Source: a virus | IMG/VR virus record: IMGVR_UViG_3300036900_000025 | Coordinates: 14,955 to 78,954 of that record | Strand: one strand, 5' to 3' | Length of the DNA stretch: 64,000 bases | In this document: positions 1-64,000 of the stretch, piece after piece | Position numbering within the stretch: the stretch's first letter is position 1 | Layout: every line of letters begins with the position of its first letter | Notes under the pieces: generated by a model | The model's input: the letters and a program-made list of their open reading frames with translations, nothing else | What the model was told of the DNA's origin: nothing | The model's database searches: none | Translations under genes and position numbers: made by a program

Positions 1-724
1 CGTTCCAGAAGTTGTACTCTTCCGGGATATCGTCCATGCAGGTGACGCGCATGTACTCGTCTAGGAAGGTGTTGGGCTCAACGATGTTCGTCCAGTCAAG
101 CGTCGGGAAGACGATCTCTTCTTCCTCGTCGTCATCATCACCTGTGATCGAGACGACGGGGGCGACGGGAGAGTCTACCGATTCATCTGCTGGAGTACTC
201 TCTCGGCTCTCTTCAGGAGGGACCGGAATAGGAGCCATGACGCCAGGTAGAGAGACAAAAGTCCAGCCGAAGCTGCGAGCCATGTCCCGACGGAGGTTGT
301 GGAAGTCTGCTCCGGACTTGTAACCGGGCCGCTGGTAGCCAAAGTGGATTGCAGCGAGGTCATAGTGATCTCCACCTTCCTGGCAACCGCCACAGAACCA
401 GGTATTCTTGTCAGTGTTGAGCCAAGCTGACGGGTCGCGGTCTGGGTGGCTGGGAAGCGGACAGCTAACCTTGATGCCTTCGGTTCGCTTGTCGGCTGGA
501 TTGACCGCTGACTTGTTGATCCACTTGCGGTAAGCGTCGATGATCCCGATGCGATTGACTGCCTCGTCAAGGCTTTGATCCTCGGGTGATCGCTGGTAGG
601 GGTCCTCTGGCGTCAGATCGGCGAAATCTGACGGTGTTGAGGGAGGAGGAGGTGGTGGAACAGCCTTTGCGGCTTCTTCGGCAGCACGCCGCTCAGCGAG
701 CTTCTGCTCGAACTTAGAAGTCAC
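1..724 (-). CDS. CHC2 zinc-finger DNA primase/helicase-type protein, N-terminal part (runs off window start)
   Basis: Not in the ORF track. Manual translation from GTG 724 gives MTSKFEQK...KVSCPLPSHPDRDPSAWLNTDKNTWFCGGCQEGGD, a CHC2 primase zinc finger. Starts 2 nt after the stop of the AEP gene. Confidence 0.75.
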   Translation of the reverse strand, partial: MTSKFEQKLAERRAAEEAAKAVPPPPPPSTPSDFADLTPEDPYQRSPEDQSLDEAVNRIGIIDAYRKWINKSAVNPADKRTEGIKVSCPLPSHPDRDPSAWLNTDKNTWFCGGCQEGGDHYDLAAIHFGYQRPGYKSGADFHNLRRDMARSFGWTFVSLPGVMAPIPVPPEESRESTPADESVDSPVAPVVSITGDDDDEEEEIVFPTLDWTNIVEPNTFLDEYMRVTCMDDIPEEYNFWN

Positions 725-726
725 AG

Positions 727-1578
727 TTAGTCGGTCCAGGGAGTGGCTGTAGTCAGTGCCCACTCGGGATCGCAGGGAACCATCTGGCCCATCGGCGTTC
801 GCATGTCGATAAAGAACGTGGGATCAGTGGACTTCAGGTTTCGTCCCAGGGGAAGTCGCATGAGGTTCCCAAGATCCTTGCCACCGAGGCTGTCCTGCTT
901 AGGAAATACCTCGATTGACAGGTTAGGATAACCGCTGATCGGATCGCGGTCGATAGAGCGATAGAAGTTGTCTCCCCGAGCAGGTGCCCAACCGCCGAGC
1001 GCATCGAGTACGATTCTGGCTCCGTCTCGTGCGTCACGAGCAGGTATCCGTCCAGTGAAGCCGTAGACGTGAACACCCTTACCTCCGGAGTACGCGACGG
1101 CTACAGGCAGATCAAGCTCATCGTGGACATACTTGGCGAGGAGAGAAGCCACCATCTTGAGCTGGAACTTGTACCAAGCCCTACCAGGGTGGCTTCGATC
1201 TTTCCAGGACGCTCTGGCATCGGCGTACTCGATGGTCGGATTATCATTGGCGTCTTGAAAATCAGGTACATAAGTGCCTCGGTAGGGGTCCGACTCCTTC
1301 TCGGGGTCGCCGTCCTTCTCTAGGTCGATGTCGAAGGCGAACAGCTTGACGGTGTCGTCAGTGTTCAGCAGGTAGTGACCGAAGGAGCGGCTACCGTCCA
1401 GGTGAGCCAGAAGATCTTCTCGCGTCCAGGGCAATCTCGTCTTACTGCCCTGTGGACCCGTTTCGTGGGGCGTCCAGATGCCCGTTGTCTGCTGTATCGC
1501 CTTGACGTCTGGCCTTGCGATGAACTTCGCGGCGAACAGGTTTGCAATAACGTTCGGGTCAGACAAGTAAGCCCCCAT
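727..1578 (-). CDS. Archaeo-eukaryotic primase (AEP)/primase-polymerase domain protein
   Basis: FAFDID (DxD), YSGGKGVHVY and EVFPKQ...GNLMRLPLG motifs. Probable start is MGAYLSD; the track extends to 1659. Confidence 0.85.
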   Translation of the reverse strand: MGAYLSDPNVIANLFAAKFIARPDVKAIQQTTGIWTPHETGPQGSKTRLPWTREDLLAHLDGSRSFGHYLLNTDDTVKLFAFDIDLEKDGDPEKESDPYRGTYVPDFQDANDNPTIEYADARASWKDRSHPGRAWYKFQLKMVASLLAKYVHDELDLPVAVAYSGGKGVHVYGFTGRIPARDARDGARIVLDALGGWAPARGDNFYRSIDRDPISGYPNLSIEVFPKQDSLGGKDLGNLMRLPLGRNLKSTDPTFFIDMRTPMGQMVPCDPEWALTTATPWTD

Positions 1579-1630
1579 GCGTTTACCGCTCGAGAGTCGG
1601 AGGAGCGGGCCGGATAGCGCGTAGGGGACC

Positions 1631-1659
1631 ACCCTATCCCCTCCCGGCCACGCGGGCAA
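1631..1659 (-). promoter_or_regulatory. Sigma-A-like promoter for the primase operon (TTGCCC-17-TAGGGT)
   Basis: Hexamers with 17-bp spacing in the divergent intergenic region. Confidence 0.55.
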
Positions 1660-1670
1660 GCGGAGGGATA

Positions 1671-1699
1671 TTGACGGACCGTCAGGCTAGTGCTACCAT
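1671..1699 (+). promoter_or_regulatory. Sigma-A-like promoter (TTGACG-17-TACCAT, extended TG)
   Basis: Near-consensus; shares CTAGTGCTAC with the promoter at 62297-62325. Confidence 0.7.
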
Positions 1700-1734
1700 C
1701 GCGAGCGCCGGAAGAGCGTGCCCCTTTGGCACCT

Positions 1735-1766
1735 GTCGCCCGCCGATGTCGGAGTCGGCGGGCGAC
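1735..1766 (+). terminator. 12-bp GC hairpin (terminator or attenuator)
   Basis: gtcgcccgccga / tcggcgggcgac perfect inverted repeat; no U-tract. Confidence 0.5.
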
Positions 1767-1771
1767 GCTGC

Positions 1772-1802
1772 TTGACGCGGCATAGGGACGTGTGCCTATG
1801 CT
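1772..1802 (+). promoter_or_regulatory. Promoter for a probable leaderless mRNA (TTGACG-19-TATGCT, ATG 7 nt later)
   Basis: -10 TATGCT at 1797-1802, ATG at 1810, no Shine-Dalgarno. Confidence 0.55.
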
Positions 1803-1809
1803 GTGCGCT

Positions 1810-3174
1810 ATGGGCACCGAAGTCTGGTTTCGGAACCCGGACAACTACGTCCGGGAGCTGGTGGAGTGTGCTCAGGGAAACATCTGCTTCGATCGAGGCT
1901 ACCTCATCAAGCGGAACATCGACGTTCAGAAGTGGGCCGCACTGTACTATGGTGCAGGCCTGAGCTACCGGCTCCTGACTGTCGGTTCGCAGGGTACCGC
2001 CGAGTACCGTCCCGGTTCTGACGATCCTGTGGCGGTCTACCCGACGTGGGCTTACGGCGAAGACTGGGCGATGCTGGAGGAGATTGTCTCCGAGCCGCTC
2101 GGTGAGAACAAGGAGGTTTGCTTTGACACCTCGATCCCAAAAGACGAGCGACCTGTATTCGGTCAAGAGCACCGAGTTGTCGTCGTCGAGCCCCCCAACT
2201 CGAGTTCGGGCCCAGGGCGTCAGTTCCTCCGCAATCTCAAGATCCTCCAAGAGGACTACCCGGACTGCATCGTCCATATCCACGGCCTCTACGGATACAG
2301 AGCAGCCTTCGGACTAGGTCTGGGTGCTGCCGACGTGGAGCCTCGTACTGCTGCACAGAAGGGCAAGGTTCACCTTCCCAGCGGTGGCGAGGCGAAGTTC
2401 GAGAAGGTCCAGTCGCACGCTCAGTGGGTCACAGCGATGGGCTTCACTCCTGGGGACTTGGCGGTCCCTCGGAACCGCTGCATCTACAACATCAAGGCAG
2501 CGATCTGGGCTGGAAAGCACTACACAGAGCTGATCAACGTGAAGGTGAGAGGCGGAAACGCTACTCCCGACATCGTTTCGTCCGAGGTTGCTCACCGGCC
2601 TGCCGAAACGGTACACGGCTTTAGCCTGCCGATCATCAAGCCGAAGGAAGGCGACAAGTTCGCCTGCGACACCTGCAGTTTGTCCGGTACTTGCAAGCAC
2701 TACCGAGAAGGGGCGGTGTGTAGCTTGCCCGAGTCTGAGTCCCGAGAACTCGCAACACACTTCCAGACCCGTGACAGCGGCCTCATCATGGAGGGGCTCT
2801 CGGAGATCACGAGAATGCAAGCTCGTCGAACCGAGCGCGCCATTCAGATCGAAGAGATCGACGGCGATGTTGACGACAAGGTCACGAAGATGCTCAGCGT
2901 GCTGTTCGATCAGGGCAGCAAGCTGGCGAAGCTGATCGACCCGAGCCTTCGGGCACCGGGCGTACAGGTGAACGTGGGAGCAGGTGGGCAGGCATCTGTT
3001 CAGATTACACCACAGCAGGCAATCGCGGCGATCTATCGTGAGCTTGAGGCTCGCGGTGTTCCTCGCAACGAGATCACTCCCGACATGGTAAAGCAGCTGC
3101 TTGGGCAGATGACGCCACAGCAGTCTCACCGAACCATTCCGGGAGAGATAGAGCGTGGCGAGCAGACCGCATAG
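1810..3174 (+). CDS. Degenerate TGT/DpdA-like barrel + Cys4 zinc module + helical C-terminus; candidate terminase small subunit
   Basis: ICFDRGY, HIHG, AADVEP..AAQKG and R..YNI echo the FLDSG/HxxG/SxDSS/R..N order of phage TGT-like proteins; CDTC-x5-C-x8-C; lies upstream of TerL. Confidence 0.5.
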   Translation: MGTEVWFRNPDNYVRELVECAQGNICFDRGYLIKRNIDVQKWAALYYGAGLSYRLLTVGSQGTAEYRPGSDDPVAVYPTWAYGEDWAMLEEIVSEPLGENKEVCFDTSIPKDERPVFGQEHRVVVVEPPNSSSGPGRQFLRNLKILQEDYPDCIVHIHGLYGYRAAFGLGLGAADVEPRTAAQKGKVHLPSGGEAKFEKVQSHAQWVTAMGFTPGDLAVPRNRCIYNIKAAIWAGKHYTELINVKVRGGNATPDIVSSEVAHRPAETVHGFSLPIIKPKEGDKFACDTCSLSGTCKHYREGAVCSLPESESRELATHFQTRDSGLIMEGLSEITRMQARRTERAIQIEEIDGDVDDKVTKMLSVLFDQGSKLAKLIDPSLRAPGVQVNVGAGGQASVQITPQQAIAAIYRELEARGVPRNEITPDMVKQLLGQMTPQQSHRTIPGEIERGEQTA

Positions 3175-3379
3175 TCGTCAGTGTCTAGGGTGCGGGGAGA
3201 AGAACCTTGACGAGTACCAGCTCTGGGTCCACGACAAAAGGCACTATTACGAGATCCTCGAGGAGTTCGGAATCACAACGCCTCAATCCGTGCATCCGTC
3301 GAGATTCCGTGCCCCCCATCTGCGGCTCGTGCAAGGACCAGTTTCTGAGGAGAACGTTGACCGGCGAGATGGTTTGTGA
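3155..3379 (+). CDS. Small CxxC/His zinc-finger-like hypothetical protein
   Basis: CLGC...HDKRH; overlaps both neighbours (GTGA coupling to TerL). Confidence 0.55.
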   Translation: MASRPHSRQCLGCGEKNLDEYQLWVHDKRHYYEILEEFGITTPQSVHPSRFRAPHLRLVQGPVSEENVDRRDGL

Positions 3380-5262
3380 CAGGTGCCACGGTGGCTGACC
3401 CTGACTACGACCGGATTGCAGCCGAGGTAAAGTGGCTCAACGACAATCCGCACTTCGAACAGCGCCCGGCCACGATGCTGGAGTTCTTTGGTGCTGATTA
3501 CCTCAACATCGAAGGCAAGGTTCGGCCTGGCTTGAGGGATGCGCTCATCGACATCTTCGGTGACGAAGTGTCGGGCGACATCCTCAGCCGCGTGCGCTAC
3601 GCGATGGTGACTGGCGCTATCGGCATCGGCAAGACGACGTTCGCTTCGATCGCACTGCCGTACATGGCTCACTGGGTTCTGTGTCTCAAGAATCCACAGG
3701 ACTACTTCAACCTGATGGACGGCTCGCGCATCGCCTTCATGCAGATGTCAACTTCCGAGAAGCAGGCCCTCGAAGTCGTGTTCGGTGACATCTTCGCTCG
3801 CATCAAGCACTCGCCCTGGTTCCTGCAGAACGCACCGTACGATGACAAGTACTCGAAGCAGATCAGGTTCCCCAAGGACATCTGGATCATTCCTGGTGAC
3901 TCGTCTGAGACGACCTTCGAAGGTTACAACATCTTGGGCGGCATCCTCGATGAGATGGATAGCCACAAGGTCACCAAGGACAAGGACTACGCCGACGTAG
4001 GCTTCGATACGATCAACTCTCGCATCGAGTCCCGGTTCGGCAACAAGGGCCTGATCATCCTCATCGGCCAGATGAAGAAGAACAGCGGCTTCGCGGCTCG
4101 TAAGTACAACGAGCTAAAGGGCGATCCCGAGGCAACAGTAATTCGCCAAGCTATCTGGGAGTCTCTGGGGTGGGATAAGTTCCTCAACGAGGACGGCGAG
4201 CGCGACAGCTTCTTCTACGACACCAAGCGCAAGGCAGTCATCACCAAAGAGCTTGCTGCGCTTGTCGATCACCCCGAACACCTGATCGAGGTACCTCGTG
4301 TCTACATCAAGAGTTTCCAGAACAACCCGGAGAAAGCGCTACGGGACCTTGCTGGCATACCGCCAGCAGTCTCTGATCCGTTTATCTCCCTGGTGGACAG
4401 GATTGAGGAAGCCAGGGATCGGTGGAAGGCTCGCATGGCGGGTGTCGGTGGAGAGTCTCCAGTTGATGACCGGACAACTCGACCGAAGTTCCGACCCTGG
4501 TTCACCAACGTAGACAGATACGATCCTCGGAAGCGTGCTGCACACATCGACATCGCCATCAGTGGCGACGGAGATGCGTGCGGCATAGCGATGGGCTATG
4601 TTGACTCGATCGTGGAGATCGACGAAGAGAAGAAGCCCTACATCGTCTTCGACTTCCTCATGAGAATCCACGCCATGCCAGGCACGGAGATCATGCTGTC
4701 GGAGGTTCGCCAGATCATCTACACGCTTCGTGACGACTTGCGTTTCCGTCTCAAGACGGTGACGCTGGATGGTTTCCAGTCCACTGACACGATGCAGCAA
4801 CTCCGCAAGAAGAAGTTCACCGTCGATTACCTCTCGGTAGACAAGAACACACTTCCTTACGAAGATCTGCGGGAAGCTATCTACGAGCGGCGAGTGGAGT
4901 TCCCTGAGTACGTCACTTATCTCAACGCCGGTGATGACCGTCGAGTCGAGATTGCTGTGAAGGAACTCATGGAGCTGTCTCACGACGGCAAGAAGGTAGA
5001 CCACCCCGAAGGAGGCTCGAAAGACGTAGCCGACGCTATGGCCGGGGTCGTGTCTACGCTCATGGGTGACCGGCAATACCGTAAGGGTGTAACGTCCATC
5101 GGTAACCCGGCCAATCGCCAGGATAGCCTCCAGGAAGTAGGACTCGAAGGTCTGAGCGCAGCACTGCCAGCGGGACTTAAGGCTCCCGTTCCACCGATGA
5201 GTGGTGGCGGCTCGTTTGGCCTTTCGGTTCCTCCGAGACTGCAGCCTCGACGGGAATGGTGA
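3376..5262 (+). CDS. terL: Terminase large subunit
   Basis: Walker A TGAIGIGKTT, Walker B GILDE, C-terminal nuclease HIDIA...DGFQS...KVDHP..GSKDVADA. Confidence 0.93.
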   Translation: MTGATVADPDYDRIAAEVKWLNDNPHFEQRPATMLEFFGADYLNIEGKVRPGLRDALIDIFGDEVSGDILSRVRYAMVTGAIGIGKTTFASIALPYMAHWVLCLKNPQDYFNLMDGSRIAFMQMSTSEKQALEVVFGDIFARIKHSPWFLQNAPYDDKYSKQIRFPKDIWIIPGDSSETTFEGYNILGGILDEMDSHKVTKDKDYADVGFDTINSRIESRFGNKGLIILIGQMKKNSGFAARKYNELKGDPEATVIRQAIWESLGWDKFLNEDGERDSFFYDTKRKAVITKELAALVDHPEHLIEVPRVYIKSFQNNPEKALRDLAGIPPAVSDPFISLVDRIEEARDRWKARMAGVGGESPVDDRTTRPKFRPWFTNVDRYDPRKRAAHIDIAISGDGDACGIAMGYVDSIVEIDEEKKPYIVFDFLMRIHAMPGTEIMLSEVRQIIYTLRDDLRFRLKTVTLDGFQSTDTMQQLRKKKFTVDYLSVDKNTLPYEDLREAIYERRVEFPEYVTYLNAGDDRRVEIAVKELMELSHDGKKVDHPEGGSKDVADAMAGVVSTLMGDRQYRKGVTSIGNPANRQDSLQEVGLEGLSAALPAGLKAPVPPMSGGGSFGLSVPPRLQPRREW

Positions 5263-5266
5263 CAAG

Positions 5267-6985
5267 TTGTCAAGTAGCTTGCTGGGACCGAATGGTCGGC
5301 CCATCAGCAGTGAGATGTTCAGGAACACCAAGGCCGATCCTCCCAAGACTGGCCCAGCGTTCGGTGCGTGGTCGGGACGAGACATCGTCTTCTCCACACT
5401 CCCTGGCGGCGGGGTCGTGCAGTTCGACCTCAGCAAGCTGACACTCGAAGACTTCCGGTCGATGCGTGACCACTACCAGGTCAACGCTTCACTGGCGGTG
5501 CTGTCGTTCTTGCAGCACCAAAGCGACTGGCACCTCGTTGGTGACGACAAGAAGATCACGTCGTTCTGCGAGGACCAGCTCCGCGAGAACTGGACCAAGC
5601 TCAACCGCGGTTTGGCGACTGCAAACTGGGCTGGCTACTCGCCTATGGCGCTGGAGTGGGACAACAATTACGACACCAGGTCGATTGACCTGTCCAAGGT
5701 CAAGGATCTCGTTCCCGAAGAGTGTCGAGTCAACTGGAAAGAGGTCGAAGGCTGGGCTCCCCCCGGTCGGTTGAAGCCGAAGTTCAAGATCTACGACGGC
5801 ATCAAGCACCAGGCAACCCCCGGCTGGCCGATTCCGGTCGATAACACCTTGTGGTACCCGCTCCTGATGGAGAACGGCGACTACTACGGTCGCAAGTTGC
5901 TCCGTCCAGCGTTCACGAGCTGGTTCTTCTCGATCCTGGTTCACCTGTTCGCAAACAGGTACTACGAGCGCTTCGGTGAGCCGACTCCCATCGGTCGTGC
6001 GCCTTTCGATGAAGAGATCGACATCGACGGTACGCCGGTTCGCGGTAATACCTTCATGCTGAACCTGCTTCAGCAGCTCCGCAACCGCTCCGTTGTCGTG
6101 CTGCCGAACGACCGCACGCAGGACGAGAACGGCAAGCCGTCGTTCGACTACAACATGGAGTACCTCGAGTCGCAGATGCGCGGCGCGGACTTCGAACGGT
6201 ACATGACGCGGCTGGATGAAGAGATCTCGATCGGTCTGTTCACGCCGATCCTGCTCCTCCGTACAGCTGATGTTGGCAGCTACAACCTCGGCGTCGGCCA
6301 CCTGCAGGTCTACCAGTGGATGCTGAACGCGATGAACGACGACCGCGCTCAGTACATCAACCAGTACCTGCTGCGCAAGATGACTGACTTCAACTTCAGC
6401 CCCAAGGCGCCTTCGCCGAAGATCGTCTTTCGCAAGATGGGCAACACGAACGCGGACATGATCTCTGCGCTCATCCAGGCGCTACTGAAGTCCAACAAGA
6501 TCAAGCTCGATCTTGACGAGCTCGGCCAGATGTCTGGCATGACGCTCAAGGAGGTCAGACAGACCACAGCACCAGACGCCACACCAGGGACCGGCCCGGA
6601 CACCGGAGGCGGCGATGGAGCAGGTTCTGGCGGGGGAGACGGCAACGGACCGGCCTCGGGGGCCGGTGGTAGCAACATCCTTTCGTCCATGACGGCTGCG
6701 ACCCTACGGGAGATAAAGACCCGCGTGCGTCCGCAGATCGTGAACGCCTTTGACGGCAAGAACACCGGCAAGATCAACATGGGATACCGCAATCGCATGG
6801 AAAAGGCGATGGCAGCCGACGGTGTCTCGAGCGCTCGTGAGAACACGGCGGCGCTCTATGACAAGATGGACCGCTGGCTGGAAGATGTCATGCCCATCGC
6901 AGACGAGTTCTCCTCATCCGACGAACTGTTCAACCTCTTCGACAAGGCTCTCGACACCACGGCAGCCTCGCTTGCCACGGCGTAA
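5267..6985 (+). CDS. Portal protein (DUF935/Mu gp29-like) with C-terminal extension
   Basis: Follows TerL; YG..LL...F..W and YYERFGEP motifs. Probable TTG start at 5267 (MSSSLLGPNGRPI). Confidence 0.85.
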   Translation: MSSSLLGPNGRPISSEMFRNTKADPPKTGPAFGAWSGRDIVFSTLPGGGVVQFDLSKLTLEDFRSMRDHYQVNASLAVLSFLQHQSDWHLVGDDKKITSFCEDQLRENWTKLNRGLATANWAGYSPMALEWDNNYDTRSIDLSKVKDLVPEECRVNWKEVEGWAPPGRLKPKFKIYDGIKHQATPGWPIPVDNTLWYPLLMENGDYYGRKLLRPAFTSWFFSILVHLFANRYYERFGEPTPIGRAPFDEEIDIDGTPVRGNTFMLNLLQQLRNRSVVVLPNDRTQDENGKPSFDYNMEYLESQMRGADFERYMTRLDEEISIGLFTPILLLRTADVGSYNLGVGHLQVYQWMLNAMNDDRAQYINQYLLRKMTDFNFSPKAPSPKIVFRKMGNTNADMISALIQALLKSNKIKLDLDELGQMSGMTLKEVRQTTAPDATPGTGPDTGGGDGAGSGGGDGNGPASGAGGSNILSSMTAATLREIKTRVRPQIVNAFDGKNTGKINMGYRNRMEKAMAADGVSSARENTAALYDKMDRWLEDVMPIADEFSSSDELFNLFDKALDTTAASLATA

Positions 6986-7244
6986 GTCTTCACACGATCT
7001 TCGGTGCTTCTGTCGCACCGAGCCTCTTCTCGCGGTCTACGGGCTTGACGAGAAGAGTGAGATCTACATTCACGTCCGTATCTACAAGCAGACGCGAGTG
7101 TTCGGCGAGTTGATCTTCAAGGGCGGCACCGTGAAGATGCGGTGTCGCGAGTGCCTTCGCTGGCACACTGTTGTAATCAGGTCAAACAACACGGCGGTAC
7201 TGGTGGAGGACCCTGATCCACCTTCCCTTGCCGTCGGAACGTGA
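6972..7244 (+). CDS. Small zinc-ribbon protein (Mu Com-like CxC...CxxC)
   Basis: DLRCFC...LLA...VKMRCRECLRWH; TTG start overlapping the portal stop. Confidence 0.6.
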   Translation: MPRRKSSHDLRCFCRTEPLLAVYGLDEKSEIYIHVRIYKQTRVFGELIFKGGTVKMRCRECLRWHTVVIRSNNTAVLVEDPDPPSLAVGT

Positions 7245-7256
7245 ACCCGTCCATGC

Positions 7257-7286
7257 TTGCGCCGTTGCGCGCCCGACCCGTAAGGT
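7257..7286 (+). promoter_or_regulatory. Putative late promoter for head genes (TTGCGC-18-TAAGGT)
   Basis: Intergenic; preceded by GTCCATGC, as at 14957. Confidence 0.5.
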
Positions 7287-7296
7287 ACCGGACAAC

Positions 7297-8742
7297 ATGA
7301 GCCGACGAAGCACTGCCGCTGGGGTCGTTCCCCTCGATCAGATCACAGCCCGAGGGCTGACTGCTCGGGGCCGGGAACACCTCACCATGCGTACCGACTC
7401 GACCAAGTCGTGGTTCAAGTTCGAGAACAAAAAGGGCTCGGACAAGACCGACATCTACATCTACGACGAGATCGGGTTCTGGGGCGTGACTGCCCAGGAC
7501 TTCGTCGATCAGCTCCGCGAGGTGGACAGCAAGAAGATCACGGTCCACGTCAACTCGCCTGGTGGTGCGATCTTCGACGGCATCGCCATTTACAACGCGC
7601 TCAAGCAGCACCCGGCTGAGGTCACGGTCACCGTGGATGCGCTCGCCGCCTCAGCTGCCAGCTTCATCGCCCAGGCCGGAGACGTCGTCCAGATGTCCCG
7701 CAACGCGACCATGATGATCCACGACGGAATGGGCATCTGCCTGGGCAACGCTGCGGACATGCGTGAGACTGCGGTTCTCCTCGACCGCATGTCGAACAAC
7801 ATCGCAGACATCTACGCGCAGCGTGCGGGTGGAGACGTCGGTACCTGGCGAGCCTTCATGCAGGCCGAGACGTGGTACACCGGCCAGGAAGCGGTCGATG
7901 CAGGCTTGGCCGACGAGGTTGTCGGAGAGACTCCTGCCGATGCCGAGGAAGCGAAGAACAACTGGGACCTGTCGTTCTTCAACTACGCAGGTCGAGACAA
8001 GGCACCATCCCCCGAGCACGTCAGGCAGACGATCCTCAAGAACACGGCCAAGGAGGCCCCCGTGAGTGGTACCACCAAGAACCAGGGCGGCGAAGGCGCG
8101 TCGGGCACTCCGGCAACGCCCGCCGCTACTCCTCCGAACCAGCCCGGTTCGGGCACTCCGGAGGACCCAGGCACAGGCTCGCCTGACACCGACCCGGACG
8201 CCAAGACCACCGAAGGCAGCAAGGGCGAGCCCGCCGACGCCAGCACCAACCCGCCTGCCGGTACGCCCGGTGGTGCTACCAGTCCGACGCCGACCGCGCA
8301 GTTCGCGGGCGTCCTGGTGAACGGCACCCTGGTTCAGGACCCCACAGCGGTCCAGAACCACGTCAACTCCCTCGAGAACTTCCGCAAGGAGACGCTCGAG
8401 GCGGGTCGCAAGAGCTTCGTCAAGAACCTCTGCGACGACAAGAAGATCGCGGCTACCCAGGTCGAGGCGACCGAGACGTTCGCCCTCGGCCTGACGGACG
8501 TGCAGTACACGCAGTGGGTCGCCTCGTGGCAGGACGCCCCGCCCGTGCCTGTGTTCGGTCAGCACGCGGCCGGAAGCACGAACCACGACGGGACGACGGA
8601 GGCCGACCCGGCAGCCGTCGAACTCCAGAACGCCAAGGACATTGTTCGCCAGCACCGTCTGGCCAACATGTCCCAGGAGAACCTGGAGAAGACTGCCTCC
8701 TGGGCGGTCCTCGTCAAGCACAACGCAACCGACTCCGTCTAG
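7297..8742 (+). CDS. ClpP-family capsid maturation protease fused to scaffold
   Basis: IYDEIG, NSPGG, LAASAAS (catalytic Ser), MIH, ETWY...A...GLAD; Pro/Gly/Thr linker, then a helical scaffold region. Confidence 0.9.
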   Translation: MSRRSTAAGVVPLDQITARGLTARGREHLTMRTDSTKSWFKFENKKGSDKTDIYIYDEIGFWGVTAQDFVDQLREVDSKKITVHVNSPGGAIFDGIAIYNALKQHPAEVTVTVDALAASAASFIAQAGDVVQMSRNATMMIHDGMGICLGNAADMRETAVLLDRMSNNIADIYAQRAGGDVGTWRAFMQAETWYTGQEAVDAGLADEVVGETPADAEEAKNNWDLSFFNYAGRDKAPSPEHVRQTILKNTAKEAPVSGTTKNQGGEGASGTPATPAATPPNQPGSGTPEDPGTGSPDTDPDAKTTEGSKGEPADASTNPPAGTPGGATSPTPTAQFAGVLVNGTLVQDPTAVQNHVNSLENFRKETLEAGRKSFVKNLCDDKKIAATQVEATETFALGLTDVQYTQWVASWQDAPPVPVFGQHAAGSTNHDGTTEADPAAVELQNAKDIVRQHRLANMSQENLEKTASWAVLVKHNATDSV

Positions 8743-8760
8743 GCAAGGGGACACTCAGAA

Positions 8761-9213
8761 ATGAGCACCTTCGTCAAGGGCGGCAGCGTCGGTACGCCCT
8801 TCGGTCGCAACGAGTTCCTGCGGAGTACGCAGGATGTCAAGACCGAGAGCTACACAGTCGCTGCCTCCACCGTGCCCGCGAGGACGATCGACGGCAACGC
8901 CGGTCAGAAGATCCTCAAGCCTGGCACCGTCATGGCAAAGATCACGTCCGGAGGCGACGCCGGCAAGATCGGCCCGTTCCAGGCGCTTGCCACCGATGGT
9001 CGCCAGACCCTCACCAACATCGTCGGCCTGGAGGTCACCTTCCTCCCCTGGCAGCTCATCGAGCGTGACGTGGAAGTCTCCGTCGCGTACGAGTGCACTG
9101 CCGTGCAGGGCTGGTGCATCGAGCTTGACTCCGCAGGAGCCGAGCTGGTCCTGACCAACACGACAGCAGATGCGATGCGGTCTTCCAAGACCCTCGACAT
9201 CATGTTCCACTGA
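8761..9213 (+). CDS. Head decoration protein (lambda gpD-like position)
   Basis: KILKPGTVMAKIT.G...GKIGPF...ATDGRQ motif; between protease and capsid; strong codon bias. Confidence 0.75.
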   Translation: MSTFVKGGSVGTPFGRNEFLRSTQDVKTESYTVAASTVPARTIDGNAGQKILKPGTVMAKITSGGDAGKIGPFQALATDGRQTLTNIVGLEVTFLPWQLIERDVEVSVAYECTAVQGWCIELDSAGAELVLTNTTADAMRSSKTLDIMFH

Positions 9214-9228
9214 GAAAGGGCGAGACAC

Positions 9229-10365
9229 ATGGCAACCGCACTCGACCGTCTCGTCCGCAAGGAGGTTTCTCTCGGTTCCATCCGTGAGAAGCAGCCTCCG
9301 ATGGATCACATCGGTCTGTCCATCGCGCCGTTCCTCGACGTGGCGACCGACGACGTGATCTTCGACTACATCAAGGGTGGCGTCCAGGACGGCCTGGCTC
9401 CGGCTCGCGCCGAGGACGCCGAGGCCGAGCTGGCCCAGAAGGACGAGCTGACCTACGGCTCGGGCCGCGCCGCGGTGATCGACTGGTCCCTCAAGGACAA
9501 GTACACCGCCTCCGACGTGACCCGCTACCGCGAGTTCCTCATCCTCCAGCAGAAGGTCGGCGGCGTCCTCGAGGGCCTCCAGCTCAACTTCGTCGGTCGT
9601 ACGCAGGCCGACTTCGAGCGCCGGATCGCCCGTCACGACGCACTGCGCCGTCGGAAGCTCGACAACCGCATCGAGTGGCTGATCATGCAGTCGATCGAGA
9701 CGGGTGGCATCACCTACAACGACGGCAAGATCAAGTTCACCGTCAGCTACGGGCGTCCCGCCGGTCAGCAAAACCAGGCGCCGGCCTCGGGTCTGTACAA
9801 CTCGACGACTCACGACCCCATCGGCGACATCAACGCGATGAACGACATGATGTTCGCCACTTACGGGGTAAGGCTCAAGCGAGCGATCACCTCGCTGCGG
9901 GTCTTCAACTCCCTGTGGAAGTCGGCGAAGTTCACCGCGCTGACCGGTCTGGTCGTCGGCGGCACGCCGTCGAGTCCGATCGACATGCGGTACCTGATGC
10001 CGAACTTCGACGCGGCCCGCGCCGTCGAGATGATCTCGGCAGCGACCGGCGTGAACTTCCAGGTCTACGACAGCGTGTACCGGACTCGTCCGGTCGGCTC
10101 GACGGTCTGGACGAACAACCGGTTCCTGTCGGACAACAAGATCTTCTTCCTGCCCACCGAGGGTGATCTGGGGGAGATCGACGACACCGAGATCGGGTTC
10201 GCCAAGACGCTCTCCGCGCCTCACCCCGAGGGCAACTGGGAGAGCGGCTTCTACGAGTGGGAGGACGAGAAGCGCGACCCGTGGGTTCACGTCCGCGGTT
10301 CGGGCGTCAAGGCCTTCCCGGTGTTCCCCTACATGGAGTACACCTACACCATGACGGTGCTCTAA
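9229..10365 (+). CDS. Major capsid protein (lambda gpE-like)
   Basis: 378 aa, very strong codon bias, R.EW...Q...G.I and DP+.D motifs, position. Confidence 0.88.
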   Translation: MATALDRLVRKEVSLGSIREKQPPMDHIGLSIAPFLDVATDDVIFDYIKGGVQDGLAPARAEDAEAELAQKDELTYGSGRAAVIDWSLKDKYTASDVTRYREFLILQQKVGGVLEGLQLNFVGRTQADFERRIARHDALRRRKLDNRIEWLIMQSIETGGITYNDGKIKFTVSYGRPAGQQNQAPASGLYNSTTHDPIGDINAMNDMMFATYGVRLKRAITSLRVFNSLWKSAKFTALTGLVVGGTPSSPIDMRYLMPNFDAARAVEMISAATGVNFQVYDSVYRTRPVGSTVWTNNRFLSDNKIFFLPTEGDLGEIDDTEIGFAKTLSAPHPEGNWESGFYEWEDEKRDPWVHVRGSGVKAFPVFPYMEYTYTMTVL

Positions 10366-10408
10366 GCCGTCTCCAGGCACACCCAAGCGAGACAGGAGAA
10401 ATCAGCTC

Positions 10409-11035
10409 ATGGCTGAGGAGAACAAGGACAGCCTGACTCCGGGTGTCCACTTCGGCGAGGCGGATGAGGTCGATGACAACCGACCCACCTCGCAGAGGGA
10501 CCTGGAGCAGCGTCTCGAGAAGGACTTCAAGTCGGACCTCTCCACGCCCGATGGGCCGGTCGAGTCCGAGGACGCAGTCCGCGATCCCGAGCAGGTCTAC
10601 GCGCCGTACGCGGTCGAGGGGAACGACACCTCGGCGTACGTCGGCGTGTCGCCGGAGTACATGACGTACTCGGACGACACGCAGAAGCCGCTCAACGCCG
10701 AGGAAGGACCCGAGGCCGATGCCGAGGAGCTGGCCCGTAAGGGCAGCGCCGTCGGCAGCAACGGTCCCGTCGAGTCCAACCCGACGCTGGGCGGCGGCTC
10801 CAATGCCGAGCTGGTCTACTCCGCGACGAGCGGCGAGGACTGGACGGCGGAGACGGTGGACCGCAAGAAGGTCTACGACGAGCAGGCGAAGCTGGTCGAG
10901 CAGTCGGACGAGGTCGGCGGCTCCACCGCCAACAAGGCCTCCACCCCGAAGACCGGTGGCGACCAGCTCGTCGAGGCCAAGGACACGCCTGCCGCCAAGA
11001 AGACGGCGGCGTCGTCCAGCTCCGACAAGTCCTAG
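10409..11035 (+). CDS. Acidic, probably disordered head-associated hypothetical protein
   Basis: GGAG RBS, high codon bias, D/E-rich. Confidence 0.7.
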   Translation: MAEENKDSLTPGVHFGEADEVDDNRPTSQRDLEQRLEKDFKSDLSTPDGPVESEDAVRDPEQVYAPYAVEGNDTSAYVGVSPEYMTYSDDTQKPLNAEEGPEADAEELARKGSAVGSNGPVESNPTLGGGSNAELVYSATSGEDWTAETVDRKKVYDEQAKLVEQSDEVGGSTANKASTPKTGGDQLVEAKDTPAAKKTAASSSSDKS

Positions 11036-11065
11036 CACCACGAAGCTTCAGCGAGAAGGCGAACG

Positions 11066-11593
11066 GTGGCGTACTCAGATCCAGTAGACATGAAGATCCC
11101 CGACGTGGGGCCTGCTTCAGCGACGCTGGATCCTGCCAAGTACACCTCTGACGCGGCAGACGAGATCGACAGCATCATCGGCTACAGGTACACCACGCCG
11201 ATTGACGTTACCGAGGGCGGCTCCACGCCTCGTCCCGTTCGCCTTCTCCTGAAGCGGCTCAATGCCTTCCTGGCCACGGGACGCTTCATTCAGGCGCTCA
11301 CGGCCCTGCAGGAAGATCAGCAGCTCAACGCTTACGGCAACGCGATGGTCGAGGAAGTTCTCGCCTCCCTGTATGCGATTGCCGACGGAACCGTCATTCT
11401 TCCTGGGCTCACCCTCACTGACGGCGAGGTGACCCCAGGCCTCGGTGAAGCCGCTCCAGTTGCGCGAGTAACCGTTCCCCTGATCAACAACCTGGACGCC
11501 GAAAGCAACGTCGAGGCGTTCTACGACAGAATCGCCAACCCGTACTATGTCTACTACCCCCTCGACGCCTCGGGGACTGGACTCGTACGCTAA
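11066..11593 (+). CDS. Head-to-tail adaptor (Mu gp36/DUF1320-like)
   Basis: MAYS...A.DEIDS.IG.RY.TP...LL...LA...IADG motif. Confidence 0.75.
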   Translation: MAYSDPVDMKIPDVGPASATLDPAKYTSDAADEIDSIIGYRYTTPIDVTEGGSTPRPVRLLLKRLNAFLATGRFIQALTALQEDQQLNAYGNAMVEEVLASLYAIADGTVILPGLTLTDGEVTPGLGEAAPVARVTVPLINNLDAESNVEAFYDRIANPYYVYYPLDASGTGLVR

Positions 11594-12135
11594 TGGCAGA
11601 ATCGCCTGTCGGCTGGATTGACATTGAGATTGTCGGCAACGACTCCGGCGTAAGGGCCATGCTGGAGCGTCTCGACACAGCCATGAACCCCCTGTCCGTG
11701 GCCGCGATGCTCACTGGTCAGGTTGGACCCTACCTTCAGGAGCGTGCTCGTCGGCGCTATGAAGGTGAGGGTGACGACGTTGTGGGTCGCTGGAGTCCTC
11801 TTGCTCCCGCGACGCAGGAGATCCGTGCCAACAACGCGCAGTGGGGAGTTGGCCCAGCTTCTCCCATCAACGTACGAACAGGGCAGATGCGTGAGTACAT
11901 CACTCAGAGTTCGTTTGAAGATGTGGTTCCACACAGTCTTGGTGCAACTCTCTACTACCCCTCCCGCAAGTCGGAAGGGCGAGGTGGAAAAGCACTGACC
12001 GAGAAGATGAAGACTGCCCAGCAGGGTCGTGCGAACCCACGCACCCCTGCTCGTCCGGTACTCGGGATGAACGAGACGGACATGCAGACTGTTCTTGTGA
12101 TGATCGGTCGGCATATCCAGGGTGATGCTCGATGA
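11593..12135 (+). CDS. Tail completion/neck protein (Mu gpG-like)
   Basis: W.PL.PAT...RTG.M...Q.G...PARP.LG pattern. Confidence 0.75.
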   Translation: MAESPVGWIDIEIVGNDSGVRAMLERLDTAMNPLSVAAMLTGQVGPYLQERARRRYEGEGDDVVGRWSPLAPATQEIRANNAQWGVGPASPINVRTGQMREYITQSSFEDVVPHSLGATLYYPSRKSEGRGGKALTEKMKTAQQGRANPRTPARPVLGMNETDMQTVLVMIGRHIQGDAR

Positions 12136-12632
12136 GCATTACTGCTGCTACGCCGTACTTTCCCAACAACGTCATTGACCTTCTTGCTACGAGGATTCAG
12201 TACATCGACGCTGACCTCGCTGTGATGAAGAGGCCTGTTCGAGACATCGACCCTGCACAGACGGTTGGCGTGACTGCGGCAACCTGGACTCCGAACGAGA
12301 ATTCGTACGAGATGAAAGGTCAGGAGCAGGGACCAGCAGAGCCAACCATTCAGAACTACCTCATTACTGTGCAGGCGTTCATTCGCTCAGCCAATGAGGA
12401 AAACGGACTTGCCGTTCACTCCGTGCTAACGAAGATGATTCGGTCAATGCTGTACCGGGACGCGGCCCTCCGGGTAGGGTTGTCCTCGCTGGTCATCACT
12501 GACGAGTTCGGAGCGACAGAACGCACTCGACGCTGGGAAGTTCGGCTGAGCCGGTACTTCAGTAACGAGCTGAACGAAGAGTTCATCTACCTGTCCAACA
12601 CCGAGTTCTGGCTAGAGACGGAGACAACCTAG
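12132..12632 (+). CDS. Probable tail terminator
   Basis: Size, position and translational coupling. Confidence 0.55.
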   Translation: MSITAATPYFPNNVIDLLATRIQYIDADLAVMKRPVRDIDPAQTVGVTAATWTPNENSYEMKGQEQGPAEPTIQNYLITVQAFIRSANEENGLAVHSVLTKMIRSMLYRDAALRVGLSSLVITDEFGATERTRRWEVRLSRYFSNELNEEFIYLSNTEFWLETETT

Positions 12633-13006
12633 TGCCGACCACCGACAACGAGCTGGACACGCTCAAGAAGAGCATCGAGAAGAAGCGGGAGAAGCTCGCG
12701 ACGGCCGAGGCCCAGCGAACGGCCCGCGAGGCGGAGCAGAGCAACGACATCGTCGCTGCCCAGCTTCGCGCCGAAGAGGCCCGGCTGGACGCAGCTCTTG
12801 CCGAGGCGGCTCGCACCGCCAAGGCCGCATCAGTCAAGGGTGGTGCCGAGGGTCCACTCGCCGCCGCCAAGGCCGACATGGAGCGGGCCCTGGCACAGGG
12901 CAAGGGCCAGGAGGACCTGGTCGCTGCTCAGGAGGCCGAGCGCGAGGCGCAGGCACAGGCCGAGGCCGAGGCCAAGCAGCCCACCGACACCACCACCAAG
13001 AGCTAA
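12632..13006 (+). CDS. Ala/Glu-rich coiled-coil hypothetical protein
   Basis: Coupled ORF with strong codon bias. Confidence 0.65.
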   Translation: MPTTDNELDTLKKSIEKKREKLATAEAQRTAREAEQSNDIVAAQLRAEEARLDAALAEAARTAKAASVKGGAEGPLAAAKADMERALAQGKGQEDLVAAQEAEREAQAQAEAEAKQPTDTTTKS

Positions 13007-13017
13007 GGAGCTGACTG

Positions 13018-14028
13018 ATGGGCTACTCGTCCCAGGCTGGTCAGGTCGTCCTGCGCACGCAGACCGTGCAGGGCACCTACAACGCCGACACTGGCACAAC
13101 CGGTGTAGCGATGAAGCTTCGGGGCGGGTCGCTCGGCCCCTCCCGTGAGCTGATGATCCCCGACCCGGAGATCGGTGGTGGGCGAGACGTTGTCGATGCC
13201 TACCTCGGTGCCGTGTCCTGGAGCGGCGACTACGAGTTCTACACTCGTCTCGAGGCGCTCCCCACCCTCCTCAAGGCTTGCCTGGGGACGGCTGCATCGG
13301 TGACCACTACTGGTGTGACGACTCACACCATCACCCCGGTGGACACCGCTCAGCTTCCCTACCTGTCGATCGAAGAGAAGATCGGCGCAGGGCTGGAGAC
13401 GTACAACTACACCGATGGTGTGGTCAACAGCTTCCACCTGGAAGCGGAGGCCAACGGGTACCTGATGGGTACCGCAGGCATCATCGCTGCGAAGCAGATC
13501 GCTGGCGCGACCCCGACGGCAGCGCCCGTCTGGGACAACTCGCCGATGATCGTGGGTACCAACATCACGGTCACCTACAACGCGGTCAGCTTGCCGGCCA
13601 AGTCGTTCAGCCTCGACGTTGCCAACAACTTCGAGGATGACGACTACCGACTCGGATCGTTCTACATCGGCGACCTGACGCCCAAGCGGCGTGAGATCAC
13701 GGCGACGTTCGGCATCCGCGAGTCCTCCTCGGCGCTCTGGCGCCAGGCGGTCTACGGTGTCTCGTCGGCCACTGCTCCTGGTGGTGTCACCACCAAGAGC
13801 GCCCTGGTCATCACCATGACGACCTACGAGGACATCGTGTCTGGCATTCCGCCGACCAAGGGATCTGTCACCATCACCATCCCGCAGTTCGCACTCACGC
13901 CGTACGCCCTCGCGGCCAGCGGTGACGACATCATCGAGTCGGACATCGACGGGCAGGCCCTCCGTCCTGTCGCGGCGACGCCGATCTGCACGGTTGTCGT
14001 CAAGAGCGCCAAGGCGACCATCGCCTAG
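13018..14028 (+). CDS. Major tail (tube) protein
   Basis: AAGGAG RBS, high codon bias, H.ITP...LP.LSIE and NNFE patterns, upstream of the chaperones. Confidence 0.85.
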   Translation: MGYSSQAGQVVLRTQTVQGTYNADTGTTGVAMKLRGGSLGPSRELMIPDPEIGGGRDVVDAYLGAVSWSGDYEFYTRLEALPTLLKACLGTAASVTTTGVTTHTITPVDTAQLPYLSIEEKIGAGLETYNYTDGVVNSFHLEAEANGYLMGTAGIIAAKQIAGATPTAAPVWDNSPMIVGTNITVTYNAVSLPAKSFSLDVANNFEDDDYRLGSFYIGDLTPKRREITATFGIRESSSALWRQAVYGVSSATAPGGVTTKSALVITMTTYEDIVSGIPPTKGSVTITIPQFALTPYALAASGDDIIESDIDGQALRPVAATPICTVVVKSAKATIA

Positions 14029-14045
14029 TTTCACCCGCAGTACCC

Positions 14046-14088
14046 CGGCGTGGCTCCAGCTGTTCTTAACGCAGCTGGAGCCGCGCCG
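14046..14088 (+). terminator. 17-bp hairpin after the major tail gene
   Basis: cggcgtggctccagctg / cagctggagccgcgccg. Confidence 0.7.
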
Positions 14089-14131
14089 TACAACCTCAAG
14101 TTCACCATCGACCACGAGAGGGTCACAGAAC

Positions 14132-14686
14132 ATGACCGAGCCACAGACCATTCCCGATCCCCAGGTTGACCTCACCGAAGAGGTCTTCGAGGACTACTTC
14201 GGGTTCGAGGACATCAAGACCTTCGTGCTCCCCAAGAGCAACCCGAAGGCGAAGGATCAGTTCATCTACTTCCGAGTGATGAACGAGGGTGACCGCTCGA
14301 AGTTCCAGTCGAAGGTCAACCGCGACATCACCGTCGTTCGCCAGACTGGCGACGCGAAGATCGGCGCGGACCCGGCTGCAGAGCGGCTGGCTCTCCTGGA
14401 GGCCAGCGTCACCGGCTGGACGCTCAAGCGCAGGACCCGTGACGGCAGCGGCTGGGAGGACGCGCCCTTCTCGATCGGTTCCAAGGGGGACCTGTTCGAG
14501 CAGTGGCTCCAGAAGGCTGACCCCAAGCTGGTCGATGCTCTGGAGATGGAGATTCGCAAGGCGAATCCCTGGATGCAGGCCGACATGACGGTCGAGGACA
14601 TCAACAAGGAGATCGACCGTCTCGTCGAGCTTCGCGAGGGCATCGAGAAGCGCGACGCGGGGGAAGACAGCTCCTCCGGCAAGTAG
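14132..14686 (+). CDS. Tail assembly chaperone, short form (184 aa)
   Basis: Between major tail and tape measure genes; ends just after a GGGGGAA slippery site. Confidence 0.85.
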   Translation: MTEPQTIPDPQVDLTEEVFEDYFGFEDIKTFVLPKSNPKAKDQFIYFRVMNEGDRSKFQSKVNRDITVVRQTGDAKIGADPAAERLALLEASVTGWTLKRRTRDGSGWEDAPFSIGSKGDLFEQWLQKADPKLVDALEMEIRKANPWMQADMTVEDINKEIDRLVELREGIEKRDAGEDSSSGK

Positions 14687-14943
14687 ACGCCTACGTCAAG
14701 GGTGACTCTGTCGAGAACGCTCGCACGATCTTCCGCATCTTCACGTTCTGCGAGAACACTCGATGGTCATGCTTGCCGGTTGCCGGAGGGTACTACGACC
14801 AGCACCCTGAGTTCATTCGTCAATGCAACCTGATCTTCGAGGCGCGTGGCAAGAAGCAGCGCGAAGAGGAGAAGCGTCGCCAACACGAGATGGGCAGAAG
14901 CGCTAAGCCGGGGTCACGAGTCGCTGGTCGCAGGGGTCGCTAA
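14132..14943 (+). CDS. Tail assembly chaperone, -1 frameshift long form (~270 aa)
   Basis: G GGG GAA at 14659-14665; the -1 frame is open to TAA 14943 and reads RQLLRQVDAY...LPVAGGYYDQHPEF. Confidence 0.85.
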
Positions 14944-14951
14944 CTACGGTG

Positions 14952-14994
14952 TCGGGGTCCATGCTTGCGGGCGTGGACCCCGATGCTGTATGGT
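14952..14994 (+). promoter_or_regulatory. 13-bp hairpin overlapping a putative promoter (TTGCGG-18-TATGGT)
   Basis: tcggggtccatgc / gcgtggaccccga; -10 at 14989-14994. Confidence 0.45.
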
Positions 14995-15066
14995 CTGTAC
15001 TCGTCGGGCACTAGAGGCCCATCATGGACTCTAAAGTCTGACTAGGGGCGCGAACTGAACGCCTAC

Positions 15067-18000
15067 ATGAACATTCAGGTCCGGGTGCTGAGCGCCCAGG
15101 CCCAGACCCAGATCAAGGCTCTCGAAGCCGAGCTGGCGCGTCTTCGCACGGAACTTGCAGCCACCAACACTGCCTCCAATGCTGCCAACGCTGCTACCGC
15201 TAGAAGCGTTGGTGGACTCAAGAAGTGGGGCAGTCAGCTCCAGTGGGCAGGTCGGCAGCTTCAGTACAACTTCACGATACCTATTCTCCTGGCAGCAGGA
15301 GCAGCAACAAAGTTCTACATGGACAACCAGAAGGCCCTGGTTGGACTGAAGAAGGTCTATGGCGACCTGGGCATGTCGCAGAGGACCATCAACAACGAGG
15401 TCAAGGCACTCTCGAAGGCCTTCGAGGCTCTTTCTGCGCAGTACGGTGTCCAGCAGAAGCAGGTCATCGAGATCGGCGCAGCGTGGGCACAGGCCGGCGT
15501 TAGCGGTGTAGCCCTCGCTAAGAGTACAGAGCTCACGCTCAAGACGATGGTACTCGGCGAGATGGACTCGACGAAGGCCACTCAGGCTCTCATCGCTATC
15601 CAGGCGCAGTACCGTCTCAGCACGTCAGAACTCACCGATGTCATCGGTCAGCTGAACATCATCGAGAACCAGACCGGTGTGTCACTGGCCGACCTGGTGG
15701 ACGGCTTCTCCCGGACAGCCGGCGTTGCGCGTGCCGCTGGAGTCACGGTCAAGGAACTCGGCGCGATGATGGCTGCTTTGGTACCAGCTGCTGGTACTGC
15801 TGCCCAAGCCGGTAACGCGCTCAAGACGATCTTCTCTCGCCTGCTCTCGCCGACCGCTGAAGCCGCAGATGTCCTGAAGGAAATGGGCATCAACCTCACG
15901 GACACCAGCTGGAAGAGCGCTACGGCAACGCAGCGCCTCGAGATCATGGCAAAGCAGTTCAGCAAGCTGGAAGGCCCCCAGCGTGCCGTAGTCTCCGCCC
16001 TTGTCGCATCTCGCTTCCAGCTCAACAAGTTCGAGATCCTCATGGACTCGATGAACTCGAAGTTCGAGACGTACTACGACAAGGCCAACAAGGCCGTCGA
16101 GCAGACCGACTACATGCGGGTAGCACAGAAGGAGCTTAACCAGGTCCTTCAGAGCGACCCGAAGCGACTTGAGCGTACCTGGGTCATGTTGCAGAACGCT
16201 ATGGCTGACATCATCATCCCGATGATTCCAGCTATCTTGGGTCTGGCTAACATGATCCAGCGACTGGCACAGGCCTTCTCGGACCTCGATCCGACGATCC
16301 AGATGTTCATTATGAGTGCGCTTCTTGCACTCGCAGCTGTTGGTCCGCTAGCAAGGATGATCGGCGCAACGTCTCTGCTCTTCGGTGAGATGAGTAGCGC
16401 GATCAAGTGGGTCGGAGCGAACCTCAAGCTGCTGGTCGGCTGGATCGCAGAGACAGGGCTGGCGATCGGTCGCTTCCTCATCGGTCCGTGGGGACTGGCG
16501 ATTGCTGCGGCCGTTGCGCTGATCGTTGTGTTCCGCAGGCAGATCGAGCAGGCATTCACCAATCTTGTCAACTGGTTCCAGCACTCGGGTTCGGCCTGGG
16601 TGGCGGTGTTCAAGCCGGTTGTGGACTTCTTCGGTGCAGCCGTCGATTACATCGAGAAGGCCTTCAACTCGCTCCCCAACGCAGTTCAGAACGCCCTCAT
16701 GGCGGTTGTTACCATCGTTGCTACAGCAGCGAAGCAGGTCTACGAGTGGCTGTCCTACCTCAACCCATTCGCTCGGCATTCGCCTTCCGTGGTAGACAAC
16801 GTACGCGCTGGCATGGCGGTCATTCGTAACGAGTTCTCTAGCATCGCGTCCATCCACGGGCCGATCGACAAGGCCTACAAGGACATCAAGAGGTTCAGCC
16901 AGGCGACCGCTGCCTTCCGTGGCGGAATGGACACTGCACAGCGGGCACAGGATCGCAAGACTGTAGCCAAGGTTGACCCTGGTGCGCTCCATGCGTTCGA
17001 TGCGCTCGTCGCTGACCTCAAGCAGCTGACTGCCATGATGAATACCTACGAGGCTGCTGTTAAGCGTCAGGAGACAGTGGTTCAGGGGTGGAAGGACAAG
17101 CTCGACGCTGCCAACGCCGAACTGGACAAGCAGCAGAAGAAGCTTGACGATCTCCAGGCGAAGCTTGACAAGTGGCAGAAGAAGCTTGATGATTCGCAGA
17201 CGGCGCTAGCGAACTGGTCGCAGACTCCCATCACCGGCATGAAGGCTATGTCGGATGCGATCTTCTCGAACGAGCAGGCACAGAAGAAGCTTCGCCTCGA
17301 GATGATGAACATGGAGGACGCTGTAGGTCCGATTGACGACTTGCGGGCCCGTTACGCGGCACTCCAGGGCGACATCGAGAACCTCAAGGGCGAGCAGGCA
17401 AACCTGCGTTCGGCTGGTGCAGGTAGCGATATCCTCGCCACCTACGACCAGCAGATCGCTGGTCTGCAGGCGCAGCAACAGGCAACCCAGGACGCCACGA
17501 AGCCGATCGACGACCTCCAGAAGCAGCTGGATGCACTGCAGCGCGAGGGCGAGCGGCTCGACCTCACGAATAGCCTGCAGTTCGATCCACTGACGCGCCA
17601 GATCGAGGCAGCCTCCAACGCGATGCAGGAGATGCCTTTCGATGTCATCATGGCCGGGATCCAGCAGGCTCAGACCGACATCGGCAAGTACCAGGACAAG
17701 GTTGACGCGGCAACGAAGGCGGTCAACGACCAGACTGTCGCTGTCAACAACGCTCAGGCGGCGCGTGACAAGGTATCTGCTAACCTTGACCGCGAGCAGA
17801 AGCAACTTGACGGCCTCCAGCAGAAGTACCAAGATGTCAAGAGCGCGGTCGATGACGTAACAACTGCGCTCAACGACATGGTCAGTGCTAGCAACGACAG
17901 TATTCGTGCAGCGAAGGCCAAGGCTTCCGCAAAGGGTAGCGTTAGCCCAGGTCTGCAGAACTTCCGTGACGCTGCCGGTGGCAAGTTCGCTGATGTCGGT

Positions 18001-20547
18001 GGTTCCGGTGGCTTGGGTCGCGAGGGTTCACAGGCTGACCAGTCGAAACTGATTGATCAGTTCACAGAGGACCTTCGCAAGCGCACTGGTCAGATGTTCG
18101 GCAACGTGGACTTCACTGGACCGTTCCGGCGTGCCTGGAAGAACGTCACTGACTGGTGGACCGCAAACATCACGCCTGCTCTCAGTGCGCTAGGTGGCGA
18201 GGTCGAGCAGGCTTGGGGCAAGATCAGCTTCGATGGTCCGTTGGCTAAGATCACAGCCTTCGGTCATGCCTTCTGGGACCTGTTCGGTGGCGACATTATG
18301 AAGGTCGTCAACGTTCTCAGTGACAACCTGCACAAGGCTATCGTCACCATCGGGCCAGAGCTTGAAGCGTTCAAGGGCCTCATCAAGCCGCTTGGTGATC
18401 TCTTTGTCATGCTGTGGAACGGGATCAAGCCGGTAGCCGAGATCCTTGGGCTGGCGCTCCTGGCAAACCTCAAGCTCGTTGCCGACGTGTTCGCCAACAC
18501 GCTGGGTCCGGTTCTTGACACCGCGATTGACCTGATCGCAGATGTGCTCAAGGCCTTCCGTGGAGTGATCGAGTTCGTCGTCGGTGTGATGACAGGAGAC
18601 TGGGCACTTGCTTGGAAGGGCATCCAGGATACCTTCATGGGTACCTGGGAAGGTATCTACCACATCCTCGAAGGTGCCGTTTCGATCGTCGTAGGCTTCA
18701 TCAAGGGCATCGTGGAGGGTGTGGTCGGCTGGTTCAAGTGGCTCTACGACACCCTGATCGGCCACTCGATCATTCCAGATATCATCAACGGAATCTTCGA
18801 CTGGTTCCACAAGCTTGCTGATCTTCCCGGCTGGATCTACGACCACACCTTGAAGCCGATCTTCGAAGGCATGAGGGACTGGTGGACAAACACCCTCAAG
18901 CCTAAGGTCGATGACATCAGCAGTGGCATCATCGGCTTCTTCCACAAGCTCGGCGATCTGCCGCAGTGGCTCTGGGACAACACCTGGAATGCCCTGTGGA
19001 CCAAGTTGTCGAACTTCTGGGACAACACGCTTCTGCCTGGCGTTCAGGGCATCAAGCAGGGTATCGTTGATCAGTTCCACGCGCTGGGCAACCTGCCGGA
19101 GTGGCTGTACAACAACTCCTTCCTGCCGATCTGGACCAAGCTGAAGGATGTGTGGGACAACTACCTCGTCCCGCTGGGGAACAGGATCCTTCGTGGATTC
19201 GGAAACATCTTCAACGGCGTAGGCGAGGCTGTTGCAGCAGGCGTCAATATCGCAATCGGAGCGATCAACAAGCTGATCGACGGCCTTGACTGGATCGGAT
19301 CCCACGTTCCTGGCCTCAGCTTCAAGGTGTCCAACATCGGCACCTACAGCTTCGAGAAGTGGAGCCCGCCGCAGTACGCGAAGGGTGGCATCCTCCCCAC
19401 TGCTGTCGGTGGCGGCTTTATGACCAATGGTGCTCGGGCCATTGTGGGCGAAGGTGGACCTCACCCAGAGTTCGTCATCCCGACCGATCCACGGCACCGC
19501 AAGAACGCGACCGACCTCCTCGGCAAGGCTGCCGAGAAGCTTGGCGTGGGAGGGATCGGGGACGTGTGGGATAGCATGAAGACTGCAGGGAGCAAGGCTA
19601 CTTCGTTCCTTCGCGAGAATGCAGTCAATGCGATCTTCGCTCCGATCAACGCGGCGGTCAACGCACTGTTGACTCAGGTACCAAGCGAGCTTGGTCTTCG
19701 TGCCTTCGCCAAGTACGGTGTCCAGCAGATCCAGGACTTCGCATCCGGTGTGAACGACCACCTCGTTACCAGTGGACCGTGGGGCAAGCCGGTTGCGCTG
19801 GCGCTGGGACTTCCGTTCGGTAACACGTACTCGGACGGCAGCTTCCACTCTGGCCAGGACTTCCCCGGTCCCATCGGTACGGCGATCAAGGCCGCGAGCG
19901 CTGGTATAGTCAAGGCTTCCTACGACATTCACGGAACCAGTCCGTACAACAACTTCCCGTACGCTTCCTACGGTCGTCTCGTCCAGATCAACCACGGTGA
20001 CGGAATCGAGACGCTCTACGCTCACCTCAGCGAGCGGCTCGTGGAGGCTGGCGACAAGATCAAGACTGGTGACCTCATCGGTCGTCTTGGTGAGATGGGT
20101 AACGCGACCGGGCCTCACCTGCACTTTGAGGTTCGTCGCAACGGTGACCCGATCAACCCGATCCCGTTCCTGGCTGACAAGGGAGTTCGGTACGACGGAG
20201 GCGGCTGGCTACCCCACGGTGGCGTAGGAGTCAACACTTCTGGGATGCCAGAGCCCGTATTCTCTAACCAGCAGTGGAGCACGATCGACCGCGCAACCCG
20301 TGTCTCTATGGCTATGGCGACCACGCTGCCGAACACCATAAAGGACGCTGTGAACGTAGCGGTAGACCGGGCCGTGACGGCAGCGGTGCAGCGTGCTACG
20401 GTCGTGTCGGGCGCGAACGGGACCACGGCGAGCACTCAGGCCGGTGGAGTCACCATCAACATCTACGGAAACCTGGAGATGCCGAACATCACCGACGGAA
20501 CTGACGCAGAGCAGTTCCTGAAGAACCTCGAGAGTCTGGCGGGCTAA
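15067..20547 (+). CDS. Tape measure protein (TP901 type) with C-terminal M23 peptidase
   Basis: 1826 aa helical protein with Trp/Phe repeats; HSGQDF...YGRLV.INHG...YAHL...TGPHLHFEVR. Confidence 0.95.
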   Translation: MNIQVRVLSAQAQTQIKALEAELARLRTELAATNTASNAANAATARSVGGLKKWGSQLQWAGRQLQYNFTIPILLAAGAATKFYMDNQKALVGLKKVYGDLGMSQRTINNEVKALSKAFEALSAQYGVQQKQVIEIGAAWAQAGVSGVALAKSTELTLKTMVLGEMDSTKATQALIAIQAQYRLSTSELTDVIGQLNIIENQTGVSLADLVDGFSRTAGVARAAGVTVKELGAMMAALVPAAGTAAQAGNALKTIFSRLLSPTAEAADVLKEMGINLTDTSWKSATATQRLEIMAKQFSKLEGPQRAVVSALVASRFQLNKFEILMDSMNSKFETYYDKANKAVEQTDYMRVAQKELNQVLQSDPKRLERTWVMLQNAMADIIIPMIPAILGLANMIQRLAQAFSDLDPTIQMFIMSALLALAAVGPLARMIGATSLLFGEMSSAIKWVGANLKLLVGWIAETGLAIGRFLIGPWGLAIAAAVALIVVFRRQIEQAFTNLVNWFQHSGSAWVAVFKPVVDFFGAAVDYIEKAFNSLPNAVQNALMAVVTIVATAAKQVYEWLSYLNPFARHSPSVVDNVRAGMAVIRNEFSSIASIHGPIDKAYKDIKRFSQATAAFRGGMDTAQRAQDRKTVAKVDPGALHAFDALVADLKQLTAMMNTYEAAVKRQETVVQGWKDKLDAANAELDKQQKKLDDLQAKLDKWQKKLDDSQTALANWSQTPITGMKAMSDAIFSNEQAQKKLRLEMMNMEDAVGPIDDLRARYAALQGDIENLKGEQANLRSAGAGSDILATYDQQIAGLQAQQQATQDATKPIDDLQKQLDALQREGERLDLTNSLQFDPLTRQIEAASNAMQEMPFDVIMAGIQQAQTDIGKYQDKVDAATKAVNDQTVAVNNAQAARDKVSANLDREQKQLDGLQQKYQDVKSAVDDVTTALNDMVSASNDSIRAAKAKASAKGSVSPGLQNFRDAAGGKFADVGGSGGLGREGSQADQSKLIDQFTEDLRKRTGQMFGNVDFTGPFRRAWKNVTDWWTANITPALSALGGEVEQAWGKISFDGPLAKITAFGHAFWDLFGGDIMKVVNVLSDNLHKAIVTIGPELEAFKGLIKPLGDLFVMLWNGIKPVAEILGLALLANLKLVADVFANTLGPVLDTAIDLIADVLKAFRGVIEFVVGVMTGDWALAWKGIQDTFMGTWEGIYHILEGAVSIVVGFIKGIVEGVVGWFKWLYDTLIGHSIIPDIINGIFDWFHKLADLPGWIYDHTLKPIFEGMRDWWTNTLKPKVDDISSGIIGFFHKLGDLPQWLWDNTWNALWTKLSNFWDNTLLPGVQGIKQGIVDQFHALGNLPEWLYNNSFLPIWTKLKDVWDNYLVPLGNRILRGFGNIFNGVGEAVAAGVNIAIGAINKLIDGLDWIGSHVPGLSFKVSNIGTYSFEKWSPPQYAKGGILPTAVGGGFMTNGARAIVGEGGPHPEFVIPTDPRHRKNATDLLGKAAEKLGVGGIGDVWDSMKTAGSKATSFLRENAVNAIFAPINAAVNALLTQVPSELGLRAFAKYGVQQIQDFASGVNDHLVTSGPWGKPVALALGLPFGNTYSDGSFHSGQDFPGPIGTAIKAASAGIVKASYDIHGTSPYNNFPYASYGRLVQINHGDGIETLYAHLSERLVEAGDKIKTGDLIGRLGEMGNATGPHLHFEVRRNGDPINPIPFLADKGVRYDGGGWLPHGGVGVNTSGMPEPVFSNQQWSTIDRATRVSMAMATTLPNTIKDAVNVAVDRAVTAAVQRATVVSGANGTTASTQAGGVTINIYGNLEMPNITDGTDAEQFLKNLESLAG

Positions 20548-23500
20548 TGGGACAGGTCAACATTGTTCCAGACGGTGGGTCTGTCTACCAGATCAACGAC
20601 TTCAACCAGGGCACCTACTATGGTCAGAGTTCGTTCCCGGTTGCGGCTGGTCAGTTCTCGCAGATCAACTGGGGTTACCCAGGTGTCGGCTACTACATGT
20701 TCGACGAGGCGCATGGATACCCTGCGTCGTCTCGGCACATCATCCAGGTTCGTAGCGCGGCTACGATGTACCAAAGTCACAACGAATGCATCTCAACCTT
20801 CGCTGTGGCAGGTCTTGGTTCTGATGCTCAGCTGACCGGTACTACTGCGTACACCACTGTCTACGGTGCGTGGGTTGCCCCGCCTGCTGCTGGTTCTCAC
20901 TTCGACATCGCTTGGTACCAGGACAACCGGCCTTCGGGCCTGGCTTCGAGCTTCCGACTCATTGATGTATGGGTCGAGGTCATCTATGCCGACTACCCGA
21001 GCAATCCCGTAGCAGCCAGTGACAAGAGCGTAGCGACAACAACCTTCACTGCCCAAGTCACACTTCCTGCAATCGGTACTGGCCAGTCGCAGAGTGCTCA
21101 GTTCCAGATCGCTACTGATCCTGGATTCGGTAACGTCATCTGGAGCGGTGGTACTGGTCAGGTTGGATCAGGCCTCGTTACGGTAACGAGCCCTGTTGTC
21201 GGTCCTGGTACTTACTACGCTCGTGCGTACGCGCTTGACCAGTATGGATACGGCAGCGGTTGGTCCGGTACACAGACCATCACAGTCAGCTACCCTGCGC
21301 CTCCGACTCCGACTGTTGTTACGCCAGCGTCCGGTGCAACGGTCACCATCCCGAACCCGGTTCTCGGTGCGACGCTTGGCGCAGCCACTAACGGTCAGAC
21401 GCAGCGTGCGGAATGGCAGATCGCTCCAGACAACACCTTCACTTCCGGCGTGCGCGTCATCACAGAGGCGACCTCTGACCTTCGTGTATCTGGCGCTACC
21501 ACTGAATCTCCGACGCTTGCGAACCTGAACCTTGCTAACGGTACTTGGTGGGTCAGGGCTCGATCCATTGATGTCTATGGTCAGGCATCTGGCTACAGCG
21601 CCGGCACAAGCTTCACCGTCAGTGTAGCACCGCCTCCTGTTCCAACAGTGCTGACGCCAGCGTCGGGTGCGACGGTCACAACGACGAACCCGACGCTGGG
21701 CGCAACACTTGGTGCAGCCTCGAACGGACGCCTCTCTAAGGCTGAGTGGAGGCTCTCCAAGGACAACACGTTCGCAGTCGGTGTCTACACAGTTACCGAA
21801 GCTGATGGTGACAGGCGAACCTCCGGTGCCACGACAGAACTGGTACCTACCTCTGTCGTAAGGCTTACGAACGGCACCTGGTACATGCAGGCCCGTTCCA
21901 TCGCAGACGACGGGTCTGCATCGGCCTTCTCGGCAACGCAGTCCTTCACGGTCGCACTTGCCGCGCCGCCAACTCCGACAGCACTCACGCCGGCAGCTGG
22001 CTCCACAGTCACCACCAACACGCCAACCGTGGGTGGGACAGTCGGAGCCGCTACTGATAACCGGAAGTCGAAGCTTGAGTTCCAGTTCGCTACTGACTCG
22101 GGCTTCACTACCAACATCAAGACCGTTCTGGAGCCTGACACAGCACTTCGCTTGTCTGGCGCATCCACCATCGCAGTGCCGATCGCACAGAAGCTCTCGC
22201 AGACAACTTGGTACATGCGAGCGCGAGCGATTGACGAGTTCGGTTCGTACGGTGCGTACACTGCCAGCCAGACGATCATTCCGAACCACCCGCCGAACAG
22301 TACTGGTCAAGCGCCGACAGCCAACATCACGCTGCTCTACGCAGGCACTACACCGTTCTCGTGGGTCTTCACTGACCCATTCGCTGGCGACTCTCAGCGT
22401 GCATACCAGATCGTCATTGAGCGTAACGATACTGGTGCGACCGTGCTTGACACAGGCAAGATCGTATCTACGTCACAGGCAGTCACGGCAGCTATCCCTG
22501 TTGGATCCAAGGACGTTCAGCTCCGCTGGAAGCTTCAGGTCTGGGACCAGGATGACGTTGGTTCTGGTTTCAGCAACTACTATCTGTTCTACGTCAGTGA
22601 TGCTCCAGTAGTCACGATCACTTCGCCTACGCTCAACCAGGTCGTGGGTAGTGGTAAGCCGACCATCACCTGGACAAACGACGCTCAGACCGTTCAGCAG
22701 TCCTACAGGGTCGTGTTCACGAGGGTTAGTGACGGCGCTGTAATCCACGATTCTGGAGTCGTGCTTAGCAACGCACTGTCGTACACTCCTCCGCAGACCA
22801 TCCTGACGAACCTTGTCAACTACAGTGTCGCAGTTACCATTGTTGACACTGTCGGTCTGTCTACGACGGTCAACCGGCCATTCAGTACGTCCTACACTGC
22901 GCCGCCTACTGTCACCTACACTGCTGACGGCAGTACATACGACATCGGTGGCTACGTCGGCATTGACTGGTCTCAACAGACCCCCGACCCGACGTGGCTT
23001 TCGTGGAGGCTCTACCGGCGTGCGCTCGGTGATTCGCAGTGGACCTTCCTCAAGGCATGGACTGACGTCAACGTCCGTACTTACAAAGACTGGACCGCAC
23101 TCTCCGGTACGACTTACGAGTACGCAGTTACGCAGACTGCTGACAGGTCTGGCGTTACCTTCGAGTCGATTCCTCCGGTCAACCTGACCGACGTACCGAC
23201 TATCTCTTCGTACTACTGGCTACTCAATCCGACCGACAGCACGAAGAACTTCCTGATCTCCAACGTGTCATCTGACTCCTACACCGACAGCGTGGAGCAG
23301 GAGACATACACTGTCATCGGTCGCGGCCAGCGGACCGACTACGGTACAGACCTTGGTATCACAGGCACTATCACTGCCCTGCTGCGTGATCGGACCTGGG
23401 CGACCGCACGTCAGCAGAAGCAGTTCCTCGAGAACATCAAGCGTGATCGGGTGGCTTACCTTCTCCGCACCCCGTTCGGTGATCTCTACCAGGTCAGCAT

Positions 23501-23585
23501 GAACGACGTGACCGTGAGTCGCGTAGCCGGTGTGGGTCGCTCGGAGTTCGTTGACGTGACGATCCCCTACACTGAGGTCATCTAG
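20547..23585 (+). CDS. Minor tail/distal tail protein with tandem FN3/Ig-like repeats
   Basis: Repeats of P.PT..TPA.G.TVT...P.LG.T.GAA...TW..RARS/AI; follows the tape measure gene. Confidence 0.8.
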   Translation: MGQVNIVPDGGSVYQINDFNQGTYYGQSSFPVAAGQFSQINWGYPGVGYYMFDEAHGYPASSRHIIQVRSAATMYQSHNECISTFAVAGLGSDAQLTGTTAYTTVYGAWVAPPAAGSHFDIAWYQDNRPSGLASSFRLIDVWVEVIYADYPSNPVAASDKSVATTTFTAQVTLPAIGTGQSQSAQFQIATDPGFGNVIWSGGTGQVGSGLVTVTSPVVGPGTYYARAYALDQYGYGSGWSGTQTITVSYPAPPTPTVVTPASGATVTIPNPVLGATLGAATNGQTQRAEWQIAPDNTFTSGVRVITEATSDLRVSGATTESPTLANLNLANGTWWVRARSIDVYGQASGYSAGTSFTVSVAPPPVPTVLTPASGATVTTTNPTLGATLGAASNGRLSKAEWRLSKDNTFAVGVYTVTEADGDRRTSGATTELVPTSVVRLTNGTWYMQARSIADDGSASAFSATQSFTVALAAPPTPTALTPAAGSTVTTNTPTVGGTVGAATDNRKSKLEFQFATDSGFTTNIKTVLEPDTALRLSGASTIAVPIAQKLSQTTWYMRARAIDEFGSYGAYTASQTIIPNHPPNSTGQAPTANITLLYAGTTPFSWVFTDPFAGDSQRAYQIVIERNDTGATVLDTGKIVSTSQAVTAAIPVGSKDVQLRWKLQVWDQDDVGSGFSNYYLFYVSDAPVVTITSPTLNQVVGSGKPTITWTNDAQTVQQSYRVVFTRVSDGAVIHDSGVVLSNALSYTPPQTILTNLVNYSVAVTIVDTVGLSTTVNRPFSTSYTAPPTVTYTADGSTYDIGGYVGIDWSQQTPDPTWLSWRLYRRALGDSQWTFLKAWTDVNVRTYKDWTALSGTTYEYAVTQTADRSGVTFESIPPVNLTDVPTISSYYWLLNPTDSTKNFLISNVSSDSYTDSVEQETYTVIGRGQRTDYGTDLGITGTITALLRDRTWATARQQKQFLENIKRDRVAYLLRTPFGDLYQVSMNDVTVSRVAGVGRSEFVDVTIPYTEVI

Positions 23586-23587
23586 GA

Positions 23588-24736
23588 ATGGCACCGGCTC
23601 CCGTTGCAGCCGTCCTGGCCGCAGTCAATGGACCTACTACTCAGGTCACCTCTCGGCTTGAGATCTACGAGACGGATGCCCTCACGCGGTGGGTGGGTGA
23701 TACTCAGGGAAGGCTGATCGACGGCTCGGTTACGGTTGACTACGACCGTGATGAGCGCAGAGCATTTGATCTGACTCTGGACAACTACGATAACGCTCTG
23801 GCTCACGACCCTAACGGTGGGTTCTGGTACGACAAGGTCCTTAAGCTCTACAAGGGTATCACCTATCAGCAAGAAGTAGGTGGTAACTTTGTTTACCAGA
23901 CTGTTACCTGGGAGACGCAGATCGGCGAGTTCGTCATCGACCAACTGAGTGAGGCTCACTTCCCTCACCAGCTTCACGTCACCGGCCGGGACTACACGAA
24001 GCGCTGCTTGACCTCCAAGTTCGTCACTTCAACGACCTTCAGTGCTGGCCAGGCAATCGAAACACTGGTTCGTAACATCGCTGCGCTCGCTGGCATCACA
24101 AAGTTCCTTCTCCCCAACACAGGCAAGACTGTTGACCGCACCTTCACCTACGAGCGTGGTGTCGAGCGCTGGAAGGCCATGAAGGAGATTGCGGACGCCT
24201 ACGGTTACGAGCTGTTCTTCGACGGTCAGGGTTACCTCGTCATGCGGGAGTATAAAGATCCAGTCTACGCGCCTACGTCGGTCGTCCTCTCGACGGGTCA
24301 AGCGGGTAACCTCGTAACTTACGAGAAGTCCACGAACGATACTCGGGTCTACAACCACATTGTCGTGACTGGCGAGTCTTCGGATACGTCTGTGGCTCCT
24401 GTGTTCGCTGAGGCGCTCAACAACGAGCCGTCGAGCCCGACGAGGATTGCTCGTCTTGGTGACAGGCTCTACGAGTACACGAGTTCGTTCATCACGACCG
24501 TTGCTCAGTGCCAGGACACCGCGACAAAGTTCCTCAAGATCCATGCGCTGGAGGAGTACGACTTCAACTTCAGCTCGATCGCCTACCCCTGGCTAGAAGT
24601 CGGAGACATCGCGCAGTTCATCGACCCTCGGCCAGGCGTTGGCGACCCTGACCGATTTCTTATGTCAACTCTTTCGATTCCACTCAAGGGCGGGCCGATG
24701 ACTGGTAACGCCAAGCGAGTGACGGTGGTGGGATAA
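23588..24736 (+). CDS. Minor tail/hub protein (DUF5047-like)
   Basis: DGSVTVD...RR...LTL, G.FVI, YNH.VVTGE, P.LEVGD. Confidence 0.75.
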   Translation: MAPAPVAAVLAAVNGPTTQVTSRLEIYETDALTRWVGDTQGRLIDGSVTVDYDRDERRAFDLTLDNYDNALAHDPNGGFWYDKVLKLYKGITYQQEVGGNFVYQTVTWETQIGEFVIDQLSEAHFPHQLHVTGRDYTKRCLTSKFVTSTTFSAGQAIETLVRNIAALAGITKFLLPNTGKTVDRTFTYERGVERWKAMKEIADAYGYELFFDGQGYLVMREYKDPVYAPTSVVLSTGQAGNLVTYEKSTNDTRVYNHIVVTGESSDTSVAPVFAEALNNEPSSPTRIARLGDRLYEYTSSFITTVAQCQDTATKFLKIHALEEYDFNFSSIAYPWLEVGDIAQFIDPRPGVGDPDRFLMSTLSIPLKGGPMTGNAKRVTVVG

Positions 24737-26142
24737 TGGCTGACCTTGACGAGTACCCAACCGCTCTGCGCTTCCGTGACATCATCCAGAGTATGGTGTC
24801 AGCGCAGATCGAGAAAAACCGTCCTCGTTACAAGTACGCCGTCGTCAAGTCCATTGACCGTGTCAACTACAAGAGCACGGTGCGGTTCCCTGGCGAGACT
24901 GTAGACGTAACGGTCAATATGGGAGCAGTCCAGCCGAACGCGATCAACCAGGTCGTTCGGGTGGATGGGATCGCGTCTGACCGCTACATCGCCGATGTCA
25001 TGGGACTGGCCTACGTTGCGGCTGCTTCGCCGAGCAATCCGGCCTACCCTGTAACCGATGCAGCCTTCAACACGACTACGCCTGCGTTCTTCAAGTCAGG
25101 CATCGGAATTTCTCCATCGGTCAACACGAATGACTTTGCATCGGGCATCTATTGGGGCCCGATGGGAGGTCAAGCAGCCCAGGCTGGTATCTATGTCCAG
25201 CAGTCAAGCGTCTATGGGACGAAGATGTACTTCGCCACCACGGATGCATTCGGTACAGGCCAGAAGACTGGCATGTATATCGACCACTTGGGCAACGTCT
25301 ACTTGCCTCGAGTTGGCTCTGCTCTTACCGCTCCTAAGCTTGTAGTCGGTAGTACTGTTATCGAACCGAATGCTGGAACGTACTCACAACTTCAGATCAC
25401 AAACGGTTCCAAGTCTGGCTACTCTGGATTCCACTTTGCCGATGAAGGCTTGACCTTGATGATTGACGGCTCTGGTGCAAGTGGAGTCTACACTGACGCT
25501 GGTGCATGGATCTTCTACTTTGACTCTTCAGGCACTCTTGGTGCTGGTACGGTTCCAGGTGCTAGGGTATCTGGAGCAGTAGGTGCTGCCAACACTCTCT
25601 ACAATACTTCTGGAAACTACGCCACCTGGAACTGGTCTGGACAGGGTGGTCAGCCAGCGTGGCTGTGGGGCGGCAACGACAGCGTCAACATGTACGTCTA
25701 CAACCCCTCGAACTTCAACGTCTACAGTGTTCAGACGGGTTCACCATACCCTGTAATCGCAGCCAGCATTACGATTGGTGGTTCTGCAAACACCTTTATC
25801 TCGTCAAACGGCACGATGCAGAAGGTGTCCTCTTCACTTCGACACAAGACGAATGTACGTCGGATGCTTGGTGGGAAAGATATCCACCAGGGGTTCCCCC
25901 ACGGACTGCTTCAGTTGGAAGCAAAGAAGTGGCTCTTTCGTCAGCGTCTCGAAGCCGAGAAGGATCGTTATGAGATCGGGTTCATCGCAGAGGACGTAGC
26001 CGAGGTCTTCCCCGACGCGATCTACTATGACGAGGAAGGTAAGATTGATGCCTACTCGCACCCTGCGATTGAGACTGCGCTTGTCGAACTTGTCAAAGAG
26101 CTGTTCAAGCGCGTGGAGAAGCTGGAAGGAAAGGCTGCCTAA
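24736..26142 (+). CDS. Tail spike/fibre with C-terminal intramolecular chaperone (peptidase S74)
   Basis: SSLRHKTNV...GFIAEDVAEVFP...coiled-coil end; Gly/Ser/Tyr-rich body. Confidence 0.8.
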   Translation: MADLDEYPTALRFRDIIQSMVSAQIEKNRPRYKYAVVKSIDRVNYKSTVRFPGETVDVTVNMGAVQPNAINQVVRVDGIASDRYIADVMGLAYVAAASPSNPAYPVTDAAFNTTTPAFFKSGIGISPSVNTNDFASGIYWGPMGGQAAQAGIYVQQSSVYGTKMYFATTDAFGTGQKTGMYIDHLGNVYLPRVGSALTAPKLVVGSTVIEPNAGTYSQLQITNGSKSGYSGFHFADEGLTLMIDGSGASGVYTDAGAWIFYFDSSGTLGAGTVPGARVSGAVGAANTLYNTSGNYATWNWSGQGGQPAWLWGGNDSVNMYVYNPSNFNVYSVQTGSPYPVIAASITIGGSANTFISSNGTMQKVSSSLRHKTNVRRMLGGKDIHQGFPHGLLQLEAKKWLFRQRLEAEKDRYEIGFIAEDVAEVFPDAIYYDEEGKIDAYSHPAIETALVELVKELFKRVEKLEGKAA

Positions 26143-26408
26143 TGGCTACCATCTCTGTCACAATCCCCGACGCTCTCATTCCGAGAGTTCGTGATGCAGT
26201 CCGGGGAACCTACGCAACAATCCCGGTCGGCGGTGACCCGATGAATCTCGATCCACTGAAGGGATTGTCTGACGGAGCAGCGATCAAGTGGGTCATGGCG
26301 GACTTCATCCAGAAGATCGTCAAGGACTGGGAGTCCAAGCAGGCCGCGGCGGTGGCACGAGACACTGCCATGACGACCGCAGCAACAGACATGTCCGCAA
26401 TCGTCTAG
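26142..26408 (+). CDS. Hypothetical protein
   Basis: TAATG coupling with an AAGG RBS. Confidence 0.7.
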   Translation: MATISVTIPDALIPRVRDAVRGTYATIPVGGDPMNLDPLKGLSDGAAIKWVMADFIQKIVKDWESKQAAAVARDTAMTTAATDMSAIV

Positions 26409-26417
26409 GAGAAGAAC

Positions 26418-26681
26418 GTGAGTGAGAACCAGCAGGAACCGATGCCGGAGCAGTTTCCCCCGCCGAAGATGATTGACCCTCAGTTCGTCATCCAGGCACT
26501 CGATCAGCAGCTCAACGAAGCGATGCGAACCCTCGTCCAGCTGCGTGCTCAAATGGCGCAGATGCAGTACGAGCACTCCGTCGAGGTCAAGACCCTGACC
26601 GAGGTGCTCCAGACCTACCAGCAGGTCGAAGAGTTCACCCTGCCCCCGGAGCCCGGCAAGGACGGTGCCGACCACGCTTGA
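26418..26681 (+). CDS. Small coiled-coil hypothetical protein
   Basis: AGGAG RBS. Confidence 0.7.
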   Translation: MSENQQEPMPEQFPPPKMIDPQFVIQALDQQLNEAMRTLVQLRAQMAQMQYEHSVEVKTLTEVLQTYQQVEEFTLPPEPGKDGADHA

Positions 26682-26706
26682 CAAGGAGGGAAACATCACC
26701 TAACCT
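26678..26706 (+). promoter_or_regulatory. Sigma-A promoter for the lysis cassette (TTGACA-17-TAACCT)
   Basis: Perfect -35, 17-bp spacer, TAnnnT -10. Confidence 0.7.
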
Positions 26707-26745
26707 TGCCACACCCGACAACCGGACACAGGAGGTCCACGCAAG

Positions 26746-27150
26746 ATGACGGATACCACGAGCACAGTTTCAGAGACGGTCGCAAGACCAGTCCGAACTG
26801 TTGTCCAGATGACTCCAGCCGCGATCGTAGTCGAGATCGTGGATTCGACTTTCTGGGACATGAACCAGCGCCAGTACACGGCGATCTTCGCCGGCCTCAC
26901 GCTCCTGTTCGGCTTCATCCAGGTTCACTTCGAGAACCGCACTGGCAAGGCGTTCCTTCGCCAGATCCCTCCGAAGGACGTCCCAGTCGTCGATGACGAC
27001 AAGCCTGTCATTCCCGAGGATGACGGACCGAACGACGACGAGGACATTGAGCAGGCTCCTCGTCAGTGGGGTGACGAGGTCAACGGAGACGATGACCACG
27101 GCCACAACGTCGGCGAAGAGGTCGAGGACCCGTTCGAGGACGCACGATGA
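26746..27150 (+). CDS. Probable holin with acidic tail
   Basis: RTVVQ followed by two hydrophobic segments; GGAGG RBS; directly before the endolysin. Confidence 0.65.
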   Translation: MTDTTSTVSETVARPVRTVVQMTPAAIVVEIVDSTFWDMNQRQYTAIFAGLTLLFGFIQVHFENRTGKAFLRQIPPKDVPVVDDDKPVIPEDDGPNDDEDIEQAPRQWGDEVNGDDDHGHNVGEEVEDPFEDAR

Positions 27151-27794
27151 GGGGCCCGGCATTCGAGGGATCGAACTGGTATCTCGCGCACAGCCTCCGC
27201 AACCTCGTTGCCGAGATCGACTACCGCTACCCGAAGAGGCCCATCGCCTCTGACGGCAGCATCGGTGACACTCGACACCAGGCCGAGTTCTCGGACCACA
27301 ACCCTGATGGCAAGGGCTGCGTCCACGCAATCGACATCACGACCGGCGTGGACGTGGGAGAGCAGGTCACTCGCCTACTCCTGACGCGGGCTCGTCGGGG
27401 CCAGCTCAAGTGCCTCTACTACGTCATCTTCCGTGGGGTGATCTACAGCAAGACCTACGGCTGGAAGGCGCGGAAGTACACCGGCTCCGACCCGCACACG
27501 AGCCATGTCCACATCTCGATCAACCGGGACGTGGCGTCGGAGCGCTGGGACGGCCTCTGGGGCGTTCGTCGGCTCGTGGACAACAGCCAGCTCGGCGACG
27601 ACCAGAAGGACGACTGGGTTGTAGTCCAGCGTCGGCTCAACGTCAAGCTGCACACTGGCATCGTGGTGGACGGCACGCCCGACGCCAAGACGCGAACTGC
27701 GATCAAGAAGGTCCAGAAGATCCTCGGCAACAAGCAGACCGGCAACCCCGGCACGGAAGTTCTGCACTGGCTTGGCTGCTACGTCCTTCGGTAG
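27147..27794 (+). CDS. Endolysin (Zn peptidase, M15-like) with peptidoglycan-binding domain
   Basis: SDG.IGD.RH...SDHNP...VHAID...PH..HVHIS; C-terminal VQRRL...VDG...T..AIK..Q. Confidence 0.85.
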   Translation: MRGPAFEGSNWYLAHSLRNLVAEIDYRYPKRPIASDGSIGDTRHQAEFSDHNPDGKGCVHAIDITTGVDVGEQVTRLLLTRARRGQLKCLYYVIFRGVIYSKTYGWKARKYTGSDPHTSHVHISINRDVASERWDGLWGVRRLVDNSQLGDDQKDDWVVVQRRLNVKLHTGIVVDGTPDAKTRTAIKKVQKILGNKQTGNPGTEVLHWLGCYVLR

Positions 27795-27797
27795 GTC

Positions 27798-28151
27798 ATG
27801 GCCCCACTCGAGAGTGAGAGTCCCGTAGTCGCTCAGTTAGCGGAGCGGCTACGGGACGCTCTTGTGAGGCTTGAAGGTCTTGCGTCGAAGATCGACCAGC
27901 AGTACCTCAGCAAGGAACTCTGGAAGGCTGACTCGGCTCGCTTGGACGAGGTCGTCCGCAGCATCCGACAGTCAATTACAAACGTAGAACAGATCGAAGC
28001 AACACACGCGACGAAAGAAGAGCTTGCACAGGTAAGACTGAACGTTGCCGAGTTGCAAGACGACAAGAAGTGGCTTGTTCGTCTTGTGATTGGTCTTATC
28101 GTCGTCGGTGTCATATCAGGCTTTATCGCGTCTGGAGGTTTCTCCAAGTGA
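27798..28151 (+). CDS. Coiled-coil membrane protein of the lysis cassette
   Basis: C-terminal TM segment WLVRLVIGLIVVGVISGFI. Confidence 0.7.
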   Translation: MAPLESESPVVAQLAERLRDALVRLEGLASKIDQQYLSKELWKADSARLDEVVRSIRQSITNVEQIEATHATKEELAQVRLNVAELQDDKKWLVRLVIGLIVVGVISGFIASGGFSK

Positions 28152-28327
28152 CGCACCGTGCGGAGCCAGTGGTTGCGCCCACCGAGGAGGAAATGCTAGC
28201 CTTGGTGAACGATGCGATCAATGAGCTGAATAAGGTGGCTCAGCATCTCGAGGCTTACGTCGGAGAAAGAAGTCCCGCTGAAAGAACACGGCGTGATGAC
28301 GAACCACACCACTGGAGCGAGCCTTGA
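28148..28327 (+). CDS. Small hypothetical protein
   Basis: GTGA/TTGA coupling on both sides. Confidence 0.5.
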   Translation: MTHRAEPVVAPTEEEMLALVNDAINELNKVAQHLEAYVGERSPAERTRRDDEPHHWSEP

Positions 28328-28791
28328 GCGAGCAGCCCATCAAGGGTGACAAGGGAGACAAGGGCGACAAAGGCGCCACAGGGGACACATCTCTTCTCGT
28401 ACACGAAGTGCAACGTCTGGTAACGCTGGTGACGGCGCTCAACAACCGGATGACGCAGTTCCCGGACCGTGAGGAGGTGAAGCACGAGGGGCGCAGTCGG
28501 ATGATTAAGGCACTGGTGTTCGGCGTGGTCCTCATTCTTGTTGCGCAGTTGCTGACGCTTATGACCGTCAGCTACTGCTTTCTCACGCCACAACCAGGCG
28601 ACCCCCACCGGGTTCTCTGCAGTGCTATCCCCGGTTACAACAAGGCCCTCGACGACGGCCAGACACGACTCGACAGGTTTCAGCTTCTGCTAGGACAGAT
28701 CGCGCTGAACAAGAAGCTCAACCGTGAGCAGGACATTCGGCTCGAGATCCTAGAGCAGCAGCTCGCCGATCTGAAGAAGCAGAACCCCTAG
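28324..28791 (+). CDS. Membrane protein with short collagen-like (GDK)n N-terminus
   Basis: KGDKGDKGDKGATGD, central TM segment, Cys pair, coiled coil. Confidence 0.7.
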   Translation: MSEQPIKGDKGDKGDKGATGDTSLLVHEVQRLVTLVTALNNRMTQFPDREEVKHEGRSRMIKALVFGVVLILVAQLLTLMTVSYCFLTPQPGDPHRVLCSAIPGYNKALDDGQTRLDRFQLLLGQIALNKKLNREQDIRLEILEQQLADLKKQNP

Positions 28792-29981
28792 TCCTCGTCA
28801 ATCGCGGACTTCGCCTCGATCGCAACCTTTGGTTCGCCTGTCTTGTAGAAGATCATCGCCTCCACCTGCTTGCGCTGCTCAGGTGTGAGGCGTTGGTCTT
28901 TCTTTAGCTTGTCGAGCTGAGCCATAGTGATCGACACGCCGCCGTACTGCAGGAAGATCTGCGGGCCGACGATGGACTCGATGCGCTCGGGGTCAGCTTG
29001 GCGGCGACGCGAGGACTTGAAGTAGAGCCGATGCGTGTCGGACTCGATCTCGATTAGCTCGCGTTCACGGAGGTCAGTCTCGATCAGCTTGTCCAGCTCT
29101 TCGATCGCAGAGTTGATCGCAGACTGCTGGTAGGTCAGGATTGCGCGTAGGTCGATAGCGTCTTCGGCCTTCTCGATGCCGAAGGTTCCACCTACCGCGA
29201 TGTTCTTTTGCAGCGCTCCGCAGTTGGCTTTGCGGACGCAAAAGCGGCACTCGGCGTTCAGCCGCTCCTCGGATTCGCCCTCTTTCGTAGCCAAGATATC
29301 CTCGGCCTTGCGGAGGATGAAGTTCCAAGTTGCGGTGATCTCTGCACGGGTAAACACGATACCGCTGTCAGTGTGGCGCAGCATGTCGAAGACGACCCAG
29401 ATCGTGTCGTACTCGATGCCCTGCGCCTTGAGCTGGATCGCCGCCGCTAGTGCATAGATTCGCGCCTGTATCTTCTTGGGCAGATCCTGCGGGCGAACGT
29501 CCCAGCGAGACGTCTTGTAGTCAACGACCCGGAACTCCTTCTCGCCGATCTGGTCAAAGCGGTCCCAGATGTAGTTGAGGGGGATCGGACCCGCCGTGGT
29601 CGGGACATCGAAGTGATCCTTGACCTCGCATGAGATCACCTTGATCGGGTAGCCGTATCGCTCCCAGATCGTGCGGTTGTACCAGTTGGTCAGCATCTCG
29701 ATGCCGTCGTGGTAGTCAGGCGTATCGAGATCCGCTGTGCCGAACGTCGTCATGTACGACATGCGGAAGTAGACGAGAAGGTTCTCCAGAGTGTATGGCT
29801 CGGGATTCTCGCTGAGCTTCGTGGCTTTGACGAACAGCTCAAGCGCAGAGTGACACGACGTTCCGAGGCTTGCTGCGGTCCCACCTTCTCCGCGACCTCT
29901 ATTGATCTGTTCTGCTTCGTACCTCGCCATGCACAGTTCTGCAACGTGCAAAGCGGTCGCAGAGAATGACTTAGGAATCAT
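28788..29981 (-). CDS. Cas4/RecB-like PD-(D/E)XK exonuclease
   Basis: FS...C.ARY, GT..H..LE, WDR.D, VVDYKT, Q..IY, CRFC-x5-C. Confidence 0.88.
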   Translation of the reverse strand: MIPKSFSATALHVAELCMARYEAEQINRGRGEGGTAASLGTSCHSALELFVKATKLSENPEPYTLENLLVYFRMSYMTTFGTADLDTPDYHDGIEMLTNWYNRTIWERYGYPIKVISCEVKDHFDVPTTAGPIPLNYIWDRFDQIGEKEFRVVDYKTSRWDVRPQDLPKKIQARIYALAAAIQLKAQGIEYDTIWVVFDMLRHTDSGIVFTRAEITATWNFILRKAEDILATKEGESEERLNAECRFCVRKANCGALQKNIAVGGTFGIEKAEDAIDLRAILTYQQSAINSAIEELDKLIETDLRERELIEIESDTHRLYFKSSRRRQADPERIESIVGPQIFLQYGGVSITMAQLDKLKKDQRLTPEQRKQVEAMIFYKTGEPKVAIEAKSAIDED

Positions 29982-30237
29982 TGTCTATCTCATCCTGTCG
30001 GGTGATGAGTCGGCCAGCCCACACACCGTGAGTGGAGCTGGATCTGTCACGGAACTCGTCACACTGAGCCCGTACGCCACAGCCAAGGCAAACCATCTTG
30101 GCTTCGTTAGCCAGAGACGCCTGGCCACGCGGAGGGAAGAACATCTCGGGGTCTTTGTCTCGACACGCTGCCTGCCCCAACCAGACCTTGTCGTTCGGGT
30201 CGAGCTTAAAGAGGCTAAGCAGCTCCCGAACTACGCT
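29971..30237 (-). CDS. whiB: WhiB-family transcription factor domain (probably expressed as a -1 frameshift fusion)
   Basis: W...AAC...DPEMFFP...AK.VC.GC.V...C...GVWAG; no ATG/GTG/TTG upstream of the conserved Trp. Confidence 0.9.
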   Translation of the reverse strand, partial: SVVRELLSLFKLDPNDKVWLGQAACRDKDPEMFFPPRGQASLANEAKMVCLGCGVRAQCDEFRDRSSSTHGVWAGRLITRQDEIDNDS

Positions 30238-30635
30238 TTTGGGTCGTCAGCGTCCTCGTCAGAAGCAACACCCAGCTCCTGCGCGTCACGAAGAGCATCC
30301 TGACGAGCCAGCTCCTCCGGACTGAGCTCTTGCTTCGCGTCGTAGACGACAGGGCGGAAGTCTGCGCCCTGAGAGAATGGAGTGAAATTCTTGTCTAACG
30401 ACACAACCTCGATCGGAACAGCAGAGTCCTGTTCCGGCGTCGTAGGGTCCTCGCTGAACACCGGCCCCATGTCGGACTCGCCGGTCTGCTTGACCACCTC
30501 GACCTTGACTGCCTGAGGGGTCTGCTTCGGGTCGGGCTGAGAGAACACGTCCACGGCCTGCGATCCGTCAGGCGGCGGCGGCGGGGCGAAAGGGTCTACA
30601 GGCTCCATGTCCCCTGCAGCGGGTGAACTTGGCAT
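30231..30635 (-). CDS. Acidic Pro-rich protein (134 aa) ending DDPKA at a CCCAAAA slippery site
   Basis: GGAGG RBS 9 nt before ATG 30635. Confidence 0.75.
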   Translation of the reverse strand: MPSSPAAGDMEPVDPFAPPPPPDGSQAVDVFSQPDPKQTPQAVKVEVVKQTGESDMGPVFSEDPTTPEQDSAVPIEVVSLDKNFTPFSQGADFRPVVYDAKQELSPEELARQDALRDAQELGVASDEDADDPKA

Positions 30636-30697
30636 CAGTGCTAGCCTCCGTGGTGGTGTCGGGCGCGGTGCTGGCATGGTAGCCCATCGGGCCGGTA

Positions 30698-31129
30698 GTG
30701 TGGTACCGACACGCGCAGGATAGGAGACAATCGGTGCAGCCAGCCGTACAGGACATCACCGTTCGGCAAGGTGACCGATTCGACCTCTTCGTGCGTCTGC
30801 GCCAGAAGGTCTGGAATCCAGCGCTCAACGGTGGTGCGGGCGACTGGGAACCAGGCCCCTACGTTGACCTCACCGGCAAGACCGTTCGCAGCCAGGTCCG
30901 CAACACTGCCGACGACACGACGGTCCGAGCAACCTTCACTCCGACCATCAGTGATCAGGTCACTCTCAAGGGTGGCTGCCTCCTTACACTCTTTCCGGTG
31001 GACACCAGGGCCCTCATCGTCAACGCAGTCTACGACGTGGAGGTCGAGACGACTGCGACTCCAACCGACACCGAGACGTTCCTCGAGGGGGCGATCACAC
31101 TCAAGAAGGAGATCACCCGCGTACCGTGA
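30698..31129 (+). CDS. Beta-sandwich virion adaptor (BppU-N-like)
   Basis: I...QGD.F...VDLTG.T...QVR...L.L...T......YDVE...T.LEG.I....IT. Confidence 0.65.
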   Translation: MWYRHAQDRRQSVQPAVQDITVRQGDRFDLFVRLRQKVWNPALNGGAGDWEPGPYVDLTGKTVRSQVRNTADDTTVRATFTPTISDQVTLKGGCLLTLFPVDTRALIVNAVYDVEVETTATPTDTETFLEGAITLKKEITRVP

Positions 31130-31371
31130 GTTACTTCGTAGAGGTCACTCTTGACCCGGACGTCTCAGCAACCGAGGTGCCGGACAACTCGGTTGACTAC
31201 TACCTCGAAGTCTCGTACGGGAATCAGACCGAACTTCTCACCGGCATCGAAGATGTGCCCTTCGGGGTCGAAGTCAGCTTGCCAGCCTTGCCGAGAACAG
31301 ACTACGCGATCATCGCGGCAGGAAGTCCGTTACCAACTGACCCGACCATCATGGTCGTGTACGAGTACTGA
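31126..31371 (+). CDS. Small acidic structural-module protein
   Basis: GTGA coupling. Confidence 0.6.
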   Translation: MSYFVEVTLDPDVSATEVPDNSVDYYLEVSYGNQTELLTGIEDVPFGVEVSLPALPRTDYAIIAAGSPLPTDPTIMVVYEY

Positions 31372-31379
31372 GGAGAGAC

Positions 31380-31730
31380 ATGGCTGACGAAGCCACCACT
31401 CCGGCCCTGAAGAGGGGCTGTGAGCTGTGCGGAGGGGTCGATGACCACCCTCGTACACTGCACTACCTCGCACCAGGCGATGACCGCGGAGTCATGCCCG
31501 ACGATGTCCTGAACAAGCTCATCGAGAACGGCATCTCTGGCGAGATGCTCAAGGAGCTGCAGGACCCGGCGACGTTCTTTGTCCACATCGACTGCTGCGC
31601 GCAGTCGGGTCGCTGCCCGATCCCCGACGGCCCCTTCAGTCGGTCCTGCAACACGGAGTTGAGTCGCGCCAAGGTGAACGGCGAGACGGGCGACGCGATG
31701 CGCAAGAAGCTGCAGGCGGTGAGCAACTGA
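31380..31730 (+). CDS. Cys/His-rich zinc-binding protein
   Basis: CELC..VDDHPR...HIDCC...C...C; GAGGAG RBS. Confidence 0.7.
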   Translation: MADEATTPALKRGCELCGGVDDHPRTLHYLAPGDDRGVMPDDVLNKLIENGISGEMLKELQDPATFFVHIDCCAQSGRCPIPDGPFSRSCNTELSRAKVNGETGDAMRKKLQAVSN

Positions 31731-32146
31731 TGGGCGCACTCGTCGCAGTACACGGCCAGGGCCTCCTCGACGCCAGCACTGACCAGTCCGGAGCTGCCGT
31801 CCGTGTGACCACCGGCCCGCTCAAGCTTCGCCAGATGACGGCCAACGGGTCCAACACCGCTGCAGGTACCGAGGTCGCCACGGGTGGCGGCTACACCTCG
31901 GGCGTCGGTGCTCCCACCGTCACCTTCGCCGCTGCGTCGGGTACCGCACCCGTCCAGACGACGAACTCCGGTGCTGTCACGATCTCCAACTATCCACGCG
32001 CAGAGACTGTTGTGGGCATCGAGGTCTGGGACAGCGCCGGTACCCCTCTCCGCAAGTGGTGGGGTGCGCTGACTGCCTCCAAGACGATGGCAGCTGGCGA
32101 CACGCTCTCCTACGCGATCGGTGCGATTGCTCTCCAGCTTCCCTGA
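31730..32146 (+). CDS. Small beta-rich virion fibre subunit-like protein
   Basis: L.L...TA.G....GTEV..GGY...VTF.AAS...N...V....VWD.......G.L..SKT..AGDTL; strong codon bias. Confidence 0.7.
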   Translation: MGALVAVHGQGLLDASTDQSGAAVRVTTGPLKLRQMTANGSNTAAGTEVATGGGYTSGVGAPTVTFAAASGTAPVQTTNSGAVTISNYPRAETVVGIEVWDSAGTPLRKWWGALTASKTMAAGDTLSYAIGAIALQLP

Positions 32147-32159
32147 GAGCACTCAAGAC

Positions 32160-32197
32160 CAGCCGGGGTCCTCGTGGGCATCGCAGGACCCCGGCTG
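32160..32197 (+). terminator. 13-bp hairpin between the small subunit gene and the large repeat gene
   Basis: cagccggggtcct / aggaccccggctg. Confidence 0.7.
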
Positions 32198-32220
32198 ACC
32201 GACGTTTAGGGAGGTGAGTA

Positions 32221-35200
32221 GTGGCAGCGTCGTTCGTCAGGGATCATGGTGCAGCGAGCATCAAGACTGCTGGCGCAGCGAATATCAACGTTGTCACTGG
32301 CGCAACAGCTCCCGATGTTGGGAACGTTCTCGTAGCCCGCATCCTCTTCGACAACTTCTCAACTGCCAGTCAGCCTGTCGTTTCTTCGATTGCCAAGCCA
32401 GCCGGAGAGATGAACAACTGGGTCTTTCTTGGCGCCGCCCGTTCTACTTCAACTTCAGCCGGATCGTTCGCATCAGGTGAGTTGTGGGCGATCCAGACGA
32501 GTGTTGCTTGGCCTGCTAGCACTTCGTACCTCGTAACTCTGAACAACTCAGTCACGATGAAGGCCACAAGCCTCCGTGAGTTCACAAACGTTCTTCCGGT
32601 ACTTCGCAACACAGTCGGTACGGCGTACAGCACGACCACCACCGCTGCCTCCGCAACGACCACCGGCACGACGCCAGTAGTTGGTGACTTGGCGCTGGGA
32701 TTCCTATTCGGATCGAACGTTGCTTCGGCACAAGCCGGTGATACTGACACCACAGGTGGCTCTTGGAGCGCAGCTGACGGTGTTGGTTCGACTGGTGGTA
32801 ATGCCGCCACAAACAACTTCGGCATCGGTCAGTACAAGGTCTTGACAGCTGCTTCTCAGCAGACGTATAACTCGTCTGCCGCAGGGTCGGCAGGTAACGG
32901 CGCTATCGTTGCAATCTTGCAAGGTGTTGCGCCGCCAACTGCCCCCGTCACTGCTCCAACCGTTGTACTGCCGACAGCTGGTAGTCAAGAGCGCATTCTC
33001 ATCACGACACCGCCGACTCTGGAAGGTGGTGCAGCTTCATACAGCGTCTATCGCAACGGCACGCTTGTTCAGAGTTCGGTTGCGAACGCAACGCAGATCA
33101 ATGACTTCAACGCATCTGAGACATCCTCCCAGACGTACACAGTTCGTGGAGTCAACACTGCTGGTACGAGCACTGACAGTCCGGCATCCTCCAGTATCGT
33201 TGCTAACCCGGACCCACCATCAGTTACACTGACGCCGGGTGACACTACGGTTGACATCTCGGTCTTCCAGCGAACGTATAACGCGCAGTACAAGATTTAC
33301 CGGCGCAAGACACCTGTTGCTCCGTGGGTCGGTACCATCGTGCTAGGCAACGTTGCAGGTGCTACTGCTCTATCCGCAGCGGTTGACATCTCCGGTGCAA
33401 CGACAGGTGAGGTTGTATTCGTCGGAGGTCTGCTCGAAGATACGTTGACTGCGCCAGTCACGTTGCCTAGCGGATGGACACTTGCGTCCGAAGGCTCGGA
33501 AGGTGTCACTGCTGGTGCAGGTTCACACTCGTTCCTAGCTTGGCGCGTCAAGCAGGCCGGTGATACAACCTTCACGTTCTCGTGGGGTGTTGCGGGCAAG
33601 TATCAACTGATTCCGTTCTCGTACCCCGGCGTTGACACAACGACGCCTGTAGACGTTGCCGCCTACAACGCCTCTACCACTGCGGCTTCGGCTGACTCGG
33701 CATCCATCACGCCTTCTACTCCGAACAGTTGGATTATCGGTCTGTTCGGCAAGCGCGGTACGACAGCCGCTATGGCGATCACCCCTGCGACCGGGATGAC
33801 CGAGAGGGGGGAAGCAGATACTAGTGCGTCTCGCTTCCTCTCGCTGGAGTTGGCTGACACCAACGGACAGGTAACCCAGGCAGCACACTCATACAGCGCG
33901 ACCGTTACTGGCTCCACTGCCTCACACGGTGGAACGATCGTCGCCGCGTTGAACTTTGCCTGGACACTCATCAACACCTCTTCGACACTTACTGCCGGGA
34001 CGGGCAACTACGTCTACACCGACACGGCCCTCACCAACAGTACCAGTTACGACTACTCCGTAACGACGAACCCGCAGACCCCGACGGTACGAGAGTCTGT
34101 CAAGGCCATAGCCCAGCCGGCCGTTCCGGTCAGCCCGCCAGTCACCCTCGTTCCGACTGCTGATATCTCGCACTCAACGAACGCGGCTCCTGCTAGTGGT
34201 ACTGCTTTCTGGAGTCTGCTCGACGACGATCCGGCCTCTTCCACGAATGATGCAGGAACCGACTACGTCTCGATGGTCGGGTTCAGTGCAGAGAATTTCG
34301 TCGTCCAGATTGGCGACGGTGGTTCTGGCGCACCACTTGCTGTTACCATCAACCTCAGGACGAAGGGAACTGTAACTCCAGCTATCACTGTTGCGATCCT
34401 GAACTCCAGTGGTACAACACTTACGTCGAAACTGCTTACACCAGGAACCATCTCTCCAACTCTGAACTCTTGGACACTGAACTCAACAGAGTTGGCGACG
34501 ATCCCCACCCTTAACGGCTTGCGCCTGAAGATGTCGGGAAACCCTGGTGGCGAGGAATACGATGTTCTCGCTGTCAACATGGTGGCTTCTCCGGGGGCCA
34601 GTGGGCCTGCAACCCTCTCCGGTGCCGCGACACTGACCAACAGCTCGACCATCAGCGCTGGTGGTACGTTCCAGCAAGAAGCTGGTACTGCACTTAGTCA
34701 GACAAGTACGCTGTCGGCCGGTGGTGTACGTCAGCAGCCAGCCGCCATTACGCTGACTCAGGCCAGCACGGTCAACGCTACCGGGTTGCCGCTCAAGCCC
34801 GGTGCCGCTACACTCACGCAGACCAGCACGCTGGCTGGGGTCGGGGATCGCACCGCCGCGCCCTCTGTAACGCTCACGCAGACCTCCACCATCGCCGGTG
34901 CAGCTGTACCGATCAGGTTGGGCGCAGCGACGCTGACTAACAGCAGTACTGTCAACGCTGCAGCATTCGAGACGAACCTTGTCTCGGTAACGCTGACGCA
35001 GACCAGCACAATGTCTGCAGTTGGTGGCACGATTCAGACTGCCGCTGTCACACTCAGTCAGACCAGTACAATGTCTGCATTCGGTGGCGGGTTGACTGTC
35101 GGCGCGGCTACCCTGACGAACAGTTCGATCCTGGCTGGAGCTGGTGACCGTACCGCAGCACCGACTACCGCCCTCACTCAGACTAGCGTTCTCTCGAGTG

Positions 35201-36030
35201 TTGCACTTAGTACAGGGCTCGGGGCAGCTGTACTGACGCAGACAAGTACTCTCTCGAGCCAGCTCGTGCGAATCGCTATCGGCGCTATCACGCTGACTCA
35301 GACTAGCACAGTCAACTCGGCTGGCATCGAGATCAACCTCGCAGCGATCACGCTGACGAACAACTCGACTATCAATGCGCTGGCTTCTGGCTTCGGTACA
35401 CAGTCGGGCGCAGCGATGCTGACGAACAGTAGCACAATCAGTTCGGCACCAGTGATGACCGCCATTACGAGCGTCACACTGACAAACAGTAGCACAGTCA
35501 CAGTTGGAGCTGCTCGTACAGTACTGCCTGCCATCGTACTGACTAACGACAGCGTTGCGGTCATCGGCGGATTGCGGACGGTACCAGCAACAGGCACTCT
35601 CGTCCAGACGAACACGCTCGTCGTGGGCGGGATCAGGATTGCCACTGTCGCGGCCACGTTGACGAACAGCAGTATGGTCGTTGTAGGAGCCAGTAGGACG
35701 GTTCTTCCGACAGCGACGCTGACGCAGACATCTGTGCTGACTGGTGTGCCCGTGGTGACCCGTCTAGGCGGGATCACGCTCGTGCAGCCGTCCGTGGCAT
35801 CCCTCGGAGCGTTGGCGCAGCGGGTCGCCGCCGCAGTCTTGATCCAATCTAGTACGATGTCCGCCGAAGGACTAAAGATTGGGTCGTGGCCCATATCTGT
35901 ACGCGGTTCCGACGGCGACTTGCACCTAATCCAGGACGTGCATGTACGCCGACCGGATGGTGCGCTGGTGGTACCAGTACGGATTTGGGTACGTCAGCGG
36001 CCTAGCTGGGATTGGGTCAGCCTGGGATAG
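32221..36030 (+). CDS. Large Thr/Ser/Ala-rich fibre protein: beta-sandwich and FN3 domains followed by 21 repeats of 20 aa
   Basis: GGAGGT RBS; FN3 motifs YSVYRNG and Y.YTD..L.N.TSY.YSV; C-terminal repeats. Confidence 0.8.
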   Translation: MAASFVRDHGAASIKTAGAANINVVTGATAPDVGNVLVARILFDNFSTASQPVVSSIAKPAGEMNNWVFLGAARSTSTSAGSFASGELWAIQTSVAWPASTSYLVTLNNSVTMKATSLREFTNVLPVLRNTVGTAYSTTTTAASATTTGTTPVVGDLALGFLFGSNVASAQAGDTDTTGGSWSAADGVGSTGGNAATNNFGIGQYKVLTAASQQTYNSSAAGSAGNGAIVAILQGVAPPTAPVTAPTVVLPTAGSQERILITTPPTLEGGAASYSVYRNGTLVQSSVANATQINDFNASETSSQTYTVRGVNTAGTSTDSPASSSIVANPDPPSVTLTPGDTTVDISVFQRTYNAQYKIYRRKTPVAPWVGTIVLGNVAGATALSAAVDISGATTGEVVFVGGLLEDTLTAPVTLPSGWTLASEGSEGVTAGAGSHSFLAWRVKQAGDTTFTFSWGVAGKYQLIPFSYPGVDTTTPVDVAAYNASTTAASADSASITPSTPNSWIIGLFGKRGTTAAMAITPATGMTERGEADTSASRFLSLELADTNGQVTQAAHSYSATVTGSTASHGGTIVAALNFAWTLINTSSTLTAGTGNYVYTDTALTNSTSYDYSVTTNPQTPTVRESVKAIAQPAVPVSPPVTLVPTADISHSTNAAPASGTAFWSLLDDDPASSTNDAGTDYVSMVGFSAENFVVQIGDGGSGAPLAVTINLRTKGTVTPAITVAILNSSGTTLTSKLLTPGTISPTLNSWTLNSTELATIPTLNGLRLKMSGNPGGEEYDVLAVNMVASPGASGPATLSGAATLTNSSTISAGGTFQQEAGTALSQTSTLSAGGVRQQPAAITLTQASTVNATGLPLKPGAATLTQTSTLAGVGDRTAAPSVTLTQTSTIAGAAVPIRLGAATLTNSSTVNAAAFETNLVSVTLTQTSTMSAVGGTIQTAAVTLSQTSTMSAFGGGLTVGAATLTNSSILAGAGDRTAAPTTALTQTSVLSSVALSTGLGAAVLTQTSTLSSQLVRIAIGAITLTQTSTVNSAGIEINLAAITLTNNSTINALASGFGTQSGAAMLTNSSTISSAPVMTAITSVTLTNSSTVTVGAARTVLPAIVLTNDSVAVIGGLRTVPATGTLVQTNTLVVGGIRIATVAATLTNSSMVVVGASRTVLPTATLTQTSVLTGVPVVTRLGGITLVQPSVASLGALAQRVAAAVLIQSSTMSAEGLKIGSWPISVRGSDGDLHLIQDVHVRRPDGALVVPVRIWVRQRPSWDWVSLG
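34621..35886 (+). repeat. Coding tandem repeat: 21 degenerate units of 60 nt/20 aa (xAxTLT[QN][TS]STh...)
   Basis: 60-nt periodicity visible from 34621; one unit is 22 aa. Confidence 0.9.
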
Positions 36031-36511
36031 AAGCTCGGTGCGCTCCAGGCGTGTTGAGCATCTCCAGCTTTGCGATGACCTCAGAAATCACGTCTTGGCC
36101 GTAGTAGCGGCCGCAGAGTGCAAGCAGACAGACGATCACGTCAGCAGACTCCTTGACGACACTGTCGCCCTTGTACGACTTGGCTGAATTGCGGCCTTCG
36201 TCGATGGTGAGAGCTTCGGCAACCTCTCCGAGTTCTTCCATCGCCTTGCCAAGAAGGTCAACTGACGTTGCGTTGGGAAAGCGCGCCTCGTGCCACTTGG
36301 TGGCAGTAGTAACGAGTCGGTTGTCTGACACTCTTTCTCCCATGTAGTGAACCACGGTTACTGGACCGTAGTTGCCTGCGATCTTTGTCCATGACTCTGG
36401 ATCCTCTGAAGAGTCTCCAACCCAGTACCCTTCAGGCAAGTGGACCCAACGTTGGCCTTCCGAGTCTCTGACGATTGACGCAACTGGTGGTTCGGGATCA
36501 GTCGAAGTCAA
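36017..36511 (-). CDS. mazG: MazG-like nucleotide pyrophosphohydrolase with small N-terminal domain
   Basis: KAMEELGEVAEA...ESADV; probable TTG start overlapping the methylase end. Confidence 0.8.
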   Translation of the reverse strand: MTSTDPEPPVASIVRDSEGQRWVHLPEGYWVGDSSEDPESWTKIAGNYGPVTVVHYMGERVSDNRLVTTATKWHEARFPNATSVDLLGKAMEELGEVAEALTIDEGRNSAKSYKGDSVVKESADVIVCLLALCGRYYGQDVISEVIAKLEMLNTPGAHRASIPG

Positions 36512-37247
36512 AGCCTGCGCCTTCGCCTTCGAGGAGCTTGGCACTAGCACGCCTCCAGTTCTCTTCATCGTACTCGATGCCGATTGCACACCGAGCCATA
36601 CGCTCTGCTGCCCGGACGAGTGAGCCACTTCCTCCGAATGGGTCGATCAGCCAGTCACCAGGATTGGTAGAATGTGCGATCAGCTTCTCCAGGAGTGCTG
36701 TCGGCTTCTCGTGAGGATGGATCAGCTCGTTGGGCCGGAGTTGGGGTGTGTGGAGGACGTTGTTACGCCTGATGTCTGACTTCGGACGGTCCCCACGCTT
36801 GTAGTAGAGAATGAACTCGCAGCCCATCCCCCAGGACTCCAGGTCCCCCATCCCTGGGCCGTCCTTCTCCCACACCAGGATCGCCTTGCGAGTGAACCCG
36901 TGAGGGGCGAAGAGGTCCCTCGTGAACGTCAGCCACTCCTCGAGGACTTGGTGCGCCGTAAAGACGTAGATGTCCGAGGCAGGCTTTAGTGCGGGCATGA
37001 GGGAGGAGAACACGTTGGTAAAGGTCCGCATGGCGACCTCGGGCGATTCGTCGTTGGCGATCTTCCGAGCGTTCGCCTTGCCGTCAGCGGTCACCGCCAT
37101 GTTGGAGAGGTTATCCACTCCGAAGGGCGGGTCGGTGATGACTGACTGGATCATCCCAGGCTTGAGCAGCTTCGTCAGGTGAACACTGTCACCGTGCCAG
37201 ATCTGATGCTGCGACGTGTTCTTGCCGGGGACAACTAGGTCAGTCAT
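36498..37247 (-). CDS. DNA methyltransferase (N6-A/N4-C, beta class)
   Basis: ITDPPF, HPHEKP, DPFGGSGS, GIE. Confidence 0.9.
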   Translation of the reverse strand: MTDLVVPGKNTSQHQIWHGDSVHLTKLLKPGMIQSVITDPPFGVDNLSNMAVTADGKANARKIANDESPEVAMRTFTNVFSSLMPALKPASDIYVFTAHQVLEEWLTFTRDLFAPHGFTRKAILVWEKDGPGMGDLESWGMGCEFILYYKRGDRPKSDIRRNNVLHTPQLRPNELIHPHEKPTALLEKLIAHSTNPGDWLIDPFGGSGSLVRAAERMARCAIGIEYDEENWRRASAKLLEGEGAGFDFD

Positions 37248-37515
37248 CTTGAACTGTTCCCGTCTTGCAGTCGTGGATAGCTGATGCCGAGCAGAGTGGG
37301 CAGAAGAATCTAACCCTCTCTGCCACGGAGTCGATGTCGATGAGTTCGGGCCTCAGCTCAAGGTAGAGGTCAGCAAGGTCGCTGTCAACGTCCATCTCGA
37401 TCCTGAAGGAGACAATGCCTTTGATCTCCTTGCCGTCCTCATCGGTGATCCTTGTGTTACGAGGCGTGCCGTCACTGACGAGGTGGACATTCCGCCAGCG
37501 AGGTTGGTCAGCCAT
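37240..37515 (-). CDS. Hypothetical protein (C-terminal CxxC..HxC)
   Basis: Coupled ORF. Confidence 0.65.
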   Translation of the reverse strand: MADQPRWRNVHLVSDGTPRNTRITDEDGKEIKGIVSFRIEMDVDSDLADLYLELRPELIDIDSVAERVRFFCPLCSASAIHDCKTGTVQDD

Positions 37516-37678
37516 GATTCTTCTTCTTCTTCTTGCCTGAGTACTCGGCGATGCACGCCCAGCTGCAGAACTCGATGTCAGGAGGATCTGACATCGTCGA
37601 CATCGTCTGCTCGATCCTGAACGGCAGCTCGCTGGGCTGGGTGCGCTCGCAGTTGTTGCACTGGTGCAGAAGGCTCAT
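37508..37678 (-). CDS. Small zinc-finger protein (CxxC...FCSxxC)
   Basis: CNNC...FCSWAC; TGATG coupling. Confidence 0.6.
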   Translation of the reverse strand: MSLLHQCNNCERTQPSELPFRIEQTMSTMSDPPDIEFCSWACIAEYSGKKKKKNHG

Positions 37679-38139
37679 CAGATGATTCCCTTCACTTCTT
37701 CTGGAAGGTCCGTCTCCCAATGCCACGGCGCTGCCCCAACGAGGATCTTGCCTCGGACATCGGGCCCCTGGGCGACCTGAATTGAGTTGATGAACTTCAC
37801 GTCCTTGTCGTTCTTGTAGAGGACGCCTTGGAGTGCATCTTCGAGAGCCTTCTGCATGTTGGTCGTGTCGGCCTCATGCTTGCGGTGCGTTCGGGCCTGG
37901 GGTGTGGTGTACTCGGCACGCTGGCGCCAGAAGTAGAAGATGAGCGCAACGTCGCCCACGATCATCTCTGGCACGAACTGTGGCGAGTTCATCGCCTCCT
38001 TGACTGCCTCCTGGAAGTTGAAGAGCTGCTGGTTACGCCCAACGAAAGGACGCAGACCTCCCTTGCGGTTGACTCCGAGAGGACCGATCGCCCAGGGCTC
38101 CGGGTTCAGGTCGAGTTCGTACCACCTGTATTCGGGCAT
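37678..38139 (-). CDS. rusA: RusA-like Holliday junction resolvase
   Basis: D..N..K..EDAL.G..Y.ND..V. Confidence 0.85.
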   Translation of the reverse strand: MPEYRWYELDLNPEPWAIGPLGVNRKGGLRPFVGRNQQLFNFQEAVKEAMNSPQFVPEMIVGDVALIFYFWRQRAEYTTPQARTHRKHEADTTNMQKALEDALQGVLYKNDKDVKFINSIQVAQGPDVRGKILVGAAPWHWETDLPEEVKGII

Positions 38140-38140
38140 G

Positions 38141-38260
38141 TCACCAGAACCCGAACAGGTGGCCCAGCAGGATGAGGACCCCACCGCAGGCCATGAGCGC
38201 AGCAGTGAGGATGAAGACTGTGATAATGAGCTTAAGGCCCTCCAGGAGGACCTTATCCAC
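38141..38260 (-). CDS. 39-aa membrane peptide (not in ORF track)
   Basis: MDKVLLEGLKLIITVFILTAALMACGGVLILLGHLFGFW fills the gap between neighbours. Confidence 0.55.
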   Translation of the reverse strand: MDKVLLEGLKLIITVFILTAALMACGGVLILLGHLFGFW

Positions 38261-38744
38261 CAGTGCCTTCGCCGTCACTGGCTCCTGCTGGCGTTGTGGC
38301 CGCTGGGGGTCCGTCATTGAAGATCGTCTCCTTGGGGAAGTTCATGTCCGTGAGGACCATCTTGTAGGGCGAGAAGAAGTAGGTCGGGCAGCCGGTGTCG
38401 CCGTGCATCCAGTTCAGCTCCTGGCGCGAACCCTTACTGAACGCCCAGCCGGGGAGGAGGATGATGCCGTGTGCCTTAGCACATTCTTCCTGGCAGCGGT
38501 CCATGTACCACTGCCAGACCTTCTCCTCGGTGTCGTGGATCTCGGGATCGTGCTTCTCGCACTCGATCGGTGAGATGATCTTGACGCCGCTCTGGCGAAG
38601 CGCAGCAGCTGCGAACTCGAAGAGTGGGTAGTTGAAGTCCGCAATCCCGGTCATCGGACCCGACAGGTAGTACGTCAGGTTGAAGTTGAAGTCGAGGCTG
38701 CCGCCTTGCTCGTCGTGCGTCTCGGTCTGGTCAGGCTCGGTCAC
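38253..38744 (-). CDS. DUF4406-like nucleoside deoxyribosyltransferase-fold protein
   Basis: YLSGPMTG...FN...F...A..LR...P...LPGW..SKG...E. Confidence 0.8.
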   Translation of the reverse strand: MTEPDQTETHDEQGGSLDFNFNLTYYLSGPMTGIADFNYPLFEFAAAALRQSGVKIISPIECEKHDPEIHDTEEKVWQWYMDRCQEECAKAHGIILLPGWAFSKGSRQELNWMHGDTGCPTYFFSPYKMVLTDMNFPKETIFNDGPPAATTPAGASDGEGTGG

Positions 38745-39024
38745 GGTTCTCCTCGGAGTTGTTGTTGACGAAGGCCCGGAAGGCCTTGCCGGAGATCTCG
38801 GCTTCGTGCTCGACGTGCTTCTCCTGCGCCGCAGACGTCTCCTCGCGGGTGCCGTCGCAGAACGCACCGCAACGACACGAGACACGGATCATCTTGTCCT
38901 CGGGATGCGAGTCCCTTGGGAACTGCTTGTAGGTGTGCTCCTTCTGTGCCAGACCACGCCCAAGGTTGTACGCCTGCTCAGGTGTCATGTCTTTGGTGAC
39001 GTGATCTGCGATGATGATTCCCAC
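38731..39024 (-). CDS. Hypothetical protein
   Basis: Coupled ORF with CxCG...H motif. Confidence 0.6.
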   Translation of the reverse strand: MGIIIADHVTKDMTPEQAYNLGRGLAQKEHTYKQFPRDSHPEDKMIRVSCRCGAFCDGTREETSAAQEKHVEHEAEISGKAFRAFVNNNSEENRDRA

Positions 39025-39248
39025 TAGCGCTTCCCTCGATCCATCTTCTCGGTTGCAGCTACTGCGAGTGCAGCGATCTCGACGAACTCCTGTCTGTCGG
39101 GAGCACCAGCAGGAGGATCGACTCTCTTGTGCATGTAGTTACGGAAGTCGATGTAACCATGATGATCGTCGTGTTCTCTCGTGTAGCCCTTCTTGATCTG
39201 GCGACGACGCTCGCGCCAGACCGCGAAGAGCACTCTCAAGGTTGCCAC
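39024..39248 (-). CDS. Hypothetical protein (ER.RQ..KG...EHDD family)
   Basis: ERRRQIKKGYTREHDD...AALAVAA.E. Confidence 0.65.
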   Translation of the reverse strand: MATLRVLFAVWRERRRQIKKGYTREHDDHHGYIDFRNYMHKRVDPPAGAPDRQEFVEIAALAVAATEKMDRGKR

Positions 39249-39887
39249 TTAGTCCTCCACTCCCAGCCAGCCGAGAAGGTCGATGACGGACGGCGCGAGG
39301 TAGTCCACCATCCGGTACATCAGCTCTGGCTCGATGGGGTCCTCCATCAAGATAGCCGTTCGCTTACCAGCTCCTACGGCCCACCCCAGCTCCAGGTGAG
39401 CGCTCTTGCCGCAGGGCAGAACCATCACGAAGGTGTCAGCCTTCGTCATGGCTGCGAAGTCAGAGTTGTAGCCCTCGATTGCACGAGGGTGATTGACCAT
39501 CTCAAGGTAGTCAATCTTGCGCTCGTGATCGCTACCCTTCTTCGGAGCGGCCGAGCGTAGTGTTCGAGAACCCGGAGCCAGACACGCGACGTAGCCATTT
39601 GCAGTGTGACGCCAGACCTCGGGGTCGATCGTAGGGTCGAAGTCAGGATCGTAGGACCCATGCTGGAGGTAAGTACCGAAGTAGATGTCACGTCCGCAGT
39701 GCTCGCAGATTGGGATGCTATCACTTGCACCAGGTGGCTTCACTTCAGCCCACGAGAAGCCAGTACCGCCCTCGGGGTTCTTGAAGTCGTAGTGTGGGAT
39801 ACCAGCGGCTTTCAGTACCTGGCACACCGCTTCCTGCATCGGGTTGCGCCATGACGAGGCGACATAGACGTAGTATGGAAGGCCCAT
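39249..39887 (-). CDS. Nucleoside 2-deoxyribosyltransferase-fold protein with inserted Cys/His module
   Basis: YVASSWRN...ADTFV.VLPCG.SAHLELGWA.G.GK. Confidence 0.8.
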   Translation of the reverse strand: MGLPYYVYVASSWRNPMQEAVCQVLKAAGIPHYDFKNPEGGTGFSWAEVKPPGASDSIPICEHCGRDIYFGTYLQHGSYDPDFDPTIDPEVWRHTANGYVACLAPGSRTLRSAAPKKGSDHERKIDYLEMVNHPRAIEGYNSDFAAMTKADTFVMVLPCGKSAHLELGWAVGAGKRTAILMEDPIEPELMYRMVDYLAPSVIDLLGWLGVED

Positions 39888-39888
39888 T

Positions 39889-40110
39889 TCACGGCTCCTT
39901 GAACGGGTCGGGTGTAGGGAGCCCGAACGGGCTAGAGAGGCCGGGAGCGTCGGGCGCTGGGGGGTCATCCGGCCCCTCTGTGGCGTCGCGGTGGTCCTTG
40001 ATGTCGTCGGACCACGAATCCAGCCGGGGGATCACCCGACTCAGTGCGATGCCGACGAAGGCGAGCCCCATCGTGACGCTGTAGAGGCCCAGGGCGATAG
40101 CGAGATCCAT
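39889..40110 (-). CDS. Small membrane protein
   Basis: N-terminal TM segment. Confidence 0.6.
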   Translation of the reverse strand: MDLAIALGLYSVTMGLAFVGIALSRVIPRLDSWSDDIKDHRDATEGPDDPPAPDAPGLSSPFGLPTPDPFKEP

Positions 40111-40349
40111 TACTGTCGTTCACCTGCAATCTCGAGATTGTGCCCACTTGCGTAGGCAAGTTGACTCATAAAGTATCCAACAGCCGTCGCATCGACGCAC
40201 TGGATCTTCATGAGTAGGTAGCGTCTACCGTCCTTGTAGACTCCCCACAGGTAGTAGTCGTTTGACTTTGGGATCCCGAAGAGACGGAACCTGACGAACT
40301 TGGGTATCCCATCGGGAGCATCGTTGACGTAGGACGGCTTGACCATCAT
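40110..40349 (-). CDS. Hypothetical protein
   Basis: ATGA coupling to the clamp gene. Confidence 0.55.
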   Translation of the reverse strand: MMVKPSYVNDAPDGIPKFVRFRLFGIPKSNDYYLWGVYKDGRRYLLMKIQCVDATAVGYFMSQLAYASGHNLEIAGERQ

Positions 40350-41476
40350 GCTCCCTGTGTGTCTGTGTCGTTCTTGCGAGGAATGATCCAGGCGTTGTAC
40401 CCAGCGGAGTCGGTTACCTGCCACCGGAATGCTGGCTTCGCCGGGTCATAGAGAATGGCGATCTTGTCGTTCGGGCAGTTGGTCAAGCCGTCGAGGAGGT
40501 TCTTCGGCGTGAACTTGTACTCGGTTCGCGTATGGACGGCTTGGCCGGGAATCTCGACCACGTCGCCAAGCAGGCCCATCTCGGTGTTACTCATCATCAC
40601 CGCAATCTCCTCCTCGCCGATCCAGACATGGAGTGCCTGGAACCGATCTGCGCCGGTGAAGTTGGTAGCCCTGTTGATGATCTCAACGAAGTCGTCTCGG
40701 TCGATGTCTACTCGGTTCGGAGGCACCGTCTCCATCACACGCTTGACATTGGGGTAAGGCGTGCCGTAGGTGACAGTTCGGATCTGACTGTGCTCGTCAG
40801 GCATGATGAGGAGTTGGTTCCCGTCGAAGCCGATCGAGACATCACCCTTCTTGGGGAGGACTCCGGAGAGAATGCCCGACGGGACGGTAACCGGGTTAGT
40901 AAGCTCGGGGATGACTAGGGGAGCTGAGCAGAGAAGGTAGCGGTTCGTCGCTACGACAATCTCACCGTCGAAGTGAACACCTGAGTACGGAGGTTCATTA
41001 CCGTTGGCCGCAGCCCACTCGACCTGACCGATCCGTCCACCCAACTCAGGTACCGGGATAAGACCGTCGGGGTCGAATACAAGCCAAGTCGGGTAGTACT
41101 CGGGGTCGATGAGGTTGAACTTAGCTCGTGTTCGTGCCTGGCTGAGTCGGACACTGTGCGAACGCCCATTTCGTTCGTCCTCCATCTTTACCTGCTTGCC
41201 GCTACCGATGGGAAGTGTGGAGCAGACACCGGCGAGAAGCTTGCTGGGGAATCGCCACGTTACTGTCTCGCCCTCAACGCTAACGCAGTCGATCCACTCG
41301 GTCCAGAAGATGTTGAGGTCAGTGGATCGGATCACGATGGAGGGATCGTCGCCCGTGGTGATCTCCATGATGATGCCAGCCGCTTTGTCGAAGGCAGAGC
41401 CCTTGGACGGCGCGACCTTGTCGGCCTTCTTGATCGCGTCCACCAGAGTTGCCGTCTCGAACACTACGGTTGTCAA
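40346..41476 (-). CDS. dnaN: DNA polymerase III beta sliding clamp-like protein
   Basis: 376 aa; STDL, Y.GV.F...VATNRY.L, YPN..RV, F..K.L.DGL. Confidence 0.85.
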   Translation of the reverse strand: MTTVVFETATLVDAIKKADKVAPSKGSAFDKAAGIIMEITTGDDPSIVIRSTDLNIFWTEWIDCVSVEGETVTWRFPSKLLAGVCSTLPIGSGKQVKMEDERNGRSHSVRLSQARTRAKFNLIDPEYYPTWLVFDPDGLIPVPELGGRIGQVEWAAANGNEPPYSGVHFDGEIVVATNRYLLCSAPLVIPELTNPVTVPSGILSGVLPKKGDVSIGFDGNQLLIMPDEHSQIRTVTYGTPYPNVKRVMETVPPNRVDIDRDDFVEIINRATNFTGADRFQALHVWIGEEEIAVMMSNTEMGLLGDVVEIPGQAVHTRTEYKFTPKNLLDGLTNCPNDKIAILYDPAKPAFRWQVTDSAGYNAWIIPRKNDTDTQGA

Positions 41477-41479
41477 GAT

Positions 41480-42196
41480 CTAGTCCTTACTGTATAGGGG
41501 ATGAGCTAATGCCTTCTTGCCCATATCGTCTCGGTATCGCAGCCAGGGATCTCTGCAATACCAGCCTGCTGGTCGAGTTGGATTGCCACGGAAGTACTTG
41601 AGAATTACCTCGCGGTCCTTGATGTCTGGATCCTTCCAGAGGACCCTTTCTCGACCGATAGGAGGGTTCTGTCCAGTTGCAACCATCTCAGGCGTAAAAC
41701 TAGTAGGCGGTCCCTCGAAGTCGGGGTGCTCGCTACTCTTCTCTCCGTTCGGGTGACGCCAGTAGACATCGAACTTGCTCTCGGGACAGAAGTACCAGCC
41801 CGCCGGGTCGATCTTGAACTCCAGGATCGTGCATCGCTCCGGGTCACGCCAGAGCATCCCAGCGTGCCTAGGCATAGGAGGCTCTTCTCCGTGCCAGATA
41901 GATCGCTTGCGACCGTACCTGTCCTCTCGGACCTCGTCGGGTTTTCTGACCTCGATCTTGCGAATCTTCATCACGATTGCCCACGGCTCAGATCGAGCGT
42001 ACTGGATCAGCTCTTCGTCATCTTCAAGTTGACCGTCGCCTTCCGCTACAGTGATCGAACCGCCAGCTGCACGGAGGAGTGCAACGAGAATGTAACCAGG
42101 AAGCTTGACCTCGCGGAGGTCAACGATATCGGCTACAGAACTCCGCAGCAACGGCTCAACCTGGAAGCGCTGGTCCGGGGGGCGTGGGTCGCTCAC
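41480..42196 (-). CDS. Hypothetical protein with internal duplication (LW.DP...IL....PAGWY twice)
   Basis: MLWRDP..ILEFKIDPAGWYF and VLWKDP..ILKY..PAGWYC. Confidence 0.65.
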   Translation of the reverse strand: MSDPRPPDQRFQVEPLLRSSVADIVDLREVKLPGYILVALLRAAGGSITVAEGDGQLEDDEELIQYARSEPWAIVMKIRKIEVRKPDEVREDRYGRKRSIWHGEEPPMPRHAGMLWRDPERCTILEFKIDPAGWYFCPESKFDVYWRHPNGEKSSEHPDFEGPPTSFTPEMVATGQNPPIGRERVLWKDPDIKDREVILKYFRGNPTRPAGWYCRDPWLRYRDDMGKKALAHPLYSKD

Positions 42197-42374
42197 CGGC
42201 TCGCTTCTTCCTGCAGTTGTCACAGCAGTGTCCGCTCCCTCGGAAGATCGTGATGTTCACCTTCTTGCCACAGGCACGGCAGATGTCTCGCTGGTCACAG
42301 CCGAGAAGCTCTGCCAACTCCTCGGCCTCGGCCTGGGTGATGATGTCCCCTGGCATGGGAACGATTGCAGGCAT
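42156..42374 (-). CDS. Small zinc-finger protein (CxxC...CCxxC)
   Basis: GAGGT RBS; CRAC...HCCDNC. Confidence 0.6.
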   Translation of the reverse strand: MPAIVPMPGDIITQAEAEELAELLGCDQRDICRACGKKVNITIFRGSGHCCDNCRKKRAGERPTPPGPALPG

Positions 42375-43081
42375 TACCTCACCTCGATCGGAGGCTCGTA
42401 GCCGGTTTCGGCTGTCCAGAGGAAGTTGTCGATGTAGAACTGGTACTCCCTGATGGACTGGCACAGGTCGTCCAGCGGACGGTGCTGCTTGACCGGGCTC
42501 ACGGCGTCATCGAGCTTGGAAAAGACTCGTGGGTTGAGCCGACGGCAAGCGTTCTTGATCGTGGAGATGTCGAGGTTGCGGTAGTGGAAGTGACCCTCGA
42601 ATTTCTCCATGTCGTTGTTGCGAAGCATCTCGCGGTCGAAGTGGACAGACGACCCAGCGAACTCGGCCGTGGTGGCTTCCAGGCCCCAGTCGAGCATGAA
42701 GTCACGAAGTAGATCGGCAGCGTCGTCTGGATGGAAGAACTCGTGACCGTCCTCTCGCCTTCCAGCGAGGTCGAGGTCATGCAGTAGGCCGGACTGTTCG
42801 TGCATGTTCTTGACGTAGGGGATCATGGCCCCCACAGCGAACTGGTACTTCGGAGTAGAGTCGTAGACGAGAATGTCGTACTTCGCATCCTCGATCAGCC
42901 GACCGAACCCATCCGTGAGGAGAACGCCGACTTCGAGAACGACGTCCTTCTGCATGTTCAGGCCGGTCGTCTCGATGTCCACCCAGGGCAGGATGTCCTT
43001 TGCCTCGAGACTACCGTGCTCGGTGTCGTCGTGAACTTCCATGTTGCGCTTGTTGGCCCAGCGCAAGAACTCGCTGCTCAT
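42374..43081 (-). CDS. orn: Oligoribonuclease (DEDDh)
   Basis: W.DIETTGL...LE...MH..SGL...AGSSVHFDR...FHYR.LDISTI...HR.LDD. Confidence 0.9.
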   Translation of the reverse strand: MSSEFLRWANKRNMEVHDDTEHGSLEAKDILPWVDIETTGLNMQKDVVLEVGVLLTDGFGRLIEDAKYDILVYDSTPKYQFAVGAMIPYVKNMHEQSGLLHDLDLAGRREDGHEFFHPDDAADLLRDFMLDWGLEATTAEFAGSSVHFDREMLRNNDMEKFEGHFHYRNLDISTIKNACRRLNPRVFSKLDDAVSPVKQHRPLDDLCQSIREYQFYIDNFLWTAETGYEPPIEVR

Positions 43082-43245
43082 CCGTGCTCCTTCTGTGCGA
43101 ACTCGCGGAGGTCAGTCTCGCTGACCCGCCACTGGCCGTTGATCTTGGTGGACTTGATCGTCCCGTTCTTGAGCCACTCCCGGACGGTGGCCGGGGTCAC
43201 CTGAAACATGTCCGCGATCTGGCTGGCCTTGTAGAACTGGTCCAT
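43078..43245 (-). CDS. Excisionase-like HTH DNA-binding protein
   Basis: YKASQIADMFQV...TVREW...G.I...KI.GQWRV. Confidence 0.85.
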   Translation of the reverse strand: MDQFYKASQIADMFQVTPATVREWLKNGTIKSTKINGQWRVSETDLREFAQKEHG

Positions 43246-43487
43246 TAGATTCTCTCGACCACGCAGTAGTTGATCGGAGACGGAGGAAGGTTCATCGAGA
43301 GCGCGTAGTTCTCGGCGAACTTCTTGAAGAAGAAGGTCTTGACGTACGGAGGCGTGTCGGGCACGGCCTCCAGAGTGAACGTGTCGAGGAGAAGCGTGTT
43401 GAGTCCCATTGGAGACTTGAGCGCTTCGTCCACCCTGCCGGGCTCGTAACGCTTGACCTTGTTGACTACAGCCCAACGCTTCCTCAT
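43245..43487 (-). CDS. Hypothetical protein
   Basis: Coupled ORF. Confidence 0.6.
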   Translation of the reverse strand: MRKRWAVVNKVKRYEPGRVDEALKSPMGLNTLLLDTFTLEAVPDTPPYVKTFFFKKFAENYALSMNLPPSPINYCVVERI

Positions 43488-44947
43488 GCTGCCTCCTCCT
43501 CCATGATCGCCTTCATGATCTTCTTCTTCCAGTTGGGATCCGTTTCGACGATCTCACCGAACAGCTTGGACTTCGTTCGGAGGATCTGCTGGACACGGTT
43601 CTCGATGGTCTTGCGGCAGATGTACTTCCGAACCTGTACCGGCTGTGTTGTGTTCTGTCCGATGCGGTGCGCTCGGTCGATTGCCTGCTGGTTGAGGCCA
43701 GGAACGAACAGCTCGTCTACGAAGCCTAGGTGACGCGATGCCACCATGTTGAGCCCGATCCCAGCCACCTGGATCATGCAGGCGATCACGGCAGGCTTGG
43801 GGTCGTTCGTCCACTGGTTGACGATCGGCTGCCGGTCGGGCTGCTTTACGTCACCGTGAAGCTGGTAGATGTTGATTCCCTCAGACTTGATCCACGGGTG
43901 CTCGGCCATACGTCGAGCGTAGCACTCAAGGACAGGCCTGAACTGCGTGAACATGATGACCTTCTGGCCGTTCTTGAGCAGCTCGATGTCGTCCTCGATC
44001 ACGAGGTCAAGCTTCGAGCTGATGTCCTCCTCCAGGAAGCCGTACGTCGTTCCGCAGACCTGCTTGAGGCGCAGGAACTTCGTGAGGGCGTTCTCGACCT
44101 CTTCCTCGTCGCCGTCGATGTTGATGTACTTAAGTTCAGTCACGATGCTGTCGTAGATCATCTGCTGCTGCTTGGTTAGGTCTACCCGGCGCTCGATAAT
44201 CTGCACCTCAGGCAGGTCCAGAACCTCGGACTTGAGACGGCGCAGCATGACATCATGCAGCTGTTCGATGAGCCGCTTCTCGTTCTTGACGCCGACGATC
44301 TGCTTGTCCTTGTAGCCACCAAAGACAGCGTAGCGATTGATGAACGAGTAGTAATACGGCCAGCGGTCGGGGTCGATCTTGTGCAGCAGCGCCCACAGGT
44401 CATCGACGTGGTTGAGCATTGGAGTACCCGTCAGCAGCATGGAGCGCCGCGTCAACAGCGCGTGACATGCCTTCGTGCGGGCACTGGTTGGGTTCTTCAT
44501 GTAGTGGGCTTCGTCGTAGATCCCCACGTCGAAGAACATCGCGTTCAGTTGCCCCAGGTAGGGCTTGACCTGCTCGTAGTTGACAATCAGGATCTTGCCC
44601 TGAGAATCATCCATCTCGGCGAACTTGATGAGCAGGGCTTGGCGCTCCTTCGGTGTACCCTGAAGTACGACGAAAGGTACGCGGGTGAACTTGACGATTT
44701 CGTCAGCCCAGTTTCCCTTTAGGGTTACCGGGCACACGATGATCGCAGTCTTAGAGAGCCCCATGACGATGTCGATAATGAACACCGTGAGTGCCTGGAG
44801 TGACTTCCCGAGGCCCATGTCATCAGCCAGCAGGAAGGATCGCTGCCGGGCAAGCTGACGAATACCCTCGATCTGATGAGGGTAGTACTCGACCGAGTCG
44901 TAGAGGTACGGTTCTAGAGAACCTCTACTAAGCGTTGCTAGAGCCAT
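43484..44947 (-). CDS. SNF2-family helicase
   Basis: LADDMGLGKS, DEAH, LTGTP, RRLK, G.GLN, QAIDRAHRIGQ. Confidence 0.93.
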   Translation of the reverse strand: MALATLSRGSLEPYLYDSVEYYPHQIEGIRQLARQRSFLLADDMGLGKSLQALTVFIIDIVMGLSKTAIIVCPVTLKGNWADEIVKFTRVPFVVLQGTPKERQALLIKFAEMDDSQGKILIVNYEQVKPYLGQLNAMFFDVGIYDEAHYMKNPTSARTKACHALLTRRSMLLTGTPMLNHVDDLWALLHKIDPDRWPYYYSFINRYAVFGGYKDKQIVGVKNEKRLIEQLHDVMLRRLKSEVLDLPEVQIIERRVDLTKQQQMIYDSIVTELKYINIDGDEEEVENALTKFLRLKQVCGTTYGFLEEDISSKLDLVIEDDIELLKNGQKVIMFTQFRPVLECYARRMAEHPWIKSEGINIYQLHGDVKQPDRQPIVNQWTNDPKPAVIACMIQVAGIGLNMVASRHLGFVDELFVPGLNQQAIDRAHRIGQNTTQPVQVRKYICRKTIENRVQQILRTKSKLFGEIVETDPNWKKKIMKAIMEEEAA

Positions 44948-45095
44948 ACCTCCCCATGTCCTTATCCTTCTCGGCATCCTCGACGCCGATACGGTGAGCA
45001 TCCAGGTAGACCTCGTCGGCACCGGCTACAGGATCGTAGCCACGGTAGCCGTCCTGCCAGCCCTTGAGGGCAGTGCCTTTGTATTCGTCAGACAT
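44928..45095 (-). CDS. 55-aa hypothetical protein (not in ORF track)
   Basis: MSDEYKGTALKGWQDGYRG... fills the gap, coupled on both sides. Confidence 0.55.
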   Translation of the reverse strand: MSDEYKGTALKGWQDGYRGYDPVAGADEVYLDAHRIGVEDAEKDKDMGRYGSSNA

Positions 45096-45408
45096 CTTTC
45101 GCTACGTCCGTTGCCTTGTCGTAAGTAGCAAGCATCTTCATCTCCCCGTCAGGCCGACGGACCGAGAGCCACACCGGATTGAAGCCTGGTCCGTAGGCTG
45201 CGACCTTAGTGAACTCGTCTATGGCCTGGTCGTCGCAGAGCGGAGCACACGTCGTCTCGATGATGCGAACCTGGTCGTCGTAGTACTCGTATACAGAAGG
45301 CTTCCAACGAGGATCAGCGCCCGGATGCAGACCGTTCGCACCGCCGAACTGCTGGTCGTCAGGAAACTCATGGTCAGGGCCGTCATAAGCACACTCAATC
45401 ACCCACAT
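45088..45408 (-). CDS. Hypothetical protein
   Basis: Coupled ORF. Confidence 0.6.
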   Translation of the reverse strand: MWVIECAYDGPDHEFPDDQQFGGANGLHPGADPRWKPSVYEYYDDQVRIIETTCAPLCDDQAIDEFTKVAAYGPGFNPVWLSVRRPDGEMKMLATYDKATDVAKDV

Positions 45409-45622
45409 CTGTTTCCCCCTCGTCCTCGGGAAAGTCGTTCTGTGCTTGGGTCAGGATGAAGCCACAGATCCAGAGCCCCTCGTGCCTGGTAAAGCCACCC
45501 TTCTTGAGGTGCTCGAAGACGACATGAAGAGCCGTGAAGCCTTCATCTCCTTCGGACATCTCAAGTCCAGCAAGGATCTCATCGGACCTACGGAGCAGAT
45601 CGTCCCTGTCTGGCTCAGCCAT
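45395..45622 (-). CDS. Hypothetical protein
   Basis: AGGAG RBS. Confidence 0.6.
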   Translation of the reverse strand: MAEPDRDDLLRRSDEILAGLEMSEGDEGFTALHVVFEHLKKGGFTRHEGLWICGFILTQAQNDFPEDEGETDVGD

Positions 45623-45767
45623 AGAACAAGACTCCTAGCTGTGAGAGAATCTCATCTGCGACGTGTTCGGCGTGGCTGTGACCAAGCTTATCCCAGCCAC
45701 AGAGGCAACTGCCGATGTCACGTCGCTGGTGGGCTATCAGGATCTCGACAAGCTTCTTGCGATCCAT
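45615..45767 (-). CDS. 50-aa H...CxCGW...H..H protein (not in ORF track)
   Basis: MDRKKLVEILIAHQRRDIGSCLCGWDKLGHSHAEHVADEILSQLGVLFYG. Confidence 0.6.
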   Translation of the reverse strand: MDRKKLVEILIAHQRRDIGSCLCGWDKLGHSHAEHVADEILSQLGVLFYG

Positions 45768-46033
45768 CAGGCTTGCCACCACTTCACGTCAGGCTTGTCG
45801 CTCTTCTCGGGAATGGCCTGCTGAGCGTCCTCGTCGAAGATGTCGGGCTGGTCGATTGCCTGGCCAGCACGCGCCTTGTCGATGCACACGCTGTGGGCGT
45901 ACTTGCCGGTGTCGGAGCGGAGGACCATCGAGTCCTTGCGCGGACCACCTACCCAGCCGACGACCTGCTTCCAGACTCCTGCGTCGTGGGGGTTGAGGGG
46001 GTTTCCGCACCCGAGGGCGCAATCTTCGGCCAT
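45767..46033 (-). CDS. Zinc-finger-like hypothetical protein
   Basis: C..GC...H..C. Confidence 0.6.
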   Translation of the reverse strand: MAEDCALGCGNPLNPHDAGVWKQVVGWVGGPRKDSMVLRSDTGKYAHSVCIDKARAGQAIDQPDIFDEDAQQAIPEKSDKPDVKWWQA

Positions 46034-46197
46034 TCCGATACCTCTACCTTCTTGCGATGCTCGTTTCGACCACAGGTGCAGATGGGATTGTCTGCGTACA
46101 CCTTGCGGAGAACGTCAATGCAGACCTCACACGCACCCGATCGACAGTTGCCGCAGGTCATCGCGTGTGGCTCGGGTTGCTGGTCGTGCCTAGCCAT
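45949..46197 (-). CDS. Cys-rich hypothetical protein
   Basis: CxxC...CxxC...CxC..H. Confidence 0.5.
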   Translation of the reverse strand: MARHDQQPEPHAMTCGNCRSGACEVCIDVLRKVYADNPICTCGRNEHRKKVEVSEWPKIAPSGAETPSTPTTQESGSRSSAG

Positions 46198-46582
46198 TCG
46201 GGTGCCTTCGCTGCTCTCTGTTCGGGCCGGAAATCACCTGCCCCTGCGGTCCGAGGAGCTTCGGAGCGAGACGCTCCTTCTTCTGTGCCTCGCGAGCCTC
46301 GTTGATGTTTCGCTCGATCTGAATGTACATCTCGTCGAGCTGGTTGTTGAAGTTCGTCTCCCACGCCAGGGCTTCATCGACACGCTGGTCAGCGGTGATG
46401 AGCCCGATGTCGGAGAGGAACTTCATGAAGTGTTCTACTCGTGGGAGAGCAACCTCGAAGGTGACTCCCATGCGCTCCATTCGAGCGACTTTTGAGGAGT
46501 TCTCGAGACGAAGAGTCCCGACCTTCTCCCAGCGCTCGACTGTCTCGTCGGGGACCTGCTCGCCGTTCAGGGGGTTCGGCAT
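46190..46582 (-). CDS. Hypothetical protein
   Basis: Codon bias; NREQRR end. Confidence 0.65.
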   Translation of the reverse strand: MPNPLNGEQVPDETVERWEKVGTLRLENSSKVARMERMGVTFEVALPRVEHFMKFLSDIGLITADQRVDEALAWETNFNNQLDEMYIQIERNINEAREAQKKERLAPKLLGPQGQVISGPNREQRRHPNG

Positions 46583-46583
46583 G

Positions 46584-47240
46584 TCAGCCCCACTTCGCCT
46601 TCTCGATACAGGCGGTGCATCCCTCGATGCCGGGGGGACGGAGCATCCGGTCCACGATGGAGACGAAGATCCGGCGCGGCGAGCCGTCGCTATTGAGGCA
46701 GCGCGTGCAGGCGAACCCGAGGAACTGGGGAGGTCCGTCGTTCTCGATGACGTAGGCGTCGTCCAGCCCGTACTCGATCATCTGGGCCTTCTGCTCGTCG
46801 TTCAGGATCACGACGCCCTGATCGTTGAACTCCCAGGGAACTCCGTTCACGCTGATCGGCTCGACCATCGTTCCCTCCAGATCATCAGTGGTGACTGTGA
46901 CTCGGTCCTCGGCCTGTGCGGACTCGTTGGTCTGCGTGGTCGGCGGCGCGTCGTGCTCCAGGAGCGCCTTGGTGTGGTCCTTGCCACACCCCATGCACAG
47001 ACCGCGCCCAGCGAGGAGGCCGGAGCAGATGCCCTCGTAGTAGTTGGCGGCAGCCGGGGCCTGCTTGCGCGAGGAGCCGATCAGGCCGAAGAGCCGACGG
47101 ACGGTGACGAGCTGCTCGTCAGACAACTCCTCGAAGAAGCGGGAGATGTCGTGCCGCGTTGCTTCCATTTCCATCTCCTGCTGCTCAAGCATCTGAGCGA
47201 TCTGAGGCGGCATCGCCGCGAAGAAAGGACCGTCGTTCAT
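46584..47240 (-). CDS. Cys-rich hypothetical protein
   Basis: CMGC, CTRC, CTAC..KAKWG; GGAG RBS. Confidence 0.7.
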   Translation of the reverse strand: MNDGPFFAAMPPQIAQMLEQQEMEMEATRHDISRFFEELSDEQLVTVRRLFGLIGSSRKQAPAAANYYEGICSGLLAGRGLCMGCGKDHTKALLEHDAPPTTQTNESAQAEDRVTVTTDDLEGTMVEPISVNGVPWEFNDQGVVILNDEQKAQMIEYGLDDAYVIENDGPPQFLGFACTRCLNSDGSPRRIFVSIVDRMLRPPGIEGCTACIEKAKWG

Positions 47241-47254
47241 GTATGAGTCTCCGT

Positions 47255-47342
47255 AGAAAAGGTCCGGCCCGGACAGTACACTCTCGGGGGGGTAGCAGAG
47301 TGATTGGAGTCGGGGGGTTATGACTCCCTGTCCGGGCCGGAC
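47255..47342 (-). ncRNA. 6C-like RNA: two C6-7 loop hairpins enclosed by a 15-bp stem, followed by a U-tract
   Basis: Outer stem 47262-47276/47328-47342; inner hairpins ggagtc-ATAACCCCCC-gactcc and cactct-GCTACCCCCCCG-agagtg; CTTTTCT after. Confidence 0.6.
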
Positions 47343-47358
47343 GGTTGGCGGGCCCTGC

Positions 47359-48402
47359 CTAGAAGGGCAGTTCCCCGGTCGGTGCCGCAGGTGCAGCAGC
47401 CGCTGGTGCCGGAGCAGGTGCCGGAGGCGCTGCGGGGGCCGGGGCGGGCGGTGCCGGTGGTGTCGGAGCAGGCGCAGGCGGTGGTGCAGCCGGTGCCTCG
47501 GCGGCGGGCGGCGTCGGAGCGGGCGCTGCGGGGGCAGGTGCCGGTGCAGCGGCCGGTGGCGCAGCCGGGGCGGCGGGAACGGCAGGAGCCGTCTCGGCGG
47601 TGCCAGCTGTCGTCTCGTAGCCGTCGTTGTCGTCGTCGTTGTTCCGAGGGGGCTGACGCAGGAAGTCGCGGACCGATCGTGCCTGGTTCGCCATCTCACG
47701 CCACTGCGTTCGGTCAGAAGCTGCCCCACGCTCCAGGATCGGGGTCGCGTAGTCCACGGCCGACCGAGACTGCTGCTTGAGGGTTACCTTCGTCCAGAAC
47801 GTAAAGAAGGGCATCTTGTTCGTGGCGAAGTAGCTGATGTAGTCCTTGGACGGGCTGATGCCCGACTTCTGGAACGTCAGCAACGCCGGGCTGAGCTGGT
47901 CGCTGTCCTCGTCGGCCTTGTAGAGGATCGCGTAAGTGTGCTGCTCGGCACACGGCGGCGCTCCCTTCTTGACCTTGTCCCACTCCTTGAAGACGCACTG
48001 CTGGCAGGGGAGAACCAGCAGGTTGTTGCGCTGGGGATCGGGGTGGACGTTCGCAGGGTCGAAGTTGCTGAGCGCCCACGGGAACTGCTTCTCCGAGTTG
48101 ATCTGCGGATCGACGTTCGGGTACCCATGCTCGAAGTCCGTGGACTTGCACATGGGCTTGTCCTTCTCCTCGGTGTCCTTGTGCCACATGATGCGCTGCT
48201 TCGTGAGGCCGAGGAAGATGCAGTTCAGCTCGTTGAACTTGCGCTTCGTGAGGCTGTCCTGGAAGACACCCTCCTTGTGGACAATCCGCATCCGAGGAAT
48301 GCGAACGTCTGTGATGTCGATGTCCTCGAGGCCGATGTTCTCGAACTCACGGGGATCGAACTCGGCAACAGCGCCGCCGGGCTCAGGGGTTGCAACGGTC
48401 AC
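47359..48402 (-). CDS. Single-stranded DNA-binding-like protein with Pro/Ala linker
   Basis: Strong codon bias, Cys cluster, (PA)n tail ending GELPF. Confidence 0.6.
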   Translation of the reverse strand: MTVATPEPGGAVAEFDPREFENIGLEDIDITDVRIPRMRIVHKEGVFQDSLTKRKFNELNCIFLGLTKQRIMWHKDTEEKDKPMCKSTDFEHGYPNVDPQINSEKQFPWALSNFDPANVHPDPQRNNLLVLPCQQCVFKEWDKVKKGAPPCAEQHTYAILYKADEDSDQLSPALLTFQKSGISPSKDYISYFATNKMPFFTFWTKVTLKQQSRSAVDYATPILERGAASDRTQWREMANQARSVRDFLRQPPRNNDDDNDGYETTAGTAETAPAVPAAPAAPPAAAPAPAPAAPAPTPPAAEAPAAPPPAPAPTPPAPPAPAPAAPPAPAPAPAAAAPAAPTGELPF

Positions 48403-48875
48403 GATGTCTCCTGCTTCGCGTCAGCTGATGTAAGTGTCTCGTGTTGCTTGAGGGCAGCGAGGTAGTTGAGGTAACCACCAAGCTCCGTCAACCTTGCTGT
48501 GGCGATCCTGATGTCGGCGTGATCGAGGTCGATGTCCTGCTCGACCTGCCAGACCGCCAGCCCTGCTCTGTCGAGCTGTTCCTTCAACTCCCGGTAGGAG
48601 TCGTCCGCGTGGAACGCTGTCTTGAGATGCCGGTCCATCGCGGCTTGCGACATCTCTGGATGCTTGCCTCGCTCGTCGGACGTGATCTCCATTTCACGGT
48701 CCCGGAGTCGGAACTCCAGATCCCGCTTGATCTCACGTCCCTGGGCTAGCTTGGCCTGGTCACGGACCAGTTCCTCGCGAGCCTCTTGGGCTTCGGCATA
48801 GACCTTGTTGACCTCCAGGTTGCGCTGGGCATAGTCGAGCCCAGGGTGTCCAGTCGGTGCCTCAACGTCGGCCAT
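48399..48875 (-). CDS. Helical coiled-coil protein (possible UvsY-like mediator)
   Basis: All-helical; next to the SSB-like gene. Confidence 0.5.
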   Translation of the reverse strand: MADVEAPTGHPGLDYAQRNLEVNKVYAEAQEAREELVRDQAKLAQGREIKRDLEFRLRDREMEITSDERGKHPEMSQAAMDRHLKTAFHADDSYRELKEQLDRAGLAVWQVEQDIDLDHADIRIATARLTELGGYLNYLAALKQHETLTSADAKQETS

Positions 48876-49287
48876 GACGGTACCCTATACGATCCGACAC
48901 GATCCCACAACCCCTTGCACTATCGGGCGCACTGATGCGCTTCGGTCCTCGCTGCGAGAAAGGTTTGACTCGCTGCGGTCCATGAACCTTCTTTGTTACA
49001 TCTGGCTTAGCTGGAATGTCGAAGGCTTTGCTGAGCGTTTCAGCAACCTTGTTAGCCTCTTGGATCTGCATATGCAGAACAGTTCCAATGCGCTTACCAA
49101 CAGCTACGAACTCGCTGGTCGCCTCGTCCGTTATCGCTGTATGGACGCTAAGACCACGTATTGACTTGCCCCACGCACGACCGGCGGTAGCGAACGTCTG
49201 GCGCATCCCGTCCACCAGGTGCCCAAGTAGTACCCACGCCGGAACGTGGTCGGGACCAGGCCAGGGCTCGTAGTCGAACTGTTCCAC
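48862..49287 (-). CDS. Hypothetical protein
   Basis: GAGGT RBS before GTG. Confidence 0.5.
   Translation of the reverse strand: MEQFDYEPWPGPDHVPAWVLLGHLVDGMRQTFATAGRAWGKSIRGLSVHTAITDEATSEFVAVGKRIGTVLHMQIQEANKVAETLSKAFDIPAKPDVTKKVHGPQRVKPFSQRGPKRISAPDSARGCGIVSDRIGYRHGRR
48882..48910 (-). promoter_or_regulatory. Leaderless promoter (TTGTGG-17-TAGGGT, ATG 6 nt later)
   Basis: Spacing fits a transcription start at ATG 48875; no Shine-Dalgarno. Confidence 0.55.
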
Positions 49288-49294
49288 TTCTACC

Positions 49295-49591
49295 TCACAA
49301 GACCTCTTGGACGTAGGAAGTTGTGAACGGGAAGTCGTGAAGGCACTCGGGGCAGAAGTGGATCTGCTCTGCCGGGATGGACTTGACATGCACGTCGTCG
49401 GGTGCGTTGTCCATGTAGGACTGAACGAGTTGGTAGGCCGTCCAGTAGATGAATCTACACTCCATGCAGTACTGGTAGAGGTCGAACAGCGTCAACTGCT
49501 CGAATGGCGGATTGGAGTCCCACACCTCGACGCCAACCACCGTCTCGTCGCTGTGGCCGAACGAGAGTGTCTGCTGCTCGTACTCAGCCAT
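49295..49591 (-). CDS. Zinc-finger hypothetical protein (CxxC...CPxCxHDF)
   Basis: GGAGG RBS. Confidence 0.65.
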   Translation of the reverse strand: MAEYEQQTLSFGHSDETVVGVEVWDSNPPFEQLTLFDLYQYCMECRFIYWTAYQLVQSYMDNAPDDVHVKSIPAEQIHFCPECLHDFPFTTSYVQEVL

Positions 49592-49718
49592 TCCAACCTC
49601 CGAAGATCGCTGCAGCGAGTGCAATCGCCAGGATAGCCGCAATCACTGTCATGGTCAATGCGAAAAAGATGAGGAACTTGACAGCACCCGCTACATCTTG
49701 GAGGAAGCGCTCGAACAT
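49584..49718 (-). CDS. 44-aa membrane peptide (not in ORF track)
   Basis: MFERFLQDVAGAVKFLIFFALTMTVIAAILAIALAAAIFGGWNG. Confidence 0.55.
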   Translation of the reverse strand: MFERFLQDVAGAVKFLIFFALTMTVIAAILAIALAAAIFGGWNG

Positions 49719-50032
49719 CAGTGAGTCACCGCCCCTCGGTCGTAGTACTTGAAGCCCTTTTTCTTGAACCAGCGGATCATCTCACGTTCGACGACTCGCC
49801 AGTCGGGTGTTGCGTCGGGTGGTGCGATGTTCCGTGCCAGTAGCTTGTCGCGAGGTGCTGATCCGATCGACCTGCCGTCGAAGTGAACGTACACCCGCTT
49901 GAGCTGTGTCTCCTCCACGCCGATCAACATGGAGATCTGGTCCAGTGTGTAGAGGAAAGGTCGCGGCGGAATCCCGACTGCTCCGGGGTCCGCAGGTAGG
50001 TTGGGCCTGTGTCCTCGCATAGGGCTGCTCAT
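49718..50032 (-). CDS. Probable winged/MerR-like HTH DNA-binding protein
   Basis: LYTLDQIS.LIGV...WRV.E.E..RW. Confidence 0.55.
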   Translation of the reverse strand: MSSPMRGHRPNLPADPGAVGIPPRPFLYTLDQISMLIGVEETQLKRVYVHFDGRSIGSAPRDKLLARNIAPPDATPDWRVVEREMIRWFKKKGFKYYDRGAVTH

Positions 50033-50112
50033 GAGTCGAGGCGCCACCGACAGGGGAGGGAGGCGCCACGACTCTGCACCACCCGGCCCGACAAACCTGG
50101 GAGGCAGTATCT

Positions 50113-50142
50113 ACCATAGCCCATGTCGAGCCTGCGGCGCAA
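50113..50142 (-). promoter_or_regulatory. Sigma-A-like promoter (TTGCGC-18-TATGGT)
   Basis: Intergenic; preceded by TATCCCTCGC, as at the primase promoter. Confidence 0.6.
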
Positions 50143-50168
50143 GCGAGGGATAGTCACCGGCATGAGGG

Positions 50169-51002
50169 TCAACGCCTCGGAATCAAGGGCTGACGGTCGC
50201 GCTGGACACGAGTGAGTCGGTTCTCTTCCTTCATCACTTCGAGTCCCTTGGCGATTCCGGCCTCGGTGTAGCCGACGAAACGAGTCGGCTTCTTCTCGAT
50301 CTTGGCGAACCCGAGGTTCAGCCAGCGCTTGAAGACTGCGTCGATCGCTCCGGTCGATGGAGGCTTGACGCCCCACTCGGCAGCGATCTCCTTGGACAGC
50401 CACGCCGGGGTGCATTCGTACTTGTACGCCTCGACCAGCCATTCATCGCACTTCTGCTTGACCTGGTATTCGAGTTCGCCACGCGCCGCCCGTCCCGACG
50501 GGGTGCCGTCGAAAGACCTGGCATAATGCGCCGGTACGATGCCCGGAGCGGGGCTCTCTAGGACGGGTGCGGTGTCGGGGTCCGGAGCGTTAGAGCGAGC
50601 CCTAGCTTCGGCCCGTTCGCGTGCAAGTTCCTCGGCTGGAACGCTCTTGAACATCGAGCGGTCGGGCTTGTAGTGGTGCTTCTCGACCACTTGGCGCTCC
50701 ATGCCCGACTCCGCGAACATGCGATCGAACAGAACGTGACAGGTACAGGGGCAAGTCCACGGCCAGCGACATGAGGGAGCCGGGTTGCCCTGGAAAGTTG
50801 TCGGGATCGTACCCTCGCACCAGCCCTGGACACAGGCAGGCGTGCGGAACGACAGGACGTGCTGGGCCCGGTCAGGACACATGTTGTCTGAACCGACCAG
50901 CTCGCTCCCACAGATCCGCTCGGTTGCGAGTTCCATGACCTTGACTTTGGCCTTGCAGGTCTTCTTGACCTTCTTGGCCGCGCCCTGGGTCAGTGTGCTC
51001 AC
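50169..51002 (-). CDS. Cys-rich protein with C-terminal wHTH-like region
   Basis: C..GWCEG...C..PWTCPCTCH; RAARGELE...PSTGAI..V..RW. Confidence 0.7.
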   Translation of the reverse strand: MSTLTQGAAKKVKKTCKAKVKVMELATERICGSELVGSDNMCPDRAQHVLSFRTPACVQGWCEGTIPTTFQGNPAPSCRWPWTCPCTCHVLFDRMFAESGMERQVVEKHHYKPDRSMFKSVPAEELARERAEARARSNAPDPDTAPVLESPAPGIVPAHYARSFDGTPSGRAARGELEYQVKQKCDEWLVEAYKYECTPAWLSKEIAAEWGVKPPSTGAIDAVFKRWLNLGFAKIEKKPTRFVGYTEAGIAKGLEVMKEENRLTRVQRDRQPLIPRR

Positions 51003-51439
51003 CTGTTGTCCCTCATCTTCCCGTTCGCTCCGACGTGAGGCACGTTGTCTGCGTGGCCCTTCTCGACGATGCACCAGTTGCCATAGACAGTAGATCCTGG
51101 TTCGATCTCTGCCTGACAGAGCTGAACCTCGGCAGCCTGCGGTCCGAACTCGCGATCGAGTATCTTGATCCGCCGACGGAGCCGTCGGTCCTTCTCGGAC
51201 TCTTCGTGAACAGCCGGCAGCCCCATTCGGGCGACTGAACGCTCGTAGTCGTCGCCGACAAGGAGGCTGTTGTAGAACCCGAAGACTGACTTCACACACT
51301 CCCATCCGTCATCAGTGAGGGCCTTCTCGCCGTCGATGAGGTGGCTGGTGATGGACTCCAGCCTGTGAAGCAGAGCAAGGGTCACGTCGTTGTGGAAGGC
51401 ACGCCCTGTCTGGACGCGGGTTTGCTGGTCGATTGGCAT
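50999..51439 (-). CDS. Hypothetical protein
   Basis: Coupled on both sides. Confidence 0.6.
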   Translation of the reverse strand: MPIDQQTRVQTGRAFHNDVTLALLHRLESITSHLIDGEKALTDDGWECVKSVFGFYNSLLVGDDYERSVARMGLPAVHEESEKDRRLRRRIKILDREFGPQAAEVQLCQAEIEPGSTVYGNWCIVEKGHADNVPHVGANGKMRDNR

Positions 51440-52281
51440 TACAGTCCCTCCACTCCTGCCGTGTAAGCGGCCATGTCCGACCCGATGTATCCCTGGGTCG
51501 TCTCGACGCTGCTGTGGCCGAGAAGGCGCTGCACGAGGACCGGGTCATGAGTCTTGTCGTAGACAGCGGTTGCGAACGTTGCCCGTAGATCGTGCGAGCT
51601 GATCGCACGGGACAGGTTGGCTCGCTCGCCGAGGTTTGTGATAAGCCGACGAGCGAAGCGGTCGTGCAGACCGACGATGGTGAGGTTGCCGTGCTCGCCG
51701 GTACGCCGGATGACCGGCATAGCGAGCACCTCCCAGGCCTCAGTGCTGACGGGGACGATGCGAGTCTTGTCGCCCTTGCCTCGCACCTTGAGGAAGATCT
51801 GCCCAGGCTTGTAGAGGAAGTCCGCTGGCGTGATGGACAATGCCTCGGCTACGCGCAGTCCGACCCGGCCACAGAGAGCGACGAGCGCCTTGTGTCGTTC
51901 GTCTCGTGCCGCTGCAATCATCAGATCCACACCTTGCATCCCCTCGGGGATCGGGTGAGGGATACCCTTAGCGGGAGTCGGCGCGTTGTAGTCGAGGAAC
52001 AGCTCAGGGTAACCAGCCCACCTGCTAAAAGCCCGTAGGCTGGTCAGGCGTCGGCCAGTCGTACGCGGGCTCAGGATCTGGAGCTTCGCGCTCAGCCACC
52101 GCAGGCCCACGTCCTCCAGTCGCTCCATCGGAATCGACTCCAGGTTCGTCTCCCGTAGGAGCATCCTCAGGTCCGTTGTGTACGCCTTCACGGTGTTGTT
52201 TGCCCGCCCCCTCACGGACAATGAGCTGTGCATCGACTCGATAGCTTCGAGCGTAAGAATCGTCGCCTTTTTCGTAGGCAC
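51439..52281 (-). CDS. XerC-like tyrosine recombinase lacking an arm-binding domain
   Basis: NTVKAY..DL, GLRVAE, GKGDK.R.VP, HDLR.TFAT, LLGHSS..TTQGY; GAGGAGG RBS before GTG 52281. Confidence 0.92.
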   Translation of the reverse strand: MPTKKATILTLEAIESMHSSLSVRGRANNTVKAYTTDLRMLLRETNLESIPMERLEDVGLRWLSAKLQILSPRTTGRRLTSLRAFSRWAGYPELFLDYNAPTPAKGIPHPIPEGMQGVDLMIAAARDERHKALVALCGRVGLRVAEALSITPADFLYKPGQIFLKVRGKGDKTRIVPVSTEAWEVLAMPVIRRTGEHGNLTIVGLHDRFARRLITNLGERANLSRAISSHDLRATFATAVYDKTHDPVLVQRLLGHSSVETTQGYIGSDMAAYTAGVEGL

Positions 52282-52546
52282 GTTTCGCCTCCTCGTCATA
52301 CTGCCTCACGAACGGCCTCGCCGTGAAGATCAGTAGCTTGAAAAGTTCTTCCAGGGTGTCAAGCTCTTGCTCGGTCAGCGCTGTGATGTTTAGACTGACC
52401 GGTCGTCCCCCCGGACGGGGGATGAACAACCTGACTGTCGGGCCGGGTTGTACTTCTTCGGATTCGTCGGGATCGTCTTGCAAGTACCGCATGATGACCA
52501 AGTCACCAATTGCAGACTTCATCCAAGCGAAGCGATGATCGGACAT
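52025..52546 (-). CDS. Hypothetical protein overlapping the recombinase 5' end
   Basis: Fills the 52282-52546 gap; its frame stays open 257 nt into the recombinase. Confidence 0.6.
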   Translation of the reverse strand: MSDHRFAWMKSAIGDLVIMRYLQDDPDESEEVQPGPTVRLFIPRPGGRPVSLNITALTEQELDTLEELFKLLIFTARPFVRQYDEEAKRAYEKGDDSYARSYRVDAQLIVREGAGKQHREGVHNGPEDAPTGDEPGVDSDGATGGRGPAVAEREAPDPEPAYDWPTPDQPTGF

Positions 52547-52601
52547 GCGCCCGGTGCCTCGCTGAGAGGGAGTGCGTCGCTTGCCCGGCTGGTAACGTCG
52601 G

Positions 52602-52853
52602 TCAGCCAACGACTCGCTCCGCATCTGGAATGTTGCCCGGTGCTACGAACTTTTCGCGGACGTAGTCAGGATCAGTACGAACGCACTCGGGACACAGCCA
52701 GTCAACGGTACGACTCTTGTAGGTTCGTCCCCCTACCCCCATCTCGTTGAAGGAAACCTTCTTGACGGTCAGAAGATCCCGTGCCTCGATGTCGCCACCG
52801 CCGCCGGGCTTCTTACCGCAACGGGTACACTTGTACGCAGGGTTGACGGCCAT
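52602..52853 (-). CDS. Zinc-ribbon protein
   Basis: CTRCG...LCPEC. Confidence 0.7.
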   Translation of the reverse strand: MAVNPAYKCTRCGKKPGGGGDIEARDLLTVKKVSFNEMGVGGRTYKSRTVDWLCPECVRTDPDYVREKFVAPGNIPDAERVVG

Positions 52854-53512
52854 TACTTTGTCGGGATCAGGTCGGAGTTGTCGTCGGTGTCAGCGTTGAT
52901 CGGATCAGCGCAGGCTATGCACATCTGGCTGTTCAGAAGGCTGAACGCCGTGGCGATCCGAATGACGCTGTCCGGTGGCTGGGCCATGATCTGCTCCCAT
53001 TTCATCTGCGCCTGGAAGTCGTGCGAGGACGACCGGCATTGGAAGTCAGGCTGCTCGGTGTAGGCGCGAGCGAAGTCGAGCAGCATCGAGCGCAGTACCT
53101 TGCGGCCTTCACCGGAGTGCAAGAAGCCAAGGTAGTGCTCATCCATCTCGTCGGGCATTCCCTCGGGGATGAAGTAGACCTTGACTGCGTGAACGTTCTT
53201 CACGATGCCATTGAGGACGACCCGGCCGAACAGGTGTAGCTTCTCGGGAAAGATGGGGACCTGGTATCCGTGATGGTCGTAGATGTCCACGTCGTCAGGA
53301 ACGAAGGAGACTCTGTCCAGCTCCTTCATCACCACTTCCTTGATATGCTCACACCAGAACGTTGTCGCACCGTGAGCCTTGCACTCGAGGAAGCCTTCCT
53401 TGTTGTCGAGCAGGGTGACGTTCTTGGTAACCGAGCCACCGAGAGGATCCTGCTCGACTGCTGCGAAGGTAATCGTGACGCGAGGGTTCTTGAACGCAGT
53501 CACAGAATCCAC
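52853..53512 (-). CDS. Cys/His-rich protein (SWIM-like)
   Basis: C..H...CEHI; C....H; CIAC. Confidence 0.65.
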   Translation of the reverse strand: MDSVTAFKNPRVTITFAAVEQDPLGGSVTKNVTLLDNKEGFLECKAHGATTFWCEHIKEVVMKELDRVSFVPDDVDIYDHHGYQVPIFPEKLHLFGRVVLNGIVKNVHAVKVYFIPEGMPDEMDEHYLGFLHSGEGRKVLRSMLLDFARAYTEQPDFQCRSSSHDFQAQMKWEQIMAQPPDSVIRIATAFSLLNSQMCIACADPINADTDDNSDLIPTK

Positions 53513-53790
53513 CTCGCATCCTCAGGATTGGCACCCAGCTTGACCATCTGCTTCTGGACCCACTTGAAGTCCTTCTGGAGTCGCGTCCACCGCCGACGGC
53601 TCTTGGCGTTCATGTATGACCTGAGACTCAGCACGTCGTACTTGCGCGGAGGCTTCATGTTCCGCGATGCTTCGGTCCAGTTGTGAACGTCCTGGTCGGT
53701 CAAAGGACGCGGCCGAGGAGCGGGTCGTGGAGTCGGGGCTGGCTTGAGCGACTGAAGCTGCTCGCCTAGCCAGGCCCATACCTCAGCCAT
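53500..53790 (-). CDS. Hypothetical basic protein
   Basis: AAGGAG RBS. Confidence 0.65.
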   Translation of the reverse strand: MAEVWAWLGEQLQSLKPAPTPRPAPRPRPLTDQDVHNWTEASRNMKPPRKYDVLSLRSYMNAKSRRRWTRLQKDFKWVQKQMVKLGANPEDARWIL

Positions 53791-54229
53791 TGTCTGTGAT
53801 CTCCTTGTGGCGCGCCTTCCAGAACAACAGTCGCTCGTCAAGCGACGGGTCGCTCGTGATGATGGAGGCGAAGCGCACTCGTTCGTCGGGATGAAGAATG
53901 GGGTCCAGGGCTCTGATTGCCGAAGCAAGAATCAGGTCAGCCTCGCTGCGTCGAGCGCGAGGAGGTTTCGATGCGGGCGGCGGCGAGAGAGCTCCCACCC
54001 GTCCAGCCGCCGCCCGCATCTTGTCCCGTGCCGATTGGCGATCTTCCCCTACTCGCGCATCCGACTCGGGAGCTTCAAGAACTGGAGCGACAACCTCGAC
54101 TACCTTGCGTGCACGAGGCTTGCGTTGCACAGGGCCGTTGCACTCGCAGGGGAGGCGCTCGCAGAATATGCAAGCCTCCACAGCCGATGCACGAGCCACA
54201 GGTCTACTCCAGTACGACGTGTCCGTCAC
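53783..54229 (-). CDS. Hypothetical protein (CxxC...PCxC)
   Basis: First gene after a consensus promoter. Confidence 0.65.
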   Translation of the reverse strand: MTDTSYWSRPVARASAVEACIFCERLPCECNGPVQRKPRARKVVEVVAPVLEAPESDARVGEDRQSARDKMRAAAGRVGALSPPPASKPPRARRSEADLILASAIRALDPILHPDERVRFASIITSDPSLDERLLFWKARHKEITDNG

Positions 54230-54246
54230 TTGACAACGCTAGGACT

Positions 54247-54275
54247 AGCATAGCATACCCGAAAGCCGCTGTCAA
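54247..54275 (-). promoter_or_regulatory. Consensus sigma-A promoter (TTGACA-17-TATGCT, extended TG)
   Basis: Perfect -35 and spacing; overlaps the GCTAG-nn-CTAGC palindrome. Confidence 0.8.
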
Positions 54276-54363
54276 GCGAGGACTGTTGGATTTAGGCTCG
54301 GAACCAGTTACCCCAAAGTCCACTTGCAATTTTTTCCGGGGAAACTTTTTCCAGTTCCGAAGG

Positions 54364-54576
54364 TCAGTCGTCTACTCGATCGTGTTCGTCGAACCAGTTG
54401 TGCAGCCGGTCGTGTAACTCGATCGTGCGGTCTGCACTGATAGCGAATAGCTCGTGAGCCGCCAGGAAGAGTTGTCTGTCCTGGTACTTGACCGCTCGAC
54501 GCATCACCTTGGCCGCGGCGCGGCGTGAACGAATCAAGTGCAGCATCTCGAACCAAAGCTTTGGGCCTTCCTTCAT
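54364..54576 (-). CDS. Hypothetical protein
   Basis: ATGA coupling. Confidence 0.55.
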   Translation of the reverse strand: MKEGPKLWFEMLHLIRSRRAAAKVMRRAVKYQDRQLFLAAHELFAISADRTIELHDRLHNWFDEHDRVDD

Positions 54577-55241
54577 CCCGCTGCCTCCTGTTCGAGCTTG
54601 TGCTGATGAAGTACCGCCTTGACGGTGTTGACCGGCACCTTGTAGACCTTGGCCAGCTCGTCCTCGGGGAACATGGCCGAGGCGTTGATGATGCCCTGTC
54701 GGTCAGCGTCCGAGAGCTTGGCGATGTCGGGAACCGGCGGGCCAGACGGCTTCCGGTTGACCTTGTACTTCTCCATGTCAGAGCCGGGCGGGGGCGCGAG
54801 GCGCAGGTGTCCCAGCCCTCGCGTCTCGTAGTCGGTGTCCTGGTTGGCCCTGGCGTTCGCTCGTCGCTGCGCCTCGGCTGCGACCTCGTTCGCGTCGCGG
54901 TAGTGAGGCGTCATAAAGAGAGCGATGATCTCGGCCATGCCACGGGCCTTCTGCTTGAGGCCATACAGGAACATCTCGTCGTCGGTGGACCGGGGGACAG
55001 GGTGATCCTTCTGGAAGAGCGACAGCTCGTCCATGATCGAGTCCAGCCGGTGCCAGACTTCATCCAGGAGTGTCAAGACAATCGACCAGCCTAACGTTGT
55101 CGGTCCCCCTAGCCAGGGGCACTTGTGTGGAACGGGCTCTTCGTACTTGGTTGATACTCGCCAGGTGCAGTAAGGCTCTTCGCAGACGTGAACCCAAGGA
55201 TACTTGTGTGCATCCAGGGCAGTTCTTCGTTTCAGTACCAT
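54573..55241 (-). CDS. Hypothetical protein with C-terminal HTH-like segment
   Basis: ELAKVYKVP.NTVKAVL; GAAGG RBS. Confidence 0.65.
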   Translation of the reverse strand: MVLKRRTALDAHKYPWVHVCEEPYCTWRVSTKYEEPVPHKCPWLGGPTTLGWSIVLTLLDEVWHRLDSIMDELSLFQKDHPVPRSTDDEMFLYGLKQKARGMAEIIALFMTPHYRDANEVAAEAQRRANARANQDTDYETRGLGHLRLAPPPGSDMEKYKVNRKPSGPPVPDIAKLSDADRQGIINASAMFPEDELAKVYKVPVNTVKAVLHQHKLEQEAAG

Positions 55242-55284
55242 CCGGGTGCCTTCCGGGTTGCTAGGACTAGCATCGACTTTGGAC

Positions 55285-55497
55285 CGAGCCCCAGGCGCCT
55301 GATTCCCAAAAGGCACCTGGGGCTCGATCGTCACCCTCCCGGCTACGCTCACGGCGTGGAGCTTGGTGAAGGCCCACCCGCTTCTACGACGCCGTCTCTT
55401 CACGAGCGCAGTGACGATCCAGGAGGTTCCCGGCTGGCACGCACTGACTACCTGCGCCCCTGGACGAGCGCACAGCCAGACCTACCGTCGGGACACT
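55285..55497 (-). ncRNA. Candidate structured non-coding RNA (~210 nt)
   Basis: No credible ORF; two long irregular hairpins with potential pseudoknots, then a 16-bp hairpin (55285-55326). Confidence 0.45.
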
Positions 55498-55674
55498 CTA
55501 TGCAGATATGCGGCGAACAGTCCGATCGTGCATGTCCACCAGAACCGCGATTGCCTTACGGTTCACTTCTTCCAGGCGACGGATCGCGTAGTGCCGGTTG
55601 CGAGTCGTCGTGTCCGTTGCCCAGCCAGTGGTACCATCACTGGCCATTGTGCGAACGAGGACATCGTAGAGCAT
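55498..55674 (-). CDS. 58-aa hypothetical protein
   Basis: GGAAAGG RBS. Confidence 0.55.
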   Translation of the reverse strand: MLYDVLVRTMASDGTTGWATDTTTRNRHYAIRRLEEVNRKAIAVLVDMHDRTVRRISA

Positions 55675-55822
55675 GACTGCCTTTCCTGTCAAGGAGAGCG
55701 AGGCGGGCGGTCTGACTGTAGGAGCTGTGAATCCTGCAGACCGTACCGACTAGGCCGACTTTACTGCAGTGACTCACAGAAGCCTAGCAGACTTACGGCA
55801 ACATACGGTAGCGCCCTAGCGA

Positions 55823-56263
55823 TCAGCTCTCGCTGGTCGCCGTCTCCTCGGTGCCCTCGGTCGGGGTGGCAGCCGGGTCCTTCTTCTCCTCGTGCTTGTG
55901 CCCGAGGTCTGCGTGGTCGAGGCTCGCGTGGTAGTTGAAGGCCTCCTCCTCGGGCTTGGAGTTGAGGCCCTTGACCGAGAGGCCGTGGCGCTCGGCGAGG
56001 TGCTGCTTGCCCTGGCCGAACTTGACCGGCTGGACGGTCCGCACCTTGACGGACTCCTCCTTCTTCGGCGCGAAGCGGACCTCGACGATCGAGGCGGCTT
56101 CGATCAGGTCGGCCTGCGTCTTGCCCTTGGGCTTGAGCAGGACGCCCAGGTCGTTGGCCGAGAGGACGGTGCCCTCGATCTCGACGGCCTCCTTGCCCTC
56201 GCCCTGTGACTTGACCAGGATGACCTTCTGATCGACGTACTGGGTCGGGTTCTCGAGTGCCAC
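55823..56263 (-). CDS. Sm/Hfq-like fold protein with His-rich C-terminal domain
   Basis: V.L....EIEG.V...NDLGVLLK....DLI...SI.EV; very strong codon bias; AAGGAG RBS. Confidence 0.5.
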   Translation of the reverse strand: MALENPTQYVDQKVILVKSQGEGKEAVEIEGTVLSANDLGVLLKPKGKTQADLIEAASIVEVRFAPKKEESVKVRTVQPVKFGQGKQHLAERHGLSVKGLNSKPEEEAFNYHASLDHADLGHKHEEKKDPAATPTEGTEETATSES

Positions 56264-56450
56264 TTCTTGCTCCTTCGGTGTGCGGATCGGCCCCTCTTTA
56301 GGGTCGTCCGGTGTCGGGGTGGTGCTAGGTGCAGGCCGGGCGGGCTGGCCCGGTTCCGCCGTTGCTTGACGGTACCGGGCCAGCCTCCATGCCGTCGCGG
56401 CATCCTACGGGCCGGGGCCAGGTAGTCTGCGGGTCGGGCATGGCACTACC

Positions 56451-59400
56451 CTACCGCATCACTAGCCGTTTCTCCAAGTGCCGAACCACCTTCGTGATAT
56501 CGGCGTCGTCGTCAACCCTCACCGTGTCGAGGCCGTGCTCTACCGGGTCCTCGGTGCGGATACCGACCGCTAGCAACGTCATCTTCTTGCGGGCGAAAGT
56601 CCTGATCTCCCTTTGCAGGATCTCAAGCTCCTCCTCGTAGTTCTCGGCAGGCATCTTGCCGTCGGAGTAGTACATCAGGATCTTGTCAGTCGCGTTCGAT
56701 TCCTCGAGCCGCTTCCGGTAGAACTCGATGCTGTGCCCGTCCAGGTTAGCGGCGTCAGGCCCGAGGTCGCGGAGGATGTTCTTGCGCTCCTCGTTCCACG
56801 GGTCTTGCCGCTCCTTGATGACGTAGATGTCCAAGTCCACGCCCTCGGCGCGACCTGACTTGGGCGAGTGCATGTTGCCTGAGTGGGCGTAGACCGCGAA
56901 GTCAATGCCCATGCGCTCACACAGTTCTGCCTGGGCGTACGCGGCCCTCTTCGCCAGTACGATGTTCGTGCCGACGGTCGATCCCGAGACGTCAATCCCG
57001 ATCACGACAAAGTAGCTGCGCTTGCCAGGCATGGACTTCTTCTTGAAGAGCCGATCGTCGCCGATATGCGCTCGCTTGCCAAGCACTCGCGTGTTGACCT
57101 TTCCGGCCTTCAAGTTCGTGACCTGCTTGCCGCGCCGGTTGTCCGCAAACGTGACTCGCATACGCTGGAGTGCCGGGCCGAGAACTTCCTCGCCGATCTC
57201 CATGTCGCACTTGATCCCGGCCTGTGACTTCGACAGGGCAGCGCCCCAGCGGCCGTGATCGAAGGCCTCGCTCATGTTGATGCCTTGCACCATGACGGGC
57301 GAGCCCTTGTGGTGGATGCGAACCCCGTAGATCTCACGGGACGGCGTCTCGAAGTACAGACCCTGGACAATTGCCACCTTGACTGCGTTGTCGTCCTTGG
57401 CTTCTTCCTCGAGAACCGACTTGGGCTTCTCCTCCTCGTCGTGGTGACCAAAGATTTCGACGCCCTGGCGGCACTCCTCGGGAGTGCCCATCGGGAGGTC
57501 ATCGTTCTTCTCGTTCTCGATGACCTCTACCCCGCCGGTGGACTCTCCGGTGTCGATGGTGTCGTCAGACTCCGAACCGTCTTCAGGAATCGACTCATCC
57601 CCGTCAGCATGTTCATCGCTCGGTAGGCCAGCATCCTCGAGTCCCGGTCCGTCAGAGGCTCCGTCCCCTTCCACCGAATCGTCAGGTCCATCCCCTGCCA
57701 GCTCGTCGTCAGAGTCGTCTCGATGCTCTGATCCGGTTGCTGTACTGCTGTCACCTGGTACGGCAGACTCGGCACCGGTCCCGTGACCGTCTCCTGGTCC
57801 TTCATGAGAAGCCTCCTCTACTGGTGATCCGTCGATGTCCCCGGTTCCGGTGATGCCAGCTGATTCGTCCGAGGCCTCCGGACCAGTATCAGACCAGTCG
57901 TCGGATCGACCGTCAGCTCCACCATCTCCCCCGCCTGAAGATTCTCCAGGGCCCTCCCCCTCATCGTCCCCTTGCTCGCCGGAGCTGGAGGAACCGGAGT
58001 CACCCTCACTGTCGGTGTCTCCCACCTCAGGTTCCCCAGCATCGTCTCCCCCCGCCCCGTCGTCGTCTCCATCCCCCAGCTCGGACTCGCCACCAGGTTC
58101 ATCCGTGGGTTCAGAATCTGCTCCGCTGCCTTCCCCAGAAGCGTCGCTGTCTGACTCCCCACCCGAGCCACTACTAGACCCGTCCTCGCCAGAGCCCTCG
58201 CCGTCAGAACCCTCACCATCTCGGTCATCGTCGCCTGGCTCATCTAGAGGATTCCCCCCTTCACCCTCACTGTCTCCATCGCCCGTCTCGGCGCTAGGAT
58301 CGGCAGGAGCACCTGCTGATCCATCGCTGCCCACTCCTTCTCCAGGGCTCTCGCTGCCGTCGTCAGGTTCTTCATCAGAGTCTCCATCTCCGGCACTGTC
58401 AGAGGAGTCAGTTCCGTTCTCGCTGGGCGGAACATCAGACTCATCACCGTCACCAGTGTCCGACGATGACTCGTCATCACTGTGATCCTCTGAGTCCCCA
58501 GACTCAGACTCATCGCTGTCACCCTCCGTGCCGCTGTCATCTGGCTCCTCCTCGGGCAGGTCGGGGTCGTCGGGGAGCTGACAGAAGCCGAGCTCTCGCA
58601 GGCGCTCCAGAGTTGGGAAGCAGAGCTGGTACACGCCAGCCGTGCTGCGGATCGTGTCCATCTGACGCATCAGCGAGGTGATGACGCTGTCGTCCATCGC
58701 TGCCACTACAGACTCGTGGAACCATGACCCGTACTCGTAGCCAGAGGCCTTGGCGTACAGGGCGATGAGGACTTGCTGGTTGAGCGGGCGCTCGTTCCAG
58801 TTACAGGTGAAGGCCTTGCCGTCAGGGCCGATTGCCTCGAAGCCCTCGTTGAAGATCCGGTGTTCGTCGGCCTCGAACATGATCCGAGTACCGGGGCGCG
58901 CCTTGTGGAGTTCGCGGTTGACGCGAGCGTCCTCCAAGGCGTTCGTCATCATCGGGAGCCATTCGCTGATAATGCTGGCGAGGCTGATGTAGTTCTGGAC
59001 TACCCAGGACGGCTCCTTGGCGATCCGGTCAGCCAGGGCCTTTCCGTACTTGGAGCCCGAGGCGCGGATCGCGTCGGCGATGATGGTTGCCTTGTCCTTC
59101 TGCGTAACTGGCATGAAGGAGTCGAAGCAGATGTGGGCGATCTCGTGGTAGATCGTCACCAGGATCTCTTCGCGGATCGCGCAGGCTGAGCAGCGCTGGA
59201 GGAGCGTCACCTTGTCGCGCTTGTCACACAGTGCGCGGTCGTGGGTTCGCTTCTTCCCCAGGGCGAGCGGGGGCCTGTAGTAGATCTTGGTGCCGTTGGT
59301 CGAGCCGTTGTCATGCGTGGCCAGCTCGATGCGGGCCTTGGGGTTCTTGGTCAGCATACGGACGTATGCGTTGAGGTTCGGCAGCATTCCCCGGAACACG

Positions 59401-59477
59401 CGGACAGCCTCGCGGGCCTCTTCGTCGCGCTTTGGGTCTGCTCCTGCTCGCTTGAAGATGTCAAGGTCGATGGTCAT
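56451..59477 (-). CDS. CobT/NorD-like protein: HExxH metallopeptidase-like domain, long acidic linker, VWA domain
   Basis: G.TNG..I, HEIAH, NALEDARV; D/E/G/S linker of ~370 aa; MIDAS DVSGS...N.DG...SDG.P. Confidence 0.88.
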   Translation of the reverse strand: MTIDLDIFKRAGADPKRDEEAREAVRVFRGMLPNLNAYVRMLTKNPKARIELATHDNGSTNGTKIYYRPPLALGKKRTHDRALCDKRDKVTLLQRCSACAIREEILVTIYHEIAHICFDSFMPVTQKDKATIIADAIRASGSKYGKALADRIAKEPSWVVQNYISLASIISEWLPMMTNALEDARVNRELHKARPGTRIMFEADEHRIFNEGFEAIGPDGKAFTCNWNERPLNQQVLIALYAKASGYEYGSWFHESVVAAMDDSVITSLMRQMDTIRSTAGVYQLCFPTLERLRELGFCQLPDDPDLPEEEPDDSGTEGDSDESESGDSEDHSDDESSSDTGDGDESDVPPSENGTDSSDSAGDGDSDEEPDDGSESPGEGVGSDGSAGAPADPSAETGDGDSEGEGGNPLDEPGDDDRDGEGSDGEGSGEDGSSSGSGGESDSDASGEGSGADSEPTDEPGGESELGDGDDDGAGGDDAGEPEVGDTDSEGDSGSSSSGEQGDDEGEGPGESSGGGDGGADGRSDDWSDTGPEASDESAGITGTGDIDGSPVEEASHEGPGDGHGTGAESAVPGDSSTATGSEHRDDSDDELAGDGPDDSVEGDGASDGPGLEDAGLPSDEHADGDESIPEDGSESDDTIDTGESTGGVEVIENEKNDDLPMGTPEECRQGVEIFGHHDEEEKPKSVLEEEAKDDNAVKVAIVQGLYFETPSREIYGVRIHHKGSPVMVQGINMSEAFDHGRWGAALSKSQAGIKCDMEIGEEVLGPALQRMRVTFADNRRGKQVTNLKAGKVNTRVLGKRAHIGDDRLFKKKSMPGKRSYFVVIGIDVSGSTVGTNIVLAKRAAYAQAELCERMGIDFAVYAHSGNMHSPKSGRAEGVDLDIYVIKERQDPWNEERKNILRDLGPDAANLDGHSIEFYRKRLEESNATDKILMYYSDGKMPAENYEEELEILQREIRTFARKKMTLLAVGIRTEDPVEHGLDTVRVDDDADITKVVRHLEKRLVMR

Positions 59478-59496
59478 GCTGCCGAACCTCCTCTCG

Positions 59497-59676
59497 CTAC
59501 TTCGTGGGCCAGTTGCCGTGCTGAAGGCCGTCCTGGAGCGCACCGGCCAGGGCGTTGATGATGTACTTCTCAGTCATCCCCACGTCCTGCATCCGACGAG
59601 TCATGGCCGCGAAGGCCTCCTGCTCGGTGCCGGTCGGGGCGTAGTGCTGGCAGACCACCAGCATCTCGCGGATCAT
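59497..59676 (-). CDS. 59-aa hypothetical protein
   Basis: ATGA coupling. Confidence 0.6.
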   Translation of the reverse strand: MIREMLVVCQHYAPTGTEQEAFAAMTRRMQDVGMTEKYIINALAGALQDGLQHGNWPTK

Positions 59677-60176
59677 CCGTTCACCTTGTCGAGCTGGTTG
59701 ATCGCCGCCGCCGCCAGGGAGGCCTGGTTGGCAGCCGCCGTCTCGAGGTCGGCCAGCCACTCTCGGTCCTCCTGCTCGACCAGGTGCAGCTGTCCTCCCT
59801 CGGTAATGAGCTTGCGCCGCTCTTCCCTGTTCTGCTGTTCGTACTTTTCGGGAGAAGCCAGCTCGGCGAACTTGCCAGCGAGGTTCTCGAGAACCAGCTT
59901 GCGATTCCCGCTGTTGCCAGCGTCCCAATCCGGCTGCAGGTCGTCGAGGTACTTGCGCAGGTCAAACGAGTCCTGCGCCTCGATGGTGTGGACATACGGG
60001 AAGTTGTGCGCGATCTCGACGTTCATCAGGGCTGCGATCCCCGCCAGGTAGGCGTCCTGAGCTTCACGGCTCGCTGATGCACCTCGACCGGCACGAGGTC
60101 TGGTGTTGTCGTAGTACCTGCGTACCAGTTCCAGTTGCTGCTGGCGCAAGATACCGTTCGTCTCGAACATGAGCAT
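59673..60176 (-). CDS. Hypothetical protein
   Basis: Coupled ORF with codon bias. Confidence 0.65.
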   Translation of the reverse strand: MLMFETNGILRQQQLELVRRYYDNTRPRAGRGASASREAQDAYLAGIAALMNVEIAHNFPYVHTIEAQDSFDLRKYLDDLQPDWDAGNSGNRKLVLENLAGKFAELASPEKYEQQNREERRKLITEGGQLHLVEQEDREWLADLETAAANQASLAAAAINQLDKVNG

Positions 60177-60434
60177 TCAGTTCACCACCCGTCGGAGCGC
60201 CCGGACCTTCTTGCTCTTGCGCAGGAAGGTCGCAGGGAACTCGTGGCGCAGGTAGCCCAGCGACGAGCGCACGCGAGCCTCCTTGACCGTGAAGCCCACG
60301 CTCTCGAGTGAGAGGATGAACTCCTCGGTTGCGGACTTGATGTAACGAGGCAACGTTGCCTCGTTCGTCTCACGTGAGCCGCGTGTCAGGTCCAGGTCGA
60401 TCTGGACCGAGATGCGACGAAGGTTCTTCGCCAT
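60177..60434 (-). CDS. Small basic protein
   Basis: GGAGGT RBS. Confidence 0.65.
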   Translation of the reverse strand: MAKNLRRISVQIDLDLTRGSRETNEATLPRYIKSATEEFILSLESVGFTVKEARVRSSLGYLRHEFPATFLRKSKKVRALRRVVN

Positions 60435-60458
60435 TCCTACCTCCGGTTGGGTCGAGTG

Positions 60459-62015
60459 TTACTGGTTGTGTGCCCTGACGACATCGAGCATCGCCTCTTG
60501 CTGCTGTGGCTCCAGGTAGTCAGCCGCGCCGCGTCGGTACGCAGTCACAACGTCGAACCACCGTAGGGCGCGAGCCACCTTGATCTGGTTGCGGATACCC
60601 CAGGTGATTGCCAGGGTGTCCTCGGACAGGTCGCGCAGTTCTTCGGCGATGTCGAGCATCATCTTGAGCTGCTTGTCCGTGATCTCCCACCCGTCGAGCG
60701 CGACCCGGTTCTTGATGATCTCGGCCTCGAGTGTGCGGGGCGGCATAGGGACGAAGATATGCATGAGCCGCGATCCGTCAGCGTCACCCAGCTCGCTGGT
60801 GCCGACGTTGCGAGGATCCCAGGCAGGGTTCATCGCCATGCCCATGAAGCAGTCGTCGTGTCGGTCGATCATCTCACCCTCGAGAGCGTCGAGGACGAGC
60901 TGCTTCGCGTTGTCCGTCAGCGGCCGCAGGAACTGCCACACGGCAGGCTGGCCGGTGTTCGGCTCGTCGATGCAGATGATGCACGGCTTCGACCAGGCCT
61001 GCGGAAGACGACCGTAGTGAGCGTAGGTGCCGACATCGGGCTTGAACAGCATCTTGCCCTCGATGTCGTCCAGCTCTGTCTCCTCGGTGATGGAGATTCG
61101 CTCGAACGGCAGACACATCAGCCAGGCGACGTGACGGAATAGCTCGGTCTTGCCGGTCCCGGCCACGCCCCACAGGGCTGGCGTCTCGTCGAGCTTCATC
61201 CACGCGACTGCGACGGTGTAGACCGCGTTGCAGTGGTCGATGTACAGCTCGGGGTGAGCGTCGTCCCCGGTGCGGGGGATCTTCTTCTGCTCGTCCTCGC
61301 TGAAGTACTCCGGGTTGTAGACCGGGATCAGAACCGTGTTGCCGCTGCCCTCCTGGTCATGGACCTCGCGCCAGGCGATGATGCCGTGAGTGCGCTCTTC
61401 GTCGGACACCGGAGCGTCGGACGTGTACTCGTGCGGCTCGGTGAAGTTGTCCTTGGACTTGAACCAGGACCGGATCGGGTCGGCCGTCGTGTTGAAGGCG
61501 TCCTCGTACTCGGGCATGAGCGCGATGCCAGCCGTCGTGGAGCGCACCGTGCCGAACCGGCGGAAGTCGCAGTCCTTGGCTTCCTCGACCTGACGGTTGG
61601 CGAAGATGAGCTTGCCCTTGGCGGCACAGAGACTCGCCGTCCAGCCAAGTTCCTCCGCGACAGCCTCGTCAGTGACCCGGTTCGCGCACATCGCACAAGA
61701 CGTGCAACGCTGCTTGAGCGGGTCGGAGTCCTCGAGGATGGTGCGGGCCTCGGGGTCGGCCAGTGCGACCGAGAGCTTCCACTCGTGAGCGGGCGGCGGG
61801 ATCGCGGGCTTTGGCTGACCGTAGCCAGCGCAGTCCTTGGCGAAGAACCGGTACAGCTTCTCGGCCTGCTGGGTCGTGGTGCTGGTCTTGCCGAGCACCT
61901 TGCCGTAGCGGGCGCACATCGGAGCACCGATCTGCTTCTTGAACATCTGCCCAACGTCGCCTGCCTTGAGAAACGATGGGCAGGTCGCGCAAGACCGATT
62001 GGGGTCAGGAGCCAT
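60459..62015 (-). CDS. MoxR/CbbQ/CobS-family AAA+ ATPase with tandem Cys4 N-terminal modules
   Basis: GVAGTGKT, ICIDE.N, AMNP, D...SR. Confidence 0.9.
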   Translation of the reverse strand: MAPDPNRSCATCPSFLKAGDVGQMFKKQIGAPMCARYGKVLGKTSTTTQQAEKLYRFFAKDCAGYGQPKPAIPPPAHEWKLSVALADPEARTILEDSDPLKQRCTSCAMCANRVTDEAVAEELGWTASLCAAKGKLIFANRQVEEAKDCDFRRFGTVRSTTAGIALMPEYEDAFNTTADPIRSWFKSKDNFTEPHEYTSDAPVSDEERTHGIIAWREVHDQEGSGNTVLIPVYNPEYFSEDEQKKIPRTGDDAHPELYIDHCNAVYTVAVAWMKLDETPALWGVAGTGKTELFRHVAWLMCLPFERISITEETELDDIEGKMLFKPDVGTYAHYGRLPQAWSKPCIICIDEPNTGQPAVWQFLRPLTDNAKQLVLDALEGEMIDRHDDCFMGMAMNPAWDPRNVGTSELGDADGSRLMHIFVPMPPRTLEAEIIKNRVALDGWEITDKQLKMMLDIAEELRDLSEDTLAITWGIRNQIKVARALRWFDVVTAYRRGAADYLEPQQQEAMLDVVRAHNQ

Positions 62016-62055
62016 GCTGAACTACCTCCAGGATGCCTGGGTCGTGGGAATCGAC

Positions 62056-62268
62056 CTAACGAGAGCGAGCAGGTGTACGCCGTGGGCGTGTCGTCCGCAT
62101 CTCAGCGGATTTGCGGTCGAACTCAGCGCTGTGTGTCTGGCACACGGGAACTTCGGCCTTGAGCCCGAGCGCCTTGTCAAACAGGACGACGTCGCCCACC
62201 GGCTTCTTTCCACAGACCGTGTCGGCGTCCAGAAGGATACCGCAGTCGGGAAGGGCTGGGGCTGACAT
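62056..62268 (-). CDS. Small Cys-containing protein
   Basis: GGAGGT RBS; follows a promoter. Confidence 0.6.
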   Translation of the reverse strand: MSAPALPDCGILLDADTVCGKKPVGDVVLFDKALGLKAEVPVCQTHSAEFDRKSAEMRTTRPRRTPARSR

Positions 62269-62296
62269 GAGTGGTACCTCCAGTTGTCGTGTGTCG

Positions 62297-62325
62297 AGCG
62301 TAGCACTAGGTCACGTCGCTGTCAA
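62297..62325 (-). promoter_or_regulatory. Consensus sigma-A promoter (TTGACA-17-TACGCT) for the AAA/VWA operon
   Basis: Shares TTGACAGCG and TGCTAnGCT with the promoter at 54247-54275. Confidence 0.8.
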
Positions 62326-62738
62326 CCCGATAGTCTCGGGCCTTCCAGGTGGCGGTTCACCGTGATCTTGTGCAGGATCGGCAGACGAACACTGATCATT
62401 CCCTTTGCGTCACCGAAAGCGATGATGAAATCATCGACCTCGTACACGTCTGGCTGGGTTGACCCGATGACGTGACGGACCGTATAGACGGCCATGCCGA
62501 ACTCGTAGAGAATGTCTCCCGGCACGAGATCCTTCGCCTCGATCTCCACGCGCTTCATGTTGTTCTGGCCGAGCTTGTAGTCACGCAAGCCGAAGTAGAG
62601 CGCGTCTAGCTCAAGGTCGCCTGCTTCGAACTCCACGGCAGGCGGCGCGTCGGGGCCGAGGTCCGGGTCGGTGAGTGTGACAGCGTGTCGCCCCTCGTCG
62701 GTGGTGGCGACTTCGACTAGGTCGTTGAGGAAATGCAC
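62322..62738 (-). CDS. Hypothetical protein
   Basis: ORF in operon. Confidence 0.55.
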   Translation of the reverse strand: MHFLNDLVEVATTDEGRHAVTLTDPDLGPDAPPAVEFEAGDLELDALYFGLRDYKLGQNNMKRVEIEAKDLVPGDILYEFGMAVYTVRHVIGSTQPDVYEVDDFIIAFGDAKGMISVRLPILHKITVNRHLEGPRLSG

Positions 62739-63139
62739 TTGTCCATCACCTTCCTGTAGTCGAAGTGGTGACCACTGAGACTCTCGAGTCCGGGGATCAT
62801 CTGATTGCGGAGGTTGTTCCAGCGGGTCTGTGCGTCCTTGAGGCCGTTGATGTCGTGGTAGACCTCGGCGAGCTGGATCTGGTTCAGCAAAGACGGAAGC
62901 TGCTTGTAGGGCACGTCAACCTGCTGCACGTCGGCGTACATCGCGTCAGCAAGCTTGAGCGCCACCTGGCACTCTTCGGCGAGAGGGTCCTTGACGTGCT
63001 TGGTGACCGTCGGACCAGGCACCTTGACTGTGTGAGTGTAGGCCGGTGGCGGGTAGATGATCTCGTCTCCACCGAACGCTGCTCCACAGGCGTACCCTAC
63101 AAGGCCAGCGACCGCCAGTGCGATGAGCACTGACTTCAT
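62717..63139 (-). CDS. Secreted or membrane-anchored protein
   Basis: N-terminal hydrophobic segment; P.PTVT linker. Confidence 0.65.
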   Translation of the reverse strand: MKSVLIALAVAGLVGYACGAAFGGDEIIYPPPAYTHTVKVPGPTVTKHVKDPLAEECQVALKLADAMYADVQQVDVPYKQLPSLLNQIQLAEVYHDINGLKDAQTRWNNLRNQMIPGLESLSGHHFDYRKVMDKCISSTT

Positions 63140-63141
63140 GG

Positions 63142-63396
63142 CTAGTCCTCTCCTGCGTCATCTGTTACGAGGATGGTGGGCCAGGCCAGTTCGCGTGCGG
63201 CCTCCACGAGCGAGGATGCATACGGCCAGTCCTCGTCGTCTATGACCCACTGCCCCTTGTCGTCCTGGTGCGCGACAAGGGGCATGATCTGGCCTTCGTT
63301 GACGAGCCGATCCTTCTGGTACCTCACGGTGCGACGGGAGACGTAGTACTCGTTCGTCACCACGTCCATCGGATTGACCAGGACGATCTTGCTCAC
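63142..63396 (-). CDS. Small protein, possibly a degenerate ParB/Srx fold
   Basis: L...GQI.PLV......W.I.D......AA.EL....I.V. Confidence 0.45.
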   Translation of the reverse strand: MSKIVLVNPMDVVTNEYYVSRRTVRYQKDRLVNEGQIMPLVAHQDDKGQWVIDDEDWPYASSLVEAARELAWPTILVTDDAGED

Positions 63397-63989
63397 CGTC
63401 GATGGAGCTGCTCGTAGGTACGCCCGTCGTTCTGGTCATCGACCTCGTCGATCACCTCGGGGTACCGCGTCTCGCAGTCCGGCCCGATGCCGTAGTGACG
63501 GCTCCGCTCGTCGGTGAGCGTCTTGCCGCAGATGCCGCACTGGTTGAGGTGCTCCGAGTAGGTCTTGCGGCACCGCTTGTAGTCCACGATGACGCCGTTG
63601 ATCAGATCGCAGATGCCGTTGTCGTACACGCTGATCTGACCGGACGGCCACCAGACCCAGGCGAGCTTGAGGTCGTCGCTGTGCTGGGTCTGCACGATGG
63701 TGGCACCGGCGAAGCGATTGCGGGCAGTCTTCGCGTAGCGCTTGAGCCGGATGAACCGGAGCGGCACCTCGCTGGACGGCTGCCAGGCATAGCGCCCGTC
63801 AGGCACGGAGTCGAGCAACGCGGTGAAGACGGTGTTCTCCAACCGGGGCCTCCCGTAGGTCGGACGCGCCACGACTGGCGGCGGTGGGGGTGTCGGCGTG
63901 GACGGAAGGCCCAGGCCGTAGCAGTGCTTCACCTCTACGACAGAGGTGTGCCGGACTCGTCGGTCCTTGTGGCAGATGATTGAAGCCAT
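63393..63989 (-). CDS. DUF6011-like zinc-finger protein
   Basis: CGICGKTLTDERSRHYGIGPDC. Confidence 0.75.
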   Translation of the reverse strand: MASIICHKDRRVRHTSVVEVKHCYGLGLPSTPTPPPPPVVARPTYGRPRLENTVFTALLDSVPDGRYAWQPSSEVPLRFIRLKRYAKTARNRFAGATIVQTQHSDDLKLAWVWWPSGQISVYDNGICDLINGVIVDYKRCRKTYSEHLNQCGICGKTLTDERSRHYGIGPDCETRYPEVIDEVDDQNDGRTYEQLHRR

Positions 63990-64000
63990 GATCTCTTACC

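Follow-up and report, generated by a model that had tools for sequence, protein, structure and literature searches.

The window analyzed here, a stretch of 64,000 nucleotides, is a product of metagenome assembly, and the locus that concerns us lies on its minus strand, where a short acidic gene is followed by a WhiB-type reading frame and then by a nuclease gene. The zero-frame product of the first gene, ORF-A (30231–30635, minus strand), is a protein of 134 aa whose stop codon is the TAG at 30233–30231. The Shine–Dalgarno (SD) sequence GGAGG (30645–30649, minus strand) lies 9 nt 5' of its ATG at 30635, while an alternative upstream ATG at 30677 would yield 148 aa but has no SD; we therefore prefer ATG 30635, and the length of 134 aa given for this gene in the initial annotation is likely to be correct. 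The homolog P0002 also begins at the Met equivalent to ATG 30635. ORF-A has a pI of 4.05, contains 28 Asp and Glu residues and 20 Pro residues, and carries the DFRP motif of the family. It is predicted to be largely disordered, with one helix at residues 106–120; its structure model is of low confidence (pTM 0.20), and searches against Pfam and PHROG assigned it to no family. Two independently predicted homologs, P0002 (83% identical) and P0003 (55%), both terminate in PKA-stop. For the phages discussed below, multiple alignments place the N-domain of ORF-A against the parts of their proteins that precede the slip site, whereas pairwise BLASTP is not significant against MrWormie gp43 and only weak against TIN4 gp37 (E 0.013). 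The apparent homology of the N-domain with these relatives thus rests on the DFRP motif, synteny, and multiple alignments, and not on pairwise comparison.

The second reading frame encodes a WhiB domain (Pfam PF02467; 30013–30183, minus strand), which starts at the Trp codon at 30183–30181 and scores 56.8 bits against a cut-off of 23.6 (E 3.4e-15), a match that was confirmed on the genome. Numbered on the 91-aa read of this frame, the four cysteines (C-x24-C-x2-C-x5-C) are C28, C53, C56, and C62, the codon of the first lying at 30165–30163, and both the FFP and the GVWAG motifs are present. Using the structural matches 8dy7_H and 6ono_A from the PDB, W22, F36–F37, and W76 align to Trp3, Phe17, Phe18, and Trp60 of WhiB1, with GVWAG forming the turn; an AlphaFold model of the read itself is of low confidence (pLDDT 62). 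By homology alone, the domain should hold a [4Fe-4S] cluster on its four cysteines and bind the host's primary sigma factor at region 4. The phage genome carries no second WhiB. The conserved downstream neighbor is a Cas4/PD-(D/E)XK exonuclease gene (28788–29981, minus strand), whose 5' end, beginning with the ATG, shares 11 nt with the end of the WhiB frame.

This WhiB frame has no evident start of its own. It is shut by a TGA (30247–30249, minus strand), from which it reads CGA CCC AAA AGC GTA GTT, encoding RPKSVV, and continues to VWLGQAAC at the conserved Trp and first Cys. Its sole canonical start codon is a TTG (30178–30180, minus strand), one codon after the conserved Trp, and there is no other ATG, GTG, or TTG between the TGA at 30249–30247 and the codon of the first Cys. 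The initial annotation had described this TTG as the only standard start, as lying after the Trp, and as lacking a ribosome-binding site; the first two points stand, while the last does not strictly hold, as a weak AAGG sits 5 nt upstream. Homology to WhiB extends 5' of the TTG, with tblastn matches beginning at residues 11–13 of the −1 read and PHROG WhiB profiles aligning from residues 15–19.

What connects the two frames is the slippery heptamer C CCA AAA (30237–30243, minus strand), which is in phase with ORF-A and two codons 3' of the TGA. The 3' end of ORF-A reads GAC GAC CCA AAA GCG TAG on the minus strand, so that the zero frame stops one codon past the heptamer. The overlap in which a change of frame can join ORF-A and WhiB is only 16 nt long, and the heptamer falls inside it. 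On rereading the sequence, we found the anatomy that had been claimed for the locus to be accurate: an acidic ORF ending in GAC CCA AAA GCG TAG, WhiB at −1 relative to it, and a heptamer in phase. CCCAAAA is reportedly the slippery site of Lactobacillus phage A2, a precedent put forward in the initial annotation that a full-text search did not confirm. In E. coli, heptamers of the types C_CC.A_AA.A and C_CC.U_UU.A are prone to frameshifting, and genes contain fewer of them than expected (PMC4066793). In the 64-kb window, CCCAAAA occurs only three times on both strands taken together, which bears on a chance occurrence at this place; because another copy (2136–2142) is also in phase inside an unrelated 460-aa ORF, an in-phase heptamer alone is no proof of use.

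We examined 17 syntenic relatives (13 GenBank phages and four IMG/VR contigs) that span at least ten genera or lineages of phages, and in all of them WhiB lies at −1 of the upstream ORF with an in-phase C CCA AAA or C CCT TTA. Synteny was seen in every relative, in the order of an N-domain ORF (with DFRP or a variant of it), WhiB at −1, and Cas4 close downstream, and in the window and most relatives Cas4 directly adjoins WhiB. The position of the heptamer is the point at which conservation switches to the −1 frame. C CCA AAA, in identical phase, is the heptamer of Reynauld, Mbo2, Orchid, Camerico, GordTnk2, GMA3, L016–L019, and L021, and it marks the precise point at which the −1 frame opens in Orchid, GordTnk2, and GMA3. 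The remaining type is also informative: CCT and TTA are rare codons in such high-GC genomes, and the CCCTTTA group conserves both. Four close relatives show a three-base periodicity of substitutions that follows frame 0 ahead of the site and the WhiB frame beyond the stop of ORF-A; the codon-position test inside the overlap is weak in the same four (10/10/15 variable sites). The relatives lack an independent whiB start; such a start, combined with a heptamer that is not conserved, had been named in the initial annotation as refuting the frameshift. For the sub-lineage of P0002 and P0003, conservation of the heptamer can only be inferred from the PKA-stop ending of the proteins, and not from DNA.

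A control census of 80 WhiB loci from IMG/VR points in the same direction. Here, 17 loci are start-less, having no start at or before the Trp, and 63 have their own start. An A/T-type heptamer (CCCAAAA, CCCTTTA, or GGGAAAA) in phase with an overlapping upstream ORF is present in every one of the start-less loci (17/17), and in only two of the 63 start-bearing loci, which are duplicates of each other. Other searches were negative: blastn with the locus as query had no match among 50,697 phage records, scans of metagenomes and, using the WhiB read, P0003, and P0002, of viral contigs had none either, in collections from which near relatives may be absent, and a protein homolog search with the 91-aa WhiB read returned no candidates.

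The case for stimulatory elements around the heptamer is more mixed. A hairpin (30193–30231, minus strand; −18.1 kcal/mol by folding) starts 5 nt after the heptamer, with an outer stem of 7 bp pairing GUUCGGG (30231–30225) with CCCGAAC (30199–30193), a 4x4 internal loop, an inner stem of 6 bp, and a loop of 5 nt. The structure described in the initial annotation thus exists, with the spacing claimed, but it is not statistically distinctive and not conserved in relatives. Compared with shuffled sequences its stability is marginal (z −1.8; 9 of 200 shuffles fold equally well), it is gone from the minimum free energy fold of a 141-nt context (z −0.1), and no conserved counterpart was found in relatives, RNAalifold giving −0.4 kcal/mol for ten relatives of the CCCAAAA type. 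Another possible stimulator is an SD-like GAGG (30254–30257, minus strand) located 9–10 nt upstream of the heptamer, with a predicted anti-SD duplex of −5.9 kcal/mol. Across 17 family members, the SD-like element has a mean of −8.2 kcal/mol against a background of −4.0 kcal/mol (Mann–Whitney p 1.7e-6), with the caveat that the sequences are not independent, and the signal may partly come from Gly, Glu, and Asp codon content. Any stimulatory role of either element is an inference. A promoter and terminator scan of 29800–31000 gave no match.

Taken together, these observations make it highly likely, in our judgment, that this uncultivated soil phage relies on programmed −1 ribosomal frameshifting to make its only WhiB, with the slip on C CCA AAA where the acidic ORF-A ends. 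According to the mechanism we propose, ribosomes would initiate ORF-A at ATG 30635, and most would terminate at TAG 30233 to give the acidic, proline-rich protein of 134 aa. A fraction would slip by −1 on C CCA AAA (30243–30237), with the Pro-tRNA re-pairing from CCA to CCC and the Lys-tRNA from AAA to AAA, possibly aided by the GAGG 9–10 nt upstream and the hairpin 5 nt downstream. The slipped ribosomes would then read the −1 frame through to the TAA at 29971, producing a protein of 221 aa in which residues 1–133 of ORF-A are joined through a linker of 20 residues to an entire WhiB domain. The −1-frame part of this predicted trans-frame protein (24.0 kDa) spans 29971–30243 on the minus strand, with its stop TAA at 29973–29971, and runs across the junction as DDPK followed by SVVRELLSLFKLDPNDKVW and then the WhiB domain. 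As the acidic N-terminal part is common to both proteins, the slip rate would set the ratio of the two. The initial annotation had proposed an abundant 134-aa protein and a minor fusion, which can only be a guess, since the sequence gives no ratio. The slip event and its efficiency are inferred, there being no protein, Ribo-seq, or reporter data for any member of the family.

Several other explanations could be considered for a WhiB frame placed in this way. One is that WhiB is made alone, as a 69-aa protein from TTG 30180, either de novo or by re-initiation 51 nt past TAG 30233, and that the heptamer is a relic or a coincidence. One canonical start does exist there, the Pfam model would lose only its first position, and Hollow and Reynauld have a GTG or ATG at the same position that annotators have taken as the start. 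We nevertheless regard this as improbable. Most relatives, including L021, the closest retrieved, have no start at the equivalent position; the SD at the TTG is weak; homology continues 8–12 codons upstream of it; and Hollow and Reynauld themselves retain, 5' of the starts annotated for them, the heptamer and the conserved −1 Cys4 peptide. Starting at the TTG would, moreover, delete Trp22, the equivalent of WhiB1 Trp3, which is needed for cluster stability and sigma-A binding, both the Fe–S cluster and sigma-A binding being lost in the WhiB1 W3A mutant (PMC6954389). However, because TTG 30180 exists, and because Hollow and Reynauld have a GTG or ATG there, an additional WhiB-only isoform cannot be excluded. 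A different concern is that the WhiB frame could be a decaying remnant, unexpressed in a lineage that has already lost the Cys4 module, and the loss of a module of ~42 aa does show that the lineage has been remodeled. This seems very unlikely to us for a frame that is intact over 91 codons, retains all four cysteines, FFP, and GVWAG, and is the sole WhiB of the genome, and whose layout is shared by the other short forms L021, L057, and L070.

The frame break might also not be what it seems. Given that the window was assembled from a metagenome and that the break falls at a short homopolymer, a sequencing or assembly indel in the A-run could have split what is truly a single in-frame ORF-A–WhiB gene. 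This can be set aside almost entirely: P0002 and P0003, which come from other assemblies, have the same PKA-stop ending, and all 17 relatives, isolate genomes included, require the same −1 shift. One soil run, which may be the source sample, has a Logan contig that is identical and free of any indel at ~9x depth, and an in-frame fused form was not found among 1.8 billion representative proteins. Such an indel had been named at the outset as an outcome that would overturn the frameshift reading, and the check was negative on each of these counts (PKA-stop endings, Logan contig, and no fused form). The sequencing runs found to hold the stretch comprise this one DNA (soil) run, with no RNA run listed. 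Slippage by RNA polymerase on the A-run, rather than by the ribosome, would yield a subpopulation of mRNA with the two ORFs in frame and thus the same fusion. Some genes of bacteria and phages are known to undergo transcriptional slippage, for which A or T runs of at least ~7 are required in the known cases. The run here comprises just four A's, with three T's in the CCCTTTA relatives, and the strict X XXY YYZ phasing seen in all members matters for the re-pairing of tRNAs and not for a polymerase, so we give this explanation very little weight. The ribosomal frameshift, as initially interpreted, gains support from relatives that lack an independent whiB start and keep the heptamer, from the absence of an indel, and from the cost of a TTG start to the conserved Trp.

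While the window shares the frame relation, the heptamer, and the start-less WhiB that are conserved among its relatives, it departs from most of them. Most relatives have, after the slip site, a module of ~42 aa with four cysteines (CxGxC ... CxCGEG), which is missing from the window as a single alignment gap. The predicted −1 product of the window is 40–44% identical to those of L016–L019, with a gap of ~42 aa where these bear the Cys4 module. Comparable short forms, also without the module, are L021, L057, and L070. Because the Cys4 module is absent, the window is, as judged from these alignments, a short-linker variant rather than a typical N-domain–Cys4–WhiB member.

The closest known systems are the start-less, frameshift-type WhiB genes of siphophages of Gordonia, Rhodococcus, and Tsukamurella with genomes of ~72–83 kb (Woesvirus, Montyvirus, Tinduovirus, Demosthenesvirus, Orchidvirus, Gordtnkvirus, and Gamtrevirus, as well as Reynauld, Mbo2, and Camerico), which are not annotated as frameshifts in GenBank. 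The window shares with them the synteny, the heptamers, the start-less WhiB, and an acidic D/A-P-K slip context. It differs in that it lacks the Cys4 module, has a longer N-terminal acidic part, and stops in the zero frame one codon past the heptamer instead of 50–80 codons later. We infer that the same recoding is very probably common to many phages of these three host genera and absent from their public annotations. By comparison, stand-alone Wbl proteins (Mycobacterium phage Bryler gp54, M. tuberculosis WhiB1, and Streptomyces WhiB) have the same four cysteines, the aromatic patch Trp/Phe-Phe/Trp, and the G[VI]W[GA]G turn. Stand-alone forms, such as Bryler gp54 and 63 of the 80 IMG/VR loci, differ in that their own start codon lies a few residues ahead of the Trp and in that they are not fused to an N-terminal partner.

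Outside the WhiB family, similar arrangements are found in well-studied recoding systems. In the E. coli dnaX tau/gamma signal, an SD-like element lies ~10 nt upstream of the heptamer and a hairpin ~5–6 nt downstream. The layout of the signals is similar to that in the window, but the outcome differs: in dnaX the shifted ribosome stops almost immediately and makes the shorter product, whereas in the window an unshifted ribosome terminates one codon on and a shifted one would append a whole domain. The tail assembly chaperones G/GT of lambda and actinophages use a conserved −1 frameshift to make, at a fixed ratio, two proteins that share their N-terminus. They resemble the present case as a conserved −1 frameshift of tailed phages, and differ from it as structural or assembly genes at a different locus. 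The window has its own tail assembly chaperone frameshift pair at ~14.1–15.0 kb. No frameshift other than G/GT is routinely annotated in these phages, and the proposed WhiB frameshift sits in an early or regulatory gene block. The OrfA/OrfAB system of IS3-family elements (IS911, IS3, and IS150) is alike in having a −1 X XXY YYZ slip near the end of a short first ORF, a start-less second domain, and a common N-terminus, and it uses upstream SD-like and downstream structural stimulators (PMC4066793 and general knowledge), of which the window has only possible counterparts. Here the second domain is a WhiB Fe–S regulator and not a DDE transposase, and neither inverted repeats nor a mobile element are present; the likeness to the IS3 family is one of functional analogy, not homology.

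Modeled on OrfA and OrfAB of IS911, one might propose that the free 134-aa form and the WhiB-tethered form act as a fixed-ratio regulator and counter-regulator pair on host RNA polymerase, that they represent a widespread but unannotated class of recoding in phage early genes, and that Cys4 is dispensable, as the window and three other short forms would show. We offer this only as a tentative possibility that may well prove wrong; all functions of both products are inferred. If it were true, the minimal unit would be the N-domain, the heptamer, and WhiB.

Whatever the roles of the two products, a frameshift here appears to control a transcription regulator, while routine frameshift annotation in tailed phages is confined to the tail assembly chaperones. 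We found no published account of WhiB recoding by frameshift in the literature searched. Well over a hundred sequenced actinophages seem to conserve the recoding; their GenBank entries give a "WhiB" stub of 33 residues, a gene with an internal start, or nothing. If confirmed, it would allow actinophage annotations to be corrected, add a regulatory example to the catalog of bacterial recoding, and make culturable phages of Gordonia and Rhodococcus available as a directly testable system. Work on these could reveal how phages dose a sigma-A-binding Fe–S protein and what role the attached acidic domain plays, and the short variant would narrow the essentials to the N-domain, the heptamer, and the WhiB domain, with the Cys4 module excluded. 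As for detection by mass spectrometry, the junction peptide initially suggested would need Asp-N or Glu-C, as trypsin cuts at the Lys–Ser junction; the peptide to be expected is DPKSVVRELLSLFKL or similar.

The WhiB gene of this phage is very probably expressed through a genuine programmed -1 frameshift, with a 134-aa acidic protein and a 221-aa fusion of the acidic domain to WhiB as the two predicted products. The source IMG/VR virus record is 78,954 bp long and rated complete, and the window covers 14955-78954 of it. On the minus strand, the upstream acidic ORF (ORF-A, 134 aa) runs from ATG 30635, with a Shine-Dalgarno (SD) sequence, GGAGG, 9 nt upstream, to a TAG at 30233-30231; an alternative ATG at 30677 has no SD and would add 14 residues. 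The -1 frame is closed by a TGA at 30249-30247, after which it encodes R P K S V V R E L L S L F K L D P N D K V W L G Q A A C and stays open as far as a TAA at 29973-29971. Its Pfam Whib match begins at the Trp (56.8 bits, cut-off 23.6), and the genome holds no second WhiB. The sole ATG, GTG or TTG ahead of the first cysteine (Cys1) is TTG 30180, the codon directly 3' of the Trp. ORF-A ends GAC GAC CCA AAA GCG TAG, and the two frames can join only within a 16-nt interval, which is filled by the heptamer C CCA AAA (30243-30237, minus strand), in phase with ORF-A. CCCAAAA occurs just three times in the window, both strands counted. The initial annotation's description of an in-phase heptamer, a start-less WhiB frame and a closing TGA proves accurate on re-reading of the sequence. 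Downstream on the same strand, the ATG (29981) of a Cas4/PD-(D/E)XK exonuclease gene overlaps the end of WhiB by 11 nt (29971-29981; ATGATTCCTAA), and its translation may couple to frameshifted ribosomes, not to those that terminated some 250 nt earlier, at the end of ORF-A.

A tblastn search with the -1 read matched 170 phage records, most of them from phages of Gordonia, Tsukamurella and Rhodococcus with genomes of 72-83 kb, in which the map position of WhiB is close to that in the window; the alignments begin 10-12 codons upstream of the TTG, often across two annotated genes. We compared 13 of these GenBank records, which represent ten or more genera or lineages, and four IMG/VR contigs found via the Cas4 neighbour, with an ordinary mycobacteriophage WhiB (Bryler), which has a normal GTG start, as control. 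Each of the 17 syntenic relatives has WhiB in the -1 frame of an upstream ORF, with C CCA AAA or C CCT TTA in phase at the point where conservation switches to that frame; both CCT and TTA are seldom used as codons where GC content is high. Right after the heptamer, the relatives' -1 frame carries a conserved P(K/F)R..C(T/S)G.C..L ... C.CGEG module (the Cys4 module), then the WhiB domain. The expectation that relatives would keep the heptamer and lack a WhiB start was borne out, except that three of the 17 have a canonical start at or before the Trp: an ATG four codons ahead of it, annotated as the WhiB start, in GordTnk2 and GMA3, and a GTG 34 codons ahead of Cys1 in Orchid. All three starts fall within conserved -1-frame sequence 3' of the heptamer, and in these phages the heptamer marks the exact point at which the -1 frame becomes open.

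A census of the best 80 IMG/VR WhiB loci, fetched with an alignment of the -1 products and scored blind with one script, points the same way. Each of the 17 loci without a start at or before the Trp had an A/T-type heptamer (CCCTTTA 10, CCCAAAA 5, GGGAAAA 2) in the phase of an overlapping upstream ORF, against 2 of the 63 with their own start, these two being duplicates of each other beside an 18-codon ORF. Several of the start-less loci come from genomes already counted among the relatives above. Start-lessness and slippery site are therefore almost perfectly associated.

Could WhiB instead be translated from TTG 30180? Trp22 of the -1 read aligns to Trp3 of Mycobacterium tuberculosis WhiB1, and F36-F37 and W76 to Phe17, Phe18 and Trp60. 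WhiB1 with the W3A change shows severe [4Fe-4S] cluster loss and no longer binds sigma-A, and growth is impaired (PMC6954389); a product from the TTG would miss Trp22 and the conserved residues ahead of it. A sequencing or assembly indel could also break the frame, in which case relatives might be fused in frame; HMMER found no fused form among 1.8 billion representatives, and both ORF-A homologues from other assemblies (83% and 55% identical) keep the same PKA-stop ending. Across the site, a Logan contig from a soil run matches exactly at about 9x depth, with no indel, though this run may be the source sample. Both alternatives are thus disfavoured relative to frameshifting.

The elements that might stimulate the shift are less clear. 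The proposed hairpin does exist (5-nt spacer, 7+6 bp, -18.1 kcal/mol), but 9 of 200 shuffled sequences give an equally good fold, the minimum free energy fold of a 141-nt context lacks it, and no conserved structure was found downstream of the heptamer in relatives. Within 22 nt 5' of the heptamer, an SD-like element reaches -8.2 against a background of -4.0 kcal/mol (p 1.7e-6; 17 sequences); in the window this is GAGG, 9-10 nt 5'. Since the sequences are related and their codon content biased, the signal is only suggestive. In seven relatives (L001, L002, L004-L007, L014), conserved Gly-Gly codons (GGNGGN: GGGGGG, GGTGG, GGAGG) lie at a fixed 5-6 nt 5' of C CCT TTA and may act as an SD-like stimulator.

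For E. coli, both C CCA AAA and C CCT TTA are listed as frameshift-prone heptamers that are under-represented in genes (PMC4066793). Being in phase does not by itself show that a heptamer is used: another C CCA AAA is in phase, maybe by chance, at 2136-2142 (plus strand) in an unrelated 460-aa ORF (1792..3174; ...DTSIPKDERP...), and the -1 frame after it is open for about 60 codons. A tail-assembly-chaperone-like pair (about 14130-15060, plus strand) precedes an 1826-aa ORF (15067..20547). Its G-like ORF ends ...AGEDSSSGK-TAG (14684-14686), after which the -1 frame runs on for about 100 codons; a canonical heptamer of the X XXY YYZ form is absent from this region, the sole candidate being G GGG GAA (14659-14665).

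Public annotation of the GenBank records compared gives a 33-aa 'WhiB', a gene whose start falls within the conserved -1 sequence, or nothing. Hollow and Reynauld have this internal start annotated one codon past the Trp; in GordTnk2 and GMA3 it precedes the Trp by a few codons. In MrWormie (L001, 2621-2722), Butterball (L004, 1621-1722), TIN4 (L002, 2553-2730) and HayZem (L007, 1487-1702), the region holds a stub, a 33-aa 'WhiB' or hypothetical protein from an internal ATG after Cys1, or is blank. The label 'endonuclease' that RefSeq and PHROG (phrog_6890) give to the upstream ORF seems to have been transferred from the adjacent Cas4 gene.

The mechanism is classical bacterial -1 frameshifting, with IS3-family OrfA/OrfAB and dnaX as nearest analogues. 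A full-text literature search, not covering most subscription journals, returned no paper that connects phage WhiB with frameshifting. The novelty lies in the class of gene, a sigma-A-binding Fe-S regulator, and in the minimal form, lacking the Cys4 module, that the window carries. ORF-A (pI 4.05, 15% proline) is modelled as disordered except for one helix (pTM 0.20), and searches of Pfam and PHROG assigned it no family; in common with the relatives it has an N-domain motif, [IV]x[VI]xS[WF]D ... DFRP, and a stretch of acidic residues that closes with D/A-P-K at the slip site. Aligned with the -1 products of four relatives (L016-L019), that of the window shows 40-44% identity and a single gap of about 42 residues exactly at their four-cysteine module (PKSVV|RELLSLFKL..W in the window, PKRLV-C..C...CGEG...KREWVANFIR..W in the relatives). 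The window's zero frame stops one codon past the heptamer, against 50-80 codons past it in most relatives. The most similar WhiB read (locus L021; 42%, E 2e-24), whose Cas4 start closely resembles the window's, is also short, with CCCAAAA 23 codons ahead of Cys1 and no Cys module. Two further IMG/VR short forms without the Cys4 module, L057 (heptamer 1438-1444) and L070 (1447-1453), carry G GGA AAA. Six codons past it, the zero frame of each closes with GKVPPA-stop, and the ending GCG TAG is shared with the window.

Follow-up and report, generated by a model that had tools for sequence, protein, structure and literature searches.

A candidate chain-like fibre cassette with a putative 21-unit rope in an uncultured actinobacterial siphophage

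Introduction

Phage fibres with a 'beads on a string' architecture were first seen by cryo-EM in 2023. Chain-like fibres have been described in phages GP4, Bas63/Sf14, A1002 and VP1, and consist of Gp80-type dimers carried on an extended 'rope', a strand of which completes the incomplete beta-sandwich of the dimers (PMC12609058, PMC13730344). The Ralstonia podophage GP4 has gp80 dimers, a separately encoded rope and an Ig-like fibre–tail adaptor, gp77 (PDB 8JOU), and its Fiber I docks onto the capsid (J Mol Biol 435:168258). In Bas63, Sf14 and FelixO1 (PDB 9MT4, 9C39; PMC12609058), an Ig-like collar protein is extended to form the rope, and its gene adjoins the whisker gene. In A1002/KPP25, the nozzle-rope protein gp39 carries fibre dimers of gp40 and gp41 (PMC13730344).

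Here, we analyse a cassette for which a preliminary description, made from the DNA letters, had proposed a scaffold protein donating beta strands to copies of a small subunit, with repeat number setting fibre length. That idea describes the solved fibres of GP4, Bas63/Sf14 and A1002 (PMC12609058, PMC13730344), and homology supports it for the cassette; the principle was already known.

Results and Discussion

Layout of the cassette

The cassette lies in a 64 000 nt stretch of viral DNA (the window) and contains five rightward ORFs (30698–31129, 31126–31371, 31380–31730, 31730–32146 and 32221–36030; window positions), bounded on its flanks by leftward genes. Its host virus is an uncultured actinobacterial siphophage. 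The five ORFs, a hairpin of 13 bp and the 21 20-aa units in the 1269-aa protein were all present, as the preliminary description had stated. The features, with the basis for each, are as follows.

30698–31129, + strand: collar/adaptor-like Ig beta-sandwich protein (143 aa; T5 p132/LtfC-like; phrog_1084); profile matches
31126–31371, + strand: 81-aa ORF, role unknown; ORF present, GC3
31380–31730, + strand: 116-aa Cys/His (probable Zn) protein, conserved partner upstream of the bead gene; invariant residues, linkage
31730–32146, + strand: bead subunit, 138 aa, Gp80/Fiber-I/whisker family; PF23140, phrog_240, AF2/Foldseek
32160–32197, + strand: 13-bp G+C-rich hairpin between the bead and rope genes; sequence, fold
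32221–32940, + strand: conserved N-terminal domain, aa 1–240 of the 1269-aa fibre protein; homologue identity
32941–34623, + strand: variable middle region, aa 241–801, FN3-like and other beta domains; homologue modules
34624–35895, + strand: candidate rope, 21 units of 20 aa, aa 802–1225; period 20
35896–36030, + strand: C-terminal tail, 44 aa after the repeats, and stop codon; position, layout of relatives

The 138-aa protein belongs to the bead family

The 138-aa protein belongs to the bead family of solved chain-like fibres. It matched Pfam PF23140 (Gp80) with 30.8 bits, above the Pfam cut-off of 27 bits, and phrog_240 in a PHROG search; PF23140 was found in nearly all of its 452 homologues. 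The AF2 model (pLDDT 93.4) has an N-terminal helix and a beta-sandwich, and Foldseek returned a probability of 1.0 only for 8jou_a (GP4 Fiber I, TM 0.62 to the model), 9c39_K (Sf14) and 9mt4 (Bas63 whiskers). No second copy of the bead gene was found in the whole record.

A pilus-like homopolymer, in which bead subunits would join head to tail by mutual donor-strand exchange as in chaperone–usher pili and without a rope, could draw on a phmmer search in which type-1 fimbrial protein A was matched weakly (6erj, E 0.04–0.05). However, this similarity falls short of significance and shows compositional bias, Foldseek returned no pilin fold for the model, an usher or chaperone is absent, and the beads of the solved relatives are dimers on a rope. 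We regard such a homopolymer as scarcely credible, and the kinship to pilus donor-strand complementation drawn in the preliminary description falls away, as chaperone–usher pili are unrelated.

The bead gene is linked to period-20 proteins

A period-20 ORF was found ≤2.5 kb downstream of a Gp80-like gene in 39/69 viral loci, compared with 28/809 control ORFs, a strong enrichment. Among actinobacterial genome loci, 26/40 had a period-20 protein after the Gp80-like gene; approximately 40 % of loci had no strong period-20 partner under a strict detector. Searching with the N-terminal domain of the large protein gave 10 complete loci, all with a Gp80-family gene upstream, directly so except in L093, and in all six of the loci scanned this gene scored above the Pfam cut-off. 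The pairing recurs in unrelated genomic contexts and in both directions. Unit counts among relatives range from ~6 to 73.

This linkage bears on whether the two proteins have separate functions, the 138-aa protein as a head or neck decoration and the 1269-aa protein as an independent tail fibre or adhesin, adjacent only through a shared late operon. The PHROG label of phrog_240 is 'head protein', and the capsid docking of GP4 Fiber I is consistent with such a role, but FelixO1 ORF55, a whisker, carries the same label. Given the recurrent and strongly enriched pairing with period-20 proteins across unrelated contexts, we consider separate functions very unlikely.

The repeat region and its predicted fold

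The 21 units span aa 802–1225 of the 1269-aa protein; 20 are exactly 20 aa long and one is 22 aa. The unit motif is A-x-T-L-T-[Q/N]-x-S-T-h, with L at positions 4 and 10, Q/N at 6, G at approximately 14 and alternating hydrophobic residues in the second half of many units. The first units contain few core-type hydrophobic residues. Lag-20 identity is 0.33 in this region compared with ~0.10 for the N-terminal 820 aa. The units had been called near-exact; all 21 are real, but conservation is confined to the first half of each, and Tandem Repeats Finder detected no DNA-level tandem array beneath them. No sequence-family match was found for the region. In many loci, proteins adjoining Gp80-like genes have the consensus A-x-A-x-L-x-A-x-S-x-L-x-A-x-G in the same 20-aa register.

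The preliminary description had named independent folding of the repeats as a solenoid as an outcome against its idea, and this occurred in part. AF2 of aa 790–1269 alone gave a right-handed beta-helix (mean pLDDT 74.6, ~90 mid-model, pTM 0.70), and VIA-align superposed the model on the Vag8 passenger (Z 24.1), TibA (Z 23.1) and the MpAFP beta-helix (Z 20.4). Along the model, DSSP assignments shift from one long strand per unit to three short strands per unit. However, the AF2 input was an alignment of in-phase repeats, which by itself creates lag-20 couplings; the beta-helix can be an artefact, because such an alignment can produce this result.

Taken at face value, the model suggests that the repeats self-fold into a right-handed beta-helix of ~10 nm, one coil per unit, giving an ordinary fibre a rigid shaft or adhesin at its C-terminus, with the Gp80-like dimers bound to the helix surface, to another extended segment or to another protein. 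The pattern of the unit is compatible with three short strands and arcs, and beta-helical adhesins and antifreeze proteins (Ag43, TibA and Vag8 passengers; MpAFP) share repeats of ~19–20 aa and superpose with Z 20–24. In contrast, the repeat region has no sequence-family match to these proteins, a secretion apparatus is absent and the context is that of a phage; nor do these proteins have a counterpart of the obligate Gp80-like neighbour. A self-folded helix leaves unexplained both the Gp80-family gene upstream in every complete locus found with the N-terminal domain and the agreement of the period with the length of rope taken up by each A1002 dimer, and does not account for where else the rope needed by the bead family would be encoded. 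Foldseek found no match for the repeat-region model, and the hydrophobic-core-poor first units and the possible bias of AF2 towards a solenoid also speak against it. We judge the self-folded helix unlikely, while giving it appreciable weight.

Comparison with solved ropes

GP4 Fiber I shares the bead family (PF23140, phrog_240) and is the best structural match of the 138-aa protein; bead, rope and Ig-like adaptor are encoded by separate genes in both. In GP4, gp80 lies directly 5′ of the virion protein gp79, which is most self-identical at lags of 20, 10 and 40. As gp79 is not among PDB sequences, it is only a candidate for the GP4 rope, with ~11 units against five observed dimers. GP4 differs in being a podophage of a Gram-negative host with five dimers, and its adaptor is of the Gp77 family (PF23148), for which no match was found in the whole record. 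In the window, by contrast, the candidate rope has 21 units of sharp periodicity and makes up the last third of a multidomain protein of 1269 aa.

The whisker fold of Bas63 and Sf14 likewise matches the bead model. In FelixO1, the collar ORF54 (9mt4_G) adjoins the whisker ORF55, and the Bas63 collar layout, rope then Ig domain, is that of Streptomyces-type relatives of our locus, in which repeats are followed by an Ig-type collar domain. In contrast to the window, these phages are myophages with two dimers per collar and a rope of at most ~50 aa that has no sequence repeat; the collar-type protein of the window is encoded by a separate gene and resembles T5 p132, not the Bas63 collar.

The register of the rope is best compared with A1002, in which fibre-dock residues 243–468 (226 aa) hold 11 dimers. 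The resulting 20.5 aa per dimer matches the 20-aa unit of the window, and in both systems the rope gene is immediately preceded by bead genes, as in KPP25, where ORF007/006 precede ORF005 (corresponding to A1002 gp39). A globular domain caps the rope terminus in A1002/KPP25, as in our locus. Unlike the window, A1002/KPP25 has its rope within a podophage nozzle protein and has two bead paralogues; a search of the KPP25 record for PF23140 found no match at E≤10. The sequence of the verified A1002/KPP25 rope is not overtly repetitive; in KPP25, a faint motif, [LIVMW]P, recurs every 20–20.5 aa.

Taken together, we propose that the cassette probably encodes a chain-like fibre of the GP4 Fiber-I/Bas63 whisker/A1002 type, threaded on the 21-unit rope. 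By analogy with the solved fibres, the 138-aa protein would form dimers with incomplete beta-sandwiches, and the 21×20-aa region would pass through the grooves of successive dimers, completing each sandwich by beta-strand augmentation. One unit would hold one dimer, giving ~21 dimers and ~42 beads per rope; this estimate follows from the ~20.5 aa per dimer of the A1002 rope. The preliminary description had assigned one subunit to each repeat, and a ratio of ~42:1 is more probable than 21:1. The fibre would be ~60–140 nm long and, if threading is true, the unit count may set its length.

Collar-like protein and probable distal domains

The first gene had been called adaptor-like, and its family indeed matches the T5 p132 collar. 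The 143-aa protein matched phrog_1084 (E 2.6e-13), and the family profile matched the T5 L-shaped tail fibre protein p132 (7qg9_R, E 1.5e-3; 8hqz_Q, E 8e-4) and 26dk_M (E 2.9e-7). Pfam LtfC was matched by 7/61 family members; the protein of the window itself had no Pfam match. Its 234 homologues are mostly free-standing, 115–135 aa long and begin at query residue 14; the true start of the gene is probably the GTG at ~30734. T5 p132 (LtfC-like beta-sandwich, PF23926) is also a fibre adaptor of a siphophage, anchoring the L-shaped tail fibres, but the match is weak, and T5 fibres are trimers of pb1 and not bead chains.

In Streptomyces-type relatives, rope proteins of ~370 aa carry a C-terminal phrog_1084 domain (E 1e-13 to 1e-15), which, as read from these sequences, is a Rosetta-stone fusion linking the collar-type protein with the rope. 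We hypothesize that the 143-aa protein acts as a collar or adaptor joining the C-terminal end of the rope to the virion. The 44-aa C-terminal tail, which has no homologue in related loci and low AF2 confidence, is a possible docking piece for this protein, because the collar-type domain comes after the repeats in relatives.

The N-terminal 800 aa would then form the distal tip, the conserved 240-aa domain being followed by variable FN3/lectin-like modules. Residues 1–240 have no Pfam match and share 43–71 % identity with most of the 24 homologues found in the database; the other domains of these homologues are different. In place of aa 241–801, homologues have modules that include GH16, LamG (PF13385) and DUF4082; the middle region of the window protein, in which the sole Pfam match is weak (RGI_lyase beta-sheet, aa 271–317, E 0.005), recurs only in P0122 and L005/L058. 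This middle region is the probable distal or receptor-binding part. The variation of these domains and the C-terminal fusion of collar domain to rope in relatives agree with the tip role suggested previously for the N-terminal part, which is likely to be distal.

Small genes, hairpin and expression

The start of the 81-aa ORF overlaps the end of the 143-aa gene; a GC3 of 0.72 is in keeping with a coding frame. It had no Pfam or PHROG match, and no homologue adjoined Gp80-like genes in 80 related viral loci.

The Cys/His gene overlaps the start of the bead gene at its 3′ end. An alignment with 11 homologues showed invariant residues C14, C17, H69, C72, C73, C79 and C90, and no known family was matched in Pfam or PHROG. 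Homologues lie immediately upstream of a Gp80-like gene in 39 loci (median start −312 nt). This linkage fits the earlier suggestion of an assembly chaperone as far as partnership with the bead gene is concerned; the protein may work with the bead, perhaps in assembly.

The preliminary description had likened the layout to that of major tail gene, hairpin and tape measure, a resemblance that does not extend beyond layout. It had also cast the hairpin as the setter of stoichiometry. The hairpin is real: its G+C-rich 13-bp stem pairs 32160–32172 with 32185–32197, and the 74-nt gap between the bead and rope genes folds strongly (−39.5 kcal/mol, z=−4.3). However, no comparable hairpin was found in seven relatives with gaps of 32–70 nt. 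No U-tract follows the stem and a terminator scan did not call it; downstream are GGAGG and the GTG start of the rope gene at 32221. Codon bias in the bead gene, previously described as high, is present but moderate (CAI 0.64, compared with 0.83 for the capsid gene and 0.40 for the large gene, against a capsid and major tail reference). The strong hairpin and the weaker codon usage of the rope gene may keep its expression far below that of the bead gene, in this phage only.

Genomic setting of the cassette

The parent IMG/VR virus record is 78,954 bp in length, and the window covers bases 14955–78954. Genes for a terminase, portal, protease, major capsid protein and tail proteins are present in the window, together with an 1826 aa ORF of tape-measure size; the phage, which is uncultured, is therefore a siphophage. 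Its terminase-like protein shares ~30 % identity with counterparts from Gordonia, Rhodococcus and Tsukamurella phages. The PHROGs matched by a 460 aa protein (1792–3174) carry the label 'terminase small subunit' (phrog_6902, E 3e-64), a role for which this protein is unusually long; the large-subunit match lies in the next gene. The cassette under study has the following features:

30698–36030, + strand, whole cassette, between leftward early genes and far from the main structural operon
30698–31129, + strand, 143 aa collar-like protein
31126–31371, + strand, 81 aa ORF
31380–31730, + strand, 116 aa Cys/His (probable Zn) protein
31730–32146, + strand, 138 aa protein (candidate bead)
32160–32172 pairing with 32185–32197, + strand, 13 bp hairpin, without a U-tract
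32221–36030, + strand, 1269 aa large protein (repeats, candidate rope)

All five ORFs claimed in the preliminary description were found in the window sequence. The analogy it drew with a tail gene, hairpin and tape measure was abandoned, because the phage has its own 1826 aa tape measure and tail genes upstream. A set of 50,697 phage records yielded no match to the cassette, the large protein or the bead by Megablast and tblastn, and protein-atlas look-ups gave unnamed viral clusters only, plus a lead to the Pfam family LtfC. Immediately 5′ of the cassette, the opposite strand carries a WhiB-like Cys-rich ORF (29971–30180, − strand).

The 138 aa protein resembles the beads of solved phage fibres

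The 138 aa protein matched PF23140, entitled 'Podophage GP4 fiber I protein gp80' in Pfam, at 30.8 bits (E 4e-7; Pfam cut-off 27), and a six-frame search of the whole record with PF23140 recovered the same protein at 30 bits. It has 452 database relatives, and PF23140 is present in nearly all of the 120 that were listed. The AlphaFold (AF2) model, built from an alignment of 72 relatives, reached a pLDDT of 93.4 and consists of an N-terminal helix (residues 6–16) and a β-sandwich of seven strands. Foldseek matched this model at probability 1.0 to 8jou_a (GP4 Fiber I), to 9c39_K (the Sf14 neck protein) and to chains K, L, I and M of 9mt4 (the Bas63 whiskers), and found no credible match in the PDB beyond the GP4, Sf14 and Bas63 chains. 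The N-terminal helix, through which members of the family would dimerize, is present in the monomer model. Judged by its sequence and predicted fold, the 138 aa protein is a member of the Gp80/Fiber I/whisker family.

The PHROG tag of the bead family (phrog_240) is 'head protein', and ORF55 of phage FelixO1 carries the same tag. FelixO1 ORF55 (L091:5210–5542) is annotated as a head protein and corresponds to the Bas63/Sf14 whisker; because a whisker bears this label, we consider the label unreliable. A pilus-type (chaperone–usher) reading was rejected: the FimA match was compositionally biased (E 0.04), pilins were absent from the fold matches, and Pfam and PHROG searches found no chaperone or usher gene in the cassette. 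Longer, fused forms of the bead, representing a natural bead–rope fusion, were sought and none was found, which is weak evidence.

A 20 aa repeat is linked to the bead gene across loci

Residues 802–1225 of the large protein comprise 21 units, all exactly 20 aa long apart from a single unit of 22 aa. At lag 20 the repeats show an identity of 0.33, versus ~0.10 elsewhere in the protein. The count and period of the repeats in the preliminary description therefore stand, but 'near-exact' does not, as conservation is good only in the first half of each unit; Tandem Repeats Finder detected no tandem array in the DNA. A PDB sequence search with the repeat region gave no match. An HMM built from the 21 units of the window detected no other rope; the motif varies between phages whilst the period is kept. 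Units of different phages differ in sequence and retain the 20 aa period and the consensus A-x-A-x-L-x-A-x-S-x-L-x-A-x-G, which describes an amphipathic strand followed by glycine.

The genomic context of database homologues was taken solely from related-locus searches, which were empty when the repeat alignment, the repeat region or the 143 aa protein was the query. In the window, the repeat protein begins 74 nt 3′ of the bead gene. Sufficient sequence beyond the Gp80-like gene was available in 69 viral contigs; in 39 of them a period-20 ORF starts ≤2.5 kb downstream of that gene, compared with 28 of 809 other ORFs of the same viral loci, several of which are shadow frames or upstream ropes. 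A period-20 partner was also present at 26 of 40 independent loci in bacterial genomes, all from Actinomycetota. Examples of prophage relatives are those of Streptomyces resistomycificus DSM 40133, S. rimosus NRRL WC-3904 and Terrabacter terrigena. In the reverse direction, a search via the N-terminal domain of the large protein found a Gp80-family gene upstream in 10/10 complete loci; this gene lies directly upstream in all of them except L093, and exceeded the Pfam cut-off in all six loci scanned. The co-occurrence that the preliminary description proposed to test is borne out by these counts: a candidate rope-bearing protein is encoded beside a bead gene.

Repeat number varies as well. Relatives carry ~6 to 30 units in the first loci, ~49 in a Mycobacterium MAG and ~73 in the viral contig L103, compared with 21 in the window. 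The L103 protein (L103:10001–16930) is a 2309 aa relative of the large protein with a period-20 region at aa 777–2241, and a Pfam Gp80 gene is located directly upstream. The Mycobacterium MAG ORF (L113:8791–11958) is 1055 aa long, and consists almost entirely of 20 aa units; a Gp80-like gene lies ~2.4 kb upstream of its start.

A rope-and-bead fibre or a β-helix

Synteny, locus linkage, register, variable unit number and a Rosetta-stone fusion are the five indirect lines of evidence that lead us to read the cassette as probably encoding a rope-and-bead fibre. The main competing reading, which we regard as rather unlikely, is that the 20 aa repeats fold by themselves into a right-handed β-helix. 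Autonomous folding of the repeats had been named in the preliminary description as an outcome that would refute its proposal, and it is what structure prediction gives. AlphaFold modelled aa 790–1269 alone, from an alignment that included 27 repeat regions from related loci, with a pLDDT of 74.6 (~90 in mid-region) and a pTM of 0.70. Foldseek returned no match for this model, and VIA-align placed it with right-handed β-helices at Z 20–24 (the Vag8, TibA and Ag43 passengers, EtpA and MpAFP). However, when repeats homogenized within each protein are aligned in phase, lag-20 couplings arise whatever the structure, and the strand pattern shifts along the model. β-Helix repeat-protein families offer no sequence-family support for the repeat region. 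A β-helix would also leave unexplained the obligate Gp80-like neighbour and the match in period to the rope of phage A1002, and would leave a bead family that requires a rope with no other candidate for one. Given the alignment bias, the changing strand pattern and these unexplained facts, we weighed the moderate-pLDDT β-helix model as real but not decisive, and retain the rope-and-bead reading.

Comparison with solved chain-like fibres

To our knowledge, just four or five cryo-EM structures of rope-and-bead fibres exist, every one from a phage of a Gram-negative host, and we know of none in which the rope is recognizable from sequence. Donation of strands from a scaffold to many small β subunits, as proposed in the preliminary description, does exist in nature, in the family to which the bead belongs. 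It is not a new principle, being already known from GP4 (2023), Sf14 and Bas63 (2025) and A1002 (2026).

The adjacency of bead and candidate rope genes in the window recurs in KPP25/A1002, FelixO1/Bas63 and GP4. In KPP25, ORF007 and ORF006 agree in size with the A1002 beads gp41 and gp40, and immediately precede ORF005, which agrees in size with the A1002 rope gp39. The FelixO1 collar protein ORF54 is near-identical to the Bas63 collar 9mt4_G, and its gene adjoins the whisker gene. In GP4, five gp80 dimers sit on a separately encoded rope. The virion protein gp79 (L083:8548–9525) is encoded directly after gp80 and shows its strongest self-identity at lags 20, 10 and 40; its Gly-rich 10/20 aa units extend over ~230 aa, and it is absent from PDB sequences. 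It would be a natural choice as the GP4 rope, yet its ~11 units do not match the five reported dimers.

An extended rope would offer ~20–25 aa to each bead dimer. The 20 aa period of the window units equals the spacing of the A1002 rope, in which residues 243–468 of the fibre-dock domain hold 11 dimers, or 20.5 aa per dimer. The KPP25 counterpart of this solved rope, ORF005 (L086:7852–9714), is not periodic in sequence overall. It does contain a [LIVMW]P motif at positions 250, 269, 288, 307, 330, 351 and 370, approximately every 20 aa; coherence is best at 20–20.5 aa, a level attained by only 3–4 % of shuffles, but the motif was picked post hoc. The Bas63 rope is at most ~50 aa long and holds two dimers.

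Collar and tip

The 143 aa protein matched phrog_1084 (E 2.6e-13), and its family profile matched the T5 collar protein p132 and PDB 26dk_M. The latter, an unnamed 197 aa 'Structural protein' chain, gave the strongest match to the family among solved structures (E 2.9e-7). LtfC is matched by 7 of the 61 family members. In Streptomyces-type relatives, a ~370 aa protein encoded directly after the bead gene combines approximately seven units with a C-terminal phrog_1084 domain (E 1e-13 to 1e-15). The Bas63 collar likewise places an Ig-type domain after the rope, whereas the window shares with GP4 a separate rope and a separate Ig adaptor. The profile of the GP4 fibre–tail adaptor Gp77 (PF23148), which scored 85.9 bits against GP4 gp77 as a positive control, had no match in the 78,954 bp record at E values up to 1. 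The cassette offers an Ig-like collar or adaptor that would anchor the rope, and its family appears to be p132-like and distinct from Gp77. Homologues of the 143 aa protein begin at its residue 14 (window 30698–30740), so the true start is probably a GTG at ~30734, giving a ~131 aa protein.

Fused relatives carry the collar domain on the C-terminal side of the repeats. The C-terminus of the rope therefore probably points towards the virion, with the first 800 aa of the large protein probably distal. The N-terminal 240 aa domain shows 43–71 % identity in most of 24 database homologues, and the domains that follow it differ among homologues and include GH16, LamG and DUF4082. A conserved N-terminal domain followed by variable modules is the pattern expected of a receptor-binding end.

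Hairpin, stoichiometry and fibre length

The hairpin between the bead and rope genes, to which the preliminary description assigned control of stoichiometry, is real and strong (13 bp; gap fold z −4.3). However, no comparable hairpin was found in seven relatives with gaps of 32–70 nt, and in most relatives the gap is only 5–50 nt. We therefore consider it a local device at best, outside the logic of the system. The codon adaptation index is 0.64 for the bead gene versus 0.40 for the large gene.

By analogy with A1002, one dimer per unit would place ~21 dimers, or 42 beads, on the rope; one monomer per unit would instead place 21. With the pitch of A1002 (~300 Å per 11 dimers), the fibre would reach ~57 nm; full extension of the 424 aa chain would give ~140 nm.

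Implications for actinobacterial phages

It seems to us evenly balanced whether a more specific model holds, in which a large lineage of actinobacterial phages and prophages uses a strict 20 aa rope code with one unit per Gp80-type dimer, a p132-type siphophage collar and a dedicated Zn protein, and in which unit count sets fibre length. If so, the unit count (~6 to 73 in relatives, 21 here) would be readable from the genome, the rope could be found and its beads counted from sequence alone, and fibres could exceed 100 nm, the longest bead chains known. These would be the first bead chains from phages other than the podophages and myophages that infect Gram-negative hosts, and the architecture would be widespread in actinobacterial phages and prophages, with Streptomyces, Mycobacterium, Nonomuraea, Parafrankia and Terrabacter among the hosts. 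Gain and loss of units would drive the evolution of fibre length, many genes annotated as 'hypothetical', 'head protein' or 'minor tail protein' would be open to re-annotation, and the fibre would provide a simple, tunable system for studying how a polymer of set length is templated through strand complementation.

Among the papers searched, those that mention a phage rope protein treat neither actinophages nor sequence repeats. The host group, the phage type and a rope that ends a large multidomain protein would be new, as would a sharply periodic rope whose units can be counted in the sequence, unit numbers larger than any so far, and the T5 p132-type collar and conserved Zn protein as partners.

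Other genes of the cassette

The Cys/His pattern of the 116 aa protein is invariant across 11 homologues, and the protein matched no known family. No other gene upstream of the bead gene is as conserved (39 loci; median start −312 nt), and our guess is that it has a role in bead or fibre assembly. The 81 aa ORF (31126–31371) has no detectable relatives, including near other bead genes. It contains three strand-like h-E-V-[ST]-h motifs ~21–22 aa apart, and may be either a small β protein or a short piece resembling the rope.

Follow-up and report, generated by a model that had tools for sequence, protein, structure and literature searches.

Genomic context of the element

The window analysed here comprises 64,000 nt of a 78,954-bp IMG/VR virus record from soil, which represents an uncultured phage of actinobacteria with its early and replication genes on the minus strand. 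The element under study occupies most of a 118-nt gap between two of these genes, in the 3′ UTR of a gene that we call SSB-like and ahead of a gene of the replication module (Table 1). From the TAG stop codon of the SSB-like gene, the gap runs through 16 nt, the stem structure, a U-rich tail and a GGAG ribosome site (at about 47249-47252) to the ATG at 47240, which lies 21 nt from the end of the stem. In Gordonia phage Monty and its relatives, the syntenic counterpart of the downstream gene is the ‘zinc-finger’ gene ahead of the helicase gene. A consensus scan for a single promoter type revealed no sigma-70-like site in or near the gap. Because there is no promoter-like site between the hairpin and the downstream gene, this gene must be transcribed through the hairpin, and termination at the hairpin can therefore be only partial. 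Likewise, since no promoter-like site precedes the element, any small RNA arising here would be derived from the 3′ UTR, in agreement with the origin put forward in a preliminary description of this DNA.

Table 1 Features of the element, its flanking genes and further hairpins with C runs in the same phage (positions refer to the window unless locus L245 is named)
Feature	Position	Strand	Details
Whole element	47255-47342	minus	structure 47342-47262 (81 nt), then U-rich tail
Outer stem, 5′ arm	47328-47342	minus	GUCCGGCCCGGACAG; 15 nt, 100% complementary to 47262-47276
Outer stem, 3′ arm	47262-47276	minus	CUGUCCGGGCCGGAC; pairs with 47328-47342
Inner hairpin 1	47306-47327	minus	stem GGAGUC/GACUCC (6 bp), 10-nt loop AUAACCCCCC with C6
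Inner hairpin 2	47279-47302	minus	stem CACUCU/AGAGUG (6 bp), 12-nt loop GCUACCCCCCCG with C7
U-rich tail	47255-47261	minus	CUUUUCU, 5 U in 7; moderate, interrupted U-tract directly 3′ of the stem
SSB-like gene	47359-48402	minus	347 aa; phrog_5686 (E 3e-59), PF23977; 3′ UTR carries the element
Downstream gene	46584-47240	minus	218 aa; phrog_7649, replication module
Further early hairpin	L245:830-925	minus	loop UCUAACCCCCGUGAGA, z -6.7
Further early hairpin	L245:2215-2345	minus	loop CUCCCCC
Further early hairpin	about 39,930-39,990	minus	AUGACCCCCC beside a mini-hairpin

The upstream gene had been called SSB-like in the preliminary description, and several weak lines (family matches, a predicted OB fold, an LPF tip and the neighbourhood of the helicase gene) indeed point to a gp32-like SSB. 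The AlphaFold model shows an OB fold with a core pLDDT of about 85-90, and its structural matches, all with modest Z scores, are led by PhiC31 gp3 (Z 7.6) and include RB69/T4 gp32 (Z 5.3-5.5, 158-166 residues aligned) as well as many SSB, RPA, CST and PriB OB folds. A PDB sequence search with the profile of the protein returned nothing below E 0.1, and Foldseek with the model returned nothing at E<=0.001. The protein ends in ...GELPF, and in the 37 relatives examined a Pro/Ala-rich linker leads to an acidic tip of the ...DDDDLPF type, a combination that is a hallmark of SSB tails. Four Cys residues are invariant in the family alignment. The closest variant of the SSB-like protein was protein P0018 (93% identical). 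Megablast of the 2-kb region against phage records and tblastn of the downstream protein gave no match.

Predicted structure of the element

All structures reported here, for the element as well as for its relatives, are predictions. The outer stem of 15 bp contains 12 G-C pairs and closes a three-way junction that holds both inner hairpins, which are 3 nt apart, so that the branched insert within the outer stem measures 51 nt. This branched fold turned out to be both the MFE and the centroid structure of a 108-nt stretch, with an MFE of -51.4 kcal/mol compared with -30.3 +/- 3.2 in 200 shuffles (z -6.5, 0 shuffles as good), and the C6 and C7 runs were predicted to be unpaired with P 1.00 and P 0.99, respectively. 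The anatomy given in the preliminary description (a perfect 15-bp stem, two 6-bp hairpins with C loops and CUUUUCU) thus proved exact in every detail on sequence and fold. Contigs from three soil DNA runs, comprising what is probably the source contig plus two very small identical pieces from elsewhere, showed no variation over the element.

The C runs are unusual for this DNA. CCCCCC is scarce in the window, with 13 occurrences found versus 36 +/- 8 expected, and 3 of the 13 lie inside the element; when the letters of the insert were shuffled, just 0.1% of the results had two C6+ runs. The first 13 nt of the outer 5′ arm form a palindrome (GTCCGGSCCGGAC), and both arms are palindromic, 68 bp apart, with no further copy of the 13-bp palindrome elsewhere in the window. 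Complementarity between the arms goes further than the palindrome (central C versus G, plus AG/CU), as pairing of arm to arm predicts, and an alternative fold with four hairpins, in which each arm folds on itself, is 22 kcal/mol worse than the branched fold (-27.5 vs -49.1 kcal/mol).

With its G+C-rich 15-bp stem and CUUUUCU following at once, 16 nt past the stop codon, the element contains the core of an intrinsic terminator. It departs from a simple terminator with a short loop of about 3-8 nt in that the stem holds the 51-nt branched insert, and a consensus terminator scan flagged only a 5-bp self-hairpin of the 3′ arm plus the tail. The branched insert and the interrupted U-tract are atypical of an efficient intrinsic terminator.

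Comparison with actinobacterial 6C RNA

Actinobacterial small RNAs are poorly understood, and 6C is the one conserved across the phylum; it has been reported to be essential or toxic on over-expression and to control dnaB. One passage of PMC5014011 defines 6C as a stem-loop structure of ~80 nt whose two loops contain six or more cytosines each, and in this loop content the element agrees, with its C6 and C7 within 81 nt of structure. Binding to G-rich sites is the task of the C-rich loops in 6C and needs no chaperone; panD, with the ribosome site AGGGGGG, and the leader of dnaB are examples, and the target-binding loop L3 of M. tuberculosis 6C is UCCUCCCCCCCU (PMC6486639). Using this published L3 loop as a pattern, we fetched real 6C genes from Gordonia (L321, L276), Rhodococcus (L292), Prescottella (L326) and Mycobacterium (L251), which as positive controls reached 75-88 bits with the Rfam model RF01066 (gathering threshold 47 bits). 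These genes have two adjacent hairpins with 9-13-bp stems and at most a weak closing helix, present the loops GACCCCCCG (9 nt, C6) and then UCCUCCCCCCCU (12 nt, C7), and fold with -49 to -51 kcal/mol.

The preliminary description had suggested a search with the Rfam 6C covariance model, and this search came back empty: RF01066 gave 0 matches at E<=10 on the entire 78,954-bp genome (10 candidates scored). At gathering thresholds, Rfam yielded nothing in the whole window nor in 16 related loci. A cmscan of window positions 47100-47500 (401 nt) at E<=10 was likewise free of 6C, and its sole row was the Rhizobiales sRNA Atu_C10, at a chance-level 15.9 bits versus a threshold of 60; Atu_C10 is likewise a terminator hairpin, and its loop is ACCCCC. 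Membership of the element in the Rfam 6C family was rejected, since RF01066 left it unscored at E<=10 versus 75-88 bits for the real genes. The 12-13-bp model stems and the loops gaCCCCCCg / cucUCCCCCCcu are not reproduced by the element either, as its 6-bp stems are unrelated and only the loop cores are alike.

The proposal of a 6C mimic survives in another respect, as the order, the sizes and the C-run lengths of the loops mirror those of real 6C: the element displays C6 in 10 nt and then C7 in 12 nt, compared with C6 in 9 nt and then C7 in 12 nt. The core of its loop 1 (ACCCCCCG) equals the core of the first 6C loop gaCCCCCCg, and loop 2 has the length and the C7 run of M. tuberculosis L3 UCCUCCCCCCCU (PMC6486639). 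Both are very stable folds of about 80 nt (about -49 kcal/mol for the element, -49 to -51 kcal/mol for real 6C) with an actinobacterial host range, and from its anatomy the element would be expected to pair its C runs with single-stranded G runs in the chaperone-free manner of 6C (PMC6486639). The differences are in architecture and origin. The stems of the element measure 6 bp instead of 9-13 bp and have no sequence in common with those of 6C; its hairpins sit inside a 15-bp terminator-type stem, whereas the 6C hairpins stand side by side; and it lies without a promoter-like site of its own in the 3′ UTR of a phage mRNA, whereas 6C is a chromosomal gene beside Ms1. By analogy, the element may work like 6C yet have arisen independently instead of being a captured 6C gene, a reading that we put forward tentatively and rate somewhat below an even chance. 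Our literature searches found no published phage 6C-like RNA, and no published RNA encoded by a phage is known to us to display these C-run seeds. A search for host genomes with a WhiB protein as bait gave nothing.

Hairpins at the same position in relatives

A single SSB-like protein as query found nothing in viral contigs, but an alignment of 18 homologues did find loci. The 39 viral or metagenomic loci obtained in this way, 13 regions of cultured phages and the locus itself gave 38 distinct downstream sequences. A strong hairpin is located within about 100 nt of the SSB-like stop codon in 38/38, with the next gene close behind, and the stems are without shared sequence between relatives. 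Its presence in all 38 marks the hairpin as the conserved core of this position, which fits an attenuator or a 3′-end protector.

Unpaired C5-C7 runs were found in the hairpin of 9 of the 38 sequences (the element itself, L087, L093, L104, L106, L113, L118, L122 and, in part, L115). The element and L087 each have two C runs, and L087 likewise has a long stem that encloses a small hairpin. The C-run loops are 10-17 nt long, with the recurrent 5′ flanks UAAC6, CUAC7 and AAUC5-6, and in L115 a second hairpin, 50 nt before the stop codon, carries the loop CGCUACCCCCCCAGC, nearly identical to the loop of inner hairpin 2. In relatives lacking C runs, the loops are either simple and 3-8 nt long or differ in composition. 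Unpaired G5+ runs did not occur in the hairpins of this position. Statistical support for the enrichment is modest (p 0.004-0.03), in part post hoc and based on MFE predictions: an automatic count gave 8 C loci versus 0 G loci (sign test 0.004), and among hairpins with a perfect stem (>=10 bp) in the same loci, a C5+ loop was present in 5/24 at this position versus 1/39 elsewhere (Fisher p = 0.026).

In the protein tree, the C-run trait is scattered across several deep clades. Within the nearest clade, the element and L104 have C runs, and the sister lineage L109/L112 is without them; overall, a C5+ loop is found in about a quarter of all relatives and in about half of the nearest clade. With a plain hairpin in about half of the nearest relatives, whatever role the hairpin itself has does not depend on the C loops. 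The C loops at the 3′ end of the SSB-like gene are recurrent and enriched, and they are not obligatory. A lack of loop conservation in relatives had been named in the preliminary description among the observations that would refute its proposal, and C-rich loops do reappear at this position on entirely different stems; the C-run loops probably have a job of their own. Two simpler searches of the viral contigs led to chance matches and were discarded. The exact 15-mer of a stem arm had 81 matches, all unrelated, and the pattern TAACCCCCC-N12-40-TACCCCCC had at least 119, none with both runs in separate hairpin loops.

A covarying motif in cultured Gordonia and Tsukamurella phages

The cultured relatives, about 40% identical, are the Tsukamurella phages TIN2/3/4 and Gordonia phages of the Monty and GTE7 groups, and they share the gene order of SSB-like gene, 115-170-nt gap, ‘zinc-finger’ protein and helicase. 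In Monty, Chelms, BenoitCattle, PokyPuppy, Damp, GTE7, GMA7 and Amore2, we found a helix (P1), of which the stop codon forms part. Inside it lie CUUCCCC, invariant and single-stranded, and a small hairpin (P2) with the loop CCNAU; a separate strong terminator comes next. TIN2/TIN3 have the P1/CUUCCCC motif in the form of a three-way junction, and Demosthenes, Mbo2 and Camerico have plain terminators at this spot. In an alignment of eight sequences of the P1 motif, 90.5% of the cells are paired and five pairs are changed on both sides; 0/500 shuffles reach the covariation score, and slid registers collapse. The alignment provides good evidence for a conserved structure, predicted to present a C-rich single strand, at the same place in cultured relatives, and its G-U pairs together with the embedded stop codon suggest that the P1 motif acts as RNA. 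The CUUCCCC motif and the poly-C loops may be either homologous or analogous.

Further C runs in the phage and possible targets

Three further hairpins of the early strand expose C5-C6 runs in their loops (Table 1), and the hairpins of the late strand of the phage have no C runs in loops. Runs of C6, C7 and C6 are also found on the early sense strand in a 2-kb stretch without genes upstream of the window. With C and G equally frequent, the early non-coding sense strand has 10 C5+ versus 3 G5+ runs (p = 0.046 on a crude set).

Pure C runs suit G runs, and the C6/C7 runs match GGAGG poorly. Among the ribosome sites of early genes, for which starts were taken from a crude GC3-based caller, GGAGG occurs in 24/64 and GGGGG in 1/64; the single G-run ribosome site in the phage belongs to the gene starting at 45408 (GAGGGGGAA). 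With phage genes mostly of the GGAGG type, the bulk of them are unlikely to be targets, and self-targeting of phage ribosome sites was dismissed as the main role on account of this poor fit. We also rejected pairing of the loops with the ribosome site of the SSB-like gene itself, which is AGGAGA/GGAGC in all relatives and does not match, and a comparison of loop duplexes with all phage start regions was unremarkable, the top matches being not credible as they need nucleotides of the closed stem. A G5 ribosome site lay nearby in 0/8 loci with C-run loops versus 9/18 others (p = 0.016, in a post hoc comparison with small numbers and crude starts), and the sister lineage L109/L112 repeatedly uses AAGGGGG sites. 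This scarcity of G5 sites near C-run loci would fit self-avoidance by a trans-acting C-loop RNA.

Discussion

We tentatively regard the element as a leaky terminator or attenuator that doubles as a display platform for 6C-like C-rich seeds, a combination that we hold to be plausible, if still short of an even probability. The stem plus U-tail would attenuate transcription and protect the SSB-like mRNA, and the loops could act, by analogy with 6C, as seeds on G-rich sites. In molecular terms, the G+C-rich 15-bp stem with CUUUUCU would constitute a leaky intrinsic terminator or attenuator and 3′-end protector, so that for the SSB-like protein, which is needed in stoichiometric amounts, mRNA would be more abundant or more durable than for the replication enzymes encoded downstream. 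The stem would at the same time clamp the three-way junction and keep the two small hairpins open, with the C6 and C7 runs held permanently single-stranded as seeds that belong to the tail of the mRNA or to a fragment of roughly 85-100 nt after 5′ processing. Such seeds would pair with G-rich single strands (GGGGG-type ribosome sites, leaders) in the chaperone-free way of 6C on panD and dnaB, and the likelier targets would be G-rich sites of the host or, in the phage, the few genes whose ribosome site has a G run (e.g., start 45408). One may also speculate that the element titrates a 6C partner. A bolder version, to which we assign a low probability, is that actinophages repeatedly evolved functional 6C mimics inside the terminators of early and replication mRNAs, silencing the host 6C targets (dnaB and panD leaders). 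If this were true, host replication and division would stall while the GGAGG-type genes of the phage escape, and the 9/38 relatives with C runs together with the CUUCCCC motif would form one widespread, undescribed class of phage regulatory RNA.

It is possible, though we lean against it, that the element is a plain intra-operon terminator or attenuator, or an mRNA-stabilising hairpin, whose branched insert and C runs are functionless. Large loops in a G+C-rich RNA may drift to C and A since G would pair, and slippage may lengthen homopolymers. The U-rich tail, the hairpin in every relative with C runs missing in most, the sister clade L109/L112 without them, the lack of matches to Rfam families at gathering thresholds and the GGAGG ribosome sites of the phage, which offer no evident target, are all consistent with such a hairpin. 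Functionless loops accord poorly with two perfect 6-bp hairpins that each centre a C6 or C7 run (0.1% of composition-matched shuffles) in a genome that otherwise avoids CCCCCC, with the enrichment of C runs here compared with other hairpins of the same loci and with G runs, and with the finding, in the cultured relatives, of a covarying helix around a C-rich word that is invariant and single-stranded. The C runs could instead serve as docking sites for a protein, which we consider improbable: the loops would load Rho as a structured rut site that helps the weak U-tract, or bind the gp32-like SSB or a host KH, S1 or cold-shock protein that controls how the SSB-like mRNA is translated or degraded. 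The primary sites of Rho recognise YC dinucleotides, and a hairpin between these is tolerated, as in the rutA-boxB-rutB arrangement of lambda tR1, and in the element C-rich, G-free single strands adjoin a terminator with an interrupted U-tract; moreover, the hairpins of many relatives have no U-tract at all, and the upstream protein weakly resembles gp32. However, loops of 10-12 nt offer far less single strand than the usual rut site of 60-80 nt, and the autoregulation that T4 gp32 exerts on its mRNA takes place at the 5′ leader instead of the 3′ end; none of our results points to a particular protein.

Two further explanations concern the stem and the DNA itself. Very unlikely in our judgement is an RNase III-type processing site as between the early genes of T7, at which cleavage would part the cistrons and leave a protective 3′ hairpin. 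The long perfect duplex in an intercistronic gap of an early/replication operon would be suitable, its 15 bp stacked on one 6-bp hairpin amount to about two helical turns, and the downstream gene has no promoter-like site of its own; yet processing would leave the C runs unexplained, and the hairpins of the relatives differ widely in length and shape. We give least credence, and very little of it, to a signal at the level of DNA, i.e., a cruciform or single-strand hairpin for origin function or priming, or a pair of operators made of the 13-bp palindrome GTCCGGSCCGGAC. The site lies within the replication module beside the SSB-like and helicase genes, and each arm is itself a perfect palindrome, but the window has no further copy of this palindrome, complementarity of the arms extends past it in a way that fits arm-to-arm pairing, C is always on the sense strand and is accompanied by a 3′ U-tail, as befits RNA, and the helix of the cultured relatives contains a stop codon and G-U pairs.

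Returning to the proposed leaky terminator that displays C-rich seeds, this organization resembles several known systems. Like the 3′-UTR-derived sRNAs of the CpxQ/SroC type, the element directly follows a stop codon without a separate promoter-like site and ends in the gene's own putative terminator, with a candidate seed, predicted to be single-stranded, that lies ahead of the terminator or inside it. The enterobacterial RNAs differ in that they need Hfq and RNase E and have the seed in a linear 5′ part, whereas the seeds of the element lie inside the loop region of the terminator stem, and the element is a candidate sRNA. To our knowledge, the actinobacterial group lacks Hfq. RsaE/RoxS of the Firmicutes and the alpha-proteobacterial sRNAs with CCUCCUCCC loops also direct C-rich hairpin loops against G-rich ribosome sites, but they are unrelated in sequence and taxon, and their UCCC and CCUCC suit the canonical SD, whereas C6/C7 suit G runs. 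The hairpins between genes of phage early operons (RNase III sites of T7, attenuating terminators) share with the element a strong hairpin between co-transcribed phage genes that may set expression and protect the 3′ end, and they are without conserved homopolymer loops or a branched twin-hairpin insert.

If the loops are neutral, C-run loops in actinophage terminators are no evidence of regulation. If the element acts as a 6C mimic, it would represent a novel tool for taking over the host and, in addition, a natural experiment on target recognition by 6C loops. The cultured phages of Gordonia terrae and Tsukamurella that carry the C-rich motif (Monty, GTE7, TIN2/3) offer a testable system.

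G-rich ribosome sites and C-run loops

Among relatives whose SSB-like loci lack C-run loops, AAGGGGG-type ribosome sites were present in neighbouring genes at 9 of the 18 loci (e.g., L109 and L112), whereas none was found nearby in the eight relatives with such loops (L087, L093, L104, L106, L113, L115, L118 and L122), both counts having been made post hoc and with crude start calls. Only one gene with a G5 ribosome site was found among the early genes of this phage; it encodes a protein of 106 aa and would be the one obvious candidate for an in-phage partner of the C loops.

Further C-run hairpins

Additional hairpins with C runs were observed on the early strand of the same phage, both in the window, where one follows the design seen in relative L087, and in the stretch ahead of it (L245). 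The one ~9,600 bases ahead of the window start has a folding energy of -52.6 kcal/mol (z -6.7) and lies within a gene-free stretch of ~600 nt with a terminator-like hairpin and a promoter-like TTGACA-17-TAGGGT at its start. This hairpin might represent either a non-coding RNA or a long structured leader. Runs of C6, C7 and C6 were also noticed on the early sense strand (minus) ~5,900 to 3,800 bases ahead of the window start, in a 2-kb region without genes. In relative L115, one C-loop hairpin is located within the SSB-like coding sequence for the Pro/Ala-rich tail, 50 nt ahead of the stop, and a second one lies 3′ of the stop.

Positions of hairpins, motifs and genes (L245 is from the same genome as the window; the other L-numbered loci are from relatives)
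Feature	Location	Strand	Description
C-run hairpin	L245:830-925	-	imperfect 30-bp hairpin, apical loop UCUAACCCCCGUGAGA
C-run hairpin	L245:2215-2345	-	perfect 15-bp stem, loop CUCCCCC
C-run hairpin	window 39930-39990	-	11-bp stem around AUGACCCCCC and mini-hairpin
C-loop hairpin	L115:2217-2259	+	perfect 14-bp hairpin, loop CGCUACCCCCCCAGC
106-aa gene	window 45088-45408	-	G5 ribosome site GAGGGGGAAACAG-ATG at 45408-45425
SSB-like gene	window 47359-48402	-	
Stop-codon motif	L085:2590-2660; L249:2545-2615; L086:2509-2579; L084:2479-2590; and relatives		alignment A2

The SSB-like locus in cultured phages

At the SSB-like stop codon, cultured phages of Gordonia and Tsukamurella have a motif in common (alignment A2) that is matched by no Rfam family. 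An invariant single-stranded CUUCCCC and a hairpin P2 (loop CCNAU) are both enclosed by a helix P1, compensatory changes occur in P1 as well as in P2, and a separate terminator follows 3′ of the motif. In structural comparison, the SSB-like protein aligned best with gp3, the recombination directionality factor of PhiC31 (Z 7.6 over 153 aligned residues), and T4/RB69 gp32 ranked lower. This match may be relevant to the replication role suspected for gp3-like proteins of integrase-less phages.
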